A stretch of 64,000 nucleotides of DNA, taken from contig JBFWQX010000009.1 of the NCBI GenBank assembly GCA_050249215.1, positions 36,368-100,367 on the forward strand. The letters run 5' to 3'. The stretch comes from Afipia sp. (lineage in GTDB: Bacteria > Pseudomonadota > Alphaproteobacteria > Rhizobiales > Xanthobacteraceae). The position numbers were made by a program, and so were the translations under genes. The notes under the pieces are model-generated. The model searched no databases. It was given only the letters and a program-made list of their open reading frames with translations, and was not told the DNA's origin. Below are positions 1 through 64,000 of the stretch, one piece after another; the first letter of the stretch is position 1, and each line of letters starts with the position of its first letter.

Positions 1-1486
1 GCCGCCAGGGCGCATCCGCCGACTTGTAGATGATGTGGCGCAGGTCGTTGAGACGGCCGGGATTGGCGGGCTTGCCCGCCGCCAGCCACGCCTCGCGCGA
101 TTGCCCGCCCTTCCAGGCGCGTGTGGTGAAGCCGAGAATCTCGACCTTGACGCCGCAGCGCTCCAGCGTGCGCGCCAGAATGTCGGCGCAGGTCGCAGCC
201 ACCGTGATCGGCCGTCCGCGCATCGAGCCGGAATTGTCGAGCAGCAGCGTCACCACCGTATCGCGGAAGGTGGCTTCCTTCTCGTGCATGAACGAAAGCG
301 GATGGAACGGATCGGTCACGACGCGCGAGAGCCGCGCCGGATCGAGAATGCCTTCTTCCAGATCGAAGTCCCAGGCGCGGTTCTGCTGCGCCATCAGCTT
401 GCGCTGCAGCCGATTGGCGAGCCGCGCCACGATGTGCTGCAAATGGGCAAGCTGCTTGTCCAGATAGCTGCGCAGACGTTCCAGCTCATCGTGCTCGCAC
501 AGGTCTTCCGCCGAGACGACCTCGTCAAACTTCGGCGCGAAAGCATGATATTCCGGCCCGCGTGGTTCGTTGCCGCCGCGGCCCGGCGGACGGTGCGCCT
601 CACCCGGCGACTCGTCTTCGCCCATCTCGTTGTCGTCGAAGGCGTCGCTGGCGGACGCCTGCGCGCTTTCCATCGCATTCTCCGACATTTCCTCGGTCGA
701 AGACTGCGACTGGTCGGCGCTCATTTCTTCAGCGGCTTCGCTGTCGGGCGAACCGTCGGCGCCGGACTGATCCTTCTCGCCTTCGCGGTTCTCGTCCTGA
801 TCGTCGTCCTGATCCTGATCGGCGTTGGTTTCGTCGCCAAGCTCGAGCGCATCCAGCAGATCGTGAACCACGTCGCCGAAGCGTGACTGATCCTCGGTGA
901 ACTCTTTCAGGCGATCAAGACGCGTGCCGATCTTGTCTTCCAGAATCGGCCGCCAGAGATCGACCATCTTGCGCGCGGCCTGCGGCGGCGCGAGCCCGGT
1001 CAGCCGTTCACGCACCATCATCGCCAGCGCATCGGACAGCGGCGCGTCGGCGCGGTCGGTGATCTCGTCGTATTTGCCGCGATGGAAATGATCGTCCAGC
1101 ATCGCGGTGAGATTCTTGGCGACGCCGCTCATGCGCTTGGCGCCGATGGCTTCCACGCGGGCCTGCTCGACAGCCTCGAACACGCCGCGCGCCTGCGGAT
1201 TGCCCGGCACCAGCTTGCGATGCACCTTCGGATCGTGACAGGCGATGCGCAATGCGATGGAGTCGGCGTGGCCGCGCACAATGGCCGCATCCTTGCGCGT
1301 CAATTTTCGCGCGGGCTCCGGCAACCGCGCCTTGCCGGGCGACAGACCCGGACGCTCGGCGGCAAAGGTCACCTCGATTTCAGGCTGCTTCGCGATAGCC
1401 CGCAACGCCGACGTCACCGCGCGCTTGAACGGCTCCGTCGGCGATTCCTTCGACCCGGTCCTGAACTTGATGTTGGACGTTGTCAT
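1..1486 (-). CDS. cobT: cobaltochelatase subunit CobT, 3' end cut by the window edge
   Basis: Absent from the ORF track because there is no stop inside the window. Hand translation of the minus strand from ATG 1486-1484 gives [48 protein letters not shown]... It continues through a long acidic D/E linker to a vWA-type segment, [45 protein letters not shown]. The frame stays open to position 1 and lies downstream of cobS. Confidence 0.85.
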
Positions 1487-1491
1487 CGCAG

Positions 1492-1797
1492 CTATCCCAG
1501 CCACCAATCCGATGCCGCTTTGTCATGAGATTTCGCGACATCGCGACGGAAGACATCTTTCCCGATTTTCAGGATGAGCGCCAAACCGAGCCAGAACCCG
1601 AACAGGATAACAACGTGCTTCACAAACAAGAATGCGAACGGGAGAGAAAAATTAAGGGCAGCTTCAATCGTAAGACAGCCCCTCGATCCGCAAAAAATGT
1701 AGTGACCACGCTGGGTGATGTTGAAAACGATAATGGCGAGGGCCCCAATTGCAGCCAGCGCCAAGAGCGTCGCTGAAATCAGGGCCGGTCGCCTCAT
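1492..1797 (-). CDS. hypothetical small membrane protein (101 aa) between cobS and cobT
   Basis: [28 protein letters not shown]...[25 protein letters not shown] has 2-3 hydrophobic spans. Its ATG (1797-1795) directly follows the cobS stop (1800-1798). Its stop (1494-1492) lies 5 nt before the cobT ATG. G+C is clearly lower than in the flanks (about 52-53% by hand count). No family recognised. Confidence 0.45.
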
Positions 1798-2796
1798 CTA
1801 CGACAACGCCACGTTGACAGCGCTTTCCGGCAGCTCCGCGTTGAAGCAGCGCTGATAGAATTCCGCCACCAGCGGACGCTCGAGTTCGTCGCACTTGTTG
1901 AGGAAGGTGACACGGAACGCGAAGCCGATATCGCCGAAAATCTCGGCGTTCTCGGCCCAGGTGATGACCGTGCGCGGGCTCATCACCGTGGAGAGATCGC
2001 CGTTGGCGAAGGCGTTGCGCGTCAGGTCCGCGAGACGGACCATCTTGTTGACGATGTCCCGGCCCGCGTCGGTCTGATAGTGCTTGGCCTTGGCCAGAAC
2101 GATCTCGACCTCGTTGTCATGCGGCAGATAGTTCAGCGTGGTCACGATCGACCAGCGGTCCATCTGGCCCTGGTTGATCTGCTGGGTGCCGTGATAGAGG
2201 CCCGACGTATCGCCGAGGCCGATGGTGTTGGCGGTGGCGAACAGGCGGAACGCCGGATGCGGCTTGATCACCTTGTTCTGGTCGAGCAGCGTCAGGCGGC
2301 CCGAGACTTCGAGCACGCGCTGGATGACGAACATCACGTCCGGTCGGCCCGCGTCATATTCGTCGAACACCAGCGCGACATTGTGCTGAAGCGCCCATGG
2401 CAGGATGCCGTCGCGGAATTCCGTGACCTGTTTGCCGTCCTTCACGACAATCGAGTCCTTGCCGACGAGGTCAATGCGGCTGATATGGCTGTCGAGGTTG
2501 ACGCGCACGCACGGCCAGTTCAGCCGCGCCGCGACCTGCTCGATATGGGTCGATTTGCCGGTGCCGTGGAAGCCCGTGACCATGACACGGCGGTTCTTCG
2601 AGAAGCCCGCAAGGATGGCAAGCGTGGTGGCACGGTCGAAACGGTAGTCCGAATCGACGTCGGGCACATGGGGATCGCTGTTGGAGTAGGCAGGAACCTC
2701 AAGGTCGCTGTCGATACCGAAGACCTGGCGAACCGACACCTTCATGTCGGGGAGGTTCGTGACTTCCTGGGATAGAGTCGTGGCGGCGCTCATCAA
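1798..2796 (-). CDS. cobS: cobaltochelatase subunit CobS (AAA+/MoxR-like ATPase)
   Basis: 332-aa ORF with Walker [14 protein letters not shown] and Walker B-like [14 protein letters not shown]. Typical CobS length, sequence and pairing with cobT. Confidence 0.93.
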
Positions 2797-3067
2797 TCCT
2801 CCGTGGTCCCGGATGCTCCCGAAACCAGTCGTGCTTGCTGCGGGTGGGGTGCGTTCTTCAACCTAGCAGACAGATGCGAACGGCAGAAGCCCACCCCGTG
2901 ATGAAAGTTCCATCGTATTTTCATCGAGATAGGCAATTTTCGCAGCTTTGGTAGGTCTGCCCTGCGATGGACGGGGAACACGGGATTCGAGGCCATTGGC
3001 TCGCGGTTTGCGCCTGAGCCACCGCTATGCTGGATTCGGGAGCAAACGCGCCAATATCGGACGTCAG

Positions 3068-3706
3068 GTGGCTTCATACTTTCAGCAACTGATCGGCTTC
3101 GTCTCCCTTCATGCGGCGCTGGCCTATGCCGCGATCTTCCTTGCGGCCTTCCTTGAGGCCGTCTCTGTTCTGGGCACGCTCGTTCCGGGATCCACGATCA
3201 TTCTGGCGCTGAGTGTGCTGATCCCCGGCGGAAGCCTGCATCTCGTCCCGGTGCTGGCGTCCGCCGTTGCCGGTGCCATCATCGGCGAAGCGATTGCCTA
3301 CATGATCGGCCATATCAGTCAGCGCCGGGTGCTGACGTCGTGGCCGCTGTCGAACTATCCGGCGGTGGTGATGCAAAGCGAGGAATTCTTCCATCGCTAC
3401 GGACTCTTCGCCGTGTTCCTCGCACGGTTTGTGCCGCCGGTGCGGGCGATCGTTCCCATCGTCGCAGGCGCGCTCGGCATGCCACCGCGGCAGTTTTATT
3501 CCGCAAGCATCGCCGCGTGCCTGCTCTGGGCGCCGGCGCATGTGCTGCCGGGTCTGCTGGCGGGCTCCGCCGCGGAGCGCTGGGGCATGAAGATCGAACA
3601 TTATGGATTGCCGCTGGCCGGCGGTATCGTCGCCGTTGGATGTCTGGCGGTGGCCGCGCGATACTGGCGTCAGCGGCGCAAGGCTGCGGCGGATTCAAAC
3701 CGGTAA
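3068..3706 (+). CDS. DedA/SNARE-associated family membrane protein
   Basis: Part of ORF 2948..3706. The DedA-like sequence is AAIFLAAFLEAVSVLGTLVPGSTII...YGLFAVFLARFVPPVRAIVPIVAGALGM. The in-frame GTG at 3068 (VASYFQQL) is a more plausible start than the long N-terminal extension. Confidence 0.8.
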   Translation: MASYFQQLIGFVSLHAALAYAAIFLAAFLEAVSVLGTLVPGSTIILALSVLIPGGSLHLVPVLASAVAGAIIGEAIAYMIGHISQRRVLTSWPLSNYPAVVMQSEEFFHRYGLFAVFLARFVPPVRAIVPIVAGALGMPPRQFYSASIAACLLWAPAHVLPGLLAGSAAERWGMKIEHYGLPLAGGIVAVGCLAVAARYWRQRRKAAADSNR

Positions 3707-3719
3707 CGGAGGACTTCCG

Positions 3720-4247
3720 GTGAAGCGGACAAGCATCCCGGCTTTTTCAGACCGCAATGTCGCGAAGGTGTTTGACGCTTATCCCGCAGACATCCGCGCC
3801 AGGCTGATGCGGCTGCGCGCGATCATCCTCTCGTCTGCCAAGGATATCGACGGCGTCGGCCCGCTCGACGAAACATTGAAATGGGGCCAGCCCAGCTATC
3901 TCACCACCGAATCCGGCAGCGGAAGCACCATCCGGATCGGCCGCGAAAAGACCGACGGCCGCATCGCGATGTATTTCCACTGCCAGACCGATCTGGTCGC
4001 GACCTTCCGCGAACTCTATCCGACACAGATGACCTACGGCGGCAACCGCAGCATCCTGTTCGGCGCCTCGGACAGAATTCCGGAAAAGGCGCTGCGCCAC
4101 TGCATCGGGCTGGCGCTGACCTATCACGCACGCAAGAGCGCGGCGAAAAGCAACAAAGTTCCTGTCAGGAAACCGGCTTCAAGAACAACGCCTGCTTCCG
4201 CCAGACCGAAGGCCGCCGCCCTCAAGCCTCGCGCACGACGGTCTTGA
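3720..4247 (+). CDS. DUF1801 (YdhG-like) domain protein with basic C-terminal tail
   Basis: In-frame GTG at 3720 preceded by GGAGG (3707-3711). Sequence FDAYPADIRARLMRLRAIILSS...ETLKWGQPSYL...IAMYFHCQTDLV resembles DUF1801. The family call is from memory only. Confidence 0.55.
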   Translation: MKRTSIPAFSDRNVAKVFDAYPADIRARLMRLRAIILSSAKDIDGVGPLDETLKWGQPSYLTTESGSGSTIRIGREKTDGRIAMYFHCQTDLVATFRELYPTQMTYGGNRSILFGASDRIPEKALRHCIGLALTYHARKSAAKSNKVPVRKPASRTTPASARPKAAALKPRARRS

Positions 4248-4872
4248 GATAGTTGTAGGCCTTGATGATCTCGATCAGGCGATCCTCGGTGGAGCGGTCG
4301 CCGCCATTGGCATCGGGATGATGCTGCTTCACCAGCAGCTTGTATTTCGCCTTCACCGTTTCCAGCGTCGCGTCGGGACCAAGCCCCATCACCAGCAACG
4401 CCTTCTTCTCGGCGTTGAAGATCTTTCGCGTTTCCGCTTTCGGCTCTTCCGCCTTGGCATTGGCGCGCCAGCGTCCGCCACGGCCATTCATCTCGCTGAA
4501 AACGCTGAACGGATCGACGGCGTCGTCGAGATTGACCTGACCCGACTTGCCTTTGCCCTTGGCGCCGTTCTGGCCCATCTTCCAGGTCGGGCGATGGCCG
4601 GTCTGCGCATCCTTCTGGTAGGTGGCGACGGCCTCGTCGCTCATGCCCTGAAAGAAGTTGTAGCCCTGATTGTATTCGCGGACGTGATTGAGACAGAAGT
4701 GCCAGTAGTCCTTTTCATGGCCACGGCCCTTCGGCGCACGATGCGCGCCCCGGTTCTTGCAGCCCGGAGCCTCGCACATCACCGCCTCCTCGCGCGCAGC
4801 CTTCTGCTTCGCGGCGGTCTTGGTCGGCTTGACGCGGATGCTGTCAAAGAATTTCGATGAGTCGATAGCCAT
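4222..4872 (-). CDS. J-domain (DnaJ-like) protein with C-terminal J domain
   Basis: 216-aa ORF. The C-terminus LLVMGLGPDATLETVKAKYKLLVKQHHPDANGGDRSTEDRLIEIIKAYNYLK carries the HPD motif. There is an N-terminal Cys/His cluster. Divergent from bolA, as is common in alphaproteobacteria. Confidence 0.8.
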   Translation of the reverse strand: MAIDSSKFFDSIRVKPTKTAAKQKAAREEAVMCEAPGCKNRGAHRAPKGRGHEKDYWHFCLNHVREYNQGYNFFQGMSDEAVATYQKDAQTGHRPTWKMGQNGAKGKGKSGQVNLDDAVDPFSVFSEMNGRGGRWRANAKAEEPKAETRKIFNAEKKALLVMGLGPDATLETVKAKYKLLVKQHHPDANGGDRSTEDRLIEIIKAYNYLKTVVREA

Positions 4873-5014
4873 GGCGGATAATGACGAGCCTGAATGCGAG
4901 CTTCGATTCCGAAGCGATTTTTCAAGAGCGCAGAGTATACATCACCGCGCGGGTGAACCGCAATTGAAACGGCTCTATTGACCTTGGCGAATAACGCACG
5001 ATATTGCGCGGATC

Positions 5015-5320
5015 ATGACGGTCAGGGACACAATCACAAAGAAGTTGAGCGAGGCTTTCGCACCCGACAGCCTCGATGTTGCGGATGAGTCCCATTTGCA
5101 TGAAGGCCACGCCGGCCACCGGCCGGGCGGCGAAACGCATTTCAGAGTCTATATCGTGTCGAAAGCGTTCGAGGGGAAGACCCGGGTCGACCGCCACCGC
5201 ATGATAAATACGTTACTGGCGCCGGAACTGTCAGGCCCGGTTCATGCGCTGGCGCTTCATGCCCACACCCCCGGCGAGAACAGCCGCCGCCCCGCACCGG
5301 CGGAAGCCTGCAAGCACTGA
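5015..5320 (+). CDS. bolA: BolA family protein
   Basis: 101-aa ORF with DESHLHEGHAGHRPGGETHFRVYIVSKAFEGKTRVDRHRMINTLL, a typical BolA fold signature. Confidence 0.85.
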   Translation: MTVRDTITKKLSEAFAPDSLDVADESHLHEGHAGHRPGGETHFRVYIVSKAFEGKTRVDRHRMINTLLAPELSGPVHALALHAHTPGENSRRPAPAEACKH

Positions 5321-5324
5321 GGCT

Positions 5325-6674
5325 TCAGAACGCCGTTCCGGCCTTCGGTTTCTTTTCCGGCAGATCGCTCTCGCGCGGCAGCGGCACGATGCGCAGCGCC
5401 GTGATGCGGTTGCGCTCGCGGCGGAGCACGCGGAAGCGAAAACCGTGGAACGTAAAGCTCTGGCCGCGATCGGGGATCGAGCGCGCCTCGTGAATCACAA
5501 GGCCAGCGATGGTGGTCGCTTCCTCGTCCGGCAGGTGCCAGTCCATCGCACGATTGAGATCGCGGATCGGAACCGATCCATCGACCACGACCGAGCCATC
5601 GGGCTGCGCGCGCACGCCTGCCACCGCGACGTCGTGCTCGTCGGAAATGTCGCCGACGATTTCTTCCAGAATGTCTTCCAGCGTCACGAGGCCTTCGACC
5701 TCGCCATATTCGTCGACCACCAGCGCGAAGTGGGTCTTGCGGCGGCGGAAGGCCTTGAGCTGCTCGGACAGAGGCCGCATTTCCGGAACGAACCACGGCG
5801 GCAGGGCCAGCGCCGCCACGTCGATCTTGGACAGATCGCCGTCATTGGTGCGGATCGCGCGCAGCAGATCCTTGGCGTGAAGTACGCCGATGATGTTTTC
5901 CGGCTTCTCGCGCCAGAGCGGAATGCGGGTGTATTCCGAATCGAGAATCGCCTCGATGACCGCATCGCGCGGGCCATCGACATTGACGCTGATCATCTTG
6001 GTGCGGTGGACCATCACATCCGACACCGCCAGATCGCCGAACCGGAACACGTTCTGGATATATTCGGCCTCGCCGCTTTCGATCTTGCCGTGCTCGGCGG
6101 ACTCCTCCACCAGCCCCTCGATTTCGGAATCGGTGAGAATCTCGCTTTGCGAGGATTCCTTGACGCCGAGAAGCCGGAGAATTCCGCGCGAGGCCCCGTT
6201 CAACAGCCAGTTCAGCGGATACAGAACGAGATAGGACGCATGGAGCGGATAGGCGATCCATTGCGACACCGGAATCGGCTCGCGAATCGCCAGCGTCTTC
6301 GGCACCTGCTCGCCGATCACGATGTGAAGCGAGGAGAACACCAGAAAGCCGGTGATGAAGGCGGTGAAATGCAGCGCGGAGTCGGGCAGACCCAGTGGCT
6401 CGAGCACCGGCTTGAGCAACGCCGCCACCGTCGGCTCGCCGACCCAGCCGAGACCGAGCGACGCCATGGTGATGCCGAGCTGACAGCAGGCGAGATAGGC
6501 CTCGATATTGCTCATCATCTGCAACAGGAGGCGGGCGCCGAAGCGGTTCTGTTCGGCCATCGCCTTGACGCGAAACCCGCGGCTCTTCACCAGCGCGAAT
6601 TCCGCCGCCACGTAGAACGCATTGGCGGCGAGCAGAAGAGTGGCGATCAGCAGATTGACGGCGGCCGAATTCAT
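5325..6674 (-). CDS. HlyC/CorC (TlyC) family transporter: DUF21 + CBS pair + CorC_HlyC
   Basis: 449-aa ORF with an N-terminal DUF21 membrane domain (FYVAAEFALVKSR), CBS-region motifs (VSDVMVHRTKM, IPLWREKPENIIGVLHAKDLL) and the C-terminal transporter-associated domain. Confidence 0.9.
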   Translation of the reverse strand: MNSAAVNLLIATLLLAANAFYVAAEFALVKSRGFRVKAMAEQNRFGARLLLQMMSNIEAYLACCQLGITMASLGLGWVGEPTVAALLKPVLEPLGLPDSALHFTAFITGFLVFSSLHIVIGEQVPKTLAIREPIPVSQWIAYPLHASYLVLYPLNWLLNGASRGILRLLGVKESSQSEILTDSEIEGLVEESAEHGKIESGEAEYIQNVFRFGDLAVSDVMVHRTKMISVNVDGPRDAVIEAILDSEYTRIPLWREKPENIIGVLHAKDLLRAIRTNDGDLSKIDVAALALPPWFVPEMRPLSEQLKAFRRRKTHFALVVDEYGEVEGLVTLEDILEEIVGDISDEHDVAVAGVRAQPDGSVVVDGSVPIRDLNRAMDWHLPDEEATTIAGLVIHEARSIPDRGQSFTFHGFRFRVLRRERNRITALRIVPLPRESDLPEKKPKAGTAF

Positions 6675-6716
6675 GTCTGTTCCGGTCCTGGCTTCATCTG
6701 CCCGGACAACTTTCCA

Positions 6717-7877
6717 TTAGCCTGACAGTTTTTCCTGAAGGAAATCGCGCACCTTCATTGGGTCGACATCGTTGACGATCACGGCCTTGCCGATCGCTTC
6801 CAGCAGGATGAACGTGAGCTTGCCGCGCTTGACCTTTTTGTCCTGCCCCATCAGGGCCAGCAACCTGTCCGCATCGCCGAGACCCTCCTGCTGGAAGCCC
6901 GCAATGTCCTGCAGCCGGGTCGGCAAGCCGACCGATGCCAGATGACGCTGCACGCGCGCGGCCTCCGCCGCCGGAATCATATCGAGGCGTGCCGAGAACT
7001 CCGCGGCGAGCACCATGCCCACGGCAACGCCCTCGCCGTGGAACAGCCGATCCGAGAAACCGGTCGCGGCTTCCAGCGCATGGCCGAAGGTATGTCCAAG
7101 GTTAAGCAGCGCGCGGTCGCCGGTCTCGCGCTCGTCGCGCGCCACAATCGCCGCCTTGGCGCGGCAGCTCATGGCAATCGCATGTTCGCGCGCGCCGCCG
7201 CCTGCGAAAATCTCGGCGTGGTTGGCATCCAGCCAGTTGAAAAACTCCAGATCGCCCAGCACGCCATATTTGGCCACTTCGGCATAGCCTGCGCGGAACT
7301 GGCGCGGCGACAATGTATCGAGCACCGACGTATCAGCGATCACCAGCACCGGCTGATGAAAGGCGCCCACCAGATTCTTGCCATGCGGCGAATTGATTCC
7401 GGTCTTGCCGCCGACCGATGAATCAACCTGCGCCAGCAGCGAGGTCGGAACCTGTACGAAATCGACGCCGCGCCGGACAATCGACGCGGCAAAGCCCGCG
7501 AGATCGCCGATCACGCCGCCGCCGAGCGCGACCACAAGATCGTTGCGCTCGATCTTCGCGGCGATCAGGCCTTCGGACACCTCTTGCAAGACGCCGTAGC
7601 TTTTTGAGGCCTCGCCCTCGCCGACCACGATGCGCGAGGACGCGATGCCGGCCTCCGCCAGCGCAGCTTCGGTCTGGGACAGCCAGTGTTGCGCGACGGT
7701 GCGGTCGGTGACGATGGCGACGCGCGCGCCGGGCCGCAGCCTGGCGATGCGCTGGCCCAGCGAGGGCAGCACATCGCGGCCGATGACGATGTCATAGGCG
7801 CGGTGGCCGAGCGCGACGCCGACAGTGACCGGATTTTCCGTCACCGGATTCGAGGTCTTCACAGAAGTGGTCATCAT
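6717..7877 (-). CDS. aroB: 3-dehydroquinate synthase
   Basis: The ORF contains GGGVIGDLAGFAAS, VDSSVGGKTGIN and LNLGHTFGHALE. I place the start at ATG 7877, which overlaps the aroK stop (ATGATGA), rather than the track's 7937. Confidence 0.92.
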   Translation of the reverse strand: MMTTSVKTSNPVTENPVTVGVALGHRAYDIVIGRDVLPSLGQRIARLRPGARVAIVTDRTVAQHWLSQTEAALAEAGIASSRIVVGEGEASKSYGVLQEVSEGLIAAKIERNDLVVALGGGVIGDLAGFAASIVRRGVDFVQVPTSLLAQVDSSVGGKTGINSPHGKNLVGAFHQPVLVIADTSVLDTLSPRQFRAGYAEVAKYGVLGDLEFFNWLDANHAEIFAGGGAREHAIAMSCRAKAAIVARDERETGDRALLNLGHTFGHALEAATGFSDRLFHGEGVAVGMVLAAEFSARLDMIPAAEAARVQRHLASVGLPTRLQDIAGFQQEGLGDADRLLALMGQDKKVKRGKLTFILLEAIGKAVIVNDVDPMKVRDFLQEKLSG

Positions 7878-8488
7878 GTTCCGCTGGAGTGTGACGCGCC
7901 GGCAGGCAGCAAATGCGCGGAGAGCGCGTCGATGCATTCATCGACGATCTTTTCGTGCGGCACGTCACGCGACGCCACCGCCAGATCGGCGAACTGATAA
8001 TAGGGGCTGCGCTCGGCGATCAGCCGCTCGATGGTCGCGGCGGGATCGGCAGTCTGCAGCAACGGCCTGTCGGCGCGGCGCCTGACGCGCTTGAGGATCA
8101 CGTCGCCGTCCGCCTTCAGCCAGATCGACACCGCCTTGTCGCGAATCCGGCAGCGTGTCTCCTCGCGCATGAAGGCGCCGCCGCCGGTCGCGATCACGCA
8201 GGAGCCGCCATCCAGCAGACGCGCGATCACCCGCGCCTCGCCATCGCGAAAATACGGCTCGCCATGCTGCGCGAAGATTTCGCTGACCGTCATGCCCGCA
8301 TGCGCGACTTCGATTTCATGATCGGCATCGAGAAACGGCATATGCAGCCGAGCGCCCAGGCGCCGACCGATGGTCGACTTGCCCGACCCCATCATGCCGA
8401 CCAGCACGACCGGACGGCCGTGCAGGGCCGCGACGATGTCGGCCTCGCGGGTCGTGCTGTCCTGATGTCTGGCCGCGATCTCGGTCAT
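7874..8488 (-). CDS. aroK: shikimate kinase
   Basis: 204-aa ORF with P-loop LVGMMGSGKSTIGRRLG and ATGGGAF. Forms the aroK-aroB operon arrangement. Confidence 0.92.
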   Translation of the reverse strand: MTEIAARHQDSTTREADIVAALHGRPVVLVGMMGSGKSTIGRRLGARLHMPFLDADHEIEVAHAGMTVSEIFAQHGEPYFRDGEARVIARLLDGGSCVIATGGGAFMREETRCRIRDKAVSIWLKADGDVILKRVRRRADRPLLQTADPAATIERLIAERSPYYQFADLAVASRDVPHEKIVDECIDALSAHLLPAGASHSSGT

Positions 8489-8674
8489 TTCTGGCTCGGT
8501 TGGGCCGCGGAGCGGCTAAACGTCACCTATACTACTCCTGCGGTTACCGCCGCTAGAGACTCTTGCCGAACCGGCGCGAACATGTTGGTACTTTGGAACG
8601 GCAGAACCGTCGTTCGGCTGGTTAACGCGCCGCCTGACGCGGCTTCCCTGAAGGTTAATTCGAGGCTTTCCGCG

Positions 8675-8821
8675 ATGCCCAGCCTGTTTCGCTTCCTGAC
8701 GGTCGTCGCCATCATAGGCGGGCTGATCTATGGCGGCATTTTCGCGCTGGCCAATTTCGTCAATCCGAAGCCGCGTGAAATGACGGTCAGCGTTCCGCCC
8801 GACAGATTCCTCAAGCGATAA
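8675..8821 (+). CDS. hypothetical small membrane protein (48 aa)
   Basis: C-terminal part of track ORF 7913..8821, starting at ATG 8675: MPSLFRFLTVVAIIGGLIYGGIFALANFVNPKPREMTVSVPPDRFLKR. It has one clear TM helix and fills the aroK/xerD gap. Only a weak RBS is visible. Confidence 0.4.
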   Translation: MPSLFRFLTVVAIIGGLIYGGIFALANFVNPKPREMTVSVPPDRFLKR

Positions 8822-8834
8822 ACGGCGGGGGATC

Positions 8835-9794
8835 ATGCCCTCCGAGACAGCTTCCGACACCCGCTCGATTTCACTGTTCCTCGATATGCTGGCGGCCGAA
8901 CAGGGCGCGGGCGTCAACACACTCGACGCCTATCGCGGCGACCTCGAAGACCTCTCCGGCTTTCTTGCCCGGCAGAAATCATCGTTCCAGACCGCCGACA
9001 CGCAGATGCTGCGCGGCTATCTCGACGATCTCGACACGCGCGGGTTCAAGTCGTCCAGCATCGCGCGCAAGCTGTCATCGACGCGCCATCTGTTTCGCTT
9101 TCTCTTGAACGAACGCCTGCGCACGGATGATCCGGCGGCGATCCTGTCCGGACCGAAACGCGGACGCGCTCTGCCGAAAGTCCTGTCCATCGCCGATGTC
9201 GATCGCCTGCTCACACAGGCGAAGACTTCCGCAAGCCTCCCGGACCAATCGCAACTGCAGATGCTGCGCGCGCTGCGCCTCTCCTGTCTGCTTGAAGTCC
9301 TGTACGCCACCGGCCTGCGCGTCTCCGAACTGGTGGCGCTGCCACTCTCCGCCGCGCGGCGCGATGCGCGCATGATCGTGGTGCGCGGCAAGGGCAACAA
9401 GGAACGCCTCGTCCCGCTCAACGACTCCTCCAAGCAGGCGATGGCGGATTATCTCGCCGCGCTCGACGCGGCGCATAAGGACTCCAGAAAACCGGCGGCC
9501 GCCTCGAAGTGGCTGTTTCCCTCGTCAGGCGAAAGCGGCCACCTGACGCGGCAGCATTTCGCGCGCGATCTCAAGGAGCTGGCGGCGGCGGCGGGCATCG
9601 CGCCGCGCCTCGTCAGCCCGCATGTGCTGCGTCACGCCTTCGCATCTCACCTGCTGCACAACGGAGCCGATCTGCGAATCGTTCAGACATTGCTCGGTCA
9701 CACCGACATCTCCACGACGCAGATCTACACCCATATCGTCGAAGAACGGCTGAAGAGCCTGGTGCGCGACCTGCATCCGCTGGCCGATAAATGA
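8835..9794 (+). CDS. xerD: site-specific tyrosine recombinase XerD
   Basis: 319-aa ORF with an N-terminal SAM-like domain (FLDMLAAEQGAGVNTLDAYRGDL) and a catalytic C-terminus HVLRHAFASHLLHNGADLRIVQTLLGHTDISTTQIYTH. Confidence 0.9.
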   Translation: MPSETASDTRSISLFLDMLAAEQGAGVNTLDAYRGDLEDLSGFLARQKSSFQTADTQMLRGYLDDLDTRGFKSSSIARKLSSTRHLFRFLLNERLRTDDPAAILSGPKRGRALPKVLSIADVDRLLTQAKTSASLPDQSQLQMLRALRLSCLLEVLYATGLRVSELVALPLSAARRDARMIVVRGKGNKERLVPLNDSSKQAMADYLAALDAAHKDSRKPAAASKWLFPSSGESGHLTRQHFARDLKELAAAAGIAPRLVSPHVLRHAFASHLLHNGADLRIVQTLLGHTDISTTQIYTHIVEERLKSLVRDLHPLADK

Positions 9795-9807
9795 CCCCTT
9801 AAAAACC

Positions 9808-9885
9808 CCAGTGTGGTGGTTCGCAAGTCCGCATTGCTCTCGAAGCACGCCCGGTTTGCGAACTTGCGAACCAAGACCACACTGG
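9808..9885. repeat. long imperfect palindrome, CCAGTGTGG type
   Basis: The left arm ccagtgtggtggttcgcaagt (9808-9828) pairs with acttgcgaaccaagaccacactgg (9862-9885). This gives 10 bp + 11 bp with a 3-nt bulge and a 33-nt loop. The basal motif is the same as in the hairpin at 52124-52201. Confidence 0.8.
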
Positions 9886-9898
9886 AATGATATTTGGC

Positions 9899-9972
9899 TA
9901 GTGTCCGCTCGAATCCGAAGTTCGCTATGGAAAGTGCTGCAAAACAAGGCGAACTTCGGATTCGGGACACTA
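9899..9972. repeat. long imperfect palindrome, TAGTGTCC type
   Basis: The left arm tagtgtccgctcgaatccgaagttcgc (9899-9925) pairs with gcgaacttcggattcgggacacta (9949-9972). This gives 8 bp + 16 bp with a 3-nt bulge and a 23-nt loop. The basal motif is shared with 52035-52111. Confidence 0.8.
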
Positions 9973-10093
9973 ACAATATCGGGCCTTCCCATCGCGGCGC
10001 TTGACTTGGGACCGCTTCTTGACTTGAAAGGCGAGCCGAATTCCGTCCCGGAGGCCCTTCGCCTGACCGGACCAATCCCTATATATTCGCGAC

Positions 10094-11056
10094 ATGCCGG
10101 ACCCGATGCGCAGTTATCTCGACTTTGAAAAGCCTGTCGCCGAACTCGATTCGAAGATCGACGAACTGCGCGCACTTGCCGCAAGCGGCAGCGACATCGG
10201 CGAGGAAGTCTCGCGTATCGAGGAGAAGGCCGCACAGGCGCTCAAGGACCTCTATGCCGAACTGACGCCCTGGCAAAAGACGCAGGTCGCGCGGCATCCG
10301 ATGCGTCCGCACTGTGTGGACTACATCAAGGAACTCATCACCGAATTCACGCCGCTGGCCGGCGACCGCAAGTTCGGCGACGATGAAGCGCTGGTCGGCG
10401 GCTTCGGACGTTTTCGCGGCGAAAGCATCTGCGTGATCGGCCAGGAAAAGGGATCGACCACCGAGACCCGGCTCAAGCACAACTTCGGCATGGCCAAGCC
10501 GGAAGGCTATCGCAAGGCCGTTCGCCTGATGGAAATGGCGGATCGCTTCGGTATTCCGGTTCTCTCGCTGGTCGACACCGCCGGCGCCTATCCCGGCATC
10601 GGCGCGGAAGAACGCGGACAGGCGGAAGCCATCGCGCGCTCCACCGACGCCTGCCTTAATCTCGGTGTGCCCAATGTCGCCGTCGTCATCGGCGAGGGCG
10701 GGTCGGGCGGCGCGATCGCGATCGCCACCGCCAACCGCGTGCTGATGCTCGAACACGCCGTCTACAGCGTCATCTCGCCGGAAGGCGCGGCGTCGATCCT
10801 GTGGCGCGATTCGGCCAAGGCGCAGGAAGCGGCGATCAACATGAAGATCACCGCGCAGGATCTGCTCCGCTTCGGCGTGATCGACACCATCCTGAAAGAG
10901 CCGCCAGGCGGCGCGCATCGCGACCCCGCTGAAATGATCGCGCGGACAGGTGACGCCATCGCGCAATCCTTCAACGACCTGCGCAACCTGGATGCGGGCG
11001 CTGTGCGGAACCAGCGCCGGCAGAAGTTCCTCGATATCGGCCGCAAGCTCGGCTGA
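10094..11056 (+). CDS. accA: acetyl-CoA carboxylase carboxyltransferase subunit alpha
   Basis: 320-aa ORF: [18 protein letters not shown]...[16 protein letters not shown]...[22 protein letters not shown]. Confidence 0.95.
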
Positions 11057-11442
11057 CAAAAGCCGCGCCGGATCGTGGCCTTTTTGGGGCAGGCCCTTTT
11101 CGGGATCAGCCGTTTTTCACCAGTGTTTTGATTTACTTAGCGTTGACCATAACGCGGGCAAAAACCGCGGGCCGCGGCCCGTTCAGCTTGCGACCGAGGG
11201 GGGTTTAAGGATAATAATTGCTCAATTGCCGACGCATGTTTTGAGCCAAAAAGCCAAGGGCGCTTTTACGACGAAAACACATGCGGCCTTTTGAGAAGGC
11301 GGCGTTTTCCGGCCCGCCCCTTGCGCGCCACTTTGTCGGAAGATGACTGCCGCTGGTCTTGGACCTGCTTGTCTTGGGTCTCGCCGGAAGTATGGGGATT
11401 ACCGGTTTGCCGCGAAGCCTTGGCATTGGACGCCTTGCAGTG

Positions 11443-12927
11443 ATGAAACGCCCGCCGGTTCGCGCGCTTGTCACCGCGGCTGCGCTTGCGGCCGGCGTTC
11501 TGCTGGCCGGCTGCAACGGCGAACAACTGTCCCCCAGTTCAAAAGCCAATCGCCCGATCCCCGACAAGCTGCTCGCCGAGATCGAAGCGAAGAATATGGA
11601 CAAGGGCTCGCCGATGCTGGTGCGCCTGTTCAAGCAGGAAGCCGAACTCGAAGTCTGGAAGCAAGATCGCAACGGCAAGTACGCGCTGCTGAAGACTTAT
11701 CCGATCTGCCGCTGGTCGGGCGACCTCGGCCCGAAGGTCAAGGAAGGCGACCGGCAGGCGCCGGAAGGCTTCTACTCGATCACCCCGGCCCAGATGAATC
11801 CGAACTCGGGTTACTATCTGTCGTTCAACATGGGCTATCCCAACGCCTATGACCGCGCCTGGGGCCGCACCGGATCGCAACTGATGGTGCATGGCGACTG
11901 CTCGTCGCGCGGCTGCTACGCCATGACCGACGAACAGATTTCGGAGATATACGCGCTCGGTCGCGAATCCTTCTTCGGCGGCCAGAATGCGTTTCAGGTG
12001 CAGGCCTATCCGTTCCGCATGACGGCGCAGAACATGGCCCGCCATCGCAACAATCCGAACATGCCTTTCTGGAAGATGATCAAGGAAGGCAACGACCACT
12101 TCGAGGTCACCAGGCAGGAGCCGAAGGTCGACTTCTGCGAAAAGAAGTATGTCTTCGACGCCGAGAAGCCCGCAGGCTCGACCCGTCCGCTGGCCTTCAA
12201 TGCCGCCGCGCAGTGCCCGGCCTATCAGGTCTCGCCTGAAATCGCCGAAGCCGTTCAGGACAAGCAGCGCCAGGATGAACTGAAGACCGCGCAACTGATT
12301 TCGCGCGGCACCTCCACCGCACGCTCCCGCGCCGGCATCGACGGCGGCATGCATCCGATTTTCGCGTCCAAGCTGCCGGAAGGCGAAGCGGCGATCGACC
12401 GCGACGTCACCGACTATGCGATCGCCTCCAACGGCCCCGCCCCCGGCACCGTTCCCGCCCATGCGACGATCCCGCGGGCGCCCGAAGGCACGCCGTCGTC
12501 GTTCAGCTTCACATCGCCCGGCTCGAACAGCGAACCGATGGTCGCCGTCACCAGCACGACGATGACCCCAAGTACCGCCTCGGCGAATGCCAGCGCCAAC
12601 TCGTCGGAAGGGTTCTTCAGCAAGCTGTCGCGCAGCGTCGGTCTGCGCGGTTCGGAACCCGCGCCTGCCCCGGCGCCCGCGCCGGCCACCACCGCGACGA
12701 AAGCGAAGGCAAAGTCGCCCGCACCGAGCAAGACAGCCAGGAGCGCGCCGCCACGCGTCATCCCGCTCGATCGCCAGCAGGCGCAGGCTCAACCGCAGCA
12801 GGCCAAACCTGCCGCTCCGGCGCCCGCAGCCGCAGCCGCTGCTCCGACAGCGCAGCCGTCACTGGCAGGCGCCCAGCCGGCGGTGCAGGCCAACTCCTTC
12901 GACAGCCGCTGGTCGACGGTCCGCTAG
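11443..12927 (+). CDS. L,D-transpeptidase family lipoprotein (YafK-like) with long Ala/Pro-rich tail
   Basis: ATG 11443 gives MKRPPVRALVTAAALAAGVLLAGC, a lipobox. The catalytic region is GDRQAPEGFYSITPAQMNPNSGYYLSFNMGYPNAYD...LMVHGDCSSRGCYAM. The C-terminal ~170 aa are low-complexity A/P/S/T-rich. Confidence 0.8.
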   Translation: MKRPPVRALVTAAALAAGVLLAGCNGEQLSPSSKANRPIPDKLLAEIEAKNMDKGSPMLVRLFKQEAELEVWKQDRNGKYALLKTYPICRWSGDLGPKVKEGDRQAPEGFYSITPAQMNPNSGYYLSFNMGYPNAYDRAWGRTGSQLMVHGDCSSRGCYAMTDEQISEIYALGRESFFGGQNAFQVQAYPFRMTAQNMARHRNNPNMPFWKMIKEGNDHFEVTRQEPKVDFCEKKYVFDAEKPAGSTRPLAFNAAAQCPAYQVSPEIAEAVQDKQRQDELKTAQLISRGTSTARSRAGIDGGMHPIFASKLPEGEAAIDRDVTDYAIASNGPAPGTVPAHATIPRAPEGTPSSFSFTSPGSNSEPMVAVTSTTMTPSTASANASANSSEGFFSKLSRSVGLRGSEPAPAPAPAPATTATKAKAKSPAPSKTARSAPPRVIPLDRQQAQAQPQQAKPAAPAPAAAAAAPTAQPSLAGAQPAVQANSFDSRWSTVR

Positions 12928-12985
12928 CTCCGCATCAACTGCGTTTGATCCAACCTATTTTTGTTGGTGTGTCTGGGACAAATGC

Positions 12986-13100
12986 CAATGTGCTCCCTCT
13001 CCCGTGGGGAGAGGGTTGGGGTGAGGGCGTAGAATCTATCGTGAAAGCGTACCCCCTCACCCGCCGTGCTTCGCGCGTCGACCTCTCCCGTGGGGGAGGT
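12986..13100. repeat. REP-like element, CAATGTGCTCCCTCTCCC...GGGAGAGG type with GGGGTGAGGG/CCCTCACCC arms
   Basis: caatgtgctccctctcccgtggggagagggttggggtgagggc...accccctcacccgcc...cctctcccgtgggggagg. The head motif recurs at 35172-35200. Confidence 0.7.
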
Positions 13101-13132
13101 GAAGAGAAAACTGCGTCCAAAGCATCAAAAGC

Positions 13133-13165
13133 AAAAACGCCGGTCATCTGACCGGCGTTTTGTTG
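13133..13165. terminator. bidirectional intrinsic terminator (secA 3' end and ldt side)
   Basis: The stem acgccggtc (13137-13145) / gaccggcgt (13150-13158) has loop atct. It is followed by TTTTGTTG on + and by TTTTTGCTTTT on the minus strand, 30-60 nt past the secA stop. Confidence 0.7.
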
Positions 13166-13194
13166 AGAGAGCAGCGTCCGTTCAGACGTATGTG

Positions 13195-16023
<2,829 letters not shown>

Positions 16024-16477
16024 GAAACATTCCTGTCTTGCAGTTTGGCATTGCAGCCGCGATCCCAGCAGCCCAATCGTCCTGACTAAAGTTCGCAGTG
16101 TGGGCCCGATTGAGGCCCGTGTGAGGCATATCTTTCAGAATTACGTTCAGGGACAGACCCTTGGCGCAGTCCTTGAGAATTGGCGCTCAAGAAGATGAGT
16201 GCGGGAAACGACGTCCGAGGTTCACCCGCTCGGCCACGGCAAATCCGCGGCGGCCGGGCGAGCCTTGCGGGCAGAGATATGGGCCGTCCAAAGCCTTGTC
16301 AACGCGCGAACCTGTCAAGGATTTCATGATTTTGGCGGCTTTTTCACGTTGCTTCCGGACAGAGGTTGGGCGAGTGTCCGGCCTCCCGAACCGCCCGGTG
16401 CTCCGGTCTTCAAGGATTCGCGTCGTCATGACGCGGATGCCGGCTCGGTAACCAGCTTTGACCCATAAGGATTTTCC

Positions 16478-17395
16478 ATGACCGTCTCTGAGAACCGCTT
16501 GCCCCTCCCCCGCGGACTGGGCGCGCGGCTTGGACTGCTCACATCCGCTGCCGCCATTTGCCTCACGGTCGCACTTGGTGCCGGCCGCCCGGCCTACGCC
16601 CAGGACGCCAACCCGGTGATCGCAAAGGTAAACGGCGCTGAAATTCGCCAGAGCGACCTTGCGGTGGCCGAGGAGGAACTGGGTCCGAGCCTGCAGCAGA
16701 TGGACCCGGCCACCCGCCGCGAAAACCTGATCGCGTTCCTGATCGACATGAAGATCGTCGCCAAGGCCGCTGACGCCAAGAAGGTCGGCGACACGCCGGA
16801 CTTCAAGCAGAAGCTCGCCTTCGCGCGCGACCGCCTGCTGATGGACAGCCTGCTCGCCACCGAAGGCAAGGCCGCCGTCACCGACGAGGCCATGAAGAAG
16901 GTCTACGAGGAAGCCACCAAGCAGGTGGCGGGCGAGAAGGAAGTCCGCGCACGGCACATTCTCGTTCCGACCGAGGAAGAGGCCAAGGCGATCAAGGCGG
17001 ACCTCGACAAGGGTGCCGACTTCGCCAAGCTCGCCAAGGAAAAATCGAAGGATCCGGGCGCGGCCGATGGCGGCGATCTCGGCTTCTTCACCAAGGAGCA
17101 GATGGTGCCGGAATTCTCGGCCGTCGCCTTCGCGCTCGAGCCTGGCAAGATTTCCGACCCGGTGAAGTCGCAGTTCGGCTGGCATGTCATCAAGGTCGAG
17201 GAAAAGCGCGACCGCAAGCCGCCGAGCTTTGACCAGGTGAAGGGGCAGATCCAGGCTTTCGTGCTCCGCAAGGCGCAGGCCGATTACGTCACCAAGCTGC
17301 GCAGCGAGGCCAAGGTCGAGCGGCTCGACAAGCCGGCGGAGCCTGCCGCGAAGCCCGACGCGAAGGCTGCTCCGGCTGCGCCAGCGAAGAAGTAA
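16478..17395 (+). CDS. periplasmic parvulin-type peptidyl-prolyl isomerase (SurA/PpiC-like)
   Basis: 305-aa ORF with a signal peptide and a rotamase domain VRARHILVPTEEEAKAIKADLDKGADFAKLAKEKSKDPGAADGGDLGFFTKEQMVPEFSAVAFAL...FGWHVIKVEE. Confidence 0.85.
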   Translation: MTVSENRLPLPRGLGARLGLLTSAAAICLTVALGAGRPAYAQDANPVIAKVNGAEIRQSDLAVAEEELGPSLQQMDPATRRENLIAFLIDMKIVAKAADAKKVGDTPDFKQKLAFARDRLLMDSLLATEGKAAVTDEAMKKVYEEATKQVAGEKEVRARHILVPTEEEAKAIKADLDKGADFAKLAKEKSKDPGAADGGDLGFFTKEQMVPEFSAVAFALEPGKISDPVKSQFGWHVIKVEEKRDRKPPSFDQVKGQIQAFVLRKAQADYVTKLRSEAKVERLDKPAEPAAKPDAKAAPAAPAKK

Positions 17396-17425
17396 ATCGA
17401 CTTCGCAAGCAGAACTGATTAGTTT

Positions 17426-17524
17426 GACGTCATGCCCGGGCTTGTCCCGGGCATCCACGTCTTTGGGTCTTCATCATCGGCGAAGTAAGACGTGGATGGC
17501 CGGAATAAATCCGGCCATGACGAC
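17426..17524. repeat. pair of inverted REP-like palindromes (GACGTCATGCCCGGGC...GCCCGGGCATCCACGTC type)
   Basis: The two units are gacgtcatgcccgggcttgtcccgggcatccacgtc (17426-17461) and gacgtggatggccggaataaatccggccatgacgac (17489-17524). The same family occurs at 24453-24488. Confidence 0.8.
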
Positions 17525-17554
17525 AGAAATTTCTCGCTGATACAGGACCGCCTT

Positions 17555-18796
17555 ATGTCATCGACCGTCTCCCCGCTCGCCCCGACCAGCGTCCCCGAAC
17601 TGCCGCCGATCGCAGGCGTGCGCCTTGCGACGGCGGCGGCGGGGATCCGCTACAAGAATCGCACCGACGTTCTGCTGGCGCTGTTCGACAAGGGCACGAC
17701 CGTTGCGGGCGTTTTCACCAGATCGAAGTGCCCGAGCGCGGCGGTCGACTGGTGCCGCGACAGGCTCAAGGGCGGGGAAGCGCGCGCACTGGTGGTCAAT
17801 TCAGGCAACGCCAACGCCTTCACCGGCAAGACCGGCAAGCAGGCCACCACGCTCACCGCCGCCATCGCGGCAAAGGCGGCCGGGACAACTCCGGCCCGAA
17901 TCTTTCTCGCCTCCACCGGCGTGATCGGCGAACCGCTCGATGCGACGAAATTCAACGGCGTGCTCGATGACCTCGCGCGGAAGGCCGCTCCCGGCGGCTG
18001 GAACGAAGCCGCGCGCGCGATCATGACCACCGACACCTTTCCGAAGGTCGCGACCGCGACAGTGAAAATCGGCAAGGCGAAGGTCACCATCAACGGCATG
18101 GCCAAGGGCGCGGGCATGATCGCGCCCGACATGGCGACGATGTTGTCCTTCATCTTCACCGATGCGCCGATTTCGGCCTCCGCCTTGCAGTCGCTGCTCA
18201 AGACCGGCGTCGGCGACACCTTCAATGCCGTGACCATCGACGGTGACACATCGACCTCGGACACGCTGCTCGCCTTCGCCACCGGTGCGGCTGCGGCAAA
18301 CGGCGCGCCGAAAATCACCCGCGCCTCCGACCCGCGGCTGAAGGCTTTCACGAAAGCGTTTCACGCCATTCTGGCCAATCTCGCCGAGCAGGTCGCGCGC
18401 GACGGCGAAGGCGCGCGCAAGCTGGTGGAGGTTGTGGTCGAAGGCGCAACGTCGAAGACGTCCGCCCGAAAGATCGCGATGTCGATCGCCAACTCGCCAC
18501 TGGTGAAGACCGCGATCGCTGGCGAGGACGCCAACTGGGGCCGCGTGGTGATGGCGGTCGGCAAGGCGGGTGAACCTGCCAACCGCGACAAGCTGTCGAT
18601 TGCGTTCAACGGCATCCGCGTCGCCAGCAAGGGCGCACGCGATCCGTCCTATGACGAGAAGGAAGTGTCCGCGCTGATGAAGCAGGACAAAATCCAGATC
18701 AAGGTCGGGCTCGGCCTCGGCAAGGGCCGCGACCGCGTACTGACCTGCGACCTCACCAAGGAATATGTCGCCATCAACGGCGACTACCGCTCGTGA
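17555..18796 (+). CDS. argJ: bifunctional ornithine acetyltransferase / N-acetylglutamate synthase
   Basis: Start placed at ATG 17555 ([41 protein letters not shown]). Contains MITTDTFPK and the autoprocessing-site region [11 protein letters not shown]. The track's upstream extension ([11 protein letters not shown]) is a translated REP element. Confidence 0.93.
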
Positions 18797-19197
18797 TCAA
18801 GCTCACTCTCGTTGTCGCCTGCGCGCTGATCGACGCGGACAACCGCGTCCTGATCGCGCAGCGCCCCGAAGGCAAGACGCTCGCGGGCCTGTGGGAATTT
18901 CCCGGCGGCAAGCTCGAGCCCGGCGAGCGGCCGGAGCCCGCGCTGATCCGCGAGCTTGCCGAAGAACTCGGCATCAAGGTGGAAGAGCCGTGCCTCGCGC
19001 CACTGACCTTCGCAAGTCACGGCTATGAGACCTTTCATCTTCTGATGCCGCTCTACATCTGCCGCAAGTGGGAAGGCACGGTGACGGCACGCGAGGGGCA
19101 GCAGCTCGCATGGGTGCGCGCCAACAAGCTGCGCGACTACCCGATGCCGCCTGCGGACATTCCGCTGATCGCGCATCTGACGGACTTGCTGCTTTAG
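18793..19197 (+). CDS. mutT: Nudix hydrolase, 8-oxo-dGTP diphosphatase (MutT-like)
   Basis: 134-aa ORF with a GTG start overlapping the argJ stop. Nudix box [30 protein letters not shown]. Confidence 0.85.
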
Positions 19198-19260
19198 ATT
19201 TTAGCAGCCGGTCGTAACCCGGAGGATGACGCGACACACGCGATGTCGCCCCCAACGGAT

Positions 19261-19535
19261 CGGCGCCGTAAGCGCGTTTACGCGCGTCTTTGACGCGCTA
19301 TGGCGCCGTCCGATGACAGGCTCCGGTCGGGCCCCATAAACACCGGACGATCTCCCCGTCCGTCATTCCGGGGCGCGCAAAGCGCGAACCCGGAATCCAT
19401 TTCTCCAACATTCCGATGGATTCCGGGTTCGCTCGCAAGTGTGCGAGCGCCCCGGAATGACGGGTGATGTATCGTGCCTCAACACGCTTGTCCGTCATCC
19501 TGAGGTGCGAGCATTCGCGAGCCTCAAAGGATGAC
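19261..19535. repeat. cluster of REP-like palindromes of three families
   Basis: Unit 1 is ggcgccgtaagcgcg...gcgctatggcgcc (19261-19308). Unit 2 is an inverted pair cgtcattccggggcgcgc...gcgaacccggaatcc / ggattccgggttcgc...cgccccggaatgacg (19361-19463). Unit 3 is gtcatcctgaggtgcgagc..gcgagcctcaaaggatgac (19494-19535). Confidence 0.8.
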
Positions 19536-19542
19536 CAGACCC

Positions 19543-19570
19543 TTGACATTTCCCAATCTAGGAATATAAT
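19543..19570 (+). promoter_or_regulatory. near-consensus sigma70 promoter of RNA element copy A
   Basis: TTGACA (19543-19548), a 16-nt spacer, then TATAAT (19565-19570). Similarity to copy B begins exactly at the -35 hexamer. Confidence 0.65.
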
Positions 19571-19574
19571 CCGC

Positions 19575-19992
19575 ATCATCCTGTTCGTGAGGGGCGCTTC
19601 TCGAGGGCGCTTTGAAGCGGAACAGGATGCGGCGCCTGCGCGCACGGTTCGCACCCGTTGCGTCCGGGAGGCTGGGGCCAGCGTCCGGGCCAACTACGTG
19701 GCTCTGCCGTTCGCGGCTGCACGAGATGGAGATGAAGGCAGGGAAATCTGCCGGATCAGGGTTCGCCCGTCCCATCCGGAAGCACGCTCCCCTCACCTAA
19801 AATCGCCGCAATGGAGCGCCGTAAGGCGACGCGCTTTCGGAGTCACATCGCCTCGCACGCGATGCCGGAAGCGAAACAACATATTTGCGCCTCGCGGCGC
19901 TCCATGCCCCTCATTGTTCAAGGGGCGCAACGACAACTCACCTCGCGCGATGCGTGGGAACAAGTGCGCGTGGCTGTTTGAAAATTGAATCG
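19575..19992 (+). ncRNA. candidate structured non-coding RNA, copy A (family unassigned)
   Basis: Duplicated at 63285-63745 on the minus strand. No conserved ORF. Multiple hairpins are supported by compensatory differences between the copies (details in findings). The 5' end is inferred from the promoter. The 3' end is taken as the end of inter-copy similarity (GCTGTTTGAAAATTGAATCG). Confidence 0.55.
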
Positions 19993-20019
19993 AAAGCGCA
20001 CCTCATCGCCTGCAGGCGA

Positions 20020-20877
20020 TCACGGTTTTGTCTCGCCGGCCTTCTTCACCGCATCCGCCAGCGACATTTTTGCCGAGCCCCGCTTCAGCGGCTTCTGCTG
20101 GCTCTCATGCGGCGCCCAGCCCGACATCCAGACAATGTCGAAGGTGGCGCGGATGCGTCCGTCCGGATCGGAGAAACGCTCCGCATAAATCTGCGCCATC
20201 TTCAGGAACGTCGCGCGGCGTGACGGCGTGCGGCGGCGCTCGTTCAGAATGTTGGTCGCGCCCATCCGCCGCAAATCCTGCATCAACGCAAACGCGTTGT
20301 CGTAACGCACGACAATGCGGTCCACATCCGTCACCGGCAGCGCAAAGCCCGCCCGCTGCAACAGGGCTCCGAGATCGCGCAAATCCGCGAACGGGACGAC
20401 GCGCGGCGAGAGACCGCCTTCCACTTCGGCTTCCGCAGCCGCAAAGGATTGCCTTAACTCGGTGAGCGTATCGCCGCCGATCATCGCCGCGAGGAACAAA
20501 CCATCGGGTTTCAGCGCGCGGCGGATTTGCGCCAGCACCCCAGGCAAGTCGTTGACGAACTGCAGCGCAAGCGCGGAGACCACGAGATCGAAGGACGCCG
20601 GCGGCAGCGCCAATGGCTCGCTATCGGACACCGGCAACGCCGCCGCGCGCAACTGCTTGACTCGACGGGCCAGTAGGTTGCGCACCTGATCACCGGGCGT
20701 GCCGAGATCGGCACCATCGGAAAATTCACGCAGCACCGCCTGCTGCCGCTCCGCCATATCCTCCGCAACACGCTCAAGCAGGAATGACTCGGCGCCTTGA
20801 CGCGCAGCGCGGTTTTGCCGGTCGCGCAGCAAGGCACGATCAAACAGGCGCGGCAGATCGGTCGGGGATGAACTCAT
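20020..20877 (-). CDS. class I SAM-dependent methyltransferase (BioC/NDUFAF5-like)
   Basis: Start placed at ATG 20877 (MSSSPTDLPRLFDRALLRDRQNRAA). Contains FDLVVSALALQFVNDLPGVLAQIRRALKPDGLFLAAMIGGDTLTELR. Sits in the conserved position next to comF/grxC. Confidence 0.85.
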   Translation of the reverse strand: MSSSPTDLPRLFDRALLRDRQNRAARQGAESFLLERVAEDMAERQQAVLREFSDGADLGTPGDQVRNLLARRVKQLRAAALPVSDSEPLALPPASFDLVVSALALQFVNDLPGVLAQIRRALKPDGLFLAAMIGGDTLTELRQSFAAAEAEVEGGLSPRVVPFADLRDLGALLQRAGFALPVTDVDRIVVRYDNAFALMQDLRRMGATNILNERRRTPSRRATFLKMAQIYAERFSDPDGRIRATFDIVWMSGWAPHESQQKPLKRGSAKMSLADAVKKAGETKP

Positions 20878-20976
20878 GGGCGGTAGGTACGCCCTCGGAC
20901 GCCTATCTGGCAATTCCCTGTCGGCGCGCTTGTCTCCCACACGCACCGGAACTAGCCTCTGGATGCGGGGAAGATC

Positions 20977-21798
20977 ATGTCGGAGCTGGATCAGGCATCG
21001 TCGCATTCTTCAGGCCGGTGGCGCGGGCGATTCCGCGGCACACTGAAAGCCTGCGGCGTGGCGCTCGCCGCGCTTCCGCGCGCGGCGCTCGACATCGCGC
21101 TCCCCACACTCTGCGTCGCCTGCCATGAGCCCGTCACAGGCGACGGCGTCTGCGCGGCGTGCTGGGGCAAACTCTCGTTCATAGCGCCACCGTTCTGCGC
21201 ACGGCTCGGCATTCCCTTTGTCTACGATCCGGGACCTGGCCTGCTGTCGATGCAGGCGATCGCCGATCCGCCGGCCTATCAGCGCGCCCGCGCCGCGGTC
21301 CGCTACGATGAGGTGGCGCGCACCATGGTCCATGCGCTCAAGTATCAGGATCGCACCGATCTCGCGCCGGCCATGGGCCGCTGGATGGCCCGCGCCGGTC
21401 AGGAACTTCTCGCTGACGCCGATGCCCTTGTTCCGGTGCCACTGCACTGGCGGCGCGGCTGGAGCCGCCGCTACAACCAGTCGGGCGCACTGGCAGGGGT
21501 GATCGGCAAGTCGGCGCGGCTGCCGGTGATCGGAAATGTCCTGCGGCGCGTCCGCCCGACGCTGCAACAGGTCGGTCTTTCCAAGGCGGACCGTGCACTC
21601 AACGTGCAGGGCGCGTTCAAGGTGCCTCCGGAGAGCAAATCTTCCGTGCAGGGCCGCCGGATCGTGCTGGTTGACGATGTTTTGACCTCCGGCGCCACCG
21701 TCGACGCCTGCGCACGCGCGCTGCTGCGGGCCAGGGCTGCGTCCGTGGACGTGCTGGTGTTCGCCCGGGTTGTGGACACCGTTCAGACCCCCATATAA
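20977..21798 (+). CDS. comF: ComF family protein (phosphoribosyltransferase-like)
   Basis: 273-aa ORF with N-terminal Cys pairs (CVACHEPV...CAACW) and the PRTase motif RIVLVDDVLTSGATVDACARAL. Confidence 0.85.
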   Translation: MSELDQASSHSSGRWRGRFRGTLKACGVALAALPRAALDIALPTLCVACHEPVTGDGVCAACWGKLSFIAPPFCARLGIPFVYDPGPGLLSMQAIADPPAYQRARAAVRYDEVARTMVHALKYQDRTDLAPAMGRWMARAGQELLADADALVPVPLHWRRGWSRRYNQSGALAGVIGKSARLPVIGNVLRRVRPTLQQVGLSKADRALNVQGAFKVPPESKSSVQGRRIVLVDDVLTSGATVDACARALLRARAASVDVLVFARVVDTVQTPI

Positions 21799-21831
21799 TT
21801 TAGGGTCTTCCCCTTTTCGCAAAGGCAAACC

Positions 21832-22107
21832 ATGGCCGCCCTCGTCGAAATCTACACGCGCCCCGGATGCGGCTATTGCAGCGCGGCCAAATCCCTGCTG
21901 ACGCGCAAAAACGCAGCTTTCACCGAGTTCGATGTCGCGGTCGATCCCAACTGGCGCGCCGAAATGGTCCAGCGCGCCAATGGCGGCGCCACCTTTCCGC
22001 AGATATTCATCGACAAGCAGCATGTCGGCGGTTGCGACGATCTCTATGCACTTGACCGCGAAGGCAGGCTCGATGGCCTGCTCGCCGGTCAGAAGGTGAC
22101 GTCATGA
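21832..22107 (+). CDS. grxC: glutaredoxin 3
   Basis: 91-aa ORF with active site CGYC and TFPQIFIDKQHVGGCDDL. Confidence 0.92.
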   Translation: MAALVEIYTRPGCGYCSAAKSLLTRKNAAFTEFDVAVDPNWRAEMVQRANGGATFPQIFIDKQHVGGCDDLYALDREGRLDGLLAGQKVTS

Positions 22108-22997
22108 CCGCGAGCACTGAAGCCGGCGCACCCTTCACCGCGGCGATGGTACAGATGCGCACCGCGCTGCTGCCCGAGACAAGCCTCGAGCAGGGCATCG
22201 CGCTGATCCGCGAGGCCAAAGACAAAGGCGCGGATTATGTCCAGACGCCCGAGGTCACCAACATCATTCAACAGAACCGCAAGGCGCTGTTTGAATTGCT
22301 GGCGAACGAGGAAGACGACCGTTCGCTCAAGGCCTATCGCGAGCTGGCGCGCGAGCTGAACATCTATCTGCATATCGGCTCGATTGCGGTGCGCGCCACG
22401 CCGGAGCGCGCGGCCAACCGTTCGTTCCTGATCGGGCCGGACGGCAGCATCCTCGCGAGCTACGACAAGATCCACATGTTCGACATCGAACTCGACGGCG
22501 GCGAGAGCTACCGCGAGTCCGCGAACTATCAGCCGGGCGAAACCGCCGTTATCTCCGACCTGCCGTGGGGCCGGATCGGATTGACGATCTGCTACGACGT
22601 CCGCTTTCCGGCGCTTTACCGCGCCCTCGCGGAAGCCGGCGCGTCCTTCATCGCCGTGCCGTCCGCATTCACGGTGCGGACCGGCGAAGCGCACTGGAGC
22701 ACGCTGCTGCGGGCCCGCGCCATCGAGAACGGCTGCTTCATCTTCGCCGCCGCGCAGGCCGGCAAGCATGAGAGCGGGCGCGAGACCTATGGTCATTCCT
22801 TGATCGTCGATCCGTGGGGTGAAATCCTTGCGGAAGGCAACAGCACCGACACCGGTGTCGTGCTGGCGAAGATCGACCCGGCGAAGGTTCAGGCGGTGCG
22901 CAAGAGCATTCCGTCGCTGCAGCATGGCCGCCGTTTCGGCCTCAAGGACCCGAAAGGCGGTCCGGATTATCTACATCTGGTGCGAGGATCGGCATGA
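22104..22997 (+). CDS. carbon-nitrogen hydrolase family protein (nitrilase superfamily amidase)
   Basis: 297-aa ORF with GRIGLTICYDVRFPALY (catalytic Cys), FLIGPDGSILASYDKIHMF and HWSTLLRARAIENGCF. Confidence 0.9.
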   Translation: MTASTEAGAPFTAAMVQMRTALLPETSLEQGIALIREAKDKGADYVQTPEVTNIIQQNRKALFELLANEEDDRSLKAYRELARELNIYLHIGSIAVRATPERAANRSFLIGPDGSILASYDKIHMFDIELDGGESYRESANYQPGETAVISDLPWGRIGLTICYDVRFPALYRALAEAGASFIAVPSAFTVRTGEAHWSTLLRARAIENGCFIFAAAQAGKHESGRETYGHSLIVDPWGEILAEGNSTDTGVVLAKIDPAKVQAVRKSIPSLQHGRRFGLKDPKGGPDYLHLVRGSA

Positions 22998-23464
22998 TCC
23001 GCTATTCGCTGCGCTGTGAGCGCGGCCACCACTTCGAGAGCTGGTTTCAAAGTTCCTCGGCCTACGACAGCCAGCACAAGCGCGGGCTGGTCGCCTGCCC
23101 GATGTGCGAGTCCACCAAGGTCGACAAGGCGATCATGGCGCCGCGCATCGCGCGCAAGGGCAAGTCGAAATCGGCACCGGCACCCGTGGCCACCGCGCCG
23201 GTTGAAGATACCGCTTCGACATCGCTGGTGATGGCACCGCAGGAGCGCGAGCTTGTTGCGAAGCTGCGGGAGCTGCGCGACCACGTCCTCAAGAACGCGG
23301 ATGACGTCGGCAAGAAGTTTCCCGAGGAAGCCCGCAAGATGCATTACGGCGACATCGAACAGCGCGCGATCTATGGCGAAGCGACCGCCGACGAAGCCCG
23401 TTCGCTGGTCGATGAAGGCATCGAAGTCGCAGCCCTTCCCGTGCTGCCGGGCGACAGGAACTAG
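22994..23464 (+). CDS. DUF1178 family protein
   Basis: 156-aa ORF beginning MIRYSLRCERGHHFESWFQSSSAYDSQHKRGLVACPMCESTKVDKAIMAP, the typical DUF1178 N-terminus. Confidence 0.8.
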   Translation: MIRYSLRCERGHHFESWFQSSSAYDSQHKRGLVACPMCESTKVDKAIMAPRIARKGKSKSAPAPVATAPVEDTASTSLVMAPQERELVAKLRELRDHVLKNADDVGKKFPEEARKMHYGDIEQRAIYGEATADEARSLVDEGIEVAALPVLPGDRN

Positions 23465-24360
23465 CCCGACACCAGCATCGCCACGCCGATCAGGATCAGC
23501 GCGATGCCGGAAATTTCCCGCAGCGATATTTTCTGCTTCATCGAGTAATAGGCGACGGCCTGCGCGAACAGGACCTCGACCAGCGCCAGCGTGCGCACAT
23601 TGGCGGCCGCCGTCAGCGCGAAAGCCAGAAACCAGAACAGCGACGCGAACGAGCCCATGAAGCCCGCGAACATCGACGGCTTCCAGAGCCGGAAGATTGC
23701 CGTCATCGTGCCCGGCGAGCGCACGATCAGCCATCCCGACAGGACGATGGACTGCATCAGCAGCGTCGCCACCAGCGTGACGCTGGCGGCGGTGACGAAG
23801 CTGACGCCGGTCACATTGAGAATGGCGCCGCGATAGCCAACCGCCGAAAGCGCAAAGAAGGCTGCTGCCACAAGCCCGAGCACCGTCGGCTTGAGATCGC
23901 CAAATCCCTTCATGCCGCCGGGCCGCAGCGCCGTAATCACCACGCCGACGGTGGCGATGAGAATGGCCGCGACTTTCAGCACCGTGAGATGATCCGACAG
24001 GAACACGAAGCCGAAGATCGCGGCCTGGATCGCCTCGGTTTTGAGATACGCCGTGGTCACGACGAAGGAGCGCTCGTTCATGGCCATCAGCATCAGGGCG
24101 GTCGCCAGAATCTGCGCCATGCCGCCCACCACCAGCCACGCCCAGAAACCGGGTTCGGGCCATGTCAGCCGGTCGCCGTTCACGGCGAGGATCAGCCCGA
24201 GAAAAATCAGCGAGAACGGAAAGCCAAACAGAAAGCGGATATGGGTCGCGCCCAGCGTGCCGAGCTGCGCGGTCAGCCCGCGCTGCATGGCGTTGCGCAC
24301 GACCTGCCCCGCCGCGGCGAGCAGTGTGAAGGGAATCCAGAGCCAGACGAACTGGGTCAT
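23461..24360 (-). CDS. DMT superfamily (EamA-like) transporter
   Basis: Start placed at ATG 24360 (MTQFVWLWIPFTLLAAAGQVVRNAMQRGL). About 10 TM segments. The track's longer N-terminus is a translated REP repeat. Confidence 0.85.
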   Translation of the reverse strand: MTQFVWLWIPFTLLAAAGQVVRNAMQRGLTAQLGTLGATHIRFLFGFPFSLIFLGLILAVNGDRLTWPEPGFWAWLVVGGMAQILATALMLMAMNERSFVVTTAYLKTEAIQAAIFGFVFLSDHLTVLKVAAILIATVGVVITALRPGGMKGFGDLKPTVLGLVAAAFFALSAVGYRGAILNVTGVSFVTAASVTLVATLLMQSIVLSGWLIVRSPGTMTAIFRLWKPSMFAGFMGSFASLFWFLAFALTAAANVRTLALVEVLFAQAVAYYSMKQKISLREISGIALILIGVAMLVSG

Positions 24361-24368
24361 GATGTCTT

Positions 24369-24488
24369 CATGTCGTGGCCGGGCATAGCCCGTCGAAGAC
24401 GGGCGTGAACGCCTTTTCTCCCCGCCATCCACGACGTGTTTGTAAAAGAGAAGACGTGGATGCCCGGCACAAGGCCGGGCATGACGAC
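24369..24488. repeat. two REP-like palindromes
   Basis: The two units are gtcgtggccgggcatagcccgtcgaagacgggcgtgaacgcc...ccatccacgac (24369-24438) and gacgtggatgcccggcacaaggccgggcatgacgac (24453-24488). The second belongs to the same family as 17426-17524. Confidence 0.75.
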
Positions 24489-24521
24489 TGAACAAGATGC
24501 TCTCTTGCGAAGGACATGAGC

Positions 24522-25271
24522 CTAGGTCGCCGCTTCCGCGACCAGCATATAGTTCACGTCCATATCGGACGAGATGCTCCAGCGATCCGCCAGCGGATTG
24601 TAGACCACGCCGGCCTGATCGCTGATGGCGAGCTTGTTGCGCTCAAGATGATGCGTCAGTTCGGCGGGCGTGACGAACTTGTCCCACTGATGCGTGCCGC
24701 GCGGCAGCCAGCGCAGCACATATTCAGCGCCGACAATCGCCAGCGCAAAGCTCTTCCAGTTGCGGTTGATGGTCGACGCCACCAGCATGCTCGACGGCTT
24801 GAGCAACGCCGCGCAGCGGTCGAGGAACATGCCGACATTGGCGACATGTTCGACCACTTCCATCGCCAGCACGATGTCGAAGCGCTCGCGCGGGTCCATC
24901 TCTTCGATGGCGGTGCAGCGATAGTCGATGGAAAGATGCCCGCGCTCGGCATGCAGCTTTGCCACCGAGATATTCGTCGCCGAAGGATCGACACCGATCA
25001 CCTGCGCGCCGAGGCGCGTCAGCGGCTCGCAGAGCAGTCCGGCTCCGCAGCCAATGTCGAGAATGCGCAGGCCCGACAGGCAATTCAGGCTCTTCGGATT
25101 CCGGTCGAACTTCCGGCACGCCGCATCGCGGATATAGGTCAGCCGCAGCGGATTGATCTTGTGCAGCGGGGCCATCTTGCCCTTGGGATCCCACCACTGC
25201 TCGGACAACTCCGAGAACCGTGCGACTTCGCCGGGATCGACCGTGGACGCAGAGGGAGAATTCGTGGTCAT
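24522..25271 (-). CDS. ubiG: bifunctional 3-demethylubiquinol 3-O-methyltransferase / 2-polyprenyl-6-hydroxyphenol methylase
   Basis: 249-aa ORF with FSELSEQWWDPKGKMAPLHKINPLRLTYIRD, the SAM motif ILDIGCGAGLLCEPL, and FDIVLAMEVVEHV. Confidence 0.92.
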   Translation of the reverse strand: MTTNSPSASTVDPGEVARFSELSEQWWDPKGKMAPLHKINPLRLTYIRDAACRKFDRNPKSLNCLSGLRILDIGCGAGLLCEPLTRLGAQVIGVDPSATNISVAKLHAERGHLSIDYRCTAIEEMDPRERFDIVLAMEVVEHVANVGMFLDRCAALLKPSSMLVASTINRNWKSFALAIVGAEYVLRWLPRGTHQWDKFVTPAELTHHLERNKLAISDQAGVVYNPLADRWSISSDMDVNYMLVAEAAT

Positions 25272-25378
25272 GCCGATGGTCTTGTCCGCTTGGCGCTACC
25301 GATCATCAGGCGCCTGATCATTTTTAACCTGTGCGTATTCTGATCGCAAAACCGGTACCCACTTTTGCGGAATACGCA

Positions 25379-25834
25379 CTAGCGCGCCGTGATGTGGTTG
25401 CGAAATTCGATCGGCGCGCCGATCATCTTTATCGTCTTGGTGCCTTCGCCGACACCATTAACGGTGACATCTCCCCATCCAAAAATCCGCCCGGCGATGC
25501 TCTGGCTGACGTCGACACTTTCGATTTTATCCAAACTCATCTCGAATGTCTGGCGCTTGATAAACCCTTCCTTGTGCACCACCCGCAGGGAGGTCACGTC
25601 GGTTTCCGTGGTCCAGCGCTGGAACCAGGCCCGGAACAGCAGAAAGCCCCCGACAAGCGCCAGGAGGGCGCTCAGTGCCAGAAGCGGCAGGATCACCCCG
25701 CCCCCGGAGGCCGCCAGGCAGGCCGCCGAAGCCGCCAGACAGGCCAGCCCCGGCACGTAAATGACCCCGTGGATCGTGGTCGAATACAAAACCTTTTCAC
25801 CCGGCTGAAGGATATCGTCGATATAGCGGCCCAT
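25379..25834 (-). CDS. membrane PH-domain protein (bPH_2 / YdbS-like, DUF304)
   Basis: Start placed at ATG 25834 (MGRYIDDILQPGEKVLYSTTIHG). Two TM helices followed by WFQRWTTETDVTSLRVVHKEGFIKRQTFEMSLDKIESVDVSQSIAGRIFGWGDV. Confidence 0.7.
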   Translation of the reverse strand: MGRYIDDILQPGEKVLYSTTIHGVIYVPGLACLAASAACLAASGGGVILPLLALSALLALVGGFLLFRAWFQRWTTETDVTSLRVVHKEGFIKRQTFEMSLDKIESVDVSQSIAGRIFGWGDVTVNGVGEGTKTIKMIGAPIEFRNHITAR

Positions 25835-25972
25835 TCCCGTCCCGTGTTGCTTGCCCCGGACCCGATGGGTATGTATAGCCGCCTTTTCGGGGCCATGCTG
25901 CCGTTTTGCGCGGCGCGGCCGTGATTGCAACCAATTCAACCGGGACAGCGCCATTCGTCGCGAAAAGAGAGC

Positions 25973-27226
25973 ATGGGCCGCCTAGTCATGAAATTCGGCG
26001 GCACGTCCGTCGCCAACATCGAGCGCATTCGCAACGTCGCACAGCATGTGAAACGTGAAGTCGATGCAGGCCATGACGTCGCCGTGGTGGTGTCGGCCAT
26101 GTCCGGCAAGACCAATGAGCTTGTGGCCTGGGCCACCGAGACCTCGCCGCTGCATGATGCGCGCGAGTACGATGCCATCGTGGCGTCAGGCGAACAGGTG
26201 ACGTCCGGTCTGCTGGCGATCGCCCTGCAGGCGCTCGGCATCCAGGCCCGCTCATGGCAGGGCTGGCAGATTCCGATCCAGACCAGCGACGCGCATGCTT
26301 CCGCGCGCATCACCGGCATCGACGGCACCGAACTGATCAAGCGCTTCAAGGAGCGCAAGGAAGTCGCGGTCATCGCCGGCTTCCAGGGCATCCACGAAGG
26401 AACCGGCCGCATCACCACGCTGGGGCGTGGCGGCTCCGATACGTCCGCCGTTGCCATCGCGGCCGCGATCCATGCCGACCGCTGCGACATCTACACCGAT
26501 GTCGACGGCGTCTACACCACCGATCCGCGCGTGGTGCCGAAGGCGAAGCGGCTGGAAAAGGTCGCCTTCGAGGAAATGCTGGAAATGGCGTCGCTCGGCG
26601 CCAAGGTGCTTCAGGTCCGCTCGGTGGAACTGGGCATGGTTCACAACGTCCCGGTGTTCGTGCGCTCGAGCTTCGACAAGCCGGAAGATATTGATCCCCA
26701 CGGCACGCCGCCGGGAACGCTGATTTGCAGCGAGGAGGAAATCATGGAAAGCCAGGTCGTCACCGGTATCGCCTTCTCGAAGGACGAAGCCCAGATTTCC
26801 GTGCGCCACATCGAGGACAAGCCGGGCATCGCGGCGGCGATCTTCGGGCCGCTGGCGGACGCCAGCATCAATGTCGACATGATCGTGCAGAACGTGTCTG
26901 AGGACGGCAAATATACCGACCTCACCTTCACGGTGCCAGCCTCCGAATACACCCGCGCCAAGGACACCATCACCAAGGCCAAGGACAGGATCGGCTACAA
27001 GGCGATGGATTCGGCGACCGACGTCTCCAAGGTCTCGGTGATCGGGATCGGCATGCGCAGCCATGCCGGCGTCGCCGCGCAGGCGTTCAAGGCGCTGTCC
27101 GAGCGCAACATCAACATCCGCGCCATCACCACGTCCGAGATCAAGTTCTCGCTGCTGATCGACGCCGCCTATACCGAACTGGCGGTCCGGACGCTGCACA
27201 CGCTTTACGGGCTGGATCAGGCCTGA
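25973..27226 (+). CDS. lysC: aspartate kinase
   Basis: Start placed at ATG 25973 (MGRLVMKFGGTSVANIERI). Contains VVVSAMSGKTNELV, TLGRGGSDTSAVAIAAA and C-terminal ACT domains. Confidence 0.93.
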   Translation: MGRLVMKFGGTSVANIERIRNVAQHVKREVDAGHDVAVVVSAMSGKTNELVAWATETSPLHDAREYDAIVASGEQVTSGLLAIALQALGIQARSWQGWQIPIQTSDAHASARITGIDGTELIKRFKERKEVAVIAGFQGIHEGTGRITTLGRGGSDTSAVAIAAAIHADRCDIYTDVDGVYTTDPRVVPKAKRLEKVAFEEMLEMASLGAKVLQVRSVELGMVHNVPVFVRSSFDKPEDIDPHGTPPGTLICSEEEIMESQVVTGIAFSKDEAQISVRHIEDKPGIAAAIFGPLADASINVDMIVQNVSEDGKYTDLTFTVPASEYTRAKDTITKAKDRIGYKAMDSATDVSKVSVIGIGMRSHAGVAAQAFKALSERNINIRAITTSEIKFSLLIDAAYTELAVRTLHTLYGLDQA

Positions 27227-27244
27227 GGCCCGATCCCGCCTTCA

Positions 27245-27309
27245 CCCCGCCGCGGCATTTTGCCGAGGTCGTTTGCTGGACCGCCTCGCGTCTTCTGCGG
27301 GGATTTTTT
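27245..27309 (+). terminator. possible intrinsic terminator after aspartate kinase
   Basis: ccccgc (27245-27250) pairs with gcgggg (27297-27302) around an inner hairpin and is followed by ATTTTTT (27303-27309). The loop is long, so this is tentative. Confidence 0.4.
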
Positions 27310-27522
27310 GGCAAGTGTTTTGCTTGGCAAAACGCGCCTCAATTCGATATAGCCTCAGGACAGGGCACCCGCGCCCGCGCCTTCCGGTTGTGGACCGTCT
27401 GCTACGTCCAAAAGCCGGCCTCACGGTCCCGCGGATCCTGAAAAGTCGTTATTTTACTGCTAGTTAACGCTATCGCAGCCGGTTGCGGGCCGTGCTGGAA
27501 TTGCGGGTAAGGATGTCAACGG

Positions 27523-29790
27523 ATGCGGAGCGCGCTGGGAGGCCCCCGCGTCTTGTTGAGACGGCTCCGCGAGGTGATGGCCGAACAGGTCAGCGCTCAG
27601 GAACGGCTCGACAAGATCGTGGTGCTGATCGCCGCCAATATGGTGGCGGAGGTCTGTTCGACCTACGTGCTGCGCGTTGACAACACCCTTGAGCTTTACG
27701 CCACCGAAGGTCTGAACCGCGACGCCGTCCACCAGACGGTTCTGAACGCCCATGAGGGCCTTGTCGGCCTCGTGGCGTCCGAAGCCACGCCGCTGAACCT
27801 GTCGAACGCGCAGTCGCATCCGGCGTTCTCGTATCGCCCGGAAACCGGCGAAGAAATCTATCACTCGTTCCTCGGCGTGCCGATCCTGCGCTCCGGCAAC
27901 ACGCTCGGCGTGCTGGTGGTGCAGAATCGCGCCCACCGCACTTACGTCGAGGAAGAAGTCGAGGCGCTGCAGACCACCGCCATGGTGGTCGCGGAAATGA
28001 TCGCCTCGGGCGAACTGTCGTCCATCGCTCGCCCCGGCGCGGAACCAGCCGCGCGCCATTCGCTGCACAAGAGCGGCGCGATCCTCTCCGACGGCATCGC
28101 GCTCGGCCATGTGGTGCTGCACGAGCCGCGCGTCGTCATCACCAACTACATCGCCGAAGACCTGCCGAAAGAACTCAAGCGGCTGGATACCGCGATCCTG
28201 AAGCTGCGTTCGGACCTCGATCGCATGCTGGAGCGCGGCGATGTCGCGGAGGGCGGCGAGCACCGCGACGTGCTCGAAGCCTACCGGATGTTCGCCAACG
28301 ATCAGGGCTGGCAGCACAAGCTGCATGAAGCCGTTGCGACGGGCCTCACCGCCGAAGCTGCCGTCGAACGCGTGCAGTCGGATACACGCGCGCGCATGCT
28401 GCGCTCCACCGATCCCTATCTGCGCGACCGCCTGCACGATCTTGAAGATCTCGGCCACCGCCTGATGCGCCAGCTCGTGGGGCAAGATCACGCACCCTCG
28501 CGTGAACAGTTGCCCGACAACGCGATCCTGATCGCGCGCTCGATGGGTCCCGCGGCGCTGCTCGATTACGATCGCAATCGGCTGCGCGGTCTTGTGCTGG
28601 AAGAGGGCACCGCCAACTCGCACGTGTCCATCGTGGCGCGCGCGCTGGGCATTCCCGCTGTCGGCGAGGTGCCGAACGCCGCCGGCATCGCTGATCCCGG
28701 CGATGCGATCATCGTCGATGGCACCTCGGGCGCGATCTACATCCGCCCGTCGCATGAAATCCAGTCGGCCTATGCCGAGCGTGTGCGCTTCCGAGCCCGG
28801 CGTCAGGAGCAGTATCGCGAATTGCGCGACAAGCCCTGCGTGACAAAGGACGGCCAGCCGGTCGACCTGATGATCAACGCCGGCCTTGTGATCGACCTGC
28901 CGCATATCGACGACACCGGCTCCTCAGGCATCGGCCTGTTCCGCACCGAACTGCAGTTCATGGTCGGCCAAAGTCTGCCGCGCACCAGCGAACAGCTTGC
29001 GCTCTATCGCGCGGTGCTGGATGCCGCCGGCGACAAGCCGGTGACATTCCGGACCCTCGATATCGGCGGCGACAAGGCGCTGCCCTATATGGACACCATC
29101 GTCGAGGAAAACCCGGCGCTCGGCTGGCGCGCGATACGCCTCGGTCTCGACCGGCCCGGCTTGCTGCGCGGACAGATTCGCGCGTTGCTGCGTGCGGCTT
29201 CGGGCAGATATTTGCGTGTCATGTTCCCGATGATCTCGCAGGTCGATGAATTCGATCAGGCCAAGCTCGTGATCGAGCGCGAACTGACCTATCTGCGCCA
29301 GCACGGGCACACCCTGCCCGAGCGCGTCGATGTCGGCACCATGGTCGAGGTTCCGGCGCTGCTCTATCAGATGGACGAACTGCTCAAGCGGGTCGATTTC
29401 ATCTCGGTCGGCTCGAACGACCTGTTCCAGTTCCTGTTCGCGGTGGACCGTGGCAATTCGCGGGTCAGCGAGCGCTTCGACACGCTGTCCGCGCCGATCC
29501 TGCGCGCCCTGAGGGACATCGCGCGAAAAGCGAACGCGGCGGGCAAGTCGGTTTCACTGTGCGGCGAAATGGCGTCGCAGACGCTCGGCGCGCTGGTGCT
29601 GATCGCGCTGGGCTACCGCTCGCTGTCGCTGTCGGCGACCGCGCACGGCCCTGTCAAGGCGCTGATCCTGGATCTCGACGCGAAGAAGGCCGAAGCGATG
29701 ATCATGCCGCTGCTGGATGCGCCGGCGGGCAGCGTGTCGATCCGCGCCAAGTTGATGGAATTCGCCGAAGCCGAAGGGCTTTCGTTGTAG
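27523..29790 (+). CDS. ptsP: phosphoenolpyruvate-protein phosphotransferase PtsP (EI-Ntr, GAF + EI domains)
   Basis: 755-aa ORF with an N-terminal GAF domain (HEGLVGLVASEATPLNL...FLGVPILRSGNTLGVLVVQN), the phosphohistidine region GTANSHVSIVARALGIPAV, and FISVGSNDLFQF. Confidence 0.93.
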   Translation: MRSALGGPRVLLRRLREVMAEQVSAQERLDKIVVLIAANMVAEVCSTYVLRVDNTLELYATEGLNRDAVHQTVLNAHEGLVGLVASEATPLNLSNAQSHPAFSYRPETGEEIYHSFLGVPILRSGNTLGVLVVQNRAHRTYVEEEVEALQTTAMVVAEMIASGELSSIARPGAEPAARHSLHKSGAILSDGIALGHVVLHEPRVVITNYIAEDLPKELKRLDTAILKLRSDLDRMLERGDVAEGGEHRDVLEAYRMFANDQGWQHKLHEAVATGLTAEAAVERVQSDTRARMLRSTDPYLRDRLHDLEDLGHRLMRQLVGQDHAPSREQLPDNAILIARSMGPAALLDYDRNRLRGLVLEEGTANSHVSIVARALGIPAVGEVPNAAGIADPGDAIIVDGTSGAIYIRPSHEIQSAYAERVRFRARRQEQYRELRDKPCVTKDGQPVDLMINAGLVIDLPHIDDTGSSGIGLFRTELQFMVGQSLPRTSEQLALYRAVLDAAGDKPVTFRTLDIGGDKALPYMDTIVEENPALGWRAIRLGLDRPGLLRGQIRALLRAASGRYLRVMFPMISQVDEFDQAKLVIERELTYLRQHGHTLPERVDVGTMVEVPALLYQMDELLKRVDFISVGSNDLFQFLFAVDRGNSRVSERFDTLSAPILRALRDIARKANAAGKSVSLCGEMASQTLGALVLIALGYRSLSLSATAHGPVKALILDLDAKKAEAMIMPLLDAPAGSVSIRAKLMEFAEAEGLSL

Positions 29791-29848
29791 CGACGCTCAG
29801 AAACGAACTGACGTCCGCCTTTGAATCCATTCCCGCCGAACAAAGCTC

Positions 29849-30934
29849 ATGACCGCACTACCCGAATCAAAACTCGATACCTTGCTGGCGCGTCATGCCG
29901 CGCTGGAAGCCGAATTGCTCGGCCAGGTGAATTCGGAAACCTATGTCCGTATCACCCGCGAGTTGAGCGAGCTGACGCCTGTGGTCGATGCCGTGAAGGC
30001 CTATCGCTCGGCGGTGGACGAAATCGGCGGCATCGACGCGTTGATCGCGGACACCGCGACGGACCCCGAGATGCGGTCCATGGCGGAGAGCGAGCGGCCG
30101 GAACTCGAAGCCCGCCGCGACGAACTCGCGCAGGATATTCGCATCGCGCTACTGCCCAAGGATGCGATGGACGAGCGCAACGTGGTGCTGGAAATCCGCG
30201 CCGGCACCGGCGGCGATGAAGCCTCGCTGTTCGCCGGCGACCTGTTCCGCATGTACGAGCGTTTTGCATCGCTGCAGGGCTGGAAGGTCGATCTGATCTC
30301 GGCCTCCGAGGGCACCATGGGCGGCTATAAGGAAATCATCGCCGAGGTCCAGGGACGCGGCGCGTTCGCCAGACTGAAGTTTGAATCCGGCGTGCATCGC
30401 GTTCAGCGCGTGCCTGACACCGAAACACAAGGCCGCATTCACACCTCGGCGGCGACGGTCGCGGTGCTGCCGGAAGCAGAAGAGGTCGATGTCGCGATCA
30501 AGGACACCGATCTGCGGATCGAAACCATGCGGGCGCAGGGCGCAGGCGGACAACACGTCAACAAGACCGAGTCCGCGATCCGCATCACCCATATTCCCAC
30601 CGGCACCGTGGTGATGATGCAGGACAGCCGCTCGCAGCATAAGAACCGCGCCAGCGCGATGAACATCCTGCGCTCGCGCATCTACGACGCCGAGCGGCAG
30701 CGGGTGGATGCCGAACGCTCCGCCGAGCGCAAGGGTCAGGTCGGCTCCGGCGACCGCTCCGAACGCATCCGCACCTACAATTTCCCGCAGGGCCGCGTGA
30801 CCGATCACCGCATCAATCTCACGCTTTACAAACTGCCGCAGGTGATCGCCGGCGACGCGCTCGGCGAATTGGTCGATGCGCTGACCACCGAGCATCAGGC
30901 CAAGCTGCTTGCCGAACAGGGCGGCGTGTCGTGA
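29849..30934 (+). CDS. prfA: peptide chain release factor 1
   Basis: 361-aa ORF with the PAT motif region and [22 protein letters not shown] (GGQ). Confidence 0.97.
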
Positions 30935-31821
30935 GCAGCAACGCCCCGCTCGCCGGACTGACCGTCGAGGCGGCGCGGCGCGCACTGGCAACGCAGTTCA
31001 AGGCCGGCGGCATCGACTCGCCCGAACTCGATGCGCGGCTTCTGATCGGCGCGGCGCTCAATCTCGATCATACCGGCCTTGCGGTTCAGGCGGCGCGACC
31101 GGTCACCGCCGACGAGGCGGATATCATTGCTTCGTTCGCGCAACGACGTCTTGCGCACGAGCCGGTTGCGCGCATTCTCGGCCATAAGGAATTCTGGGGG
31201 CTCGATCTGCGGCTGTCGGACGCGACACTTGTTCCCCGCCCCGATACCGAAACCATCGTCGCCGCCGCGCTTGAGATGATCCGAGCGGATTCTGCTGCGG
31301 CGAAGCCGCTGCGCATCGCCGACATCGGCACCGGGTCCGGCGCGATCCTGCTTGCGCTGCTCTCCGAACTGCCTGCCGCAACGGGAATCGGCACCGACAT
31401 CAGCGAGAATGCGCTCGCCACCGCCCGTCTCAACGCCCAGCGATTGGGGCTCGTTGACCGGACGTCATTCATTCAATGCAGCTATGCTGCGGCGCTGACC
31501 GGCCCGTTCGATCTGATCGTGTCGAATCCACCCTACATCCGCTCTACGGAGATCGCAGAACTCGACCGCGACGTGCGCGATTATGATCCGCGTCTGGCGC
31601 TCGACGGCGGCGCCGATGGCCTCGATGCCTATCGCGCGATTACGCCGCAGGCGGCTTCCCTGCTCACCCCTCAAGGCGTTCTCGTCTTCGAGGTGGGGGA
31701 CGGCCAGAGCGCCGATGTGAGCGCCTTGATACGGCAGGCGGGATTAACCCTTTCGCATCCACCCAAGGCCGATTTCGGCGGTATTCACCGGGCGGTCATG
31801 GGGCGAAAAGCGGCCATTTAA
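30931..31821 (+). CDS. prmC: release-factor glutamine N5-methyltransferase
   Basis: 296-aa ORF overlapping the prfA stop. Contains [15 protein letters not shown] and the NPPY motif (VSNPPYI). Confidence 0.92.
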
Positions 31822-32268
31822 AGGGGGCGTGGGCCAGAAAAAACCTCTTGGAATATCGGCCCGGAGCGACTACGTTCCGGCCACAACATCGGTTCAGGGC
31901 ATTGGCCCCCGTTCAGAAATGGCGGGTGGAAGCCGGAAATCCCGCGAGGGAGCCCACCGGGTGAAAGGTTCCAAAAAGGCTGGTCATGGCGAGCGCGAAG
32001 GCTGAAAGAGCTGCGCTGCTCGGGACCGCGAAGCGAACGAAAGCCTGATATTGCGCTTGTACACTCAACTGCAGAACATCGCGCCTGTTGGCTCAGGCTG
32101 ATCCGGCCCAATGGCTCATTGCCTTCGGGCATTTGGAGAACGCGTCCTTGTTGAACGCGACTTACGGCACTCACGGACTGACTTTTGACGGTATCGCCAC
32201 GCGCGCGACTGCTTCGCGCCGTGTCCGTACTTCCTTCACCTCGATTCAGAATCGGTAAAAGGCACCAC

Positions 32269-32979
32269 ATGAGAAACGGCCCGAACAACAACAAGCGCAT
32301 GCGCAGCCGGAACAACAACAATAATAACAATAACAACAACCGGCGCGGCCAGAACCCGATGACCCGGGTGTTCGAGTCGAACGGACCGGATATCAAGATT
32401 CGCGGAACCGCATCCCACATCGCGGAAAAGTACCTGCAGCTTGCGCGCGATGCGCGCTCCTCCGGCGATCCGGTCGCCGCCGAGAACTATTATCAGCACG
32501 CCGAGCACTATTTCCGCCTGATCGCCGCCGCGCAGGAACAGTTCCGCCAGAGCCAGCCGCAGCAACAGCAGCCGATGCAGCGGCCCGAGGGCGATTCGCT
32601 CGACGATAACGGCGACGACGCCGACGGCTATTCGAGCTTCGGCGCGGAGCCCGGCTTTGTGCCTCAGCAGCAGCAATTCCAGCCGCGTGAGCAGCAGCCC
32701 TATCCGCGCGAGCAGCAGCAGCCGCGCGAACAGAACTTCCGCGATCGTGACCGCGACAACCGGCAGCCGCCGCAGCCATCCGTACAGCCCGCGGAGAACG
32801 ATCACGTCGATCGCCTTCCATCGTTCATCACCGGCGGCGCACAGCCGCAGCCGAACGGCAACAACGGCGAGGAAGGCAGCCCTCGCGGCGAGCGCTTCGG
32901 TCATCGCCGCCGCCGCCGTCCGCCCGGTCCGCGCCCCGAGGGCGCAGCGCCGTCTCCGGCGGAAACCGCAGGCGAGTAA
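32269..32979 (+). CDS. DUF4167 domain protein with poly-Asn tract and Gln/Pro-rich repeats
   Basis: Start placed at ATG 32269: MRNGPNNNKRMRSRNNNNNNNNNNRRGQNPMTRVFESNGPDIKIRGTASHIAEKYLQLARDARSSGDPVAAENYYQHAEHYFR. This is the typical DUF4167 core. Confidence 0.8.
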   Translation: MRNGPNNNKRMRSRNNNNNNNNNNRRGQNPMTRVFESNGPDIKIRGTASHIAEKYLQLARDARSSGDPVAAENYYQHAEHYFRLIAAAQEQFRQSQPQQQQPMQRPEGDSLDDNGDDADGYSSFGAEPGFVPQQQQFQPREQQPYPREQQQPREQNFRDRDRDNRQPPQPSVQPAENDHVDRLPSFITGGAQPQPNGNNGEEGSPRGERFGHRRRRRPPGPRPEGAAPSPAETAGE

Positions 32980-33002
32980 GCCGCATCAATAGACCTCAAA
33001 AA

Positions 33003-33038
33003 GGCCCGCCCGAATCATTCTCCGGCGGGCCTTTTTTT
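33003..33038. terminator. bidirectional intrinsic terminator
   Basis: ggcccgcc (33003-33010) pairs with ggcgggcc (33024-33031). It is followed by T7 (33032-33038) and preceded by an A-run. It lies between the convergent DUF4167 gene and the methyltransferase gene. Confidence 0.75.
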
Positions 33039-33049
33039 GAAGCGTGAAG

Positions 33050-33805
33050 TCAACGGGTCACTGGATGATCGTCGCGCCGCGTTGGGGTCGGCACAAAGAC
33101 GGGCGGCATTGATGGAATCAGGCGCGTGCGTTCACGATGCGCCGGGATCGCGCGATAGACCTGCTTCGACGCCTCGACGATGTGGACACCTGCGAACGGC
33201 GATGACACCGCCGCGCTCATCCGCTCCCAGGCCATCGCCGAGCGCAGGACCCATCCATTCTGGAATGGCGGCACGAACAGCGCTTCGCCCCATGCGGTCG
33301 GCGTGAACCATGTCTGCCGCAGCAACTGCGTGATCTGCGAGCGTGAATAGGGACGGCCATGACCGAACGGCGTGCTGTCGGTCCGAGTCCAGACGCCGCG
33401 GCGATTTGGAATGATCGCCATCATCCGCCCCGAAGGCGCCAGCACACGCCATACCTCGCGCAGCAGCCCTTCGGGGTCGTCACATATTTCCAGCGCATGA
33501 ACCAGCAGAATGCGATCGACCGCCGCATCCGCCAGCGGCAGTGAAAACTGATCCACCAAGGTGGACAGCGTGGGCCGCGCCGTCGGCCATTTCAGCACGC
33601 CCTGCGCGGCGGGCATCAGCGCGATGCAGCGCTCGGCATCCTCGCGAAACAAGCCGAGATAGGGCGTCGGGTAGCCAAGCCCCGCCACGCGCAGGCCGTC
33701 CGCATGCGGCCAGTGCTGCTTGATGCCGCGATTGATCAGCCGCCGTGCCACCGTTCCAAGGCGCTGCGAATAGAAGTTGCGGAGGTCAATGACGTCGATG
33801 GTCAT
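33050..33805 (-). CDS. class I SAM-dependent methyltransferase
   Basis: 251-aa ORF with VDRILLVHALEICDDPEGLLREVWRVLAPSGRMMAIIPN. Divergent from gloB, as is common in alphaproteobacteria. Confidence 0.8.
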   Translation of the reverse strand: MTIDVIDLRNFYSQRLGTVARRLINRGIKQHWPHADGLRVAGLGYPTPYLGLFREDAERCIALMPAAQGVLKWPTARPTLSTLVDQFSLPLADAAVDRILLVHALEICDDPEGLLREVWRVLAPSGRMMAIIPNRRGVWTRTDSTPFGHGRPYSRSQITQLLRQTWFTPTAWGEALFVPPFQNGWVLRSAMAWERMSAAVSSPFAGVHIVEASKQVYRAIPAHRERTRLIPSMPPVFVPTPTRRDDHPVTR

Positions 33806-33933
33806 GGCTTCAATCTAGCACGAACGAGCAGCAGCGTGCAGCGGCTGCAAGGCCATTCCGCGCCAGCGTTAACGCATTTCACTCGTCATCGCAGGCGTGT
33901 TACCCTGAACCGCCCTCGATGAATGGAGATATC

Positions 33934-34701
33934 ATGGCTGCCGAGATTCGCGTGTTCCCCTGTCTGTCCGATAATTTCGGCTATCTCATTCACTATCCTG
34001 CCACTGGCGCCACTGCTTCAATCGACGCGCCCGAAGCCGCCCCGATCATCGCGGCGCTGGCGCGCGAAGGCTGGAAACTGACCGATATCCTGGTGACGCA
34101 TCACCATGCCGACCACGTCGGCGGCATCGTCGAACTCAAGACGAAGTACAAATGCCGCGTTGTCGCCCCCTTCGACAAGAAAGCGGCGATTCACGATGTC
34201 GACCTGCGTGTCAAGGAAGGCGAGACCGTCAAGGTCGGCAATCTGACAGCGCGGGTGCTGGAGACGCCGGGTCACACCCTCGACCACATCAGCTACATGT
34301 TCGATGACGATCGCGCGCTGTTCTGCGCCGATACACTGTTCTCGATCGGCTGCGGCCGCGTGTTCGAGGGCACCTATCCGATGATGTGGGAATCGCTGCT
34401 CAAGCTGCGCGCGCTGCCCAACGATACGCGGATTTATTGCGGCCACGAATACACCGCTTCCAACGTCAAGTTCGCGCTCGGCATCGAGCCGGACAATCCT
34501 GCGCTGAAGGCGCGCGCCGAGGAAGTGGCCAAGCTGCGCGCGGCGAACCAGCCGACGATCCCGACCCTGATGCGCGACGAAAAAGAAGCCAACACCTTCC
34601 TGCGCGCCGACGTGCCGTCGGTCGCGGCAGCACTCGGCATGACCGGCAAGAGCCCCGCCGATGTGTTCGGCGAAATTCGCGAACGCAAGAATAAATCGTA
34701 A
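33934..34701 (+). CDS. gloB: hydroxyacylglutathione hydrolase (glyoxalase II)
   Basis: Start placed at the second ATG, 33934, preceded by GGAG. Contains the metallo-beta-lactamase motif THHHADHVGG, TPGHTLDHISY and CGHEYT. Confidence 0.9.
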   Translation: MAAEIRVFPCLSDNFGYLIHYPATGATASIDAPEAAPIIAALAREGWKLTDILVTHHHADHVGGIVELKTKYKCRVVAPFDKKAAIHDVDLRVKEGETVKVGNLTARVLETPGHTLDHISYMFDDDRALFCADTLFSIGCGRVFEGTYPMMWESLLKLRALPNDTRIYCGHEYTASNVKFALGIEPDNPALKARAEEVAKLRAANQPTIPTLMRDEKEANTFLRADVPSVAAALGMTGKSPADVFGEIRERKNKS

Positions 34702-35138
34702 TGAGCGGTCTCTCCGCGCTCACGGCCAGCGAGATCATCGCGCGCCTCGGGCTGCAGCCGCATCCCGAGGGCGGGCACTATCGCGAGACCTTTCGCGACG
34801 CGCGCACCGTTGACGGCGGTCGCGCCGCCTCGACCGCGATTTATTTTCTGCTGGCGCGCGGAGAGCGGTCGCACTGGCACCGCGTCGATGCGGTGGAGAT
34901 CTGGCATTATCACGCGGGTGATGCGCTCGATCTGAAGATCGCGAACGACAGCGGCCAACGGACCATCCGGCTCGGCGCACATCTGGCGGCGGGCGAACAG
35001 CCGCAGGCCATCGTGCCGGCTCATGCCTGGCAGGCTGCCGCCAGCACCGGCGACTGGACGCTGGTCAGTTGCACCGTCGCGCCCGGATTCGATTTCAAAA
35101 CCTTCGAGCTTGCACCGCCGGGCTGGCGCCCGCGCTAG
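34701..35138 (+). CDS. cupin domain protein (DUF985)
   Basis: 145-aa ORF with LGLQPHPEGGHYRETFRD...STAIYFLL..GERSHWHRVDAVEIWHYHAGDAL. Confidence 0.8.
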   Translation: MSGLSALTASEIIARLGLQPHPEGGHYRETFRDARTVDGGRAASTAIYFLLARGERSHWHRVDAVEIWHYHAGDALDLKIANDSGQRTIRLGAHLAAGEQPQAIVPAHAWQAAASTGDWTLVSCTVAPGFDFKTFELAPPGWRPR

Positions 35139-35171
35139 CCTGATTTATCCTGACGGACATCGCGACATCCG

Positions 35172-35200
35172 CAATGTGCTCCCTCTCCCCACGGGAGAGG
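35172..35200. repeat. REP-like hairpin, CAATGTGCTCCCTCTCCC type
   Basis: caatgtgctccctctccccacgggagagg has the same head motif and hairpin as 12986-13015. Confidence 0.7.
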
Positions 35201-35244
35201 TAAACCGAACCATGCATCGCCCGCTTTAGGCCAAGTTGAGCACT

Positions 35245-36123
35245 CTAGGCCTTCGTCCGTCCGGCGATCATGTCCTTCGCTGCGATCAGCCCGCCGCCTG
35301 CAATCAAAGCCGCAGCGATGGCAAGTGTCGCTGTCGGCCTGGCAAAGCCTGCAAGGATGAGAAACGCGGTGGAGAGCACCGGCGTCGCGTAGGAGGCTGC
35401 GCCCAGCACGCGGATATCGCCGCGCTTCATGCCGATGTCCCAGACAAAGAATGCGATGCCGACCGGGCCGATCCCGAGCGCGAGAATAGCGAGCCATTGC
35501 ATCGTGGTCTCCGGCCAGATTGTCGCCTCCAGCGCGACGTGGCAGATCGCCGCGAGCGCCGCCGTCGCGAGGCAGAATCCCGCAACCGCGTCGGTCGGCA
35601 CCGCAGCGAGCTTGCGCGACATCACGGAATAACCGGCCCAGACGAAGGCGGCGACAAAGGCGGCGATGAACCCGGGAATATGCGCCGGGTCGGGCGCGGC
35701 GCTGCCATTGCCAACGAACAGAAGGATCGTGCCCGCGAAGCCGAGCGCCGCGCCGACAATGTGATGCGGCGCCAGCCGTTCGTCCGGCAGGAGCGACGAC
35801 AGCAAGACGATGAGAAGCGGCCAGAGATAGTTGAGCAGTCCCGCTTCAGCCGGAGGCGCAAGGCGCAGCGCCAGAAAATACAGCGCGTGATAGCCGAACA
35901 GACCACCGATCCCGACCAGCCATACCAACAAAGGTTGCCGCAGCGCGCGAATCGCCGATGGCCGCCACAACCATGTCAGCGGGCCGACGCAGGCGCCGAT
36001 GGCGAAGGTCATCGCAAGCAGTTGAAAGGGCGGAACGCGGCCCGTCGCGACGGTGAGCGCGGCGAGCAGCGACCACATCACAATGGCGGTGAGGCCGACA
36101 AGCGTAGCGGTGGAGGTCGTCAT
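35245..36123 (-). CDS. DMT superfamily (EamA-like) transporter
   Basis: 292-aa polytopic ORF with two EamA-type repeats (VMWSLLAALTV..., FVWAGYSVMSRKL...). Confidence 0.85.
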   Translation of the reverse strand: MTTSTATLVGLTAIVMWSLLAALTVATGRVPPFQLLAMTFAIGACVGPLTWLWRPSAIRALRQPLLVWLVGIGGLFGYHALYFLALRLAPPAEAGLLNYLWPLLIVLLSSLLPDERLAPHHIVGAALGFAGTILLFVGNGSAAPDPAHIPGFIAAFVAAFVWAGYSVMSRKLAAVPTDAVAGFCLATAALAAICHVALEATIWPETTMQWLAILALGIGPVGIAFFVWDIGMKRGDIRVLGAASYATPVLSTAFLILAGFARPTATLAIAAALIAGGGLIAAKDMIAGRTKA

Positions 36124-36196
36124 CGCGGATCAATGCCATTCAATCCGCGACGACGCTATAGTATTTGGCGAATTCCCGCTGCCGCGGGATCGCCCC

Positions 36197-36922
36197 TTAC
36201 TGCAGGTATTGTCCGCCGTTGATGGTCAGCGTCGAGCCGGTGACAAAACCGGCGTCGTCGGACGCGAGGAACACCACGCCGCGTGCGATTTCCTCGGGCT
36301 CGCCGAGGCGATTAGCCGGAATTTGCGGGATCACATTCTTTTCAAGCACATCCTTCGGCACCGCCTGCACCATTTCGGTGTTGATGTAACCCGGGCAGAT
36401 CGCGTTCACGGTGATGCCGCCGCGCGCGTTCTCCAGCGCAAGCGCCTTGGTGAAGCCGATATCGCCGGCCTTCGCCGCCGAATAGTTGACCTGGCCGAAC
36501 TGCCCCTTCTGGCCGTTGATCGAGGAAATGTTGATGATGCGCCCGAACTTGCGGCCGCGCATGCCCTCGATCACCTGACGGGTCATGTTGAACAGGGAGC
36601 CGAGATTGGTGTTCATCACCGCATTCCACTGGTCGAGCGACATCTTGTGGAATGGCACGTCCCGGGTGATGCCGGCGTTGTTGACCAGCACGTCGATCGG
36701 CCCAACCTCCGCCTCGACCTTTTTCACGCCGTCCGCGCAGGCGTCGAACGACGCGACGTCCCACTTGTAAACGGGAATGCCTGTCTCGGCCTTGAACTTC
36801 GCCGCGGCGTCGTCGTTGCCGGCATAACTTGCCGCAACCTTGTAGCCGGCAGCCTTCAAAGCCTTGCTGATCGCAGCTCCGATGCCGCGCGTTCCGCCTG
36901 TAACCAATGCCACGCGTGCCAT
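36197..36922 (-). CDS. phbB: acetoacetyl-CoA reductase (SDR)
   Basis: 241-aa ORF with ALVTGGTRGIGAAI, NNAGITRD, YSAAKAG and GITVNAICPGYI. Lies adjacent to phbA and phaR. Confidence 0.93.
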   Translation of the reverse strand: MARVALVTGGTRGIGAAISKALKAAGYKVAASYAGNDDAAAKFKAETGIPVYKWDVASFDACADGVKKVEAEVGPIDVLVNNAGITRDVPFHKMSLDQWNAVMNTNLGSLFNMTRQVIEGMRGRKFGRIINISSINGQKGQFGQVNYSAAKAGDIGFTKALALENARGGITVNAICPGYINTEMVQAVPKDVLEKNVIPQIPANRLGEPEEIARGVVFLASDDAGFVTGSTLTINGGQYLQ

Positions 36923-37060
36923 ATCAGGTATTCCCTCCGAACTTCAGTGACGTGTTTTTGGACGGCAAGTATTCAGGCCATTTGCAATAACAGCAAGAAA
37001 AAATGCCCGGCAAACTGCCGGGCATTTTGTTTTTGTATTGTGCAGTGCGTTCAGACGGTT

Positions 37061-38242
37061 CTAGCGCTCAACGCAGAGTGCAATGCCCATGCCGCCGCCG
37101 ATGCACAGCGTGGCGAGGCCCTTCTTGGAATCGCGCTTCTGCATTTCATGCAGCAGTGTGACAAGCACGCGCGCGCCCGATGCGCCGACCGGATGACCGA
37201 TGGCGATCGCGCCGCCATTGACGTTGACCTTCGACGTATCCCAGCCGAGATCCTTGTTCACGGCGCAGGCCTGCGCGGCGAAGGCTTCGTTGGCTTCGAT
37301 CAGGTCGAGGTCGGCGATATTCCAGCCGGCCTTCTTGAGCGCGGCACGCGACGCCGGAATCGGTCCGGTGCCCATGATCTTGGGATCGACGCCGGCCTGC
37401 CCCCACGACGCGATGCGGGCCAGCACGGTGCGGCCTTCCTTGGCGGCCTGCTTGGCGCTCATCAGCACCAGCGCAGCGGCGCCGTCGTTGATGCCCGAGG
37501 CGCTGCCGGCAGTCACGGTGCCTTCCTTCTCGAAAGCAGGCTTCAGCTTGGCCATGGCGTCGAGCGTCGCGCCGTGGCGCGGATACTCATCGGTGTCCAC
37601 CACAACATCGCCCTTGCGGGTCTTGATGGTGAAAGGGGCGATCTCGTCCTTGAACTTGCCGGCCTTCTGCGCGGCTTCCGCCTTCTGCTGCGAGCCGACG
37701 GCGAACTCGTCCTGCTGCTGACGGGTGATCTGATACTGCCGCGCCACGTTCTCGGCGGTGTTGCCCATGTGGTAACCGTTGAAGGCATCCCACAAACCGT
37801 CCTTGATCATGGTGTCGATGAACTCGACGCCGCCCATCTTGACGCCGCCGCGCAGATACTGGGCATGAGGCGCCATGCTCATGGATTCCTGGCCGCCGGC
37901 GACCACGATGTCCGAGTCCCCGTTGAGGATCGCCTGGTAACCGAGCGCGACCGTGCGCAGGCCCGAGCCGCACAACTGGTTGACGCCCCAGGCCGGGCTC
38001 TCCACCGGAATGCCGGCCTTGATCGACGCCTGCCGGGCGGGGTTCTGGCCCTGCGCAGCGGTCAGGATCTGCCCCATGATGACTTCTGAGACGCGCTCCG
38101 GCTCAACCCCGGCGCGCGCCAGCGCGGCCTGGATGGCCACCGCGCCGAGATCGTGGGCGGGCGTATTGGCAAATACGCCGTTGAAAGAGCCAACCGCGGT
38201 GCGGGCAGCGCTGACGATGACGACATCGTCTGACATGGACAT
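37061..38242 (-). CDS. phbA: acetyl-CoA acetyltransferase (beta-ketothiolase)
   Basis: 393-aa ORF with [12 protein letters not shown] (active-site Cys), [17 protein letters not shown] and CIGGGMG. Confidence 0.95.
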
Positions 38243-38538
38243 CTCCTGATATTAGAAGTCGAGGGGACCTTATGAGGCCGCGGGGAAGCCGCCGGACGCC
38301 CGGCTGGCCTTGGGCGTATCCTGTTAACCTAGCCCCGCCCTGTCAATCGGCCAAAGGGCATTCTGGCCGCCCCATGGCTTCCCCTTGGGCAGTTCCGCCA
38401 CCCGGTCCTGCCCCGACATTAACCGTCCTGCACAAAACGGTAGCCGTACCCGCCTGAAAGTGCTTAGTTTATTGCGATGCATTGTTTGCACTGCCCCCGG
38501 CGCCGTCCGCTGGCTTCCCTCATCTAGGTAGTGAGTCC

Positions 38539-39138
38539 ATGGCAAAATCCGACCAGCCGATTACGATCAAGAAGTACGCCAACCGGCGCCTCTACAACAC
38601 CGGCACCAGCACCTACGTCACACTCGAGGATCTGGCCGCCATGGTGAAGGATGGCGAAGACTTCCTTGTCTATGATGCGAAGACCGGTGACGACATCACC
38701 CGTTCGGTGCTGGCCCAGATTATTTTCGAGCAGGAAAACAAGGCAGGCCAGAACCTGCTGCCCACCACGTTCCTGCGCCAGTTGATCCGCTTCTACGGCG
38801 ACAGCATGCAGATGGTGGTGCCGAAGTATCTCGAACAATCCATCGAGACGTTGACGCGCGAACAGGAAAAGTTCCGCAAGCAGATGACAAACACGTTCAG
38901 CAACACGCCGTTCGCGCCGCTGGAAGAACACGTCCGCCGCAACATGGAAATGTTCGAGCGCACCTTCGCGATGTTCAAGCCGTTCGGCGCGCCGCTGCGC
39001 AAGGACACACCGTCATCCGAATCGCCTCCGACGGCGAACGAACCGGCCGAGGCCGACATCGACGATCTCAAGCGTCAGATGAAGGAGATGCAGGATCGTC
39101 TTGAGCGGATGTCGCGCGAAACCGAGAGCAAGGGCTAG
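38539..39138 (+). CDS. phaR: polyhydroxyalkanoate synthesis repressor PhaR
   Basis: Start placed at ATG 38539: MAKSDQPITIKKYANRRLYNTGTSTYVTLEDLAAMVKDGEDFLVYDAKTGDDITRSVLAQIIFEQE. Confidence 0.9.
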   Translation: MAKSDQPITIKKYANRRLYNTGTSTYVTLEDLAAMVKDGEDFLVYDAKTGDDITRSVLAQIIFEQENKAGQNLLPTTFLRQLIRFYGDSMQMVVPKYLEQSIETLTREQEKFRKQMTNTFSNTPFAPLEEHVRRNMEMFERTFAMFKPFGAPLRKDTPSSESPPTANEPAEADIDDLKRQMKEMQDRLERMSRETESKG

Positions 39139-39172
39139 GCCTAAAGGCCAGTCTCGCTCTGAGAATCTTTTT

Positions 39173-39204
39173 TGCGGCGGCAGATTTGCCGCCGCATTTT
39201 ATTT
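39173..39204 (+). terminator. intrinsic terminator after phaR
   Basis: tgcggcggca (39173-39182) pairs with tgccgccgca (39187-39196) and is followed by TTTTATTT. Confidence 0.65.
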
Positions 39205-39213
39205 AAGGGTTGT

Positions 39214-40998
39214 TTAGTCGCCCGCCGCGGCGGCAATCGGCTTCGCGCCCTGCAGCGGCGTGCTTGCACCCGCCGCCCATGGCTTGGTCAGAGACGCAAG
39301 TCCTGTCAGCCGGCCCTGGATGTAATCGCATCCCCATCCCTGCAGCAGCGCGGCGGATTCATCATCCTGCACCCATTCGGCAACGGTCTTGATACCAAGC
39401 CGGTGTGCGAGGTCGATCAGCGTCTGTACAAAGGCGCGGTCATCAGCGGAGCGCGCGATGTTCTGCACGAAGGCGCCGTCGATCTTCACAATATCCACGC
39501 CCAGTTTCCGCAGATTGCGGAATGACGTATAGCCCGCGCCGAAATCGTCGATGGCTATGCGGCTGCCGAAATTCTTCAGCCGCGTGACAAAGCCGCGAAC
39601 GTCGTCCAGATCCTGAATGGCGACCGTCTCGGTGATTTCCACAATCAGCCGTTCGGCGACGCCGGGATGAGTCCGCATCAGGGATTCGATGCTGGCCCAC
39701 CAGTCCGGATCCATGGTCGTGTCGGGCGAGATGTTGAGGCTGAGTTGCGCCTGCGGCGCTTCCGCAAGTTCCGCAACCACAAGCTCGAGCACACGGTGAT
39801 CCACCAGCCGGATCAGGCCGAGCTTTTCGGCCACCGGAACGATGTCCGGCGACAGCGAGTACTCGCCGTCTTCCTGCCGCATCCGCACCAGGCATTCGTG
39901 GAAGGCCGGCTGGCGCGAGACCGTGGACACGACCGGCTCATAGGCCATCACGATCCGGCGCTCGTTCAGAGCGGTGACGATCTCGTCGGTGACGCGGATG
40001 TTGACGCGGCGCTGCGCCTCGCGCTCGACATTCGGCCGCCACACCATCAGCGTGCCGCGCCGCCGCGCCTTGGCGAGATCGAGCGCCTCCTGCGTCCGGC
40101 TCATCGCCTCTTCCGCCGTGCTGGCGTGGCGCAGCGCATTGATCGCGCCGATCGACGCGGTCAGCGCCACCGGGCCGGAGCGTGTCGGCACCACCTCATC
40201 GCGGATGCCCGCGAGAAACCGTTCCGCGGCGACGTGCATATCGTCAACCGAGCAGTTCTTCAGGATCAGCCCGAACTTGTTGCCCGAGAAGCGGCCGATC
40301 ACATCTCCCCCGCGCAGCCGCGCACGAATGCGCGTAGCGACTTCGAGAATGACCTGATCGGCGACCTCGTATCCGAATGCGTCATTGATCTGGGCAAGAT
40401 GGTCGATTCCGACCAGCATGAATGCGAAGGACGAACGGAAACGGCTGGCTTCCTCGATCGCCTCGGCGAGCGCGGCAATGAGGCGCGTACGGTTGAGCGT
40501 GCCGGTGAGCGGGTCGTCCTGCGACAGTTTCTGCAGTTGTTCGTCGCGAGCATGACGCTCGTTGTTGATGCGGACGATGCCGCGCACCAGCGCCGGCTTT
40601 CCATCCGCGCCGGCGAACCAGCGGCCGCACTCGTCGATCCAGAGCACCGGCGCGGACGTACTGGCGCGGACCCCGTATTCAATCTGGTAGGGCACGCCCT
40701 CGCCGCTGTCGGCAGCGGTCGCGTTCAGGACCGCATCGTTGCGGATGCTGCGCGAGGGCTCGATCAGCTTGGAGAACTCGCCCGCCTTCGTCAGGGCCGA
40801 AGGCGGAATGTCCCGAAGAACGGCGGCGGCATTGCCGCTCCAGCGCAGCGTGTCGCTGGCGATGTCCCATGAAAAGCTCGCCTGACCGAGGGTGGCCAGA
40901 AGATCGTTCTCGGCAGGATTCATACCAAGGGAGACCGGGCCGCTGGATGCGACAGAGCCGGGCAATGACGACGAGGCCGGGACAGGTGCGATTGTCAA
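39214..40998 (-). CDS. PAS - degenerate GGDEF - EAL signalling protein (probable c-di-GMP phosphodiesterase)
   Basis: 594-aa ORF with a TTG start at 40998 preceded by GAGG. The GGDEF domain reads LTGTLNRTRL...RGGDVIGRFSGNKFGLIL, so the motif is SGNKF. The EAL domain carries ECLVRM, EITE, DDFGAGYTSF and KIDGAF. Confidence 0.9.
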   Translation of the reverse strand: MTIAPVPASSSLPGSVASSGPVSLGMNPAENDLLATLGQASFSWDIASDTLRWSGNAAAVLRDIPPSALTKAGEFSKLIEPSRSIRNDAVLNATAADSGEGVPYQIEYGVRASTSAPVLWIDECGRWFAGADGKPALVRGIVRINNERHARDEQLQKLSQDDPLTGTLNRTRLIAALAEAIEEASRFRSSFAFMLVGIDHLAQINDAFGYEVADQVILEVATRIRARLRGGDVIGRFSGNKFGLILKNCSVDDMHVAAERFLAGIRDEVVPTRSGPVALTASIGAINALRHASTAEEAMSRTQEALDLAKARRRGTLMVWRPNVEREAQRRVNIRVTDEIVTALNERRIVMAYEPVVSTVSRQPAFHECLVRMRQEDGEYSLSPDIVPVAEKLGLIRLVDHRVLELVVAELAEAPQAQLSLNISPDTTMDPDWWASIESLMRTHPGVAERLIVEITETVAIQDLDDVRGFVTRLKNFGSRIAIDDFGAGYTSFRNLRKLGVDIVKIDGAFVQNIARSADDRAFVQTLIDLAHRLGIKTVAEWVQDDESAALLQGWGCDYIQGRLTGLASLTKPWAAGASTPLQGAKPIAAAAGD

Positions 40999-41219
40999 AG
41001 GTGCCTCGTTCTGAGACGGCGTGAATGATTCGCTGGACCCAGAGTAGTGGTCCGGCGCCGCATCAGCCTAGGCCCATTTCCTGAACAATCCGCCAAAGCG
41101 CTTTGTTTCCAATATCCGCAAACTGGTAACGTGTTGCCAACGATGTCCGGCACGGCCCTTGCGATGTCTTGTGAAGAAGACGCATAGCGTCCCAAAATGA
41201 GACAGGCGAGGCGCCCGCA

Positions 41220-41534
41220 ATGATCGTGTCCAGCACCACGTCCCCGGCAGGGGTCGGCCAGACAACGCGACCCGGCGCGGATATCGCCGCGCAGGCCGAG
41301 GCAGTGATCCCCAGCCGCGCGCTGGTTCCGCTGGAAAATCCTCACCGGGCTACTGAGCGCTATTCGTCCCGGCCGAGCGCACCGTTCGTGGCGCATCTGA
41401 TCGCGATGGCGGAGCAGGCTCCGCAGACGCGGCCGCTGCGGCGGGATACACCCGCGATCGCCCATGACGTCTATGGCCGCGCCACGGCGAAGGGCGTCCC
41501 GTCATTCGGCAAAGTGGTGTCGCAGAGCGTGTAA
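41220..41534 (+). CDS. hypothetical protein (104 aa)
   Basis: ATG-initiated ORF MIVSSTTSPAGVGQTTRPG...SAPFVAHLIAMAEQAPQTRPLRRDTPAIAHDVYG. It occupies an otherwise empty gap. No family recognised. Confidence 0.4.
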   Translation: MIVSSTTSPAGVGQTTRPGADIAAQAEAVIPSRALVPLENPHRATERYSSRPSAPFVAHLIAMAEQAPQTRPLRRDTPAIAHDVYGRATAKGVPSFGKVVSQSV

Positions 41535-41539
41535 GCGGC

Positions 41540-42232
41540 TCAGGGCTTCGGCTGCGGCCCGGCCGCGTTATCGGGCGTGTGATCCGACACAAGATCGTTG
41601 ACGGTCCAGTCGGAGAGCTTTCGCTCCGGCGCAGGCGTCATGCTGTCGGACGAACGAACCACCGCAAGCGTCGGAACCGGCTTCGGCGCGATCTCGGGCG
41701 CTGACTGCGGCGGGGGAAAGACCGGCTCGACCGGCTTCACATCCTGCGGCATGTGATCGAACACCGGCTCGGCCAGCGCGGGATTGACCGGCGCGGTCGT
41801 CCCCGGAGCCGGGGCGGCCGGCGCGGGAGCGGGCACAGGCTCGGCATCGGCCTGCGCACGGCGGTGACGGTTGCGGAATCCGATCGAGACGCCGGCCAGA
41901 AACTCCACCGCCATCAGCACGGCCAGCAGGAAGAACGTCGATGTGCCGAATTGCGGCAGCAGCAGGAATTCAGCGACCGCCGCGCCCGAGGCCAGCAGCG
42001 ACAACAGATGATCGGTCAGGTAACGCGCGCCGGGACGCGCGGCCTTGATGACCTCGAACATCAACAGCGCAGCCGTCAACGCAAGCAGCGCATCGCCGAA
42101 TGTCGGCGTCCACTGCACACCCGACATCAACGGCACGGTCGTGACCGGCGCGGTGAACGCCACGCCCGGCATCAGAAAGACGAAGATGTTGTAGATCGCG
42201 AACGGAATCAGAAGCAGCGGAAAACCGATCAT
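41540..42232 (-). CDS. hypothetical membrane protein with Pro/Ala-rich C-terminal half
   Basis: 230-aa ORF. The N-terminal ~130 aa form 4 TM helices (MIGFPLLLIPFAIYNIFVFLMPGV...). The C-terminus is P/A-rich. Confidence 0.65.
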   Translation of the reverse strand: MIGFPLLLIPFAIYNIFVFLMPGVAFTAPVTTVPLMSGVQWTPTFGDALLALTAALLMFEVIKAARPGARYLTDHLLSLLASGAAVAEFLLLPQFGTSTFFLLAVLMAVEFLAGVSIGFRNRHRRAQADAEPVPAPAPAAPAPGTTAPVNPALAEPVFDHMPQDVKPVEPVFPPPQSAPEIAPKPVPTLAVVRSSDSMTPAPERKLSDWTVNDLVSDHTPDNAAGPQPKP

Positions 42233-42379
42233 CGTCGGCAGGCTCTCTCTGAGAAGTATCCTGTGATGCGCTCGTCATCACATGCGTCTGTGGCGTTCTT
42301 GTGAAGGCGCGCAACCGCGCGCTTGCCACATCGCGACAACAGCGGCGCTGCCGGACCGGCAGCGCGCTGAAATCAGGAC

Positions 42380-42562
42380 TTAGTCCTTCTTGACCTTGAG
42401 GACCTGGCGGCCCTTGTACATGCCGGTCTTGAGATCGAGGTGATGCGGACGGCGCAGCTCGCCTGAATCCTTGTCCTCGACATAAGTCGGCTTCTTGAGC
42501 GCGTCCGCCGAGCGGCGCATGCCGCGGCGAGACGGCGAGGTTTTCCTGCGTGGAACGGCCAT
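42380..42562 (-). CDS. rpmF: 50S ribosomal protein L32
   Basis: 60-aa ORF beginning [23 protein letters not shown]. Confidence 0.95.
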
Positions 42563-42700
42563 GGGATCGTCGTCCTATAAAAGGCTCACCCGCCGGGCGG
42601 GGGCTCTCCAAAAATCCGGATTGAGGCCGCGCTTATAGAGCAAGGCTGCCGTGAAATCCAGACCGGAAGCAGCGCCAAAATGGGTTAAAATGGCCAAATA

Positions 42701-43375
42701 TCAGCGATTTCGCTCCCAGCAATCGGAGATTTCGGCGGATCGGGCCCGGACCACATAGGTCCCTGCCATGCGCCGCACCCCCGGCCCCGGATTCCGGGCG
42801 CTCCGGGTGACCGGGTTGGGCAGGATCGACGCCAACAACGCCGCTTCGCGAGGCGACAGGGCCGAGGCCGGACGGCCAAAGGCGTAATGCGATCCAGCCT
42901 CCGCACCGAACTGGCCGCCCGGGCCCAGCTCGGCGACATTCAGATAAAGCTCCAGAATGCGCTTTTTCGGCAGCACAAGGTCGATCCACATCGCCAGCGG
43001 AAATTCGAGCGCCTTGCGGATCACGCTGCGGCCCGGCCAGAGGAACAGGTTTTTGGCCACCTGTTGAGTGATGGTCGATCCGCCACGCGCAACTTCGCCA
43101 TCCTGCGCATCCTCGATGATGTCGCGGACCGAATCCCAGTCGATGCCATGATGGAAGCAGAATTTCGCGTCCTCAGCGGCCACCACCGAACGCGGCAACG
43201 CCTCGGACATCTCGTTCAGATCGACCCATGTCCGGGTTACCGGTTCGCCGGTGAGATAGCGCCCGATCATCAACGTGGAGACGGGATGGCCCATGCTGTA
43301 AAGCGGCGTCAGCGCATAGGGCAGCAGCACCAGCCCCAGCACAATCAGCACCACCGCACGGATCAATCGTCGCAT
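42701..43375 (-). CDS. mtgA: monofunctional biosynthetic peptidoglycan transglycosylase
   Basis: 224-aa ORF with a signal anchor and GT51 motifs [31 protein letters not shown] and [12 protein letters not shown]. Confidence 0.92.
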
Positions 43376-43536
43376 CGCGCCTCACGCCCCCGAACAGACT
43401 TTCCAGCGGTCCCAAAGAGCAGAAACCATGCCTTGCCGTTTTTTCCAATCCCCGGAAAAGGCAGCCTTTGCGGAATTGACGCGGGCGATGTCATGACCGA
43501 TTGTCCGCCGAAATTTGCGTTGTTTTGGAGCTTTTG

Positions 43537-44463
43537 ATGACCACCGGCACGTCCCCTCAGGATTTCATGAAACGGCTCGACGCCACCGCAGCGGACACCG
43601 AAACGCTGCTGACGCAGCTTCTGTCGGATGTTCCGCTGTCCGGCGAAATTCTGCGGCCGCACCGCTTGATGGAAGCGATGCGCTATTCGAGCCTCAACGG
43701 CGGCAAGCGGCTGCGGCCGTTCCTGGCTGTTGAAAGCGCCGCCGTGTTCGACGTGCCGCGCGGGAGCGCGCTGATGGTCGGCGCCGCGCTCGAATGCATC
43801 CACTGCTATTCGCTGATCCATGACGACCTGCCGTCGATGGACAACAGCGACCTGCGCCGCGGCCGGCCAACCTCGCACAAGAAGTTCGACGACGCGACCG
43901 CGATCCTCGCGGGCGACGGCCTGCTCACGCTCGCATTCGACATCGTCACCCGCGACGAGGTGCATAAGGACCCGACGGTTCGCCTGCTGCTGACCCGTGC
44001 GCTGGCGCGCGCCGCCGGCGTCGGCGGCATGGTCGGCGGACAGATCATGGATCTGGCCGGCGAAGGCCGCTTCGGTGATCCCGAGCCGCCGGATGTCGCC
44101 AAGCTGCAGCAGATGAAAACCGGCGCGCTGCTGAAATACGGCTGCATCGCCGGCGCACTGCTCGGGCAGGCCTCGAAAGAGCATTACGACGCGCTCGATA
44201 CCTATGGTCACGCGCTCGGCGAAGCGTTCCAGATCGCCGACGATCTTCTGGACGTCGAAGGCGATGCTGCCGCGCTCGGCAAACCGGCCGGACAGGACGC
44301 CGCCGCGGGCAAGACCACATTCGTCACACTGCTGGGCATCGACGGCGCCAAGGCGCGCGTGCGCGATCTGCTCAAGCAAGCGGATGCCGCGCTCGCACCG
44401 TTCGGTGCGAAGGGCGACGTTCTGCGCGCCGCCTCACGCTTCGTCGCCGAACGGCAGAATTGA
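43537..44463 (+). CDS. polyprenyl diphosphate synthase (FPP/GGPP synthase family)
   Basis: Start placed at ATG 43537 (MTTGTSPQDFMKRL). The first Asp-rich motif is LIHDDLPSMDNSDLRRG. The second is FQIADDLLD. Confidence 0.9.
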   Translation: MTTGTSPQDFMKRLDATAADTETLLTQLLSDVPLSGEILRPHRLMEAMRYSSLNGGKRLRPFLAVESAAVFDVPRGSALMVGAALECIHCYSLIHDDLPSMDNSDLRRGRPTSHKKFDDATAILAGDGLLTLAFDIVTRDEVHKDPTVRLLLTRALARAAGVGGMVGGQIMDLAGEGRFGDPEPPDVAKLQQMKTGALLKYGCIAGALLGQASKEHYDALDTYGHALGEAFQIADDLLDVEGDAAALGKPAGQDAAAGKTTFVTLLGIDGAKARVRDLLKQADAALAPFGAKGDVLRAASRFVAERQN

Positions 44464-44491
44464 CGAGGCGGCCGAAACATCCGGAAAGCCA

Positions 44492-44812
44492 ATGGCTGGC
44501 AAGAGCGATCTTGATCTCTACCTGCACCGCTTCAAAGCGAAGCCGAAACTGGTTCGCATCGTTCTTGCCCGGCCACGGCTGTTGATCCCCCTCGCCATCG
44601 GCGTCGTTTCCTTTCTGGTCTTGCCGATATCGCACGGCCTGACCACGCGGCTGCTGATCACATGGAGATCGGCATGACCGCGCAGGTGTCGGATGTCGGG
44701 ATCATCGGCCGGATCATCTGCCGGACGGCGGTGGCGCATGGGGTCGCCTTTGTTCATCTTCAACACCGCCCTGCTGGCCCTGATGATCAACATCGCGGCC
44801 AGCGCCATATGA
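44492..44812 (+). pseudogene. decayed DUF1345 membrane-protein gene (internal deletion plus frameshift)
   Basis: ATG 44492 gives MAGKSDLDLYLHRFKAKPKLVRIVLARPRLLIPLAIGVVSFLVLPISHGLTTRLLITW and then stops at 44677. A second frame continues EIGMTAQVSDVGIIGRII. A third frame ends FIFNTALLALMINIAASAI* at 44812. These pieces resemble the N- and C-terminal parts of ~220-aa DUF1345 proteins, with the middle missing. Confidence 0.55.
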
Positions 44813-44819
44813 CCTCATC

Positions 44820-46427
44820 ATGATCGCGACTTTCCTCACTTTCCTTCTCGTGCTCACCGCGCTGGGCATCTGCGCGGTTCTTGCCAAACGGCTTTCGGTT
44901 GCGCCCGCCATCGTCTTCCTGATCGCCGGAATCGTGCTGGCATTCCTGCCGGGATTTCCCCGCATCGAAATGAAGCCTGAAGGCGTGCTGCTGCTGGTGC
45001 TGCCGCCGCTGATCTATTCATCCGGCGTCGCCATGAGCTGGCGCGAGTTCAAGGCCAACCTGCGCCCGATCGGCCTGCTCGCAATCGGCTGCGTGATCTT
45101 TACGACGGTGCTGGTCGCGGCCGCGGCGCACTATGCGCTCGGATTCCCCTGGAGCGTCGGATTCGTGCTGGGCGCAATCGTGTCGCCACCGGACGTCGTC
45201 GCGCCGCTCGCCATCGCGCGGCGCCTGAAACTGCCGCATCGCATTCTGGTGATTCTCGAAGGCGAAGGCCTAGCCAACGACGCGACCGCGCTGATCCTGT
45301 ACCGGTTCGCGGTGCTCGCCGTCTCCACCGGAGCGTTCTCGCTCGCGCCTGCCGCCGAGACCTTTGTTGCGATCATCGCCGGCGAGATCGTGTTCGGCAT
45401 CGCGGTCGGCTGGCTCAGTCTGCGGCTGCGGCAATGGGCACGCGATCCCCGCGTGGAAATTTCGCTGTCGCTGCTCACACCCTATCTCGCCTTCTGGGTG
45501 CCGGAGCATTTCCATGGCTCCGGCGTGATCGCCACCGTCGTCACCGGCCTCTATGTGAGCTGGAACGGCCCGTTGCTGATTTCATCCAAGACACGCCTGC
45601 AGGGCATCTTCTTCTGGGACTTCGTGATCTGGCTGATCGAGGGCGTGCTGTTCCTGATGATCGGTTTCCAGTTGCGGCTGCTGATGGAGAAATCCAGGGC
45701 GCTGCCGATCCCGGAAATCCTCACCGCCATCGCGATCATCTCCGCGATCGTCGTCATCGCGCGCTTTTTATGGGTTTTCCCCGGCACCTACCTCCCGCGC
45801 GTCGTCAGCAAGCGATTTGCGGAGCGCGACGCCAAACCGCCCTGGCAATATATCGTCGTGATCGGCTTCATCGGCATTCGCGGCGTCGTCTCGCTCGCGG
45901 TCGCGCTGGCGTTGCCGCTGACGCTGCCGAACGGGCAGGATTTCCCGCACCGCGACCTGATCCTGCTGATCACCTTCGGTGTCATTGCTTTCACCCTGGT
46001 CGGAATCGGGTTGACGCTTCCGATGCTGGTCAAGGCTCTCGGCTTGCCGGCGCACGGGCCGCGCGAAGCGGTCCATGAACGCGAAGCGGAGATCGCCGCA
46101 CGGCGGGAAATCCTGGAATCCGCGCGCGGCTCGCTCGACAAGATCATCAAGGAACGCGATCTGCCCGAAGGGCTCGCCCGGTTTCTCGAGGCGCGTCACG
46201 AGACGCGCATGCGTGCGCTGCCTGAACCGCCACGGGAGGAGGGCCAGTTCACACCCGCGACGCAAGGCGCCTCGCTGGTCCGCGAAATCATCACAATCGA
46301 GCGGCTCTGCCTGCACCGGCTGTTGCAAGAGGGAAAAATTACCGACGAAACCCGCCGCCGCATCGAACGCGATCTCGATCTGGAAGAAGCCGTGATCGAC
46401 AACCGCGAAAAAAATGGCCCGCTGTGA
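44820..46427 (+). CDS. Na+/H+ antiporter (CPA1, NhaP-type) with cytoplasmic C-terminal domain
   Basis: 535-aa ORF with about 11 TM segments. Contains VSPPDVVAPLAIARRLKLPHRILVILEGEGLANDATALILYRF. Confidence 0.88.
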   Translation: MIATFLTFLLVLTALGICAVLAKRLSVAPAIVFLIAGIVLAFLPGFPRIEMKPEGVLLLVLPPLIYSSGVAMSWREFKANLRPIGLLAIGCVIFTTVLVAAAAHYALGFPWSVGFVLGAIVSPPDVVAPLAIARRLKLPHRILVILEGEGLANDATALILYRFAVLAVSTGAFSLAPAAETFVAIIAGEIVFGIAVGWLSLRLRQWARDPRVEISLSLLTPYLAFWVPEHFHGSGVIATVVTGLYVSWNGPLLISSKTRLQGIFFWDFVIWLIEGVLFLMIGFQLRLLMEKSRALPIPEILTAIAIISAIVVIARFLWVFPGTYLPRVVSKRFAERDAKPPWQYIVVIGFIGIRGVVSLAVALALPLTLPNGQDFPHRDLILLITFGVIAFTLVGIGLTLPMLVKALGLPAHGPREAVHEREAEIAARREILESARGSLDKIIKERDLPEGLARFLEARHETRMRALPEPPREEGQFTPATQGASLVREIITIERLCLHRLLQEGKITDETRRRIERDLDLEEAVIDNREKNGPL

Positions 46428-46460
46428 CAGCGGGCCATTCATCCTGAGATTCTTGCTGAA

Positions 46461-47750
46461 CTATTCCGCCGCCGTCACGGCCGGCGCCTTGGCTCCGGTC
46501 CCGCCATAACGCTGCTCGATATAGTCGATCACCAATGCCTTGAAATCGGCCGCGATGGTGGGGCCGCGCAGGGTGCGGAATTTCTCGCCGTCGACAAACA
46601 CCGGGGCCGCCGGAGTTTCGCCCGTGCCGGGCAGCGAGATGCCGATATCGGCGTGTTTGGATTCACCGGGACCGTTGACGATGCAACCCATCACCGCGAC
46701 GTTGAGTTGCTCGACGCCGGGATAACGCGTCTTCCAGCTCGGCATTTCGTCGTTGATGAACGACTGGATGTCGCGCGCCAGTTCCTGGAACACGGTCGAG
46801 GTGGTGCGGCCGCATCCGGGGCAGGCCGCGACCAGCGGCACGAAGGTGCGGAAGCCCATGGTCTGGAGAATTTCCTGGGCGACCTTCACTTCCAGCGTGC
46901 GGTCACCGCCCGGCTCGGGCGTCAGCGAGACGCGGATGGTGTCGCCGATGCCGTCCTGAAGCAGGATGCCGAGCGCCGCTGATGAAGCGACGATGCCCTT
47001 CGAGCCCATGCCGGCTTCGGTGAGGCCGAGGTGGATGGCGTAATCGGAACGCGCGGCGAGTTCGCGATACACCGCGATCAGGTCCTGCACGTTCGAGACC
47101 TTGGCCGACAGGATCATCTTGTTCTTGGGCAGGCCGATTTCCTCGGCGCGCGCCGCCGACAACAGCGCCGACTGCACCATGGCTTCCCGGGTGACCGCGC
47201 GCGCGTCGATCGGATCGGGCGACTTGGCGTTCTCTTCCATCAGCTTGGTGAGGAGTTCCTGATCAAGCGAACCCCAGTTGGCGCCGATGCGGATCGCCTT
47301 GTTGTTCTTGATGGCGATCTCGACAATATCGGTGAACTGGCTGTCGCGCTTGTTCTTGAAGCCGACATTGCCAGGATTGATGCGGTACTTGGCCAGCGCC
47401 GCGGCGCAATCCGGATATTCGGCGAGCAGCTTGTGGCCGATGTAGTGGAAGTCGCCAATCAGCGGCACGTCCACGCCCATCTTGTCGAGCTTCTCGCGGA
47501 TGTGCGGAACGGCGGCGGCGGCTTCCTCGCGGTCCACCGTGATGCGGACCATTTCGGAGCCCTGACGCGCCAGCGCCGCGACCTGCTTGACGGTGCCGTC
47601 GATGTCCGCCGTGTCGGTGTTGGTCATGGACTGCACCACGATCGGCGCGCCGCCCCCGACCTTGACGTTTCCGACCGTCACCTGAACCGTCCGATGGCGC
47701 CCCTTCGGGCCGGCCTGGATTTCCTTGGTCCGCTCTTTCAGATCGCTCAC
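46461..47750 (-). CDS. ispG: 4-hydroxy-3-methylbut-2-en-1-yl diphosphate synthase (flavodoxin)
   Basis: 429-aa ORF with [32 protein letters not shown] and the Fe-S cysteines CPGCGRT...[10 protein letters not shown]. Confidence 0.95.
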
Positions 47751-47767
47751 GTCAAATCTCTTTGGGC

Positions 47768-48721
47768 TCAGGTGTCGTTTTCGGTGGCTGGAAGCAATGG
47801 GTTCCCCGCCGGTTCGCCGGGGCGGTTTACCAGATATAGGCCCGCCATGACCAGAAGGGCAGCCCCCGCAAAGGCCAATGTCAGGGTGTCATGCATGACG
47901 AAATAGCCGCCAATGACGCCAAACAGGGGCGTCATGAAGGTAAATGACGACAATTTGCTCGCCGAATAGGTTTTCACGAGAAAGACCCAGATCAGGAATG
48001 TGGTCCCAACGATCCAGACCGTCTGGTAGGCCATCAGGCCAATGGCGAGCGGCCCGGGCATGTGGGTGATGCTTTCCCCGGAGATCGCGGCTCCCAGCGC
48101 CAGAATCGGGACCGAGATTGCGACCTGATAGGCCAGCGTCTTCTCGGCGGGCGCGTGCAAAAGCGGGGTCGCTTTCACAACCAGCGTGGTCACGGCCCAC
48201 AGAATGCCGCCGCCCATGACCAGCACGTCCCCGAGAATGACTTTGGCATCCACCGACGGCTGCGGCACGCCGATGGCCAGCGCAACACCCGCGAAGGACA
48301 GCGCAAGGCCGCCCCATTGCAGTCTGCTCAAGGACTCGCCGAGAAACCGCTTGGAGCCGAGTGCCACGACGAACGGTGCGATGTAGAGAAACACCACCGC
48401 GCGCGAGGCGGTGGTGTAGACCAGCCCGCGATAGATCAGGATGAATTCGATACCGAAGAAAACTCCGGCGAGCAGACCTGCCTTCAGCGTGCCGTCACGC
48501 CGGAACAGCGGCACGCCGCGAAACCATGCGACGGCCAGAATGATGATCAATCCGCCCGCCGAGCGGATGGTCGCCTGCAGCATGGGCGGAATATCCGGAA
48601 GCGCGAGCTTGACCGTGATCTGGTTGAAACCCCAGCTCAGGCACAGCATCACCATCAGCGCGACTGCCCTCGTATCGAGGGGACGGCCTGCCGGCGCAAT
48701 CTTCAAACCGTTCGAGGGCAT
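47768..48721 (-). CDS. DMT superfamily (EamA-like) transporter
   Basis: 317-aa polytopic ORF with two EamA repeats ([14 protein letters not shown]...; [13 protein letters not shown]...). Confidence 0.85.
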
Positions 48722-48785
48722 AACGCTCCGTGTCCGGCTTGCCGCCGTGTTCTTGTTGGGCCTAGTAATCCGATTGCAGCATTCG

Positions 48786-49277
48786 TCAGGGCGCCCGCTG
48801 GCAATGCGCGCAGACGCCGGTGATTTCCACCACCGACAGTTTTGGCGCGAAGCCCGTTCCGCGTGCCGCCTCGCTGAAACTTTTCGCCAGCGGCGCGGCC
48901 GGAATTTCGCCGACCGATCCGCAAGTCTCGCAAATCAGAAACGCCACCGCCGAGGTCTCGTCGTGATGATGGGCGCAGGCGAGAAATGCGTTGCGGCTCT
49001 CGATACGATGAACCAGCCCGTTGTCCATCAGAAAATCCAGCGCACGATAGACCGTGATCGGCGCCGGGCGCGGCATGGTCTTGGCCAGTTCGTCGATCAC
49101 TTCATAGGCACCGAGCGGCCGATGACTCGACAGCAACGCGCCAAGAACCTGCCGGCGGATCGGCGTGAATTTCTGACCGCGACCAACACAGACCTTCTCG
49201 GCATGTGAAAACGCATCCTCGGCACAGCGTCCGTGGTCATGATCAGGATCGGGAAATGCAGGCTTCGCGGAAGTCAT
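48786..49277 (-). CDS. zur: Fur family transcriptional regulator, Zur-like
   Basis: Contains FTPIRRQVLGALLSSHRPLGAYEVIDELA...TVYRALDFLMDNGLVHRIES...FLICETCGSVGE...CAHC. The start is ambiguous: ATG 49277 (chosen), ATG 49316, or the track's 49361. Confidence 0.78.
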   Translation of the reverse strand: MTSAKPAFPDPDHDHGRCAEDAFSHAEKVCVGRGQKFTPIRRQVLGALLSSHRPLGAYEVIDELAKTMPRPAPITVYRALDFLMDNGLVHRIESRNAFLACAHHHDETSAVAFLICETCGSVGEIPAAPLAKSFSEAARGTGFAPKLSVVEITGVCAHCQRAP

Positions 49278-49414
49278 CGCTTCAATATGTAGTGCGGATG
49301 TGGTGATTCCGCTCATAATTTCATCGGAATAGGACGTCTGAATTTTATCGCATTGCAGCAATTTCTATTGCGACGCATCATAAAAGCCCTAAATGACGTG
49401 TCTACAAGGGGCTG

Positions 49415-50569
49415 ATGGATACCGAAGCAAAGCGTCACATCCGTTCGGAGAGAAAGAAGCTCATGGCGACCGCTCTCAAGACTTATCTCGACACCCTCGC
49501 ACCCTGGAACTTTGGCGGTCTGCGCAAACAAAGCGGAGCCAGGAAGATCAATCTTGCGCTTCAGGGCGGCGGCTCGCATGGCGCGTTCACCTGGGGGGTT
49601 CTCGACCATTTCCTTGCGGACGGCCGTCTGGAAATCACCGGCATTTCCGGCGCATCGGCCGGCGCCATGAACGCCGTGATGGTCGCAGATGGCCTGACCC
49701 GCGGCGGGCCGGAAGAAGCGCGCAAGCGGCTCGCGGAATTCTGGCGCGCCACCAGCACCGGCGGAGAACTGCCGCCGATTCAGCGCGCGATGACCGACCG
49801 GATGATTTCGCTGATGCCATTCGCGGCGACACCGATGCAGAACTGGTTCGAGGCGATGTCGCGTTATTTTTCACCCTATGAACTCAATCCGCTCAACATC
49901 AATCCGTTGAGCCAGCTTGTTGAGCGCCTGGTCGACTTCGATGCCTTGCGCGCCAACACCGAGCTCGCGCTCTACATTTCAGCGACCAATGTCCACACCG
50001 GGCGCTTGCGCGTTTTCGCGAACGAGAAAATCACCGCCGACGTGGTGATGGCCTCGGCAGCGCTGCCGTTCATGTTTCGCGCGGTTGAAATCGACGGCGT
50101 GCCGTACTGGGACGGCGGCTACATGGGCAACCCCGCGATCTTTCCCTTCCTGCACGCGACCGAAGCCGAAGACGTTGTGGTGGTGCAGATCAATCCGGTG
50201 TCGCGCGACACCACGCCGAAAACGTCCGGTGAGATCATCAATCGCCTGAATGAAATCACCTTCAACTCGGCGCTGATTTCCGAATTGCGCACCATGGATT
50301 TCGTCAATCAATTGATCGACGACGGCCGGCTGCCGCGCGGCACCGGTAAGGACCAATATCGCAGGCTGAACATTCACCGCATCGACCTCGGAATCCTCGG
50401 CACCCGTCTTGCCGCCTCCAGCAAGATGAAGACCGATTACGAGTTCTTTGAACTGCTGCACCGGGCCGGCAAACGCGCCGCCAAGAAGTTCCTCGACGCC
50501 CACTTTGACGATATCGGCCATCGCAGCACCATCGACCTCGCCGCCGAATCCGGCGTGGAATGGGCGTGA
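49415..50569 (+). CDS. patatin-like phospholipase family protein
   Basis: 384-aa ORF with the oxyanion motif LALQGGGSHGAFTWG, the nucleophile elbow GISGASAGA and the catalytic Asp region YWDGGYMGNP. An alternative start is ATG 49463. Confidence 0.85.
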   Translation: MDTEAKRHIRSERKKLMATALKTYLDTLAPWNFGGLRKQSGARKINLALQGGGSHGAFTWGVLDHFLADGRLEITGISGASAGAMNAVMVADGLTRGGPEEARKRLAEFWRATSTGGELPPIQRAMTDRMISLMPFAATPMQNWFEAMSRYFSPYELNPLNINPLSQLVERLVDFDALRANTELALYISATNVHTGRLRVFANEKITADVVMASAALPFMFRAVEIDGVPYWDGGYMGNPAIFPFLHATEAEDVVVVQINPVSRDTTPKTSGEIINRLNEITFNSALISELRTMDFVNQLIDDGRLPRGTGKDQYRRLNIHRIDLGILGTRLAASSKMKTDYEFFELLHRAGKRAAKKFLDAHFDDIGHRSTIDLAAESGVEWA

Positions 50570-50665
50570 GCGCGCTGGTGATCGGCTCGACCAAGGCCGC
50601 GCTGCGAAAACAGACGCAAGACGCAGGCCATGCCGCGGTGATGGATTAACAGCGGAAACAAAAAC

Positions 50666-50763
50666 CTCATGGTGAGGAGGCGCTCTCGCGCCGTCTCGAA
50701 CCATGAGGTTCTTTAACGCCCCATCCTTCGAGACGCGACCAATCGGTCGCGCCTCAGGATGAG
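50666..50763. repeat. two REP-like palindromes
   Basis: The two units are ctcatggtgaggaggcgc..gcgccgtctcgaaccatgagg (50666-50708) and ccatccttcgagacgcgacc..ggtcgcgcctcaggatgag (50721-50763). The second belongs to the same family as 19494-19535 and 63930-63975. Confidence 0.75.
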
Positions 50764-50778
50764 GACGACGCGATAAAA

Positions 50779-51993
50779 TCAGTTGACCTTTTCAATCGCC
50801 GCCGCGGCGCCCTGACCGACGCCGACGCACATGGTCGCCAGCGCATACTTGCCTCCGCGCTTCTCAAGGCCATGCACCGCCGTGAGAACGAGGCGGGCGC
50901 CGCTCATGCCGAGCGGATGGCCGAGCGCAATCGCGCCGCCATGCGGATTGACGAAATCGGAATCTTCCTTGACGCCGAGCTGGCGCAGCACTGCAAGGCC
51001 CTGCGAGGCGAACGCTTCATTGAGTTCGATCAGGTCGATGTCGCTGATCTTGAGGCCGAGCTTCTCGAGCAGCTTGCGCACCGCAGGCACCGGGCCCATG
51101 CCCATCACACGCGGCGCGACGCCGGCCGAGGCATGCGCGAGCAGCTTTGCGCGGGGGGTCAGGCCGTGCTTCTTCACCGCCTCTTCGGACGCGAGAATGA
51201 GCGCCGCCGCGCCGTCGTTCACGCCCGACGCGTTGCCGGCGGTCACCGTGCCGTCGGGGCGGGTCACGGGCTTCAGCTTGGCAAGCTGCTCCAGTGTGGT
51301 TTCGGGACGCGGATGTTCGTCCTTGTCGACGGTCACCGGACCCGCCTTGCCGCCCGGAACCGTGACCGGGACGATTTCCTCGGCGAAGTAACCCGCCGCG
51401 ATCGCCTTGCCCGCGCGCTGCTGCGAGCGGATCGCGAAAGCGTCCTGATCCTCACGCGAAATCTGGTAATCGGTGGCGACATTCTCGCCGGTCTCCGGCA
51501 TCGAATCGACGCCGTACATCTTTTTCATCAGCGGATTGACGAAGCGCCAGCCGATCGTGGTGTCATAGGTTTCGACCGCACGCTGATAGGCCTCGTTGGC
51601 CTTGCCGGTGACGAATGGCGCGCGGGTCATGGATTCCACGCCGCCCGCGATGGCGAAGTCGATTTCACCGGCGCGAATCGCCCGGGCGATGCCGCCGACC
51701 GCATCGAGGCCCGACGCGCAGAGACGATTGACCGTCATGCCCGGCACATTCTCGGGAAGCCCGGCGAGCAGCAGCGCCATGCGCGCGACATTGCGGTTGT
51801 CTTCGCCGGCCTGATTGGCGCAGCCATAGGACACTTCGTCCAGCGCACCCCAGTCGGCCTTCGCATTGCGCTCCATCAGCGCCTTGATCGGCGCGGCGGC
51901 AAGATCGTCCGCGCGGACCTTGGCCAGCGATCCGCCGAACCGTCCGATAGGCGTCCGCACCGCATCACAGATGTAAACATCACGCATGGTCAC
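50779..51993 (-). CDS. acetyl-CoA C-acyltransferase (degradative thiolase, PcaF/PaaJ-like)
   Basis: 404-aa ORF with [51 protein letters not shown] and CVGVGQG. Confidence 0.92.
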
Positions 51994-52034
51994 TCTCCCT
52001 GAAAATCCTGCGGGCGTTGATGCGTCCGCTTCCG

Positions 52035-52111
52035 GCTAGTGTCCCGGCTCTGACACTCGTATCATATCGTAGCGGTACTTTTACGAATGTCAGTGCCGCA
52101 AGGACACTAGC
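52035..52111. repeat. long imperfect palindrome, TAGTGTCC type
   Basis: gctagtgtcc (52035-52044) pairs perfectly with ggacactagc (52102-52111). An inner ctgaca(c/t)tcg pairing follows an asymmetric internal loop. Confidence 0.7.
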
Positions 52112-52123
52112 AACTCCATAATT

Positions 52124-52201
52124 CCAGTGTGGCTTTGACTCTGACGCTCCTTTGAAGGACTCGCGGCACAACTGAAAGGAGCGTCAGAGTCGCCACACTG
52201 G
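52124..52201. repeat. long imperfect palindrome, CCAGTGTGG type
   Basis: The left arm ccagtgtggctttgactctgacgctccttt (52124-52153) pairs with aaaggagcgtcagagtcgccacactgg (52175-52201). This gives 10 bp + 17 bp with a 3-nt bulge and a 21-nt loop. Confidence 0.8.
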
Positions 52202-52356
52202 CAAGAGTTTTAGGAAGCGGTCTCCACCGCGTCAAATGATGGATGGCCGGATTGGCCTCGCTGGCCGGCAGGGCGGCCATGCACAGGCTGTTGCAAGGCG
52301 TGGAAAACACCGGCTGCAATTCCACCGTGCGAAAGAACTTTGCTAATGTTCGCTCC

Positions 52357-55092
52357 ATGACCATCCATTCCACGCCGCCCGCATCGCCGACTCCCGAAAC
52401 CGCAGCTCCCGAAGCCGCAGGGCGGGTCACGCCGATGATGGAACAATACCTGGAGATCAAGGCCGCGAATCCGGGGCTGCTGCTGTTCTACAGGATGGGT
52501 GACTTCTACGAATTGTTCTTCGAGGATGCGGAAACCGCCTCGCGGGCGCTCGGCATCACGCTGACCAAGCGCGGCAAACACATGGGCGAAGACATCCCGA
52601 TGTGCGGCGTGCCGGTGGAGCGTTCGGACGATTACCTGCACCGGCTGATCGCGCTCGGCCATCGCGTCGCGGTCTGCGAGCAGACCGAGAATCCCGCCGA
52701 AGCCAGGAAGCGCGGCAACAAGAGCGTCGTTCGCCGCGACGTGGTCCGGCTGGTGACGCCCGGCACGCTGACCGAAGACACGTTGCTGGATGCGAAGGCC
52801 AACAATTATCTGCTCGCCATCGCGCGCGCCCGCGGGTCATCGGCGGCGGGCGACCGTATCGGCCTCGCATGGATCGACATTTCGACGGCAGAGTTCAGCG
52901 TCACCGAATCCAGCGCCGGCGAACTCGGCGCCACGCTGGCGCGGATCAATCCGAATGAAGTGATCGTCACGGACGCGCTCTATTCCGATCCCGAACTGTC
53001 GGCGCTGTTCCGCACGCTCGCCGCCGTCACGCCGGTGACCCGCGACATTTTCGACGCCGCCACCGCCGAGCGGCGGCTCTGCGACTACTTCGCCGTCGCC
53101 ACCATGGACGGCTTCGGCGCGATGTCGCGGCTGGAAGCCACCGCTGCGGCGGCCGCCGTGACCTATGTCGACCGTACCCAGGTCGGCCAACATCTGCCAT
53201 TATCGCCGCCTGCGCGTGAAGCGGCGGGCACCACCATGGCGATCGACCCCGCCACCCGCGCCAATCTCGAACTGACGCGCACACTTGCGGGCGAGCGGCG
53301 CGGATCGCTGCTCGACGCGATCGACTGCACGGTAACCGCCGCCGGATCGCGGCTGCTGGCGCAACGCCTTGCCGCACCCTTGACCGACAGCGCTGCTATT
53401 TCGCACCGGCTCGATGCGGCGGCGCTGTTCGCGGACGATAGCGCGCTGCGCGACGACCTGCGCGGCATCCTGCGCGCGGCACCGGATCTCTCTCGCGCAC
53501 TGGCGCGGCTTTCCGTCGGGCGCGGTGGCCCGCGCGATCTTGCGGCGCTGCGCGACGGCATTCTCGCCGCCGACAGGATTCTCGACCGGCTTGGGAAGAT
53601 CGAGAAACTACCGCGCGACATATCTCTGGCGATCGAAGCGCTGCGCCGTCCCTCGCGCGACCTTGCGCAGGAGTTCGCACATGGCCTTGCCGACGACCTG
53701 CCTCTATTCAAGCGCGACGGCGGCTTTGTCCGCACCGGTTATGAAGCCGCGCTGGACGAAACCCGCAACCTGCGCGACGCCTCGCGTCTTGTGGTGGCCG
53801 CGATGCAGGCGCGCTACGCCGACGACACCGGCATCAAGGGTCTCAAGATCCGGCACAACAACGTTCTCGGCTATTTCGTCGAGGTCAGCGCGCAGCACGG
53901 CGACAAGCTGATGGCCGCGCCGCTGAATGCGACCTTTATCCATCGCCAGACGCTCGCGGGACAAGTGCGCTTCACCACGACAGAACTCGGCGAGATCGAA
54001 GCCAAGATCGCCAATGCCGGCGACCGCGCGCTCGGGCTTGAACTCGAAATCTTCGACCGGCTGTGCGCGCAAGCGGTCACTGCCGGCGATGACTTGCGCG
54101 CCGCGGCGCATGCCTTCGCGCTGCTCGATGTGACCTCGGCGCTGGCGAAACTCGCCGTCGACGAGAATTACACGCGGCCTGTGGTCGACAATTCGTTGAA
54201 ATTCTCCATCGAAGGCGGGCGTCATCCGGTGGTCGAACAATCACTGAAACGCGACGGCCAGCCGTTCATCGCCAATGCCTGCGACCTGTCGCCCGGACCG
54301 GCGCAGTCCTCGGGGCAAATCTGGCTGCTCACCGGCCCCAACATGGCCGGTAAATCGACCTTCCTGCGGCAGAACGCCCTGATCGCGCTGATGGCGCAGA
54401 TCGGCAGCTTCGTGCCTGCGAAGCTGGCGCATATCGGCATCGTGGACCGGCTGTTCTCCCGCGTCGGCGCAGCCGACGATCTGGCGCGCGGTCGCTCGAC
54501 TTTCATGGTCGAAATGGTGGAGACGGCGGCGATCCTCAATCAGGCCGGCGAGCGGGCGCTGGTGATCCTCGACGAGATCGGGCGCGGGACGTCAACCTTC
54601 GACGGGCTGTCGATCGCATGGGCTTCGATCGAACACCTGCATGAATCGAACAGATGCCGCGCATTGTTCGCCACGCATTATCACGAATTGACGGCGCTCT
54701 CGGCCAACCTGCCGCGCCTGTTCAATGCGACTGTTAGCGTCAAGGAATGGCAGGGCGACGTCGTGTTCCTGCACGAGGTGCTGCCGGGTTCGGCAGATCG
54801 CTCTTACGGCATTCAGGTCGCCAAGCTCGCAGGTCTCCCCGCCGCTGTCGTCGCGCGCGCAAAGTCCGTGCTTGCGAAGCTCGAGGCGCAGGATCGCAAC
54901 ACCACGGCCCGCGCGCTGGCCGATGACCTGCCGCTGTTCGCCGTGCCGTCGCGCGCCGCACCCGAGCCGCAGCCGCCGAGCATCGCCGACCAGATCGCCG
55001 AAGCGCTTGGCGCGCTGCATCCCGACGACATGTCACCGCGCGAAGCGCTCGATGCATTGTATGCGCTGAAAGCGAGGCTGCCGAAGCAGTAA
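52357..55092 (+). CDS. mutS: DNA mismatch repair protein MutS
   Basis: Start placed at ATG 52357 ([11 protein letters not shown]...[34 protein letters not shown]). Contains Walker [13 protein letters not shown] and [16 protein letters not shown]. Confidence 0.96.
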
Positions 55093-55605
55093 TCAGACGC
55101 GGTTGATCGACACGCTGGTCTTCGGGCCGTTCTTGATGGTCTGATAGACCACGCAATAACGCTCGGTTAGCTTCAAGAGCTGATCGAGCTTGTCCTGCGG
55201 CGCATCGGTGTCGACATCGAAACGCAAGCGGATTTCGGCAAAGCCGACCGGCGCCTCCTTGTCGATGCCAAGCGTGCCGCGGAAATCGAGATCGCCCTCG
55301 GCCGTGACATTGCCGGATTTCAGCGGCGCGTCGATTGCGGTGGCCACGGATTTCAGGGTCACGCCGGCGCAAGCCACCAGCGCTTCGAGCAGCATGTCGC
55401 CGGAACACAGCTCAAGACCGGAGCCGCCCGTCCCAGGATGCAAACCGGCAACCGCGGCCGCGGCCCTGCCGGTTTCGACCTTGCAGGAGAGACCTTCGCT
55501 GTCGAGCGAGCCTCTGGCCTTCAGCGTGATCAGGGCCGCCCTGGGATCGGCCTTGTAGCGATCCTTGATCGGCGCCTGCATGGCGCGCAGTTCGGTCGAA
55601 TCCAT
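55093..55605 (-). CDS. OsmC family peroxiredoxin-like protein
   Basis: 170-aa ORF with GLHPGTGGSGLELCSGDMLLEALVACAG...LTERYCVVYQT, which includes the two conserved Cys. Confidence 0.85.
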   Translation of the reverse strand: MDSTELRAMQAPIKDRYKADPRAALITLKARGSLDSEGLSCKVETGRAAAAVAGLHPGTGGSGLELCSGDMLLEALVACAGVTLKSVATAIDAPLKSGNVTAEGDLDFRGTLGIDKEAPVGFAEIRLRFDVDTDAPQDKLDQLLKLTERYCVVYQTIKNGPKTSVSINRV

Positions 55606-55905
55606 GGTCCTGTCTCCCTTTCCAGCCGGATCAACATCGCCGCAGGGGGCTTATTCCGCATTATGTGCTCTCGCCCGCGGCGCGCAAATTCGCGCGCTCA
55701 CCGCGCGGCGCATCGCAGCCTTTCTCGCCCGAGAAATACTTGATATATTTCAATGCATTAAAGACTGATCCAGCGACGTGAGAACTGCGGACATGCAAGT
55801 GATCACAAAGTTTGCCCATGCCGACGGGCGAGAAAACAGTACAGACCCCGTGCTCCGCCGCAATCCGCTGATGACACCGCTGTTGCCGTCCGTTATCCGG
55901 AGAGG

Positions 55906-58701
55906 ATGGACAGCGTGACGGCCTCGATTCCCCCAGCCCCCGAAGTGCAGTTCGATACGGCACGCATCACCGCCGAGGTGGATGCGCTGGCCGACAGGCA
56001 CGCTGGCAAGGACGATCAGTTCCGCGCCGCCATCACCCAACTGCTGAAGGGTGAACTGGCGCGCGCGCGCGACGCGGCGCAGGCGCAGCTTCTGAAAGAT
56101 CGCCACGGCCGGCGCTGCGCCGAGCGGCTCTGCGACGTTCAGGACGAGATTATCCGCATCCTGTTCAACGCCGCGACCCGGCATCTCTATCACTCGCCGA
56201 CGCCGTCGGATTCCGAGCGCATGGCGGTGATCGCCACCGGCGGCTATGGACGCGGCCTGATGGCGCCGGAGTCCGACATCGACCTGCTGTTCATCCTGCC
56301 CTACAAGCAGACCGCATGGGGCGAACAGGTTGCCGAAGCGATTCTGTATTGCCTCTGGGACATGGGCCTGAAAGTCGGTCACGCCACCCGCTCGATCGAC
56401 GAATCTATCCGTCAGGCGCGCGCCGACATGACGATCCGCACCTCGGTGCTGGAAACCCGTTTCCTCACCGGCGACCAGGCGCTTTACGATGAACTGGTGA
56501 CGCGCTTCGACAAGGAAGTGGTGCAGGGCACCGCCGCCGAGTTCGTCGCTGCGAAACTTGCAGAACGTGAAGAACGTCATCGCCGCGCGGGCCAGTCGCG
56601 TTATCTGGTCGAGCCCAACGTGAAGGACGGCAAGGGCGGCCTGCGCGACCTCCATACGCTGTTCTGGATCGCGAAGTACGTCTACCGCGTTCATGACGCC
56701 GCCGATCTCGTCCAGCAGGGCGTGTTCGATCCGCAGGAATACCGCACGTTCCGCCGCTGCGAGGATTTCCTGTGGTCGGTTCGCTGCAACATGCATTTCT
56801 ACACCGGCCGGCCCGAAGAGCGGCTGTCGTTTGAAATGCAGCGCGAGATCGCGCAACGTCTGGGTTACACCTCGCATCCCGGCATGCAGGATGTCGAACG
56901 CTTCATGAAGCACTACTTCCTGATCGCGAAGGACGTCGGCGACCTCACCGCGATCCTGTGCGCCAAGCTGGAAGATCAGGAGACCAAGCCCGCGCCGGTC
57001 CTGAGCCGCATGATGGCGCGGCTGCGGCCCGGGCGTAAACGCGGCCGCGTTCCCGGCAGCGATGATTTCGTGATCGACAACAACCGCATCAATCTTGCCG
57101 CGCCCGACGTGTTCAAGACCGATCCGGTCAACCTGATCCGCGTCTTCCGTCTCGCGCAGAAGAACAATCTCGCATTCCACCCGGACGCCATGCGCGCGGC
57201 CACGCGCTCGCTGGGGCTGATCACGCCGAAGTTGCGGGAGAATCCGGAAGCCAACAAGCTGTTCATGGAGATCCTGACATCGAACGACGCGGAGACCGTG
57301 CTGCGGCGGATGAACGAGGCCGGCGTGCTTGGCCGCTTCATCCGCGCGTTCGGACGGATCGTGTCGATGATGCAGTTCAACATGTATCATCACTACACCG
57401 TGGACGAACACCTGCTGCGCTGCATCGGCATTCTTCAGGACATCGAGCGCGGCGGGAACGACGAATTCGCCGTTGCCAGCGACCTCATGCGAAAGATCCA
57501 GCCCGAGCATCGCGCCGTGATCTACATGGCGGTGTTCCTGCACGACATCGCCAAGGGCCGCCCCGAGGATCACTCCATCGCGGGAGCCAAGGTCGCGCGG
57601 CGGCTGTGCCCCCGCTTCGGTTTCAACGCCGCGGACACCGAACTGATCGCCTGGCTGATCGAAGAGCATCTGACCATGTCCACGGTGGCGCAGTCGCGCG
57701 ACCTGTCGGACCGCAAGACCATCGAGAATTTCGCCGCCGTCGTGCAGTCGGTCGAACAGATGAAGCTGCTGACCATCCTGACCACCGCCGACATTCGCGG
57801 CGTCGGTCCCGGCGTCTGGAACGGCTGGAAGGCACAGCTCATCCGCACGCTGTATTATGAAACCGAACCGGTGCTGACCGGCGGCTTCTCCGAGGTCAAC
57901 CGCGCCCAGCGCATCGAAGTGGCGCAGGCGGAATTCCGCGCCAATTTCAAGGAATGGCCGGAAGCCGAGCTTGAAGCCTATATCTCACGGCACTATCCGG
58001 CCTACTGGCTGAAGGTCGAACTGGCGCGCAAAATCCGCCACGCGCGCTTTGTGAAGGCGAGCGAAGCCGGCGGCCACAAGCTCGCGGTCAATGTCGGCTT
58101 CGACGAAGGGCGCGGCGTCACCGAACTTACCATCATGGCGCCGGATCATCCCTGGCTGCTGTCGATCATCGCGGGCGCCTGCGCGTCGGCAGGCGCGAAC
58201 ATTGTCGACGCGCAGATCTACACCACCACCGACGGCATCGCGCTCGACACCATCGCCATCACCCGCGAATACGACCGCGACGACGACGAGGGCAGCCGCG
58301 CCACCCGCATCGGCGACACCATCGAGCAGGTGCTCGAAGGCAAGCTGCGGCTACCGGACGTGATGGCGCGCCGCACGGCCTCGAAAACACGGCTGAAGCC
58401 GTTCATCGTCGAGCCGGAAGTAACCATCAACAACCAGTGGTCCGACCGCTACACCGTGATTGAGGTCTCGGGCCTCGATCGGCCCGGCTTGCTGTTTCAG
58501 CTCACCACCGCAATCTCCAAGCTCAATCTCAACATCGCCTCCGCGCATGTCGCGACCTTCGGCGAGCGCGCCCGTGACGTGTTTTATGTGACCGACCTGC
58601 TCGGCGCGCAGATCACCGCGCCGACCCGGCAGGCCGCCATCAAGCGCGCGCTGATCCATCTGCTCGCCAACGGCGATGCGTCGGAAAAGCCCGCGGCCTG
58701 A
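55906..58701 (+). CDS. glnD: [protein-PII] uridylyltransferase / uridylyl-removing enzyme
   Basis: 931-aa ORF with the nucleotidyltransferase motif ATGGYGRGLMAPESDIDLLF, an HD domain (LHDIAKG) and two C-terminal ACT domains. Confidence 0.95.
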   Translation: MDSVTASIPPAPEVQFDTARITAEVDALADRHAGKDDQFRAAITQLLKGELARARDAAQAQLLKDRHGRRCAERLCDVQDEIIRILFNAATRHLYHSPTPSDSERMAVIATGGYGRGLMAPESDIDLLFILPYKQTAWGEQVAEAILYCLWDMGLKVGHATRSIDESIRQARADMTIRTSVLETRFLTGDQALYDELVTRFDKEVVQGTAAEFVAAKLAEREERHRRAGQSRYLVEPNVKDGKGGLRDLHTLFWIAKYVYRVHDAADLVQQGVFDPQEYRTFRRCEDFLWSVRCNMHFYTGRPEERLSFEMQREIAQRLGYTSHPGMQDVERFMKHYFLIAKDVGDLTAILCAKLEDQETKPAPVLSRMMARLRPGRKRGRVPGSDDFVIDNNRINLAAPDVFKTDPVNLIRVFRLAQKNNLAFHPDAMRAATRSLGLITPKLRENPEANKLFMEILTSNDAETVLRRMNEAGVLGRFIRAFGRIVSMMQFNMYHHYTVDEHLLRCIGILQDIERGGNDEFAVASDLMRKIQPEHRAVIYMAVFLHDIAKGRPEDHSIAGAKVARRLCPRFGFNAADTELIAWLIEEHLTMSTVAQSRDLSDRKTIENFAAVVQSVEQMKLLTILTTADIRGVGPGVWNGWKAQLIRTLYYETEPVLTGGFSEVNRAQRIEVAQAEFRANFKEWPEAELEAYISRHYPAYWLKVELARKIRHARFVKASEAGGHKLAVNVGFDEGRGVTELTIMAPDHPWLLSIIAGACASAGANIVDAQIYTTTDGIALDTIAITREYDRDDDEGSRATRIGDTIEQVLEGKLRLPDVMARRTASKTRLKPFIVEPEVTINNQWSDRYTVIEVSGLDRPGLLFQLTTAISKLNLNIASAHVATFGERARDVFYVTDLLGAQITAPTRQAAIKRALIHLLANGDASEKPAA

Positions 58702-58859
58702 TTTATCTTTCCGCACGCCTGCATCACCTGCACTTTGGATCATGGCCATTTGCCGCAGGCGCAATCGCGGCTGTGCCATGCATGACTGCGTGCCGGAGCG
58801 ATTATCAATATCGCGATTGCATGCTATAGCTTGCGGACTGGACATACCGGAGGTCCGCG

Positions 58860-60269
58860 ATGTTCGAGGGTTTCGACGCCATCACACTGGCGCGCTGGCA
58901 ATTTTCGTTCACGATGAGCTTTCACATCGTGTTTCCGGCTTTCTCCATCGGCCTTGCCAGTTATCTCGCTGTCCTTGAAGCGCTGTGGCTATGGACCGGA
59001 CGCGAGGTCTTCATCAACCTGTTCAACTATTGGCTGAAGATTTTCGCCGTCGCCTTCGGCATGGGCGTCGTCTCCGGCATCGTGATGTCGTACCAGTTCG
59101 GCACCAACTGGGCGGTATTCTCGGACAAGACAGGTCCCGTCATCGGCCCGCTCATGGCTTATGAAGTGCTGACCGCCTTCTTCCTGGAAGCCGGCTTCCT
59201 TGGCGTCATGCTGTTCGGGCTGAAGCGCGTCGGCCACAAGCTGCACTTCTTCGCCACGATGATGGTTGCGATCGGCACGCTGATTTCGGCATTCTGGATT
59301 TTGTCCGCGAATTCCTGGATGCAGACCCCGGCCGGCTTTGCCATGAACTCGCAGGGACAGTTCGTCGCCGCCGACTGGTGGAAAGTGATCTTCAATCCCT
59401 CCTTCCCCTATCGCCTCGTGCACATGGTGCTGGCGGCCTATCTCACCACCGCCTTCGTGGTGGGCGCGGTCGGAGCCTATCACCTTCTGAAGAACACACG
59501 GCTGGAGGGTGCGCGCGTGATGTTCTCGATGGCGATGTGGATGGCCGCGCTGGTCGCGCCGATCCAGATCTTCGCCGGCGATCAGCATGGCCTCAACACG
59601 CTGGAGCATCAGCCGGTGAAGGTGATGGCGATGGAAGGCCATTTCCAGAGCCATCCGAACGGCGCGCCGCTGATCCTGTTCGGCATTCCCGATCAGGACG
59701 AAGCCAAGATGAAGTATGCCATCGAGATTCCGAAGGCCTCCTCGCTGATCCTCAAGCATTCGCTCGATGCGCCGCTGAAAGGCCTTGATACCGTCCCGCG
59801 CGAGAATTGGCCGAAGGTCGGGCTGGTGTTCTGGTCGTTCCGCATCATGGTCGGCATCGGCTTCCTGATGCTTGGCATCGGCTTATTCAGTCTGTTCATG
59901 CGCTGGCGCGGCCAGCTCTATGAGTCAAAACTGCTGCATACCTGGGCCCTGGCGATGGGACCGGCGGGATTCATCGCCGTTCTCGCTGGATGGGTGACCA
60001 CGGAGGCCGGCCGCCAGCCCTTTACCGTCTACGGCCTGCTCCGCACGGTGGATTCGGCATCGCCGCTCGATGCGCCCGCGGTCGCGACATCGCTGCTCGC
60101 CTTCATCGTGGTCTATTTCATCGTGTTCGGAATGGGCGTGTTCTACATCCTGCGGCTGATGAAGGCGCCGCCGCATCACGGCGAGGAAGGTCCGCGCACC
60201 GACATGCCGGCCCGCGCCGCCGGCATTACGCCAGCCCAAGGCGTTCCCGCCACGCAGGGACAGGGGTGA
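58860..60269 (+). CDS. cydA: cytochrome bd-type (CIO-like, short Q-loop) ubiquinol oxidase subunit I
   Basis: 469-aa ORF with LARWQFSFTMSFHIVFPAFSIGLA, GPLMAYEVLTAFFLEAGFLG and WMQTPAG. Confidence 0.93.
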   Translation: MFEGFDAITLARWQFSFTMSFHIVFPAFSIGLASYLAVLEALWLWTGREVFINLFNYWLKIFAVAFGMGVVSGIVMSYQFGTNWAVFSDKTGPVIGPLMAYEVLTAFFLEAGFLGVMLFGLKRVGHKLHFFATMMVAIGTLISAFWILSANSWMQTPAGFAMNSQGQFVAADWWKVIFNPSFPYRLVHMVLAAYLTTAFVVGAVGAYHLLKNTRLEGARVMFSMAMWMAALVAPIQIFAGDQHGLNTLEHQPVKVMAMEGHFQSHPNGAPLILFGIPDQDEAKMKYAIEIPKASSLILKHSLDAPLKGLDTVPRENWPKVGLVFWSFRIMVGIGFLMLGIGLFSLFMRWRGQLYESKLLHTWALAMGPAGFIAVLAGWVTTEAGRQPFTVYGLLRTVDSASPLDAPAVATSLLAFIVVYFIVFGMGVFYILRLMKAPPHHGEEGPRTDMPARAAGITPAQGVPATQGQG

Positions 60270-60274
60270 CCGCC

Positions 60275-61288
60275 ATGGCCGAATTCACGTTCGACATCGC
60301 AACGCTCTGGGCCTTCATCATCGCCTTCGCGGTGTTCATGTACATTGTGATGGACGGCTTCGATCTCGGTCTCGGAATGCTGTTTCCGATGTTTCCGAAG
60401 AAGGAAGACCGCGATGTGATGATGAACACCGTTGCGCCGGTCTGGGATGGCAACGAGACATGGCTGGTGCTGGGCGGCGGCGGCCTGATGGCGGCATTTC
60501 CGCTGGCCTATGCGATCCTGATGCCCGCGCTCTATACGCCGATCATCGCCATGCTGATCGGCCTCATTTTCCGTGGCGTCGCGTTTGAATTCCGCTGGCG
60601 CACCAAGAGCGAGCGCAACCGGTGGGATATCGCCTTTGCGGGCGGCTCGCTGATCGCAGCCATGGCGCAGGGCATCGCGCTCGGCGCCATCCTGCAGGGC
60701 GTCCATGTGGAAGGACGCCACTATGCGGGCGGCTGGTGGGACTGGCTGACCCCGTTCAGCATTCTGACCGGCTGCGCGGTGGTCGCCGGTTATGGTCTGC
60801 TCGGCGCGACATGGCTGGTGATGAAAACCACCGGCGAATTGCGCGAGCATGCCTATCGCCTGAGCTGGTGGCTGCTGATCGCCACCCTGATCGCCATTGT
60901 CGCTGTCAGCCTTGCCACGCCATTCCTGCAGGCCGACTACTGGCGGCGCTGGTTCGAGTGGCCAAATATTCTGTTCACCGCACCGATTCCGATCGCGGTG
61001 GCGGCGATCACGCTGCTTTTGCTGAAGAGTCTTGCGAACAAGCAGGACTACCGGCCATTCATCCTTTCACTGGTCCTGTTCGCGATCACCTATGCCGGCC
61101 TCGGCGTCAGCATGTATCCCTATATCGTGCCGCAGAGTGTCACCATCTGGCAGGCCGCAGCCCCCGCCAACAGCCTCAACTTCATGATCTTCGGCGTGGC
61201 GGTGCTGGTGCCGATCATCCTGATCTACACCGGGTGGGCCTACTGGGTGTTTCGCGGCAAGGTCGACGCCTCAAGCGGATACCACTGA
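60275..61288 (+). CDS. cydB: cytochrome bd-type ubiquinol oxidase subunit II
   Basis: Starts at ATG 60275, in frame within track ORF 59990..61288. Begins MAEFTFDIATLWAFIIAFAVFMYIVMDGFDLGLGMLFP...VAPVWDGNETWLV. Confidence 0.93.
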   Translation: MAEFTFDIATLWAFIIAFAVFMYIVMDGFDLGLGMLFPMFPKKEDRDVMMNTVAPVWDGNETWLVLGGGGLMAAFPLAYAILMPALYTPIIAMLIGLIFRGVAFEFRWRTKSERNRWDIAFAGGSLIAAMAQGIALGAILQGVHVEGRHYAGGWWDWLTPFSILTGCAVVAGYGLLGATWLVMKTTGELREHAYRLSWWLLIATLIAIVAVSLATPFLQADYWRRWFEWPNILFTAPIPIAVAAITLLLLKSLANKQDYRPFILSLVLFAITYAGLGVSMYPYIVPQSVTIWQAAAPANSLNFMIFGVAVLVPIILIYTGWAYWVFRGKVDASSGYH

Positions 61289-61419
61289 TGTCCGCGCCGC
61301 GCGACACGCAGCGGCCCTTGGGACGGCGGCTCTTGTGGTTCGCGGCGCTCTGGCTGCTCGGGACCGGCACCGTCGCCTCCGTCGCCTGGCTGCTGCGGCT
61401 CTGGATCGCGCCGCACTGA
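61288..61419 (+). CDS. small membrane protein of the oxidase operon (DUF2474-like, 43 aa)
   Basis: The ATG overlaps the cydB stop (cTGATG, 61286-61290). Sequence: MSAPRDTQRPLGRRLLWFAALWLLGTGTVASVAWLLRLWIAPH, with one TM helix. Family assignment is from memory. Confidence 0.5.
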   Translation: MSAPRDTQRPLGRRLLWFAALWLLGTGTVASVAWLLRLWIAPH

Positions 61420-61558
61420 AGGTTTGGCCAATAAAATTCAGAGATATTTTAATGATTTACGACAGATGGTGCTCTACCCTCGAGCCGGTGTCACTTGCCA
61501 GCCGGACACGGCTCGGGTTTGATGCAGACGGGGCACCACATAACGCGGGATTCTCGAC

Positions 61559-62158
61559 ATGAACCTTCTCCGCTCGCTTGCTTTGGCAGCAGTTGCAGCC
61601 GGCATGCTGTTTTCGGCACCTCATGCGTTCGCGCAGGGCCGCGAGATGAACATCGGCGATCAGCCCGGCTATATCCCGAATGAAGCCGAGGAGGAACTGC
61701 CGCCGGAATTCAAGCGGACCGCGGTTTTCTATCGCACCTCCGAACCGCCGGGCACGATCATCATCAGCACGTCCGAGCGCTTCCTTTATCTGATCCAGGG
61801 CAACGGCCGCGCGCTTCGTTACGGCATCGGCGTCGGCCGGGAAGGATTCCAGTGGCAGGGCCTGCAGAAGATTTCCCGCAAGCAGGAATGGCCGGACTGG
61901 ACGCCGCCGCCGGAAATGATCGCCCGCCAGCCTTACCTCCCGCGCTTCATGGCCGGCGGCCCGGGCAATCCGATGGGCGCGCGCGCGCTCTATCTTGGCG
62001 CGACGGTCTACCGCATTCACGGCACCAACCAGCCGCAGACCATCGGCAGCGCCGTCTCATCCGGATGCTTCCGCCTGGTCAATGCCGACGTGGCTGATCT
62101 TTACGAGCGCGTTCCCGTCGGCACCAAGGTCATCATCCGCCAGCGTCCCGAAATCTAG
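61559..62158 (+). CDS. L,D-transpeptidase (YkuD domain)
   Basis: 199-aa ORF with a signal peptide, GTIIISTSERFLYLIQGNG..YGIGVGREGFQW and the catalytic HGTNQPQTIGSAVSSGCFRL. Confidence 0.88.
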   Translation: MNLLRSLALAAVAAGMLFSAPHAFAQGREMNIGDQPGYIPNEAEEELPPEFKRTAVFYRTSEPPGTIIISTSERFLYLIQGNGRALRYGIGVGREGFQWQGLQKISRKQEWPDWTPPPEMIARQPYLPRFMAGGPGNPMGARALYLGATVYRIHGTNQPQTIGSAVSSGCFRLVNADVADLYERVPVGTKVIIRQRPEI

Positions 62159-62212
62159 TTTTCCGGCAGACCCGTTTTCCTTGCACGCATCCTTCAGAAG
62201 CGAGATTGTTTC

Positions 62213-63262
62213 ATGGCCATTTTTTCGCGCACTTTCGGGACCGGTCTGACGATCGGCGCGGTGATTGCTGTCGCGGTCGCAGCCGCCGCGATCACCTATG
62301 AGCGCTACGATACCCGCACCCTCAAGCGCACCGTGAAACGCGACGCCGTGCTTTGCGGCGTGAACACCGGCCTGCCCGGCTTCTCGATCCCGGACGACAA
62401 AGGCAACTGGTCCGGCTTCGATGTCGATATCTGCCGCGCCGTGGCCGCCGCGATCTTCAACGATCCGACCAAGGTGAAGTTCGTTCCGCTCGACGCCAGC
62501 GAGCGCTTCAAGGAACTGCGCAACCGCAAGGTCGATATCCTGTCGCGCAATTCGACATGGAGCATGTCGCGCGAAACCGAGTACGGCCTGAACTTCGCCG
62601 CCGTCGCCTATTACGACGGCGAAGGTTTCATGGTGCGCCAGTCCCGCAAGATCGACTCGGCGCTCGAACTGGACGGCAGCAAGGTCTGCGTTCAGGCCGG
62701 CACCACGACACAGCTCAATCTCGCGGATTATTTCCGCGCCAACAACATCAAGTATCAGGAACTGAATTTCCCGAAGCTCGACGCGGTGTTGCAGGCCTAT
62801 GACTCGGGCCAGTGCGATGTCCTCACCACCGACGTGTCGCAGCTCTACGCGCTGCGGCTGCGGCTGACCAAGCCGGCCGAACACGTGATCCTGCCCGACG
62901 TCATCTCGAAGGAGCCGCTCGCACCGGTGGTCCGCCAGCGCGACGACGAGTGGCTGCTGATCGTGAAGTGGACGATCTACGCCATGCTGAACGCCGAAGA
63001 ACTCGGCGTCACCTCCAAGAATATCGACGAGGCGCTGAAGTCGAAGAAGCCGGACATCATGCGGCTGCTCGGCACCGAAGGCGCCTATGGCGAGGAAATG
63101 GATCTGACACGGGACTGGGCCGCGCGCATCATCCGCCATGTCGGCAACTACGGCGAAGTGTACGACCGCAATGTCGGCGAGGGATCGAAGCTCAAGATTC
63201 CGCGCGGGCTGAACCAGCTCTGGAATGCCGGCGGCATCCAGTACGCGCCGCCGATCCGCTAG
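62213..63262 (+). CDS. aapJ: amino-acid ABC transporter substrate-binding protein (general L-amino-acid, AapJ-like)
   Basis: 349-aa ORF with LCGVNTGLPGFSIPDDKGNWSGFDVDICRAVAAAIFNDPTKVKFVPL...DILSRNSTWSMSRE...YYDGEGFMV. Confidence 0.85.
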   Translation: MAIFSRTFGTGLTIGAVIAVAVAAAAITYERYDTRTLKRTVKRDAVLCGVNTGLPGFSIPDDKGNWSGFDVDICRAVAAAIFNDPTKVKFVPLDASERFKELRNRKVDILSRNSTWSMSRETEYGLNFAAVAYYDGEGFMVRQSRKIDSALELDGSKVCVQAGTTTQLNLADYFRANNIKYQELNFPKLDAVLQAYDSGQCDVLTTDVSQLYALRLRLTKPAEHVILPDVISKEPLAPVVRQRDDEWLLIVKWTIYAMLNAEELGVTSKNIDEALKSKKPDIMRLLGTEGAYGEEMDLTRDWAARIIRHVGNYGEVYDRNVGEGSKLKIPRGLNQLWNAGGIQYAPPIR

Positions 63263-63284
63263 CGACCCGCGCTTCCGCGCGTTC

Positions 63285-63745
63285 CGATTCAGTTTTCAAA
63301 CAGCATGCGCGTGCGGGGCTTGCCCCATGCGCGCTCAACCAAAGACATGCGCATTCGTTCTCGCGCGTGGCGCGAGGTGCGCTCTCGTTTTGCCCCATCG
63401 CAATGAGGGGGCATGGAGCGCCGCAAGGCGCATTGGATAGAGTTTCGCTTCCGGCATCGCGTGCGAGGCGATGTGTCTCCGAAAGCGCGTCGCCTCACGG
63501 CGCTCCATCGCGGCGATTTTGGGCAAGGGGACCGTGCTTCCGGATGGGACGGGCGAACCCTGATCCGGCGATTTTCATCGCCTTCATCTCCATCTCGTGC
63601 AGCCGCAAGCGGCAGAGCCACGTAGTTGGCCCGGACGGTGACCCCAGCCTCCCGGACGCGTGGTTGCGAACCACATCGCGCAGGCGCCGCATCCTGCTCC
63701 GCTCTCAAGACGCCTCTAGACAGCGCCCCTCGCGAGCAGGACGAC
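63285..63745 (-). ncRNA. candidate structured non-coding RNA, copy B (family unassigned)
   Basis: The reverse complement aligns with 19575-19992 along its whole length, with the same helices and compensatory changes. It carries an extra ~40 nt in the 3' third. It ends next to the aapJ-like stop. Confidence 0.55.
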
Positions 63746-63749
63746 GCGG

Positions 63750-63777
63750 ACTATATTCCTAAATCGGGAGATGTCAA
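63750..63777 (-). promoter_or_regulatory. sigma70-type promoter of RNA element copy B
   Basis: On the minus strand: TTGACA (63777-63772), a 16-nt spacer, then TATAGT (63755-63750). The sequence upstream of the -35 is unrelated to copy A. Confidence 0.6.
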
Positions 63778-63808
63778 GACAATCGTCAGGATCGTGATGG
63801 CCCAACAC

Positions 63809-63975
63809 CGTCATTCCGGGGCGCGCGCAGCGCGAGCCCGGAATCCACAATCACTTTCAGGATTCGAGGGAGGATGGATTCCGGGCCTGCGCCTGCGGCG
63901 CATCCCGGAATGACAAGCAGAGACATCGCGTCATCCTGAGGCGCAAGCCGCGTTTGCGGCGAGCCTCGAAGGATG
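63809..63975. repeat. cluster of REP-like palindromes (same two families as 19361-19535)
   Basis: The first unit is an inverted pair cgtcattccggggcgcgc..gcgagcccggaatcc / ggattccgggcctgcgc..gcgcatcccggaatgac (63809-63914). The second is gtcatcctgaggcgcaagc..ggcgagcctcgaaggatg (63930-63975). Confidence 0.8.
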
Positions 63976-64000
63976 CGCGGCAAACACGATGGATGTTGCG

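What the first reader, a model, noticed from the sequence alone, without database searches (positions are those of the whole stretch)
19543..19992. Promoter-driven ~420-nt structured non-coding RNA candidate, copy A (no family I can assign)
This intergenic block is duplicated at 63285-63777 on the other strand. The similarity has sharp, functional-looking borders. It begins exactly at a near-consensus sigma70 promoter (TTGACA 19543-19548, 16-nt spacer, TATAAT 19565-19570). It ends at a shared GCTGTTTGAAAAYTGAATCG near 19992. The sequence outside these borders is unrelated between the loci. No RBS or ORF is conserved. The long track ORFs covering it (19464..19988 + and 63289..63708 -) agree only where the nucleotides agree. 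A 1-nt length difference (A gaaacaacatatttgcgcc, 19873-19891, versus B gaaactctatccaatgcgcc) shifts the frame, yet nucleotide identity resumes afterwards (GCGGCGCTCCATGCCCC). The small internal ORF MEMKA... has different stops in the two copies. The transcript is packed with hairpins:
- 19577-19586 pairs with 19620-19629.
- gccg-UUCG-cggc at 19706-19717.
- ggcag-ggaaat-ctgcc at 19737-19752.
- ccggat...ggg-UUCG-ccc...atccgg at 19751-19779.
- cgcc-GUAA-ggcg at 19817-19828.
- A 9-bp stem 19832-19840 / 19865-19873 enclosing catcgc-ctcgcac-gcgatg at 19846-19864.
- gcccc...ggggc at 19906-19926.
It lacks the signatures I know for RNase P, tmRNA (no tag ORF, no T-arm/CCA), SRP, 6S, cobalamin or SAM riboswitches, and group II intron domain V. 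A large, promoter-equipped, multi-helix RNA present in two diverged copies is unusual for a housekeeping region.
Basis: partly seen in the sequence, partly recalled or inferred. Interest (0 to 1): 0.8.

Follow-up and report, generated by a model that had tools for sequence, protein, structure and literature searches.

The report
New multicopy large structured RNA family
The two duplicated intergenic blocks are stand-alone genes for a roughly 420-460-nt, many-helix non-coding RNA that matches no catalogued family, occurs in several copies on single long contigs of Afipia-type soil bacteria, and elsewhere forms the leader of an uncharacterised small cysteine/arginine-rich protein gene.

Summary
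Window 19543-19992 (+) and 63285-63777 (-) are about 83-88% identical. The similarity starts at a 12/12 sigma-70 promoter and ends at GCTGTTTGAAAAYTGAATC.

No ORF is conserved and Rfam 15 gives no hit. Using spurious-ORF protein hits and one metagenome scan I collected about 125 homologues, 77 of them non-redundant. A 107-bp, roughly 20-helix structure is 95.5% paired, against 42-51% in slid controls, and 48 pairs show changes on both sides. G·U pairs fix the strand to the promoter's direction.

- **Distribution:** the family was found only in Afipia-clade Nitrobacteraceae, with at least 5 copies on one 2.8-Mb contig. It has no target-site duplications or terminal inverted repeats, and no hits in viral contigs or plasmids.
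- **Promoters:** copies carry one of two promoter modules.
- **Protein link:** all nine fetched loci encoding a roughly 100-115-aa Cx4Cx5Cx6C/Arg-rich protein have the RNA directly upstream. The protein has no Pfam hit and no PDB fold match.
- **Window copies:** both are ORF-less, face convergent genes, and persist at orthologous loci in other species.

Best reading: these are functional stand-alone RNAs, most likely protein-binding partners or decoys of that small protein. The mechanism is inferred, not shown.

The parts
19543..19570 (+). Copy A promoter: -35 TTGACA (19543-19548), 16-nt spacer, -10 TATAAT (19565-19570). The predicted transcription start is near 19577, which is inferred.
   Evidence: One search gives a 12/12 consensus match. 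The same module (TTGACA in 47 of 49, spacer of 16-17 nt, -10 of TATATT/TATAGT/TATAAT) sits in front of 49 of 92 full-length homologues.
19577..19992 (+). Copy A RNA body, an ORF-less stand-alone member. The 3' end is not mapped and may run to the hairpin plus TTTT at 20005-20029.
   Evidence: nhmmer scores 391-443 bits over the full model. MFE z-score is -3.27. It is row 1 of alignment A5.
19578..19628 (+). 5' hairpin domain: P1 19578-19586/19620-19628 enclosing P2 19591-19597/19607-19613.
   Evidence: In P1, 7 of 9 pairs change on both sides (for example UA60/CG15). In P2, G-C and G-U alternate (helices 1-2).
19629..19809 (+). Central multi-branch domain, closed by P3 19629-19632/19806-19809. 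It contains:
- P4 hairpin 19635-19647/19655-19668, with loop UUCGCAC.
- P5 19674-19684/19784-19792.
- The invariant hairpin Ha 19687-19692/19699-19704, with loop ACUACG.
- Hb 19706-19708/19715-19717.
- P7 19722-19728/19773-19778.
- Hc 19737-19741/19748-19752, GGAAAU loop here; the family has an invariant GAAA.
- Hd 19753-19761/19766-19772.
   Evidence: helices 3-14. Examples: P7 pair GC40/CG36; P5b pair CG51/GC15/UA9; P4c pairs GC27/AU21 and UA37/CG23. Ha and the Hc GAAA are invariant in all 77 sequences.
19812..19904 (+). 3' long arm: P8 19812-19828/19888-19904, P9 19832-19837/19868-19873, P10 19838-19840/19865-19867, P11 19846-19851/19859-19864 with loop CUCGCAC.
   Evidence: helices 15-17: 14 pairs change on both sides and 94.5-98.4% of cells are paired. 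The loop motif UCGCA is present in 59 of 77 sequences here and 63 of 77 in P4c.
19907..19958 (+). Hairpins P12 (19907-19911/19921-19925) and P13 (19942-19948/19952-19958). Their loops host length variation in relatives.
   Evidence: helices 18-20. Insertions of 33-45 nt occur in relatives.
19973..19991 (+). Conserved A/U-rich 3' tail GCTGTTTGAAAATTGAATC. It marks ORF-less members and aligns with the pre-Shine-Dalgarno region of ORF-linked paralogues.
   Evidence: Present in 80 of 92 full-length copies.
63750..63777 (-). Copy B promoter: -35 TTGACA (63777-63772), 16-nt spacer, -10 TATAGT (63755-63750).
63285..63745 (-). Copy B RNA body, also ORF-less. It has the same helices, carries about 45 extra nt as an additional hairpin (about 63345-63305) before the tail at 63304-63286, and is convergent with the ABC substrate-binding gene at 62213-63262.
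   Evidence: nhmmer scores 362-407 bits. MFE z-score is -3.13. Compensatory changes relative to copy A are visible in P1, P4c, P5b and Hc. The same extra hairpin occurs in at least 8 other loci.

Best explanation
Both blocks are independent genes for a large non-coding RNA, roughly 420 nt in copy A and 460 nt in copy B. Each is transcribed from its own consensus sigma-70 promoter. They belong to a multicopy RNA family, not in Rfam 15, found here only in Afipia-clade Nitrobacteraceae.

The RNA folds into a 5' hairpin, a central multi-branch domain with an invariant hairpin and an invariant GAAA tetraloop, a long 3' arm, two further hairpins and an A/U-rich tail. It acts as RNA.

The same RNA, on the same strand, is the obligatory leader of a small Cx4Cx5Cx6C/Arg-rich protein gene in paralogous modules. 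The window copies lack any ORF.

My preferred mechanism is inferred, not shown. The small protein recognises the conserved RNA core. Candidate contacts are the invariant hairpin and the two UCGCA apical loops. In its own leader this would give autoregulation. The numerous strongly transcribed ORF-less copies, including the two here, would act in trans as binding partners, scaffolds or decoys that set the level of free protein. This is a CsrB-like or OLE-like ribonucleoprotein logic.

Sub-confidences: structured, functional non-coding RNA family about 0.9; stand-alone trans-acting role for the window copies about 0.6; the small protein as the partner about 0.3.
For: - **Promoter and borders:**
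- **No conserved ORF:** 1-nt indels between copies. The AUG of the internal ORFs is not conserved.
- **Not a known family:** no Rfam hit and no tRNA or tmRNA.
- **Structure:** 77 non-redundant homologues are 95.5% paired against 42-51% in slid controls. 48 pairs change on both sides against 14-23. No shuffle in 500 reaches the observed values.
- **Strand:** at least 540 G·U cells, including an invariant G·U in the invariant hairpin, fix the strand to the promoter's direction.
- **Copy number:** at least 5, 4 and 2 copies on three contigs of 2.84, 1.23 and 0.22 Mb.
- **Persistence:** copy A's locus (ArgJ, NUDIX, element, methyltransferase, ComF, glutaredoxin) is kept in another species (L006). 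Copy B's upstream flank recurs at L094. Paralogues are only about 83% identical, so the duplicates are old and maintained.
- **Protein link:** all nine fetched loci encoding the small protein, including subfamilies only 20-35% identical, have the RNA ending roughly 15-55 nt before the start codon (nhmmer 234-267 bits for the uncut loci). The RNA core is more conserved than the protein.
- **Protein features:** four invariant Cys plus invariant or near-invariant Arg. The AlphaFold model is confident (pLDDT 81) and has no PDB fold match.
- **Repeated loop motif:** UCGCA occurs in two apical loops (63 of 77 and 59 of 77), against 0.6 expected per 430 nt.
Against: - No expression data were available, so the transcription start, the 3' end and RNA abundance are all inferred.
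- No canonical intrinsic terminator was found after the tail.
- RNA-protein binding is pure inference from gene adjacency. Adjacency is equally explained by ordinary cis-regulation of the ORF.
- I could not show that the window's own genome encodes the small protein. None lies within the 64 kb.
- Forty of 92 copies use a second upstream module whose promoter logic I could not resolve.
- Some covariation counts are inflated by shared ancestry.
Confidence: 0.55

Rival explanations
1. Riboswitch-like or condition-sensing RNA. The conserved core would bind a small ligand or sense a physical signal such as redox state, metal or temperature. In ORF-linked modules it would gate translation of the small protein. 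ORF-less copies would be sensor-derived trans RNAs, analogous to SreA/SreB or EutX/Rli55.
For: The fold is large and pre-organised, with an invariant GAAA tetraloop and invariant junction nucleotides. It is always the 5' leader of one gene family. Neighbouring genes are stress-related: an rpoH-like sigma factor, MsrA/MsrB and a GreA-like protein.
Against: At 420-550 nt it is far larger than known riboswitch aptamers. No conserved expression platform was found: the anti-Shine-Dalgarno pairing I tested by eye is not kept across protein subfamilies (sequences). Most copies control no gene. No ligand candidate emerges from the context.
Confidence: 0.2
2. Non-functional relics. ORF-less copies would be decaying partial duplicates (promoter, leader and first codons) of the small-protein gene with no role of their own.
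For: The tail and the semi-conserved downstream GGAAAGTCGAAGTGACGC resemble the A/U-rich pre-Shine-Dalgarno region, the Shine-Dalgarno sequence and the start codon of ORF-linked paralogues. The copies lie in REP-rich intergenic DNA.
Against: Helices are kept through compensatory changes among ORF-less copies. Consensus promoters are kept: 47 of 49 have TTGACA. The ORF-less-specific tail is conserved in 80 of 92 copies. Copies persist at orthologous loci across species at about 84% identity.
Confidence: 0.1
3. Non-autonomous mobile element, either MITE/REP-like or an orphan transposon guide RNA (omega-RNA or reRNA-like) whose 3' end reads into flanking DNA.
For: Many copies lie at non-syntenic sites with sharp borders. 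REP elements flank them. Two A. clevelandensis copies are 98% identical over 763 nt. The layout, with the promoter inside the element and the conserved scaffold ending at the 3' border, recalls TnpB reRNAs.
Against: Direct-repeat lengths at the borders equal the shuffled control, and there are no terminal inverted repeats. No transposase, TnpB or IscB gene is adjacent. There are no HEARO or other Rfam hits. The sequence just past the 3' border is semi-conserved rather than guide-like. Several loci are positionally conserved between species.
Confidence: 0.05
4. A small protein-coding gene covering the block.
For: Long ORFs exist on both strands and have been called as hypothetical proteins in public annotations.
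Against: Frames differ between copies because of 1-nt indels. ORF starts and stops are not conserved. All 29 'homologous proteins' come from single or very few sequences (1-3 members) and have no Pfam domains. The substitution pattern is compensatory in stems, not 3-periodic. This is a 63% G+C genome, where chance ORFs are long.
Confidence: 0.02

Closest known systems
OLE RNA with its adjacent oapA gene (Firmicutes). This comparison rests on my own knowledge of the literature.
   Same: Both are large, multi-helix, highly conserved non-coding RNAs of unknown chemistry. In both, the RNA lies immediately upstream of a gene for a small dedicated protein, implying a ribonucleoprotein.
   Different: There is no sequence or structure match: the Rfam OLE model gives no hit. 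OLE is single-copy and roughly 610 nt, sits inside an operon, and its partner is a membrane protein. Here there are several copies on single contigs, most without the gene, each with its own sigma-70 promoter, and the partner candidate is a soluble Cys4/Arg-rich helical protein.
CsrB/RsmZ-type protein-sequestering RNAs
   Same: Both are stand-alone, strongly transcribed RNAs of several hundred nucleotides that display a repeated short loop motif (here UCGCA in two apical loops). Paralogous copies and a proposed titration logic are also shared.
   Different: GGA is only mildly enriched (9-11 against about 6 expected per 420 nt). Only two motif copies are present rather than 9-22. The rest of the RNA is a rigid conserved fold. 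No CsrA link exists.
Riboswitch- or leader-derived trans RNAs (SreA/SreB, EutX/Rli55) and autoregulatory ribosomal-protein leaders
   Same: The same RNA element exists both as a 5' leader of a gene and as an ORF-less transcript.
   Different: The size is 3-5 times larger. No known aptamer matches. ORF-less copies far outnumber gene-linked ones.
Chromosomal type I toxin-antitoxin mRNAs such as hok/sok
   Same: Both are multicopy chromosomal modules with strong promoters, roughly 400-nt highly folded RNAs, and many truncated or ORF-less copies.
   Different: The encoded protein is 100-115 aa, soluble and Cys/Arg-rich, not a hydrophobic peptide of 60 aa or fewer. The structure lies upstream of the ORF, not over it. 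No antisense RNA promoter was seen, and there is no PADLOC hit.
Br-REP2 and other REP elements of Bradyrhizobiaceae (PMC5082802)
   Same: Both are repeated intergenic sequences in the same bacterial family. REPs directly flank the element.
   Different: REPs are 20-40-nt palindromes present at 50-200 sites. This element is a 420-550-nt promoter-equipped RNA gene with about 20 helices.

Membership tests
Any Rfam 15 family, including RNase P, tmRNA, SRP, 6S, OLE, HEARO, ROOL, GOLLD, raiA, group II intron and riboswitches | A covariance-model score at or above the family's gathering threshold | tested here: not met
   There are 0 hits on the whole window. In E-value mode only noise appears on 19300-20200 and on 10 diverse homologues, with no family recurring inside the element. 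ARAGORN finds no tRNA or tmRNA.
Structured non-coding RNA (generic) | A secondary structure conserved through compensatory substitutions, on one strand | tested here: met
   Across 107 pairs, 95.5% of cells are paired against 42-51% in slid controls, and 48 pairs change on both sides against 14-23. No shuffle in 500 reaches the observed values. Abundant G·U pairs make the fold strand-specific.
Protein-coding gene | A reading frame, start and stop conserved among homologues | tested here: not met
   Frames are shifted by 1-nt indels between copies. The 29 ORF 'proteins' come from 1-3 sequences each and have no domains.
Cis-regulatory leader or riboswitch | A co-oriented gene immediately downstream | tested here: not met
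   For the two window copies the downstream genes are convergent: 20020-21006 on the minus strand and 62213-63262 on the plus strand. This feature is met in paralogues upstream of the small Cys4 protein gene.
MITE or other non-autonomous transposon | Terminal inverted repeats and target-site duplications | tested here: not met
   For 73 copies, the border direct-repeat length distribution equals the shuffled control. The best terminal inverted match is 4 nt.
Transposon-encoded guide RNA (omega-RNA or reRNA) | Association with IscB, TnpB or a transposase, and a variable guide at the element border | tested here: not met
   No such gene appears in any of the contexts read. The sequence 3' of the border is semi-conserved.
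Classical trans-acting sRNA | Its own promoter plus a Rho-independent terminator, with a length of 50-300 nt | tested here: inconclusive
   The promoter requirement is met. No canonical terminator was detected; only a hairpin plus TTTT at 20005-20029, which overlaps the end of the convergent gene. The length is above the usual range.
Phage- or plasmid-borne element | Presence in viral or plasmid records | tested here: not met
   The 21-mer has 0 matches in IMG/VR. blastn finds no match in PLSDB.
Ribonucleoprotein with the adjacent small protein (OLE/OapA-like logic) | Physical binding of the protein to the RNA | not testable with these tools
   Only strict genomic linkage in ORF-linked paralogues is shown.

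The most novel reading that the evidence does not exclude
This is a previously unrecognised ribonucleoprotein system of Afipia-clade bacteria. A large tertiary-structured RNA is kept in several to about ten transcribed copies per genome. It works with a dedicated small Cys4/Arg-rich protein of novel predicted fold, possibly metal- or redox-sensitive, given the four invariant cysteines and neighbours such as rpoH, msrA and msrB. The gene-linked copy would autoregulate the protein, and the stand-alone copies would buffer or execute its function.
Probability: 0.3. Interest if true: 0.85.

Novelty: new variant of a known kind. Interest (0 to 1): 0.72.

Why it matters
Large bacterial RNAs with complex conserved folds are rare. 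Examples are OLE, GOLLD, ROOL, HEARO and raiA. Each one found so far has led to new biochemistry or remains an open problem.

This family adds several features:
- A roughly 20-helix fold with strong covariation.
- An unusual multicopy arrangement in which every copy has its own promoter.
- Two interchangeable promoter modules.
- A strict evolutionary link to an uncharacterised small Cys4/Arg-rich protein with no fold relative in the PDB.

It is directly testable, because cultured Afipia strains such as A. clevelandensis ATCC 49720 and A. massiliensis carry it. It should also be added to Rfam, both so that the spurious 'hypothetical proteins' now annotated over it can be removed and so that the small real ORF downstream of some copies is annotated correctly.

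Tried and rejected
- **First genome-collection scan:** the 20-mer GCACGAGATGGAGATGAAGG was too strict.
- **Whole-alignment RNAalifold:** it missed P1 and chose an invariant long-range GGGG/CCCC pairing, so I replaced that part by hand.
- **Brute-force scan of all column pairs:** this was uninformative, because too many chance G-rich and C-rich column matches appeared.
- **CsrB-like GGA sponge idea:** GGA is only about 1.6-fold enriched.
- **Anti-Shine-Dalgarno switch between the P5 3' strand and the Shine-Dalgarno sequence of ORF-linked copies:** it is complementary in one protein subfamily but not in the others (sequences), so I dropped it.
- **Assigning the second promoter module** (GCAACATTTCGTGATGGGGAT-N4-ATCCCC...TATGTT) to EcfG, RpoH, sigma-54, FixK, LexA or MerR-type logic: none fits by eye, and it remains unresolved.
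- **Family and fold searches for the small protein:** Pfam, NCBIfam, PADLOC, PHROGs and Foldseek against the PDB gave nothing significant. DksA appears at E = 9.3, which is only a lead.
- **Literature searches:** exact RNA and protein motifs, and Afipia or Bradyrhizobiaceae sRNAs, found no description of this element. They found only the flanking REPs.
- **Covariance model:** I did not build one, because the element exceeds the 400-column limit. nhmmer profiles were sufficient.

Full report
**1. The observation**

The two blocks are real duplicates. Copy A (19543-19992, +) and copy B (63285-63777, -) align over about 440 nt. The core of 218 nt is 92% identical and the whole is about 83-88% identical, depending on gap treatment.

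Similarity begins at the -35 hexamer of a perfect sigma-70 promoter in A: TTGACA, 16 nt, TATAAT, a 12/12 match where shuffles give 0.2 sites. Copy B has TTGACA, 16 nt, TATAGT. Similarity ends at GCTGTTTGAAAAYTGAATC, and the flanks are unrelated.

Both copies face the 3' end of a convergent gene. For A this is a methyltransferase at 20020-21006 (-). For B it is an ABC substrate-binding protein at 62213-63262 (+). Neither copy can therefore be a leader. Each folds better than dinucleotide shuffles, with z-scores of -3.3 and -3.1. The two copies alone already show compensatory changes in four stems.

**2. Not a known family and not coding**

Rfam 15 gives nothing at gathering thresholds on the whole window. 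Relaxed thresholds give nothing consistent on the locus or on ten diverse homologues. ARAGORN finds no tRNA or tmRNA.

Long ORFs cover the block on both strands, as expected at 63% G+C. One-nucleotide indels shift the frame between copies, and internal AUGs are not conserved.

**3. Finding relatives**

An exact 20-mer scan of one genome per species hit only Afipia clevelandensis. It found two loci with flanks unrelated to the window and to each other beyond a recent 763-nt duplication.

I then translated copy A and searched the protein collection. Gene callers have repeatedly called spurious ORFs over this RNA. The search returned 29 such 'proteins', each from 1-3 sequences and without Pfam domains, from Afipia sp., A. 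massiliensis and metagenomes. Their contigs gave seven more loci.

The 21-mer is absent from IMG/VR, and blastn finds nothing in PLSDB. The window's own genome is GCA_050186355.1.

**4. Structure**

On the 77-sequence alignment (A5) I curated 107 base pairs in about 20 helices. The helices in copy A coordinates are:
- A 5' hairpin, P1 and P2.
- A central domain closed by P3. It contains the P4 hairpin and P5. It also holds an invariant hairpin with loop ACUAYG, a small GCC/GGC hairpin and P7. A hairpin with an invariant GAAA tetraloop and hairpin Hd complete the domain.
- A long 3' arm, P8 to P11.
- Hairpins P12 and P13.
- An A/U-rich tail.

Of all cells, 95.5% form standard pairs, against 42-51% when partners are slid by 1-3 columns. 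48 pairs show changes on both sides, against 14-23. No shuffle in 500 reaches any observed measure. Typical examples are GC40/CG36 in P7, CG51/GC15/UA9 in P5, and UA37/CG23 in P4c. Several hundred G·U cells, including an invariant G·U, make the fold specific to the promoter's strand.

Peripheral loops tolerate insertions of 21-45 nt, which is a hallmark of structured RNAs. Two apical loops carry the same motif, UCGCA, in 63 and 59 of 77 sequences, where 0.6 occurrences are expected per 430 nt.

The outer CCGGAT/ATCCGG stem is not conserved and is replaced by P7. The CGCC-GNRA-GGCG hairpin is an alternative to the inner part of P8, where one pair covaries (UG28/CG27/AU11/UA5).

**5. Genomic behaviour**

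The family is multicopy. At least 5, 4 and 2 copies lie on three contigs of 2.84, 1.23 and 0.22 Mb, and 6-10 on other assemblies. These are lower bounds.

Copies lie in different intergenic contexts, usually among REP elements of the Br-REP2 type described for Bradyrhizobiaceae (PMC5082802). There are no target-site duplications beyond the shuffled control and no terminal inverted repeats. No transposase is nearby.

Several loci are positionally conserved between species. Copy A's locus recurs in L006 and L081. Copy B's upstream flank recurs in L094. The EamA locus of A. clevelandensis recurs in L003 and L007. Paralogues within the window are only 83% identical, so these are old, maintained duplicates rather than recent insertions.

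**6. Two promoter modules**

Of the 92 full-length copies, 49 have the type-1 module. TTGACA occurs in 47 of these 49. The spacer is 16 or 17 nt, and the -10 element is TATATT, TATAGT, TATAAT or CATCCT.

Another 40 have a type-2 module: GCAACATTTCGTGATGGGGAT-N4-ATCCCC, followed about 17 nt later by TATGTT. The -10-like hexamer keeps its position, and a dyad lies at about -37.5. I could not assign the module to a known sigma factor or regulator.

Orthologous loci can carry different modules: window copy A is type 1 and L006 is type 2. Both modules coexist on the same contigs.

**7. Link to a small protein**

The lowest-scoring homologues lack the tail. Instead they run through a Shine-Dalgarno sequence into an ORF of about 100-115 aa.

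These ORFs form a genuine family of 96 clusters, all annotated 'hypothetical' and all from Afipia or Bradyrhizobiaceae. They share four invariant cysteines spaced Cx4Cx5Cx6C around a CRRARRC core, plus invariant or near-invariant arginines.

AlphaFold gives a confident model (pLDDT 81, pTM 0.73) with two long helices flanking the Cys knot. Foldseek finds no PDB relative. Pfam, NCBIfam, PADLOC and PHROGs are silent.

All nine fetched loci encoding a member, including subfamilies only 20-35% identical, have the RNA directly upstream (234-267 bits for the uncut loci). The RNA is thus better conserved than the protein.

These modules sit at stable loci. Their neighbours include an rpoH-like sigma factor, RluD and TctC, or DUF4112, MsrB, MsrA and a GreA-like gene.

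The tail of ORF-less copies aligns with the A/U-rich pre-Shine-Dalgarno stretch of ORF-linked leaders. This suggests that ORF-less copies arose as promoter-plus-leader duplicates. The window contains no such ORF.

**8. Interpretation**

Shown:
- A strand-specific, covariation-supported, promoter-equipped RNA family that is absent from Rfam 15 and from the literature I could search.
- The two window members are ORF-less and cannot act as leaders.

Inferred:
- They are transcribed, and they end near the tail or at the next hairpin.
- They act in trans.

My preferred mechanism, at a probability of about 0.3, is a ribonucleoprotein or titration system with the small Cys4/Arg-rich protein. In this model the leader copy gives autoregulation and the stand-alone copies act as partners or decoys. 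Rivals:
- A ligand- or condition-sensing RNA: about 0.2.
- Functionless relics: about 0.1. This is disfavoured by maintained stems, promoters, the tail and orthologous persistence.
- A mobile element or guide RNA: about 0.05.
- A coding gene: about 0.02.

**9. Novelty**

I file this as a new family within the known kind of large orphan structured bacterial RNAs. Its unusual features are multicopy dispersal with individual promoters, a dual existence as leader and stand-alone RNA, and linkage to a small protein with no fold relative in the PDB. If the RNA-protein partnership is real, it would be a new ribonucleoprotein system.

Noticed in passing
window 19344-19466 and 63800-63990 (for example 19360-19399 against 63808-63847): Both copies are preceded by palindromic REP elements (GTCATTCCGGGG...CCCGGAATGAC and CATCCTGAGG.../...CCTCAAAGGATGAC). 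These match the Br-REP2-type repeats described for Bradyrhizobiaceae (PMC5082802). They are general intergenic repeats and not part of the RNA.
   Followed up: partly
L003-L009 and many metagenome loci, about 60 nt upstream of the RNA (for example L006 5925-5986): A second, highly conserved upstream module, GCAACATTTCGTGATGGGGAT-N4-ATCCCC...TATGTT, replaces the consensus sigma-70 promoter in 40 of 92 copies, even at loci orthologous to window copy A. Most changes in the dyad arms are G·U-compatible on the sense strand. Its regulator or sigma factor is unknown.
   Followed up: partly
Alignment A5 columns 112-143, 318-356 and 360-398 (for example L107, L103, L028): A roughly 40-nt hairpin sequence (CAGTCAAGCTTGCGCAGACTGCGTAAACTTGTCTGCG and variants with GCAGAC...GTCTGC arms) is inserted at three different positions of the RNA in different copies. 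This suggests a tiny mobile or recombining stem-loop. A. clevelandensis carries a 21-nt relative at the first site.
   Followed up: no
L129 5001-5348, L132 5001-5417, L134 4001-4333, L136 4001-4303 (not in the window): An uncharacterised small protein family has invariant Cx4Cx5Cx6C and a CRRARRC core. Its confident AlphaFold model is a helical hairpin plus a Cys knot with no PDB fold match. The coiled-coil plus C4 layout loosely recalls DksA/TraR, but that match is not significant (E = 9.3).
   Followed up: partly
L001 7169-7929 against L002 215-973 (Afipia clevelandensis): The two copies in this genome are 98% identical over 763 nt, including about 95 nt upstream and about 240 nt downstream, although they lie 2.2 Mb apart. 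This indicates a recent duplication or gene conversion between copies.
   Followed up: partly
window 20005-20029: The hairpin ATCGCC-TGCA-GGCGAT, followed by CACGGTTTT, overlaps the stop codon of the convergent methyltransferase gene. It could serve as a bidirectional terminator and define the 3' end of copy A's transcript. The consensus scan did not flag it.
   Followed up: no
window 17487-17528 and 24451-24492: A 42-nt direct repeat at 83% identity (AAGACGTGGATGSCCGG...CCGGSCATGACGAC) contains a palindrome. One copy overlaps the start of the argJ-like ORF. It is probably another REP-type element.
   Followed up: no
Downstream of many ORF-less copies (for example L057, L110, L055, first 45 nt after GAATC): A semi-conserved extension, GGAAAGTCGAAGTGACGCACGC-N-GCAACACCCACGATCGTCA, runs into a REP element. 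It may be a relic of the Shine-Dalgarno sequence and start codon, or an extra 3' hairpin. It is only vestigial in the two window copies.
   Followed up: partly
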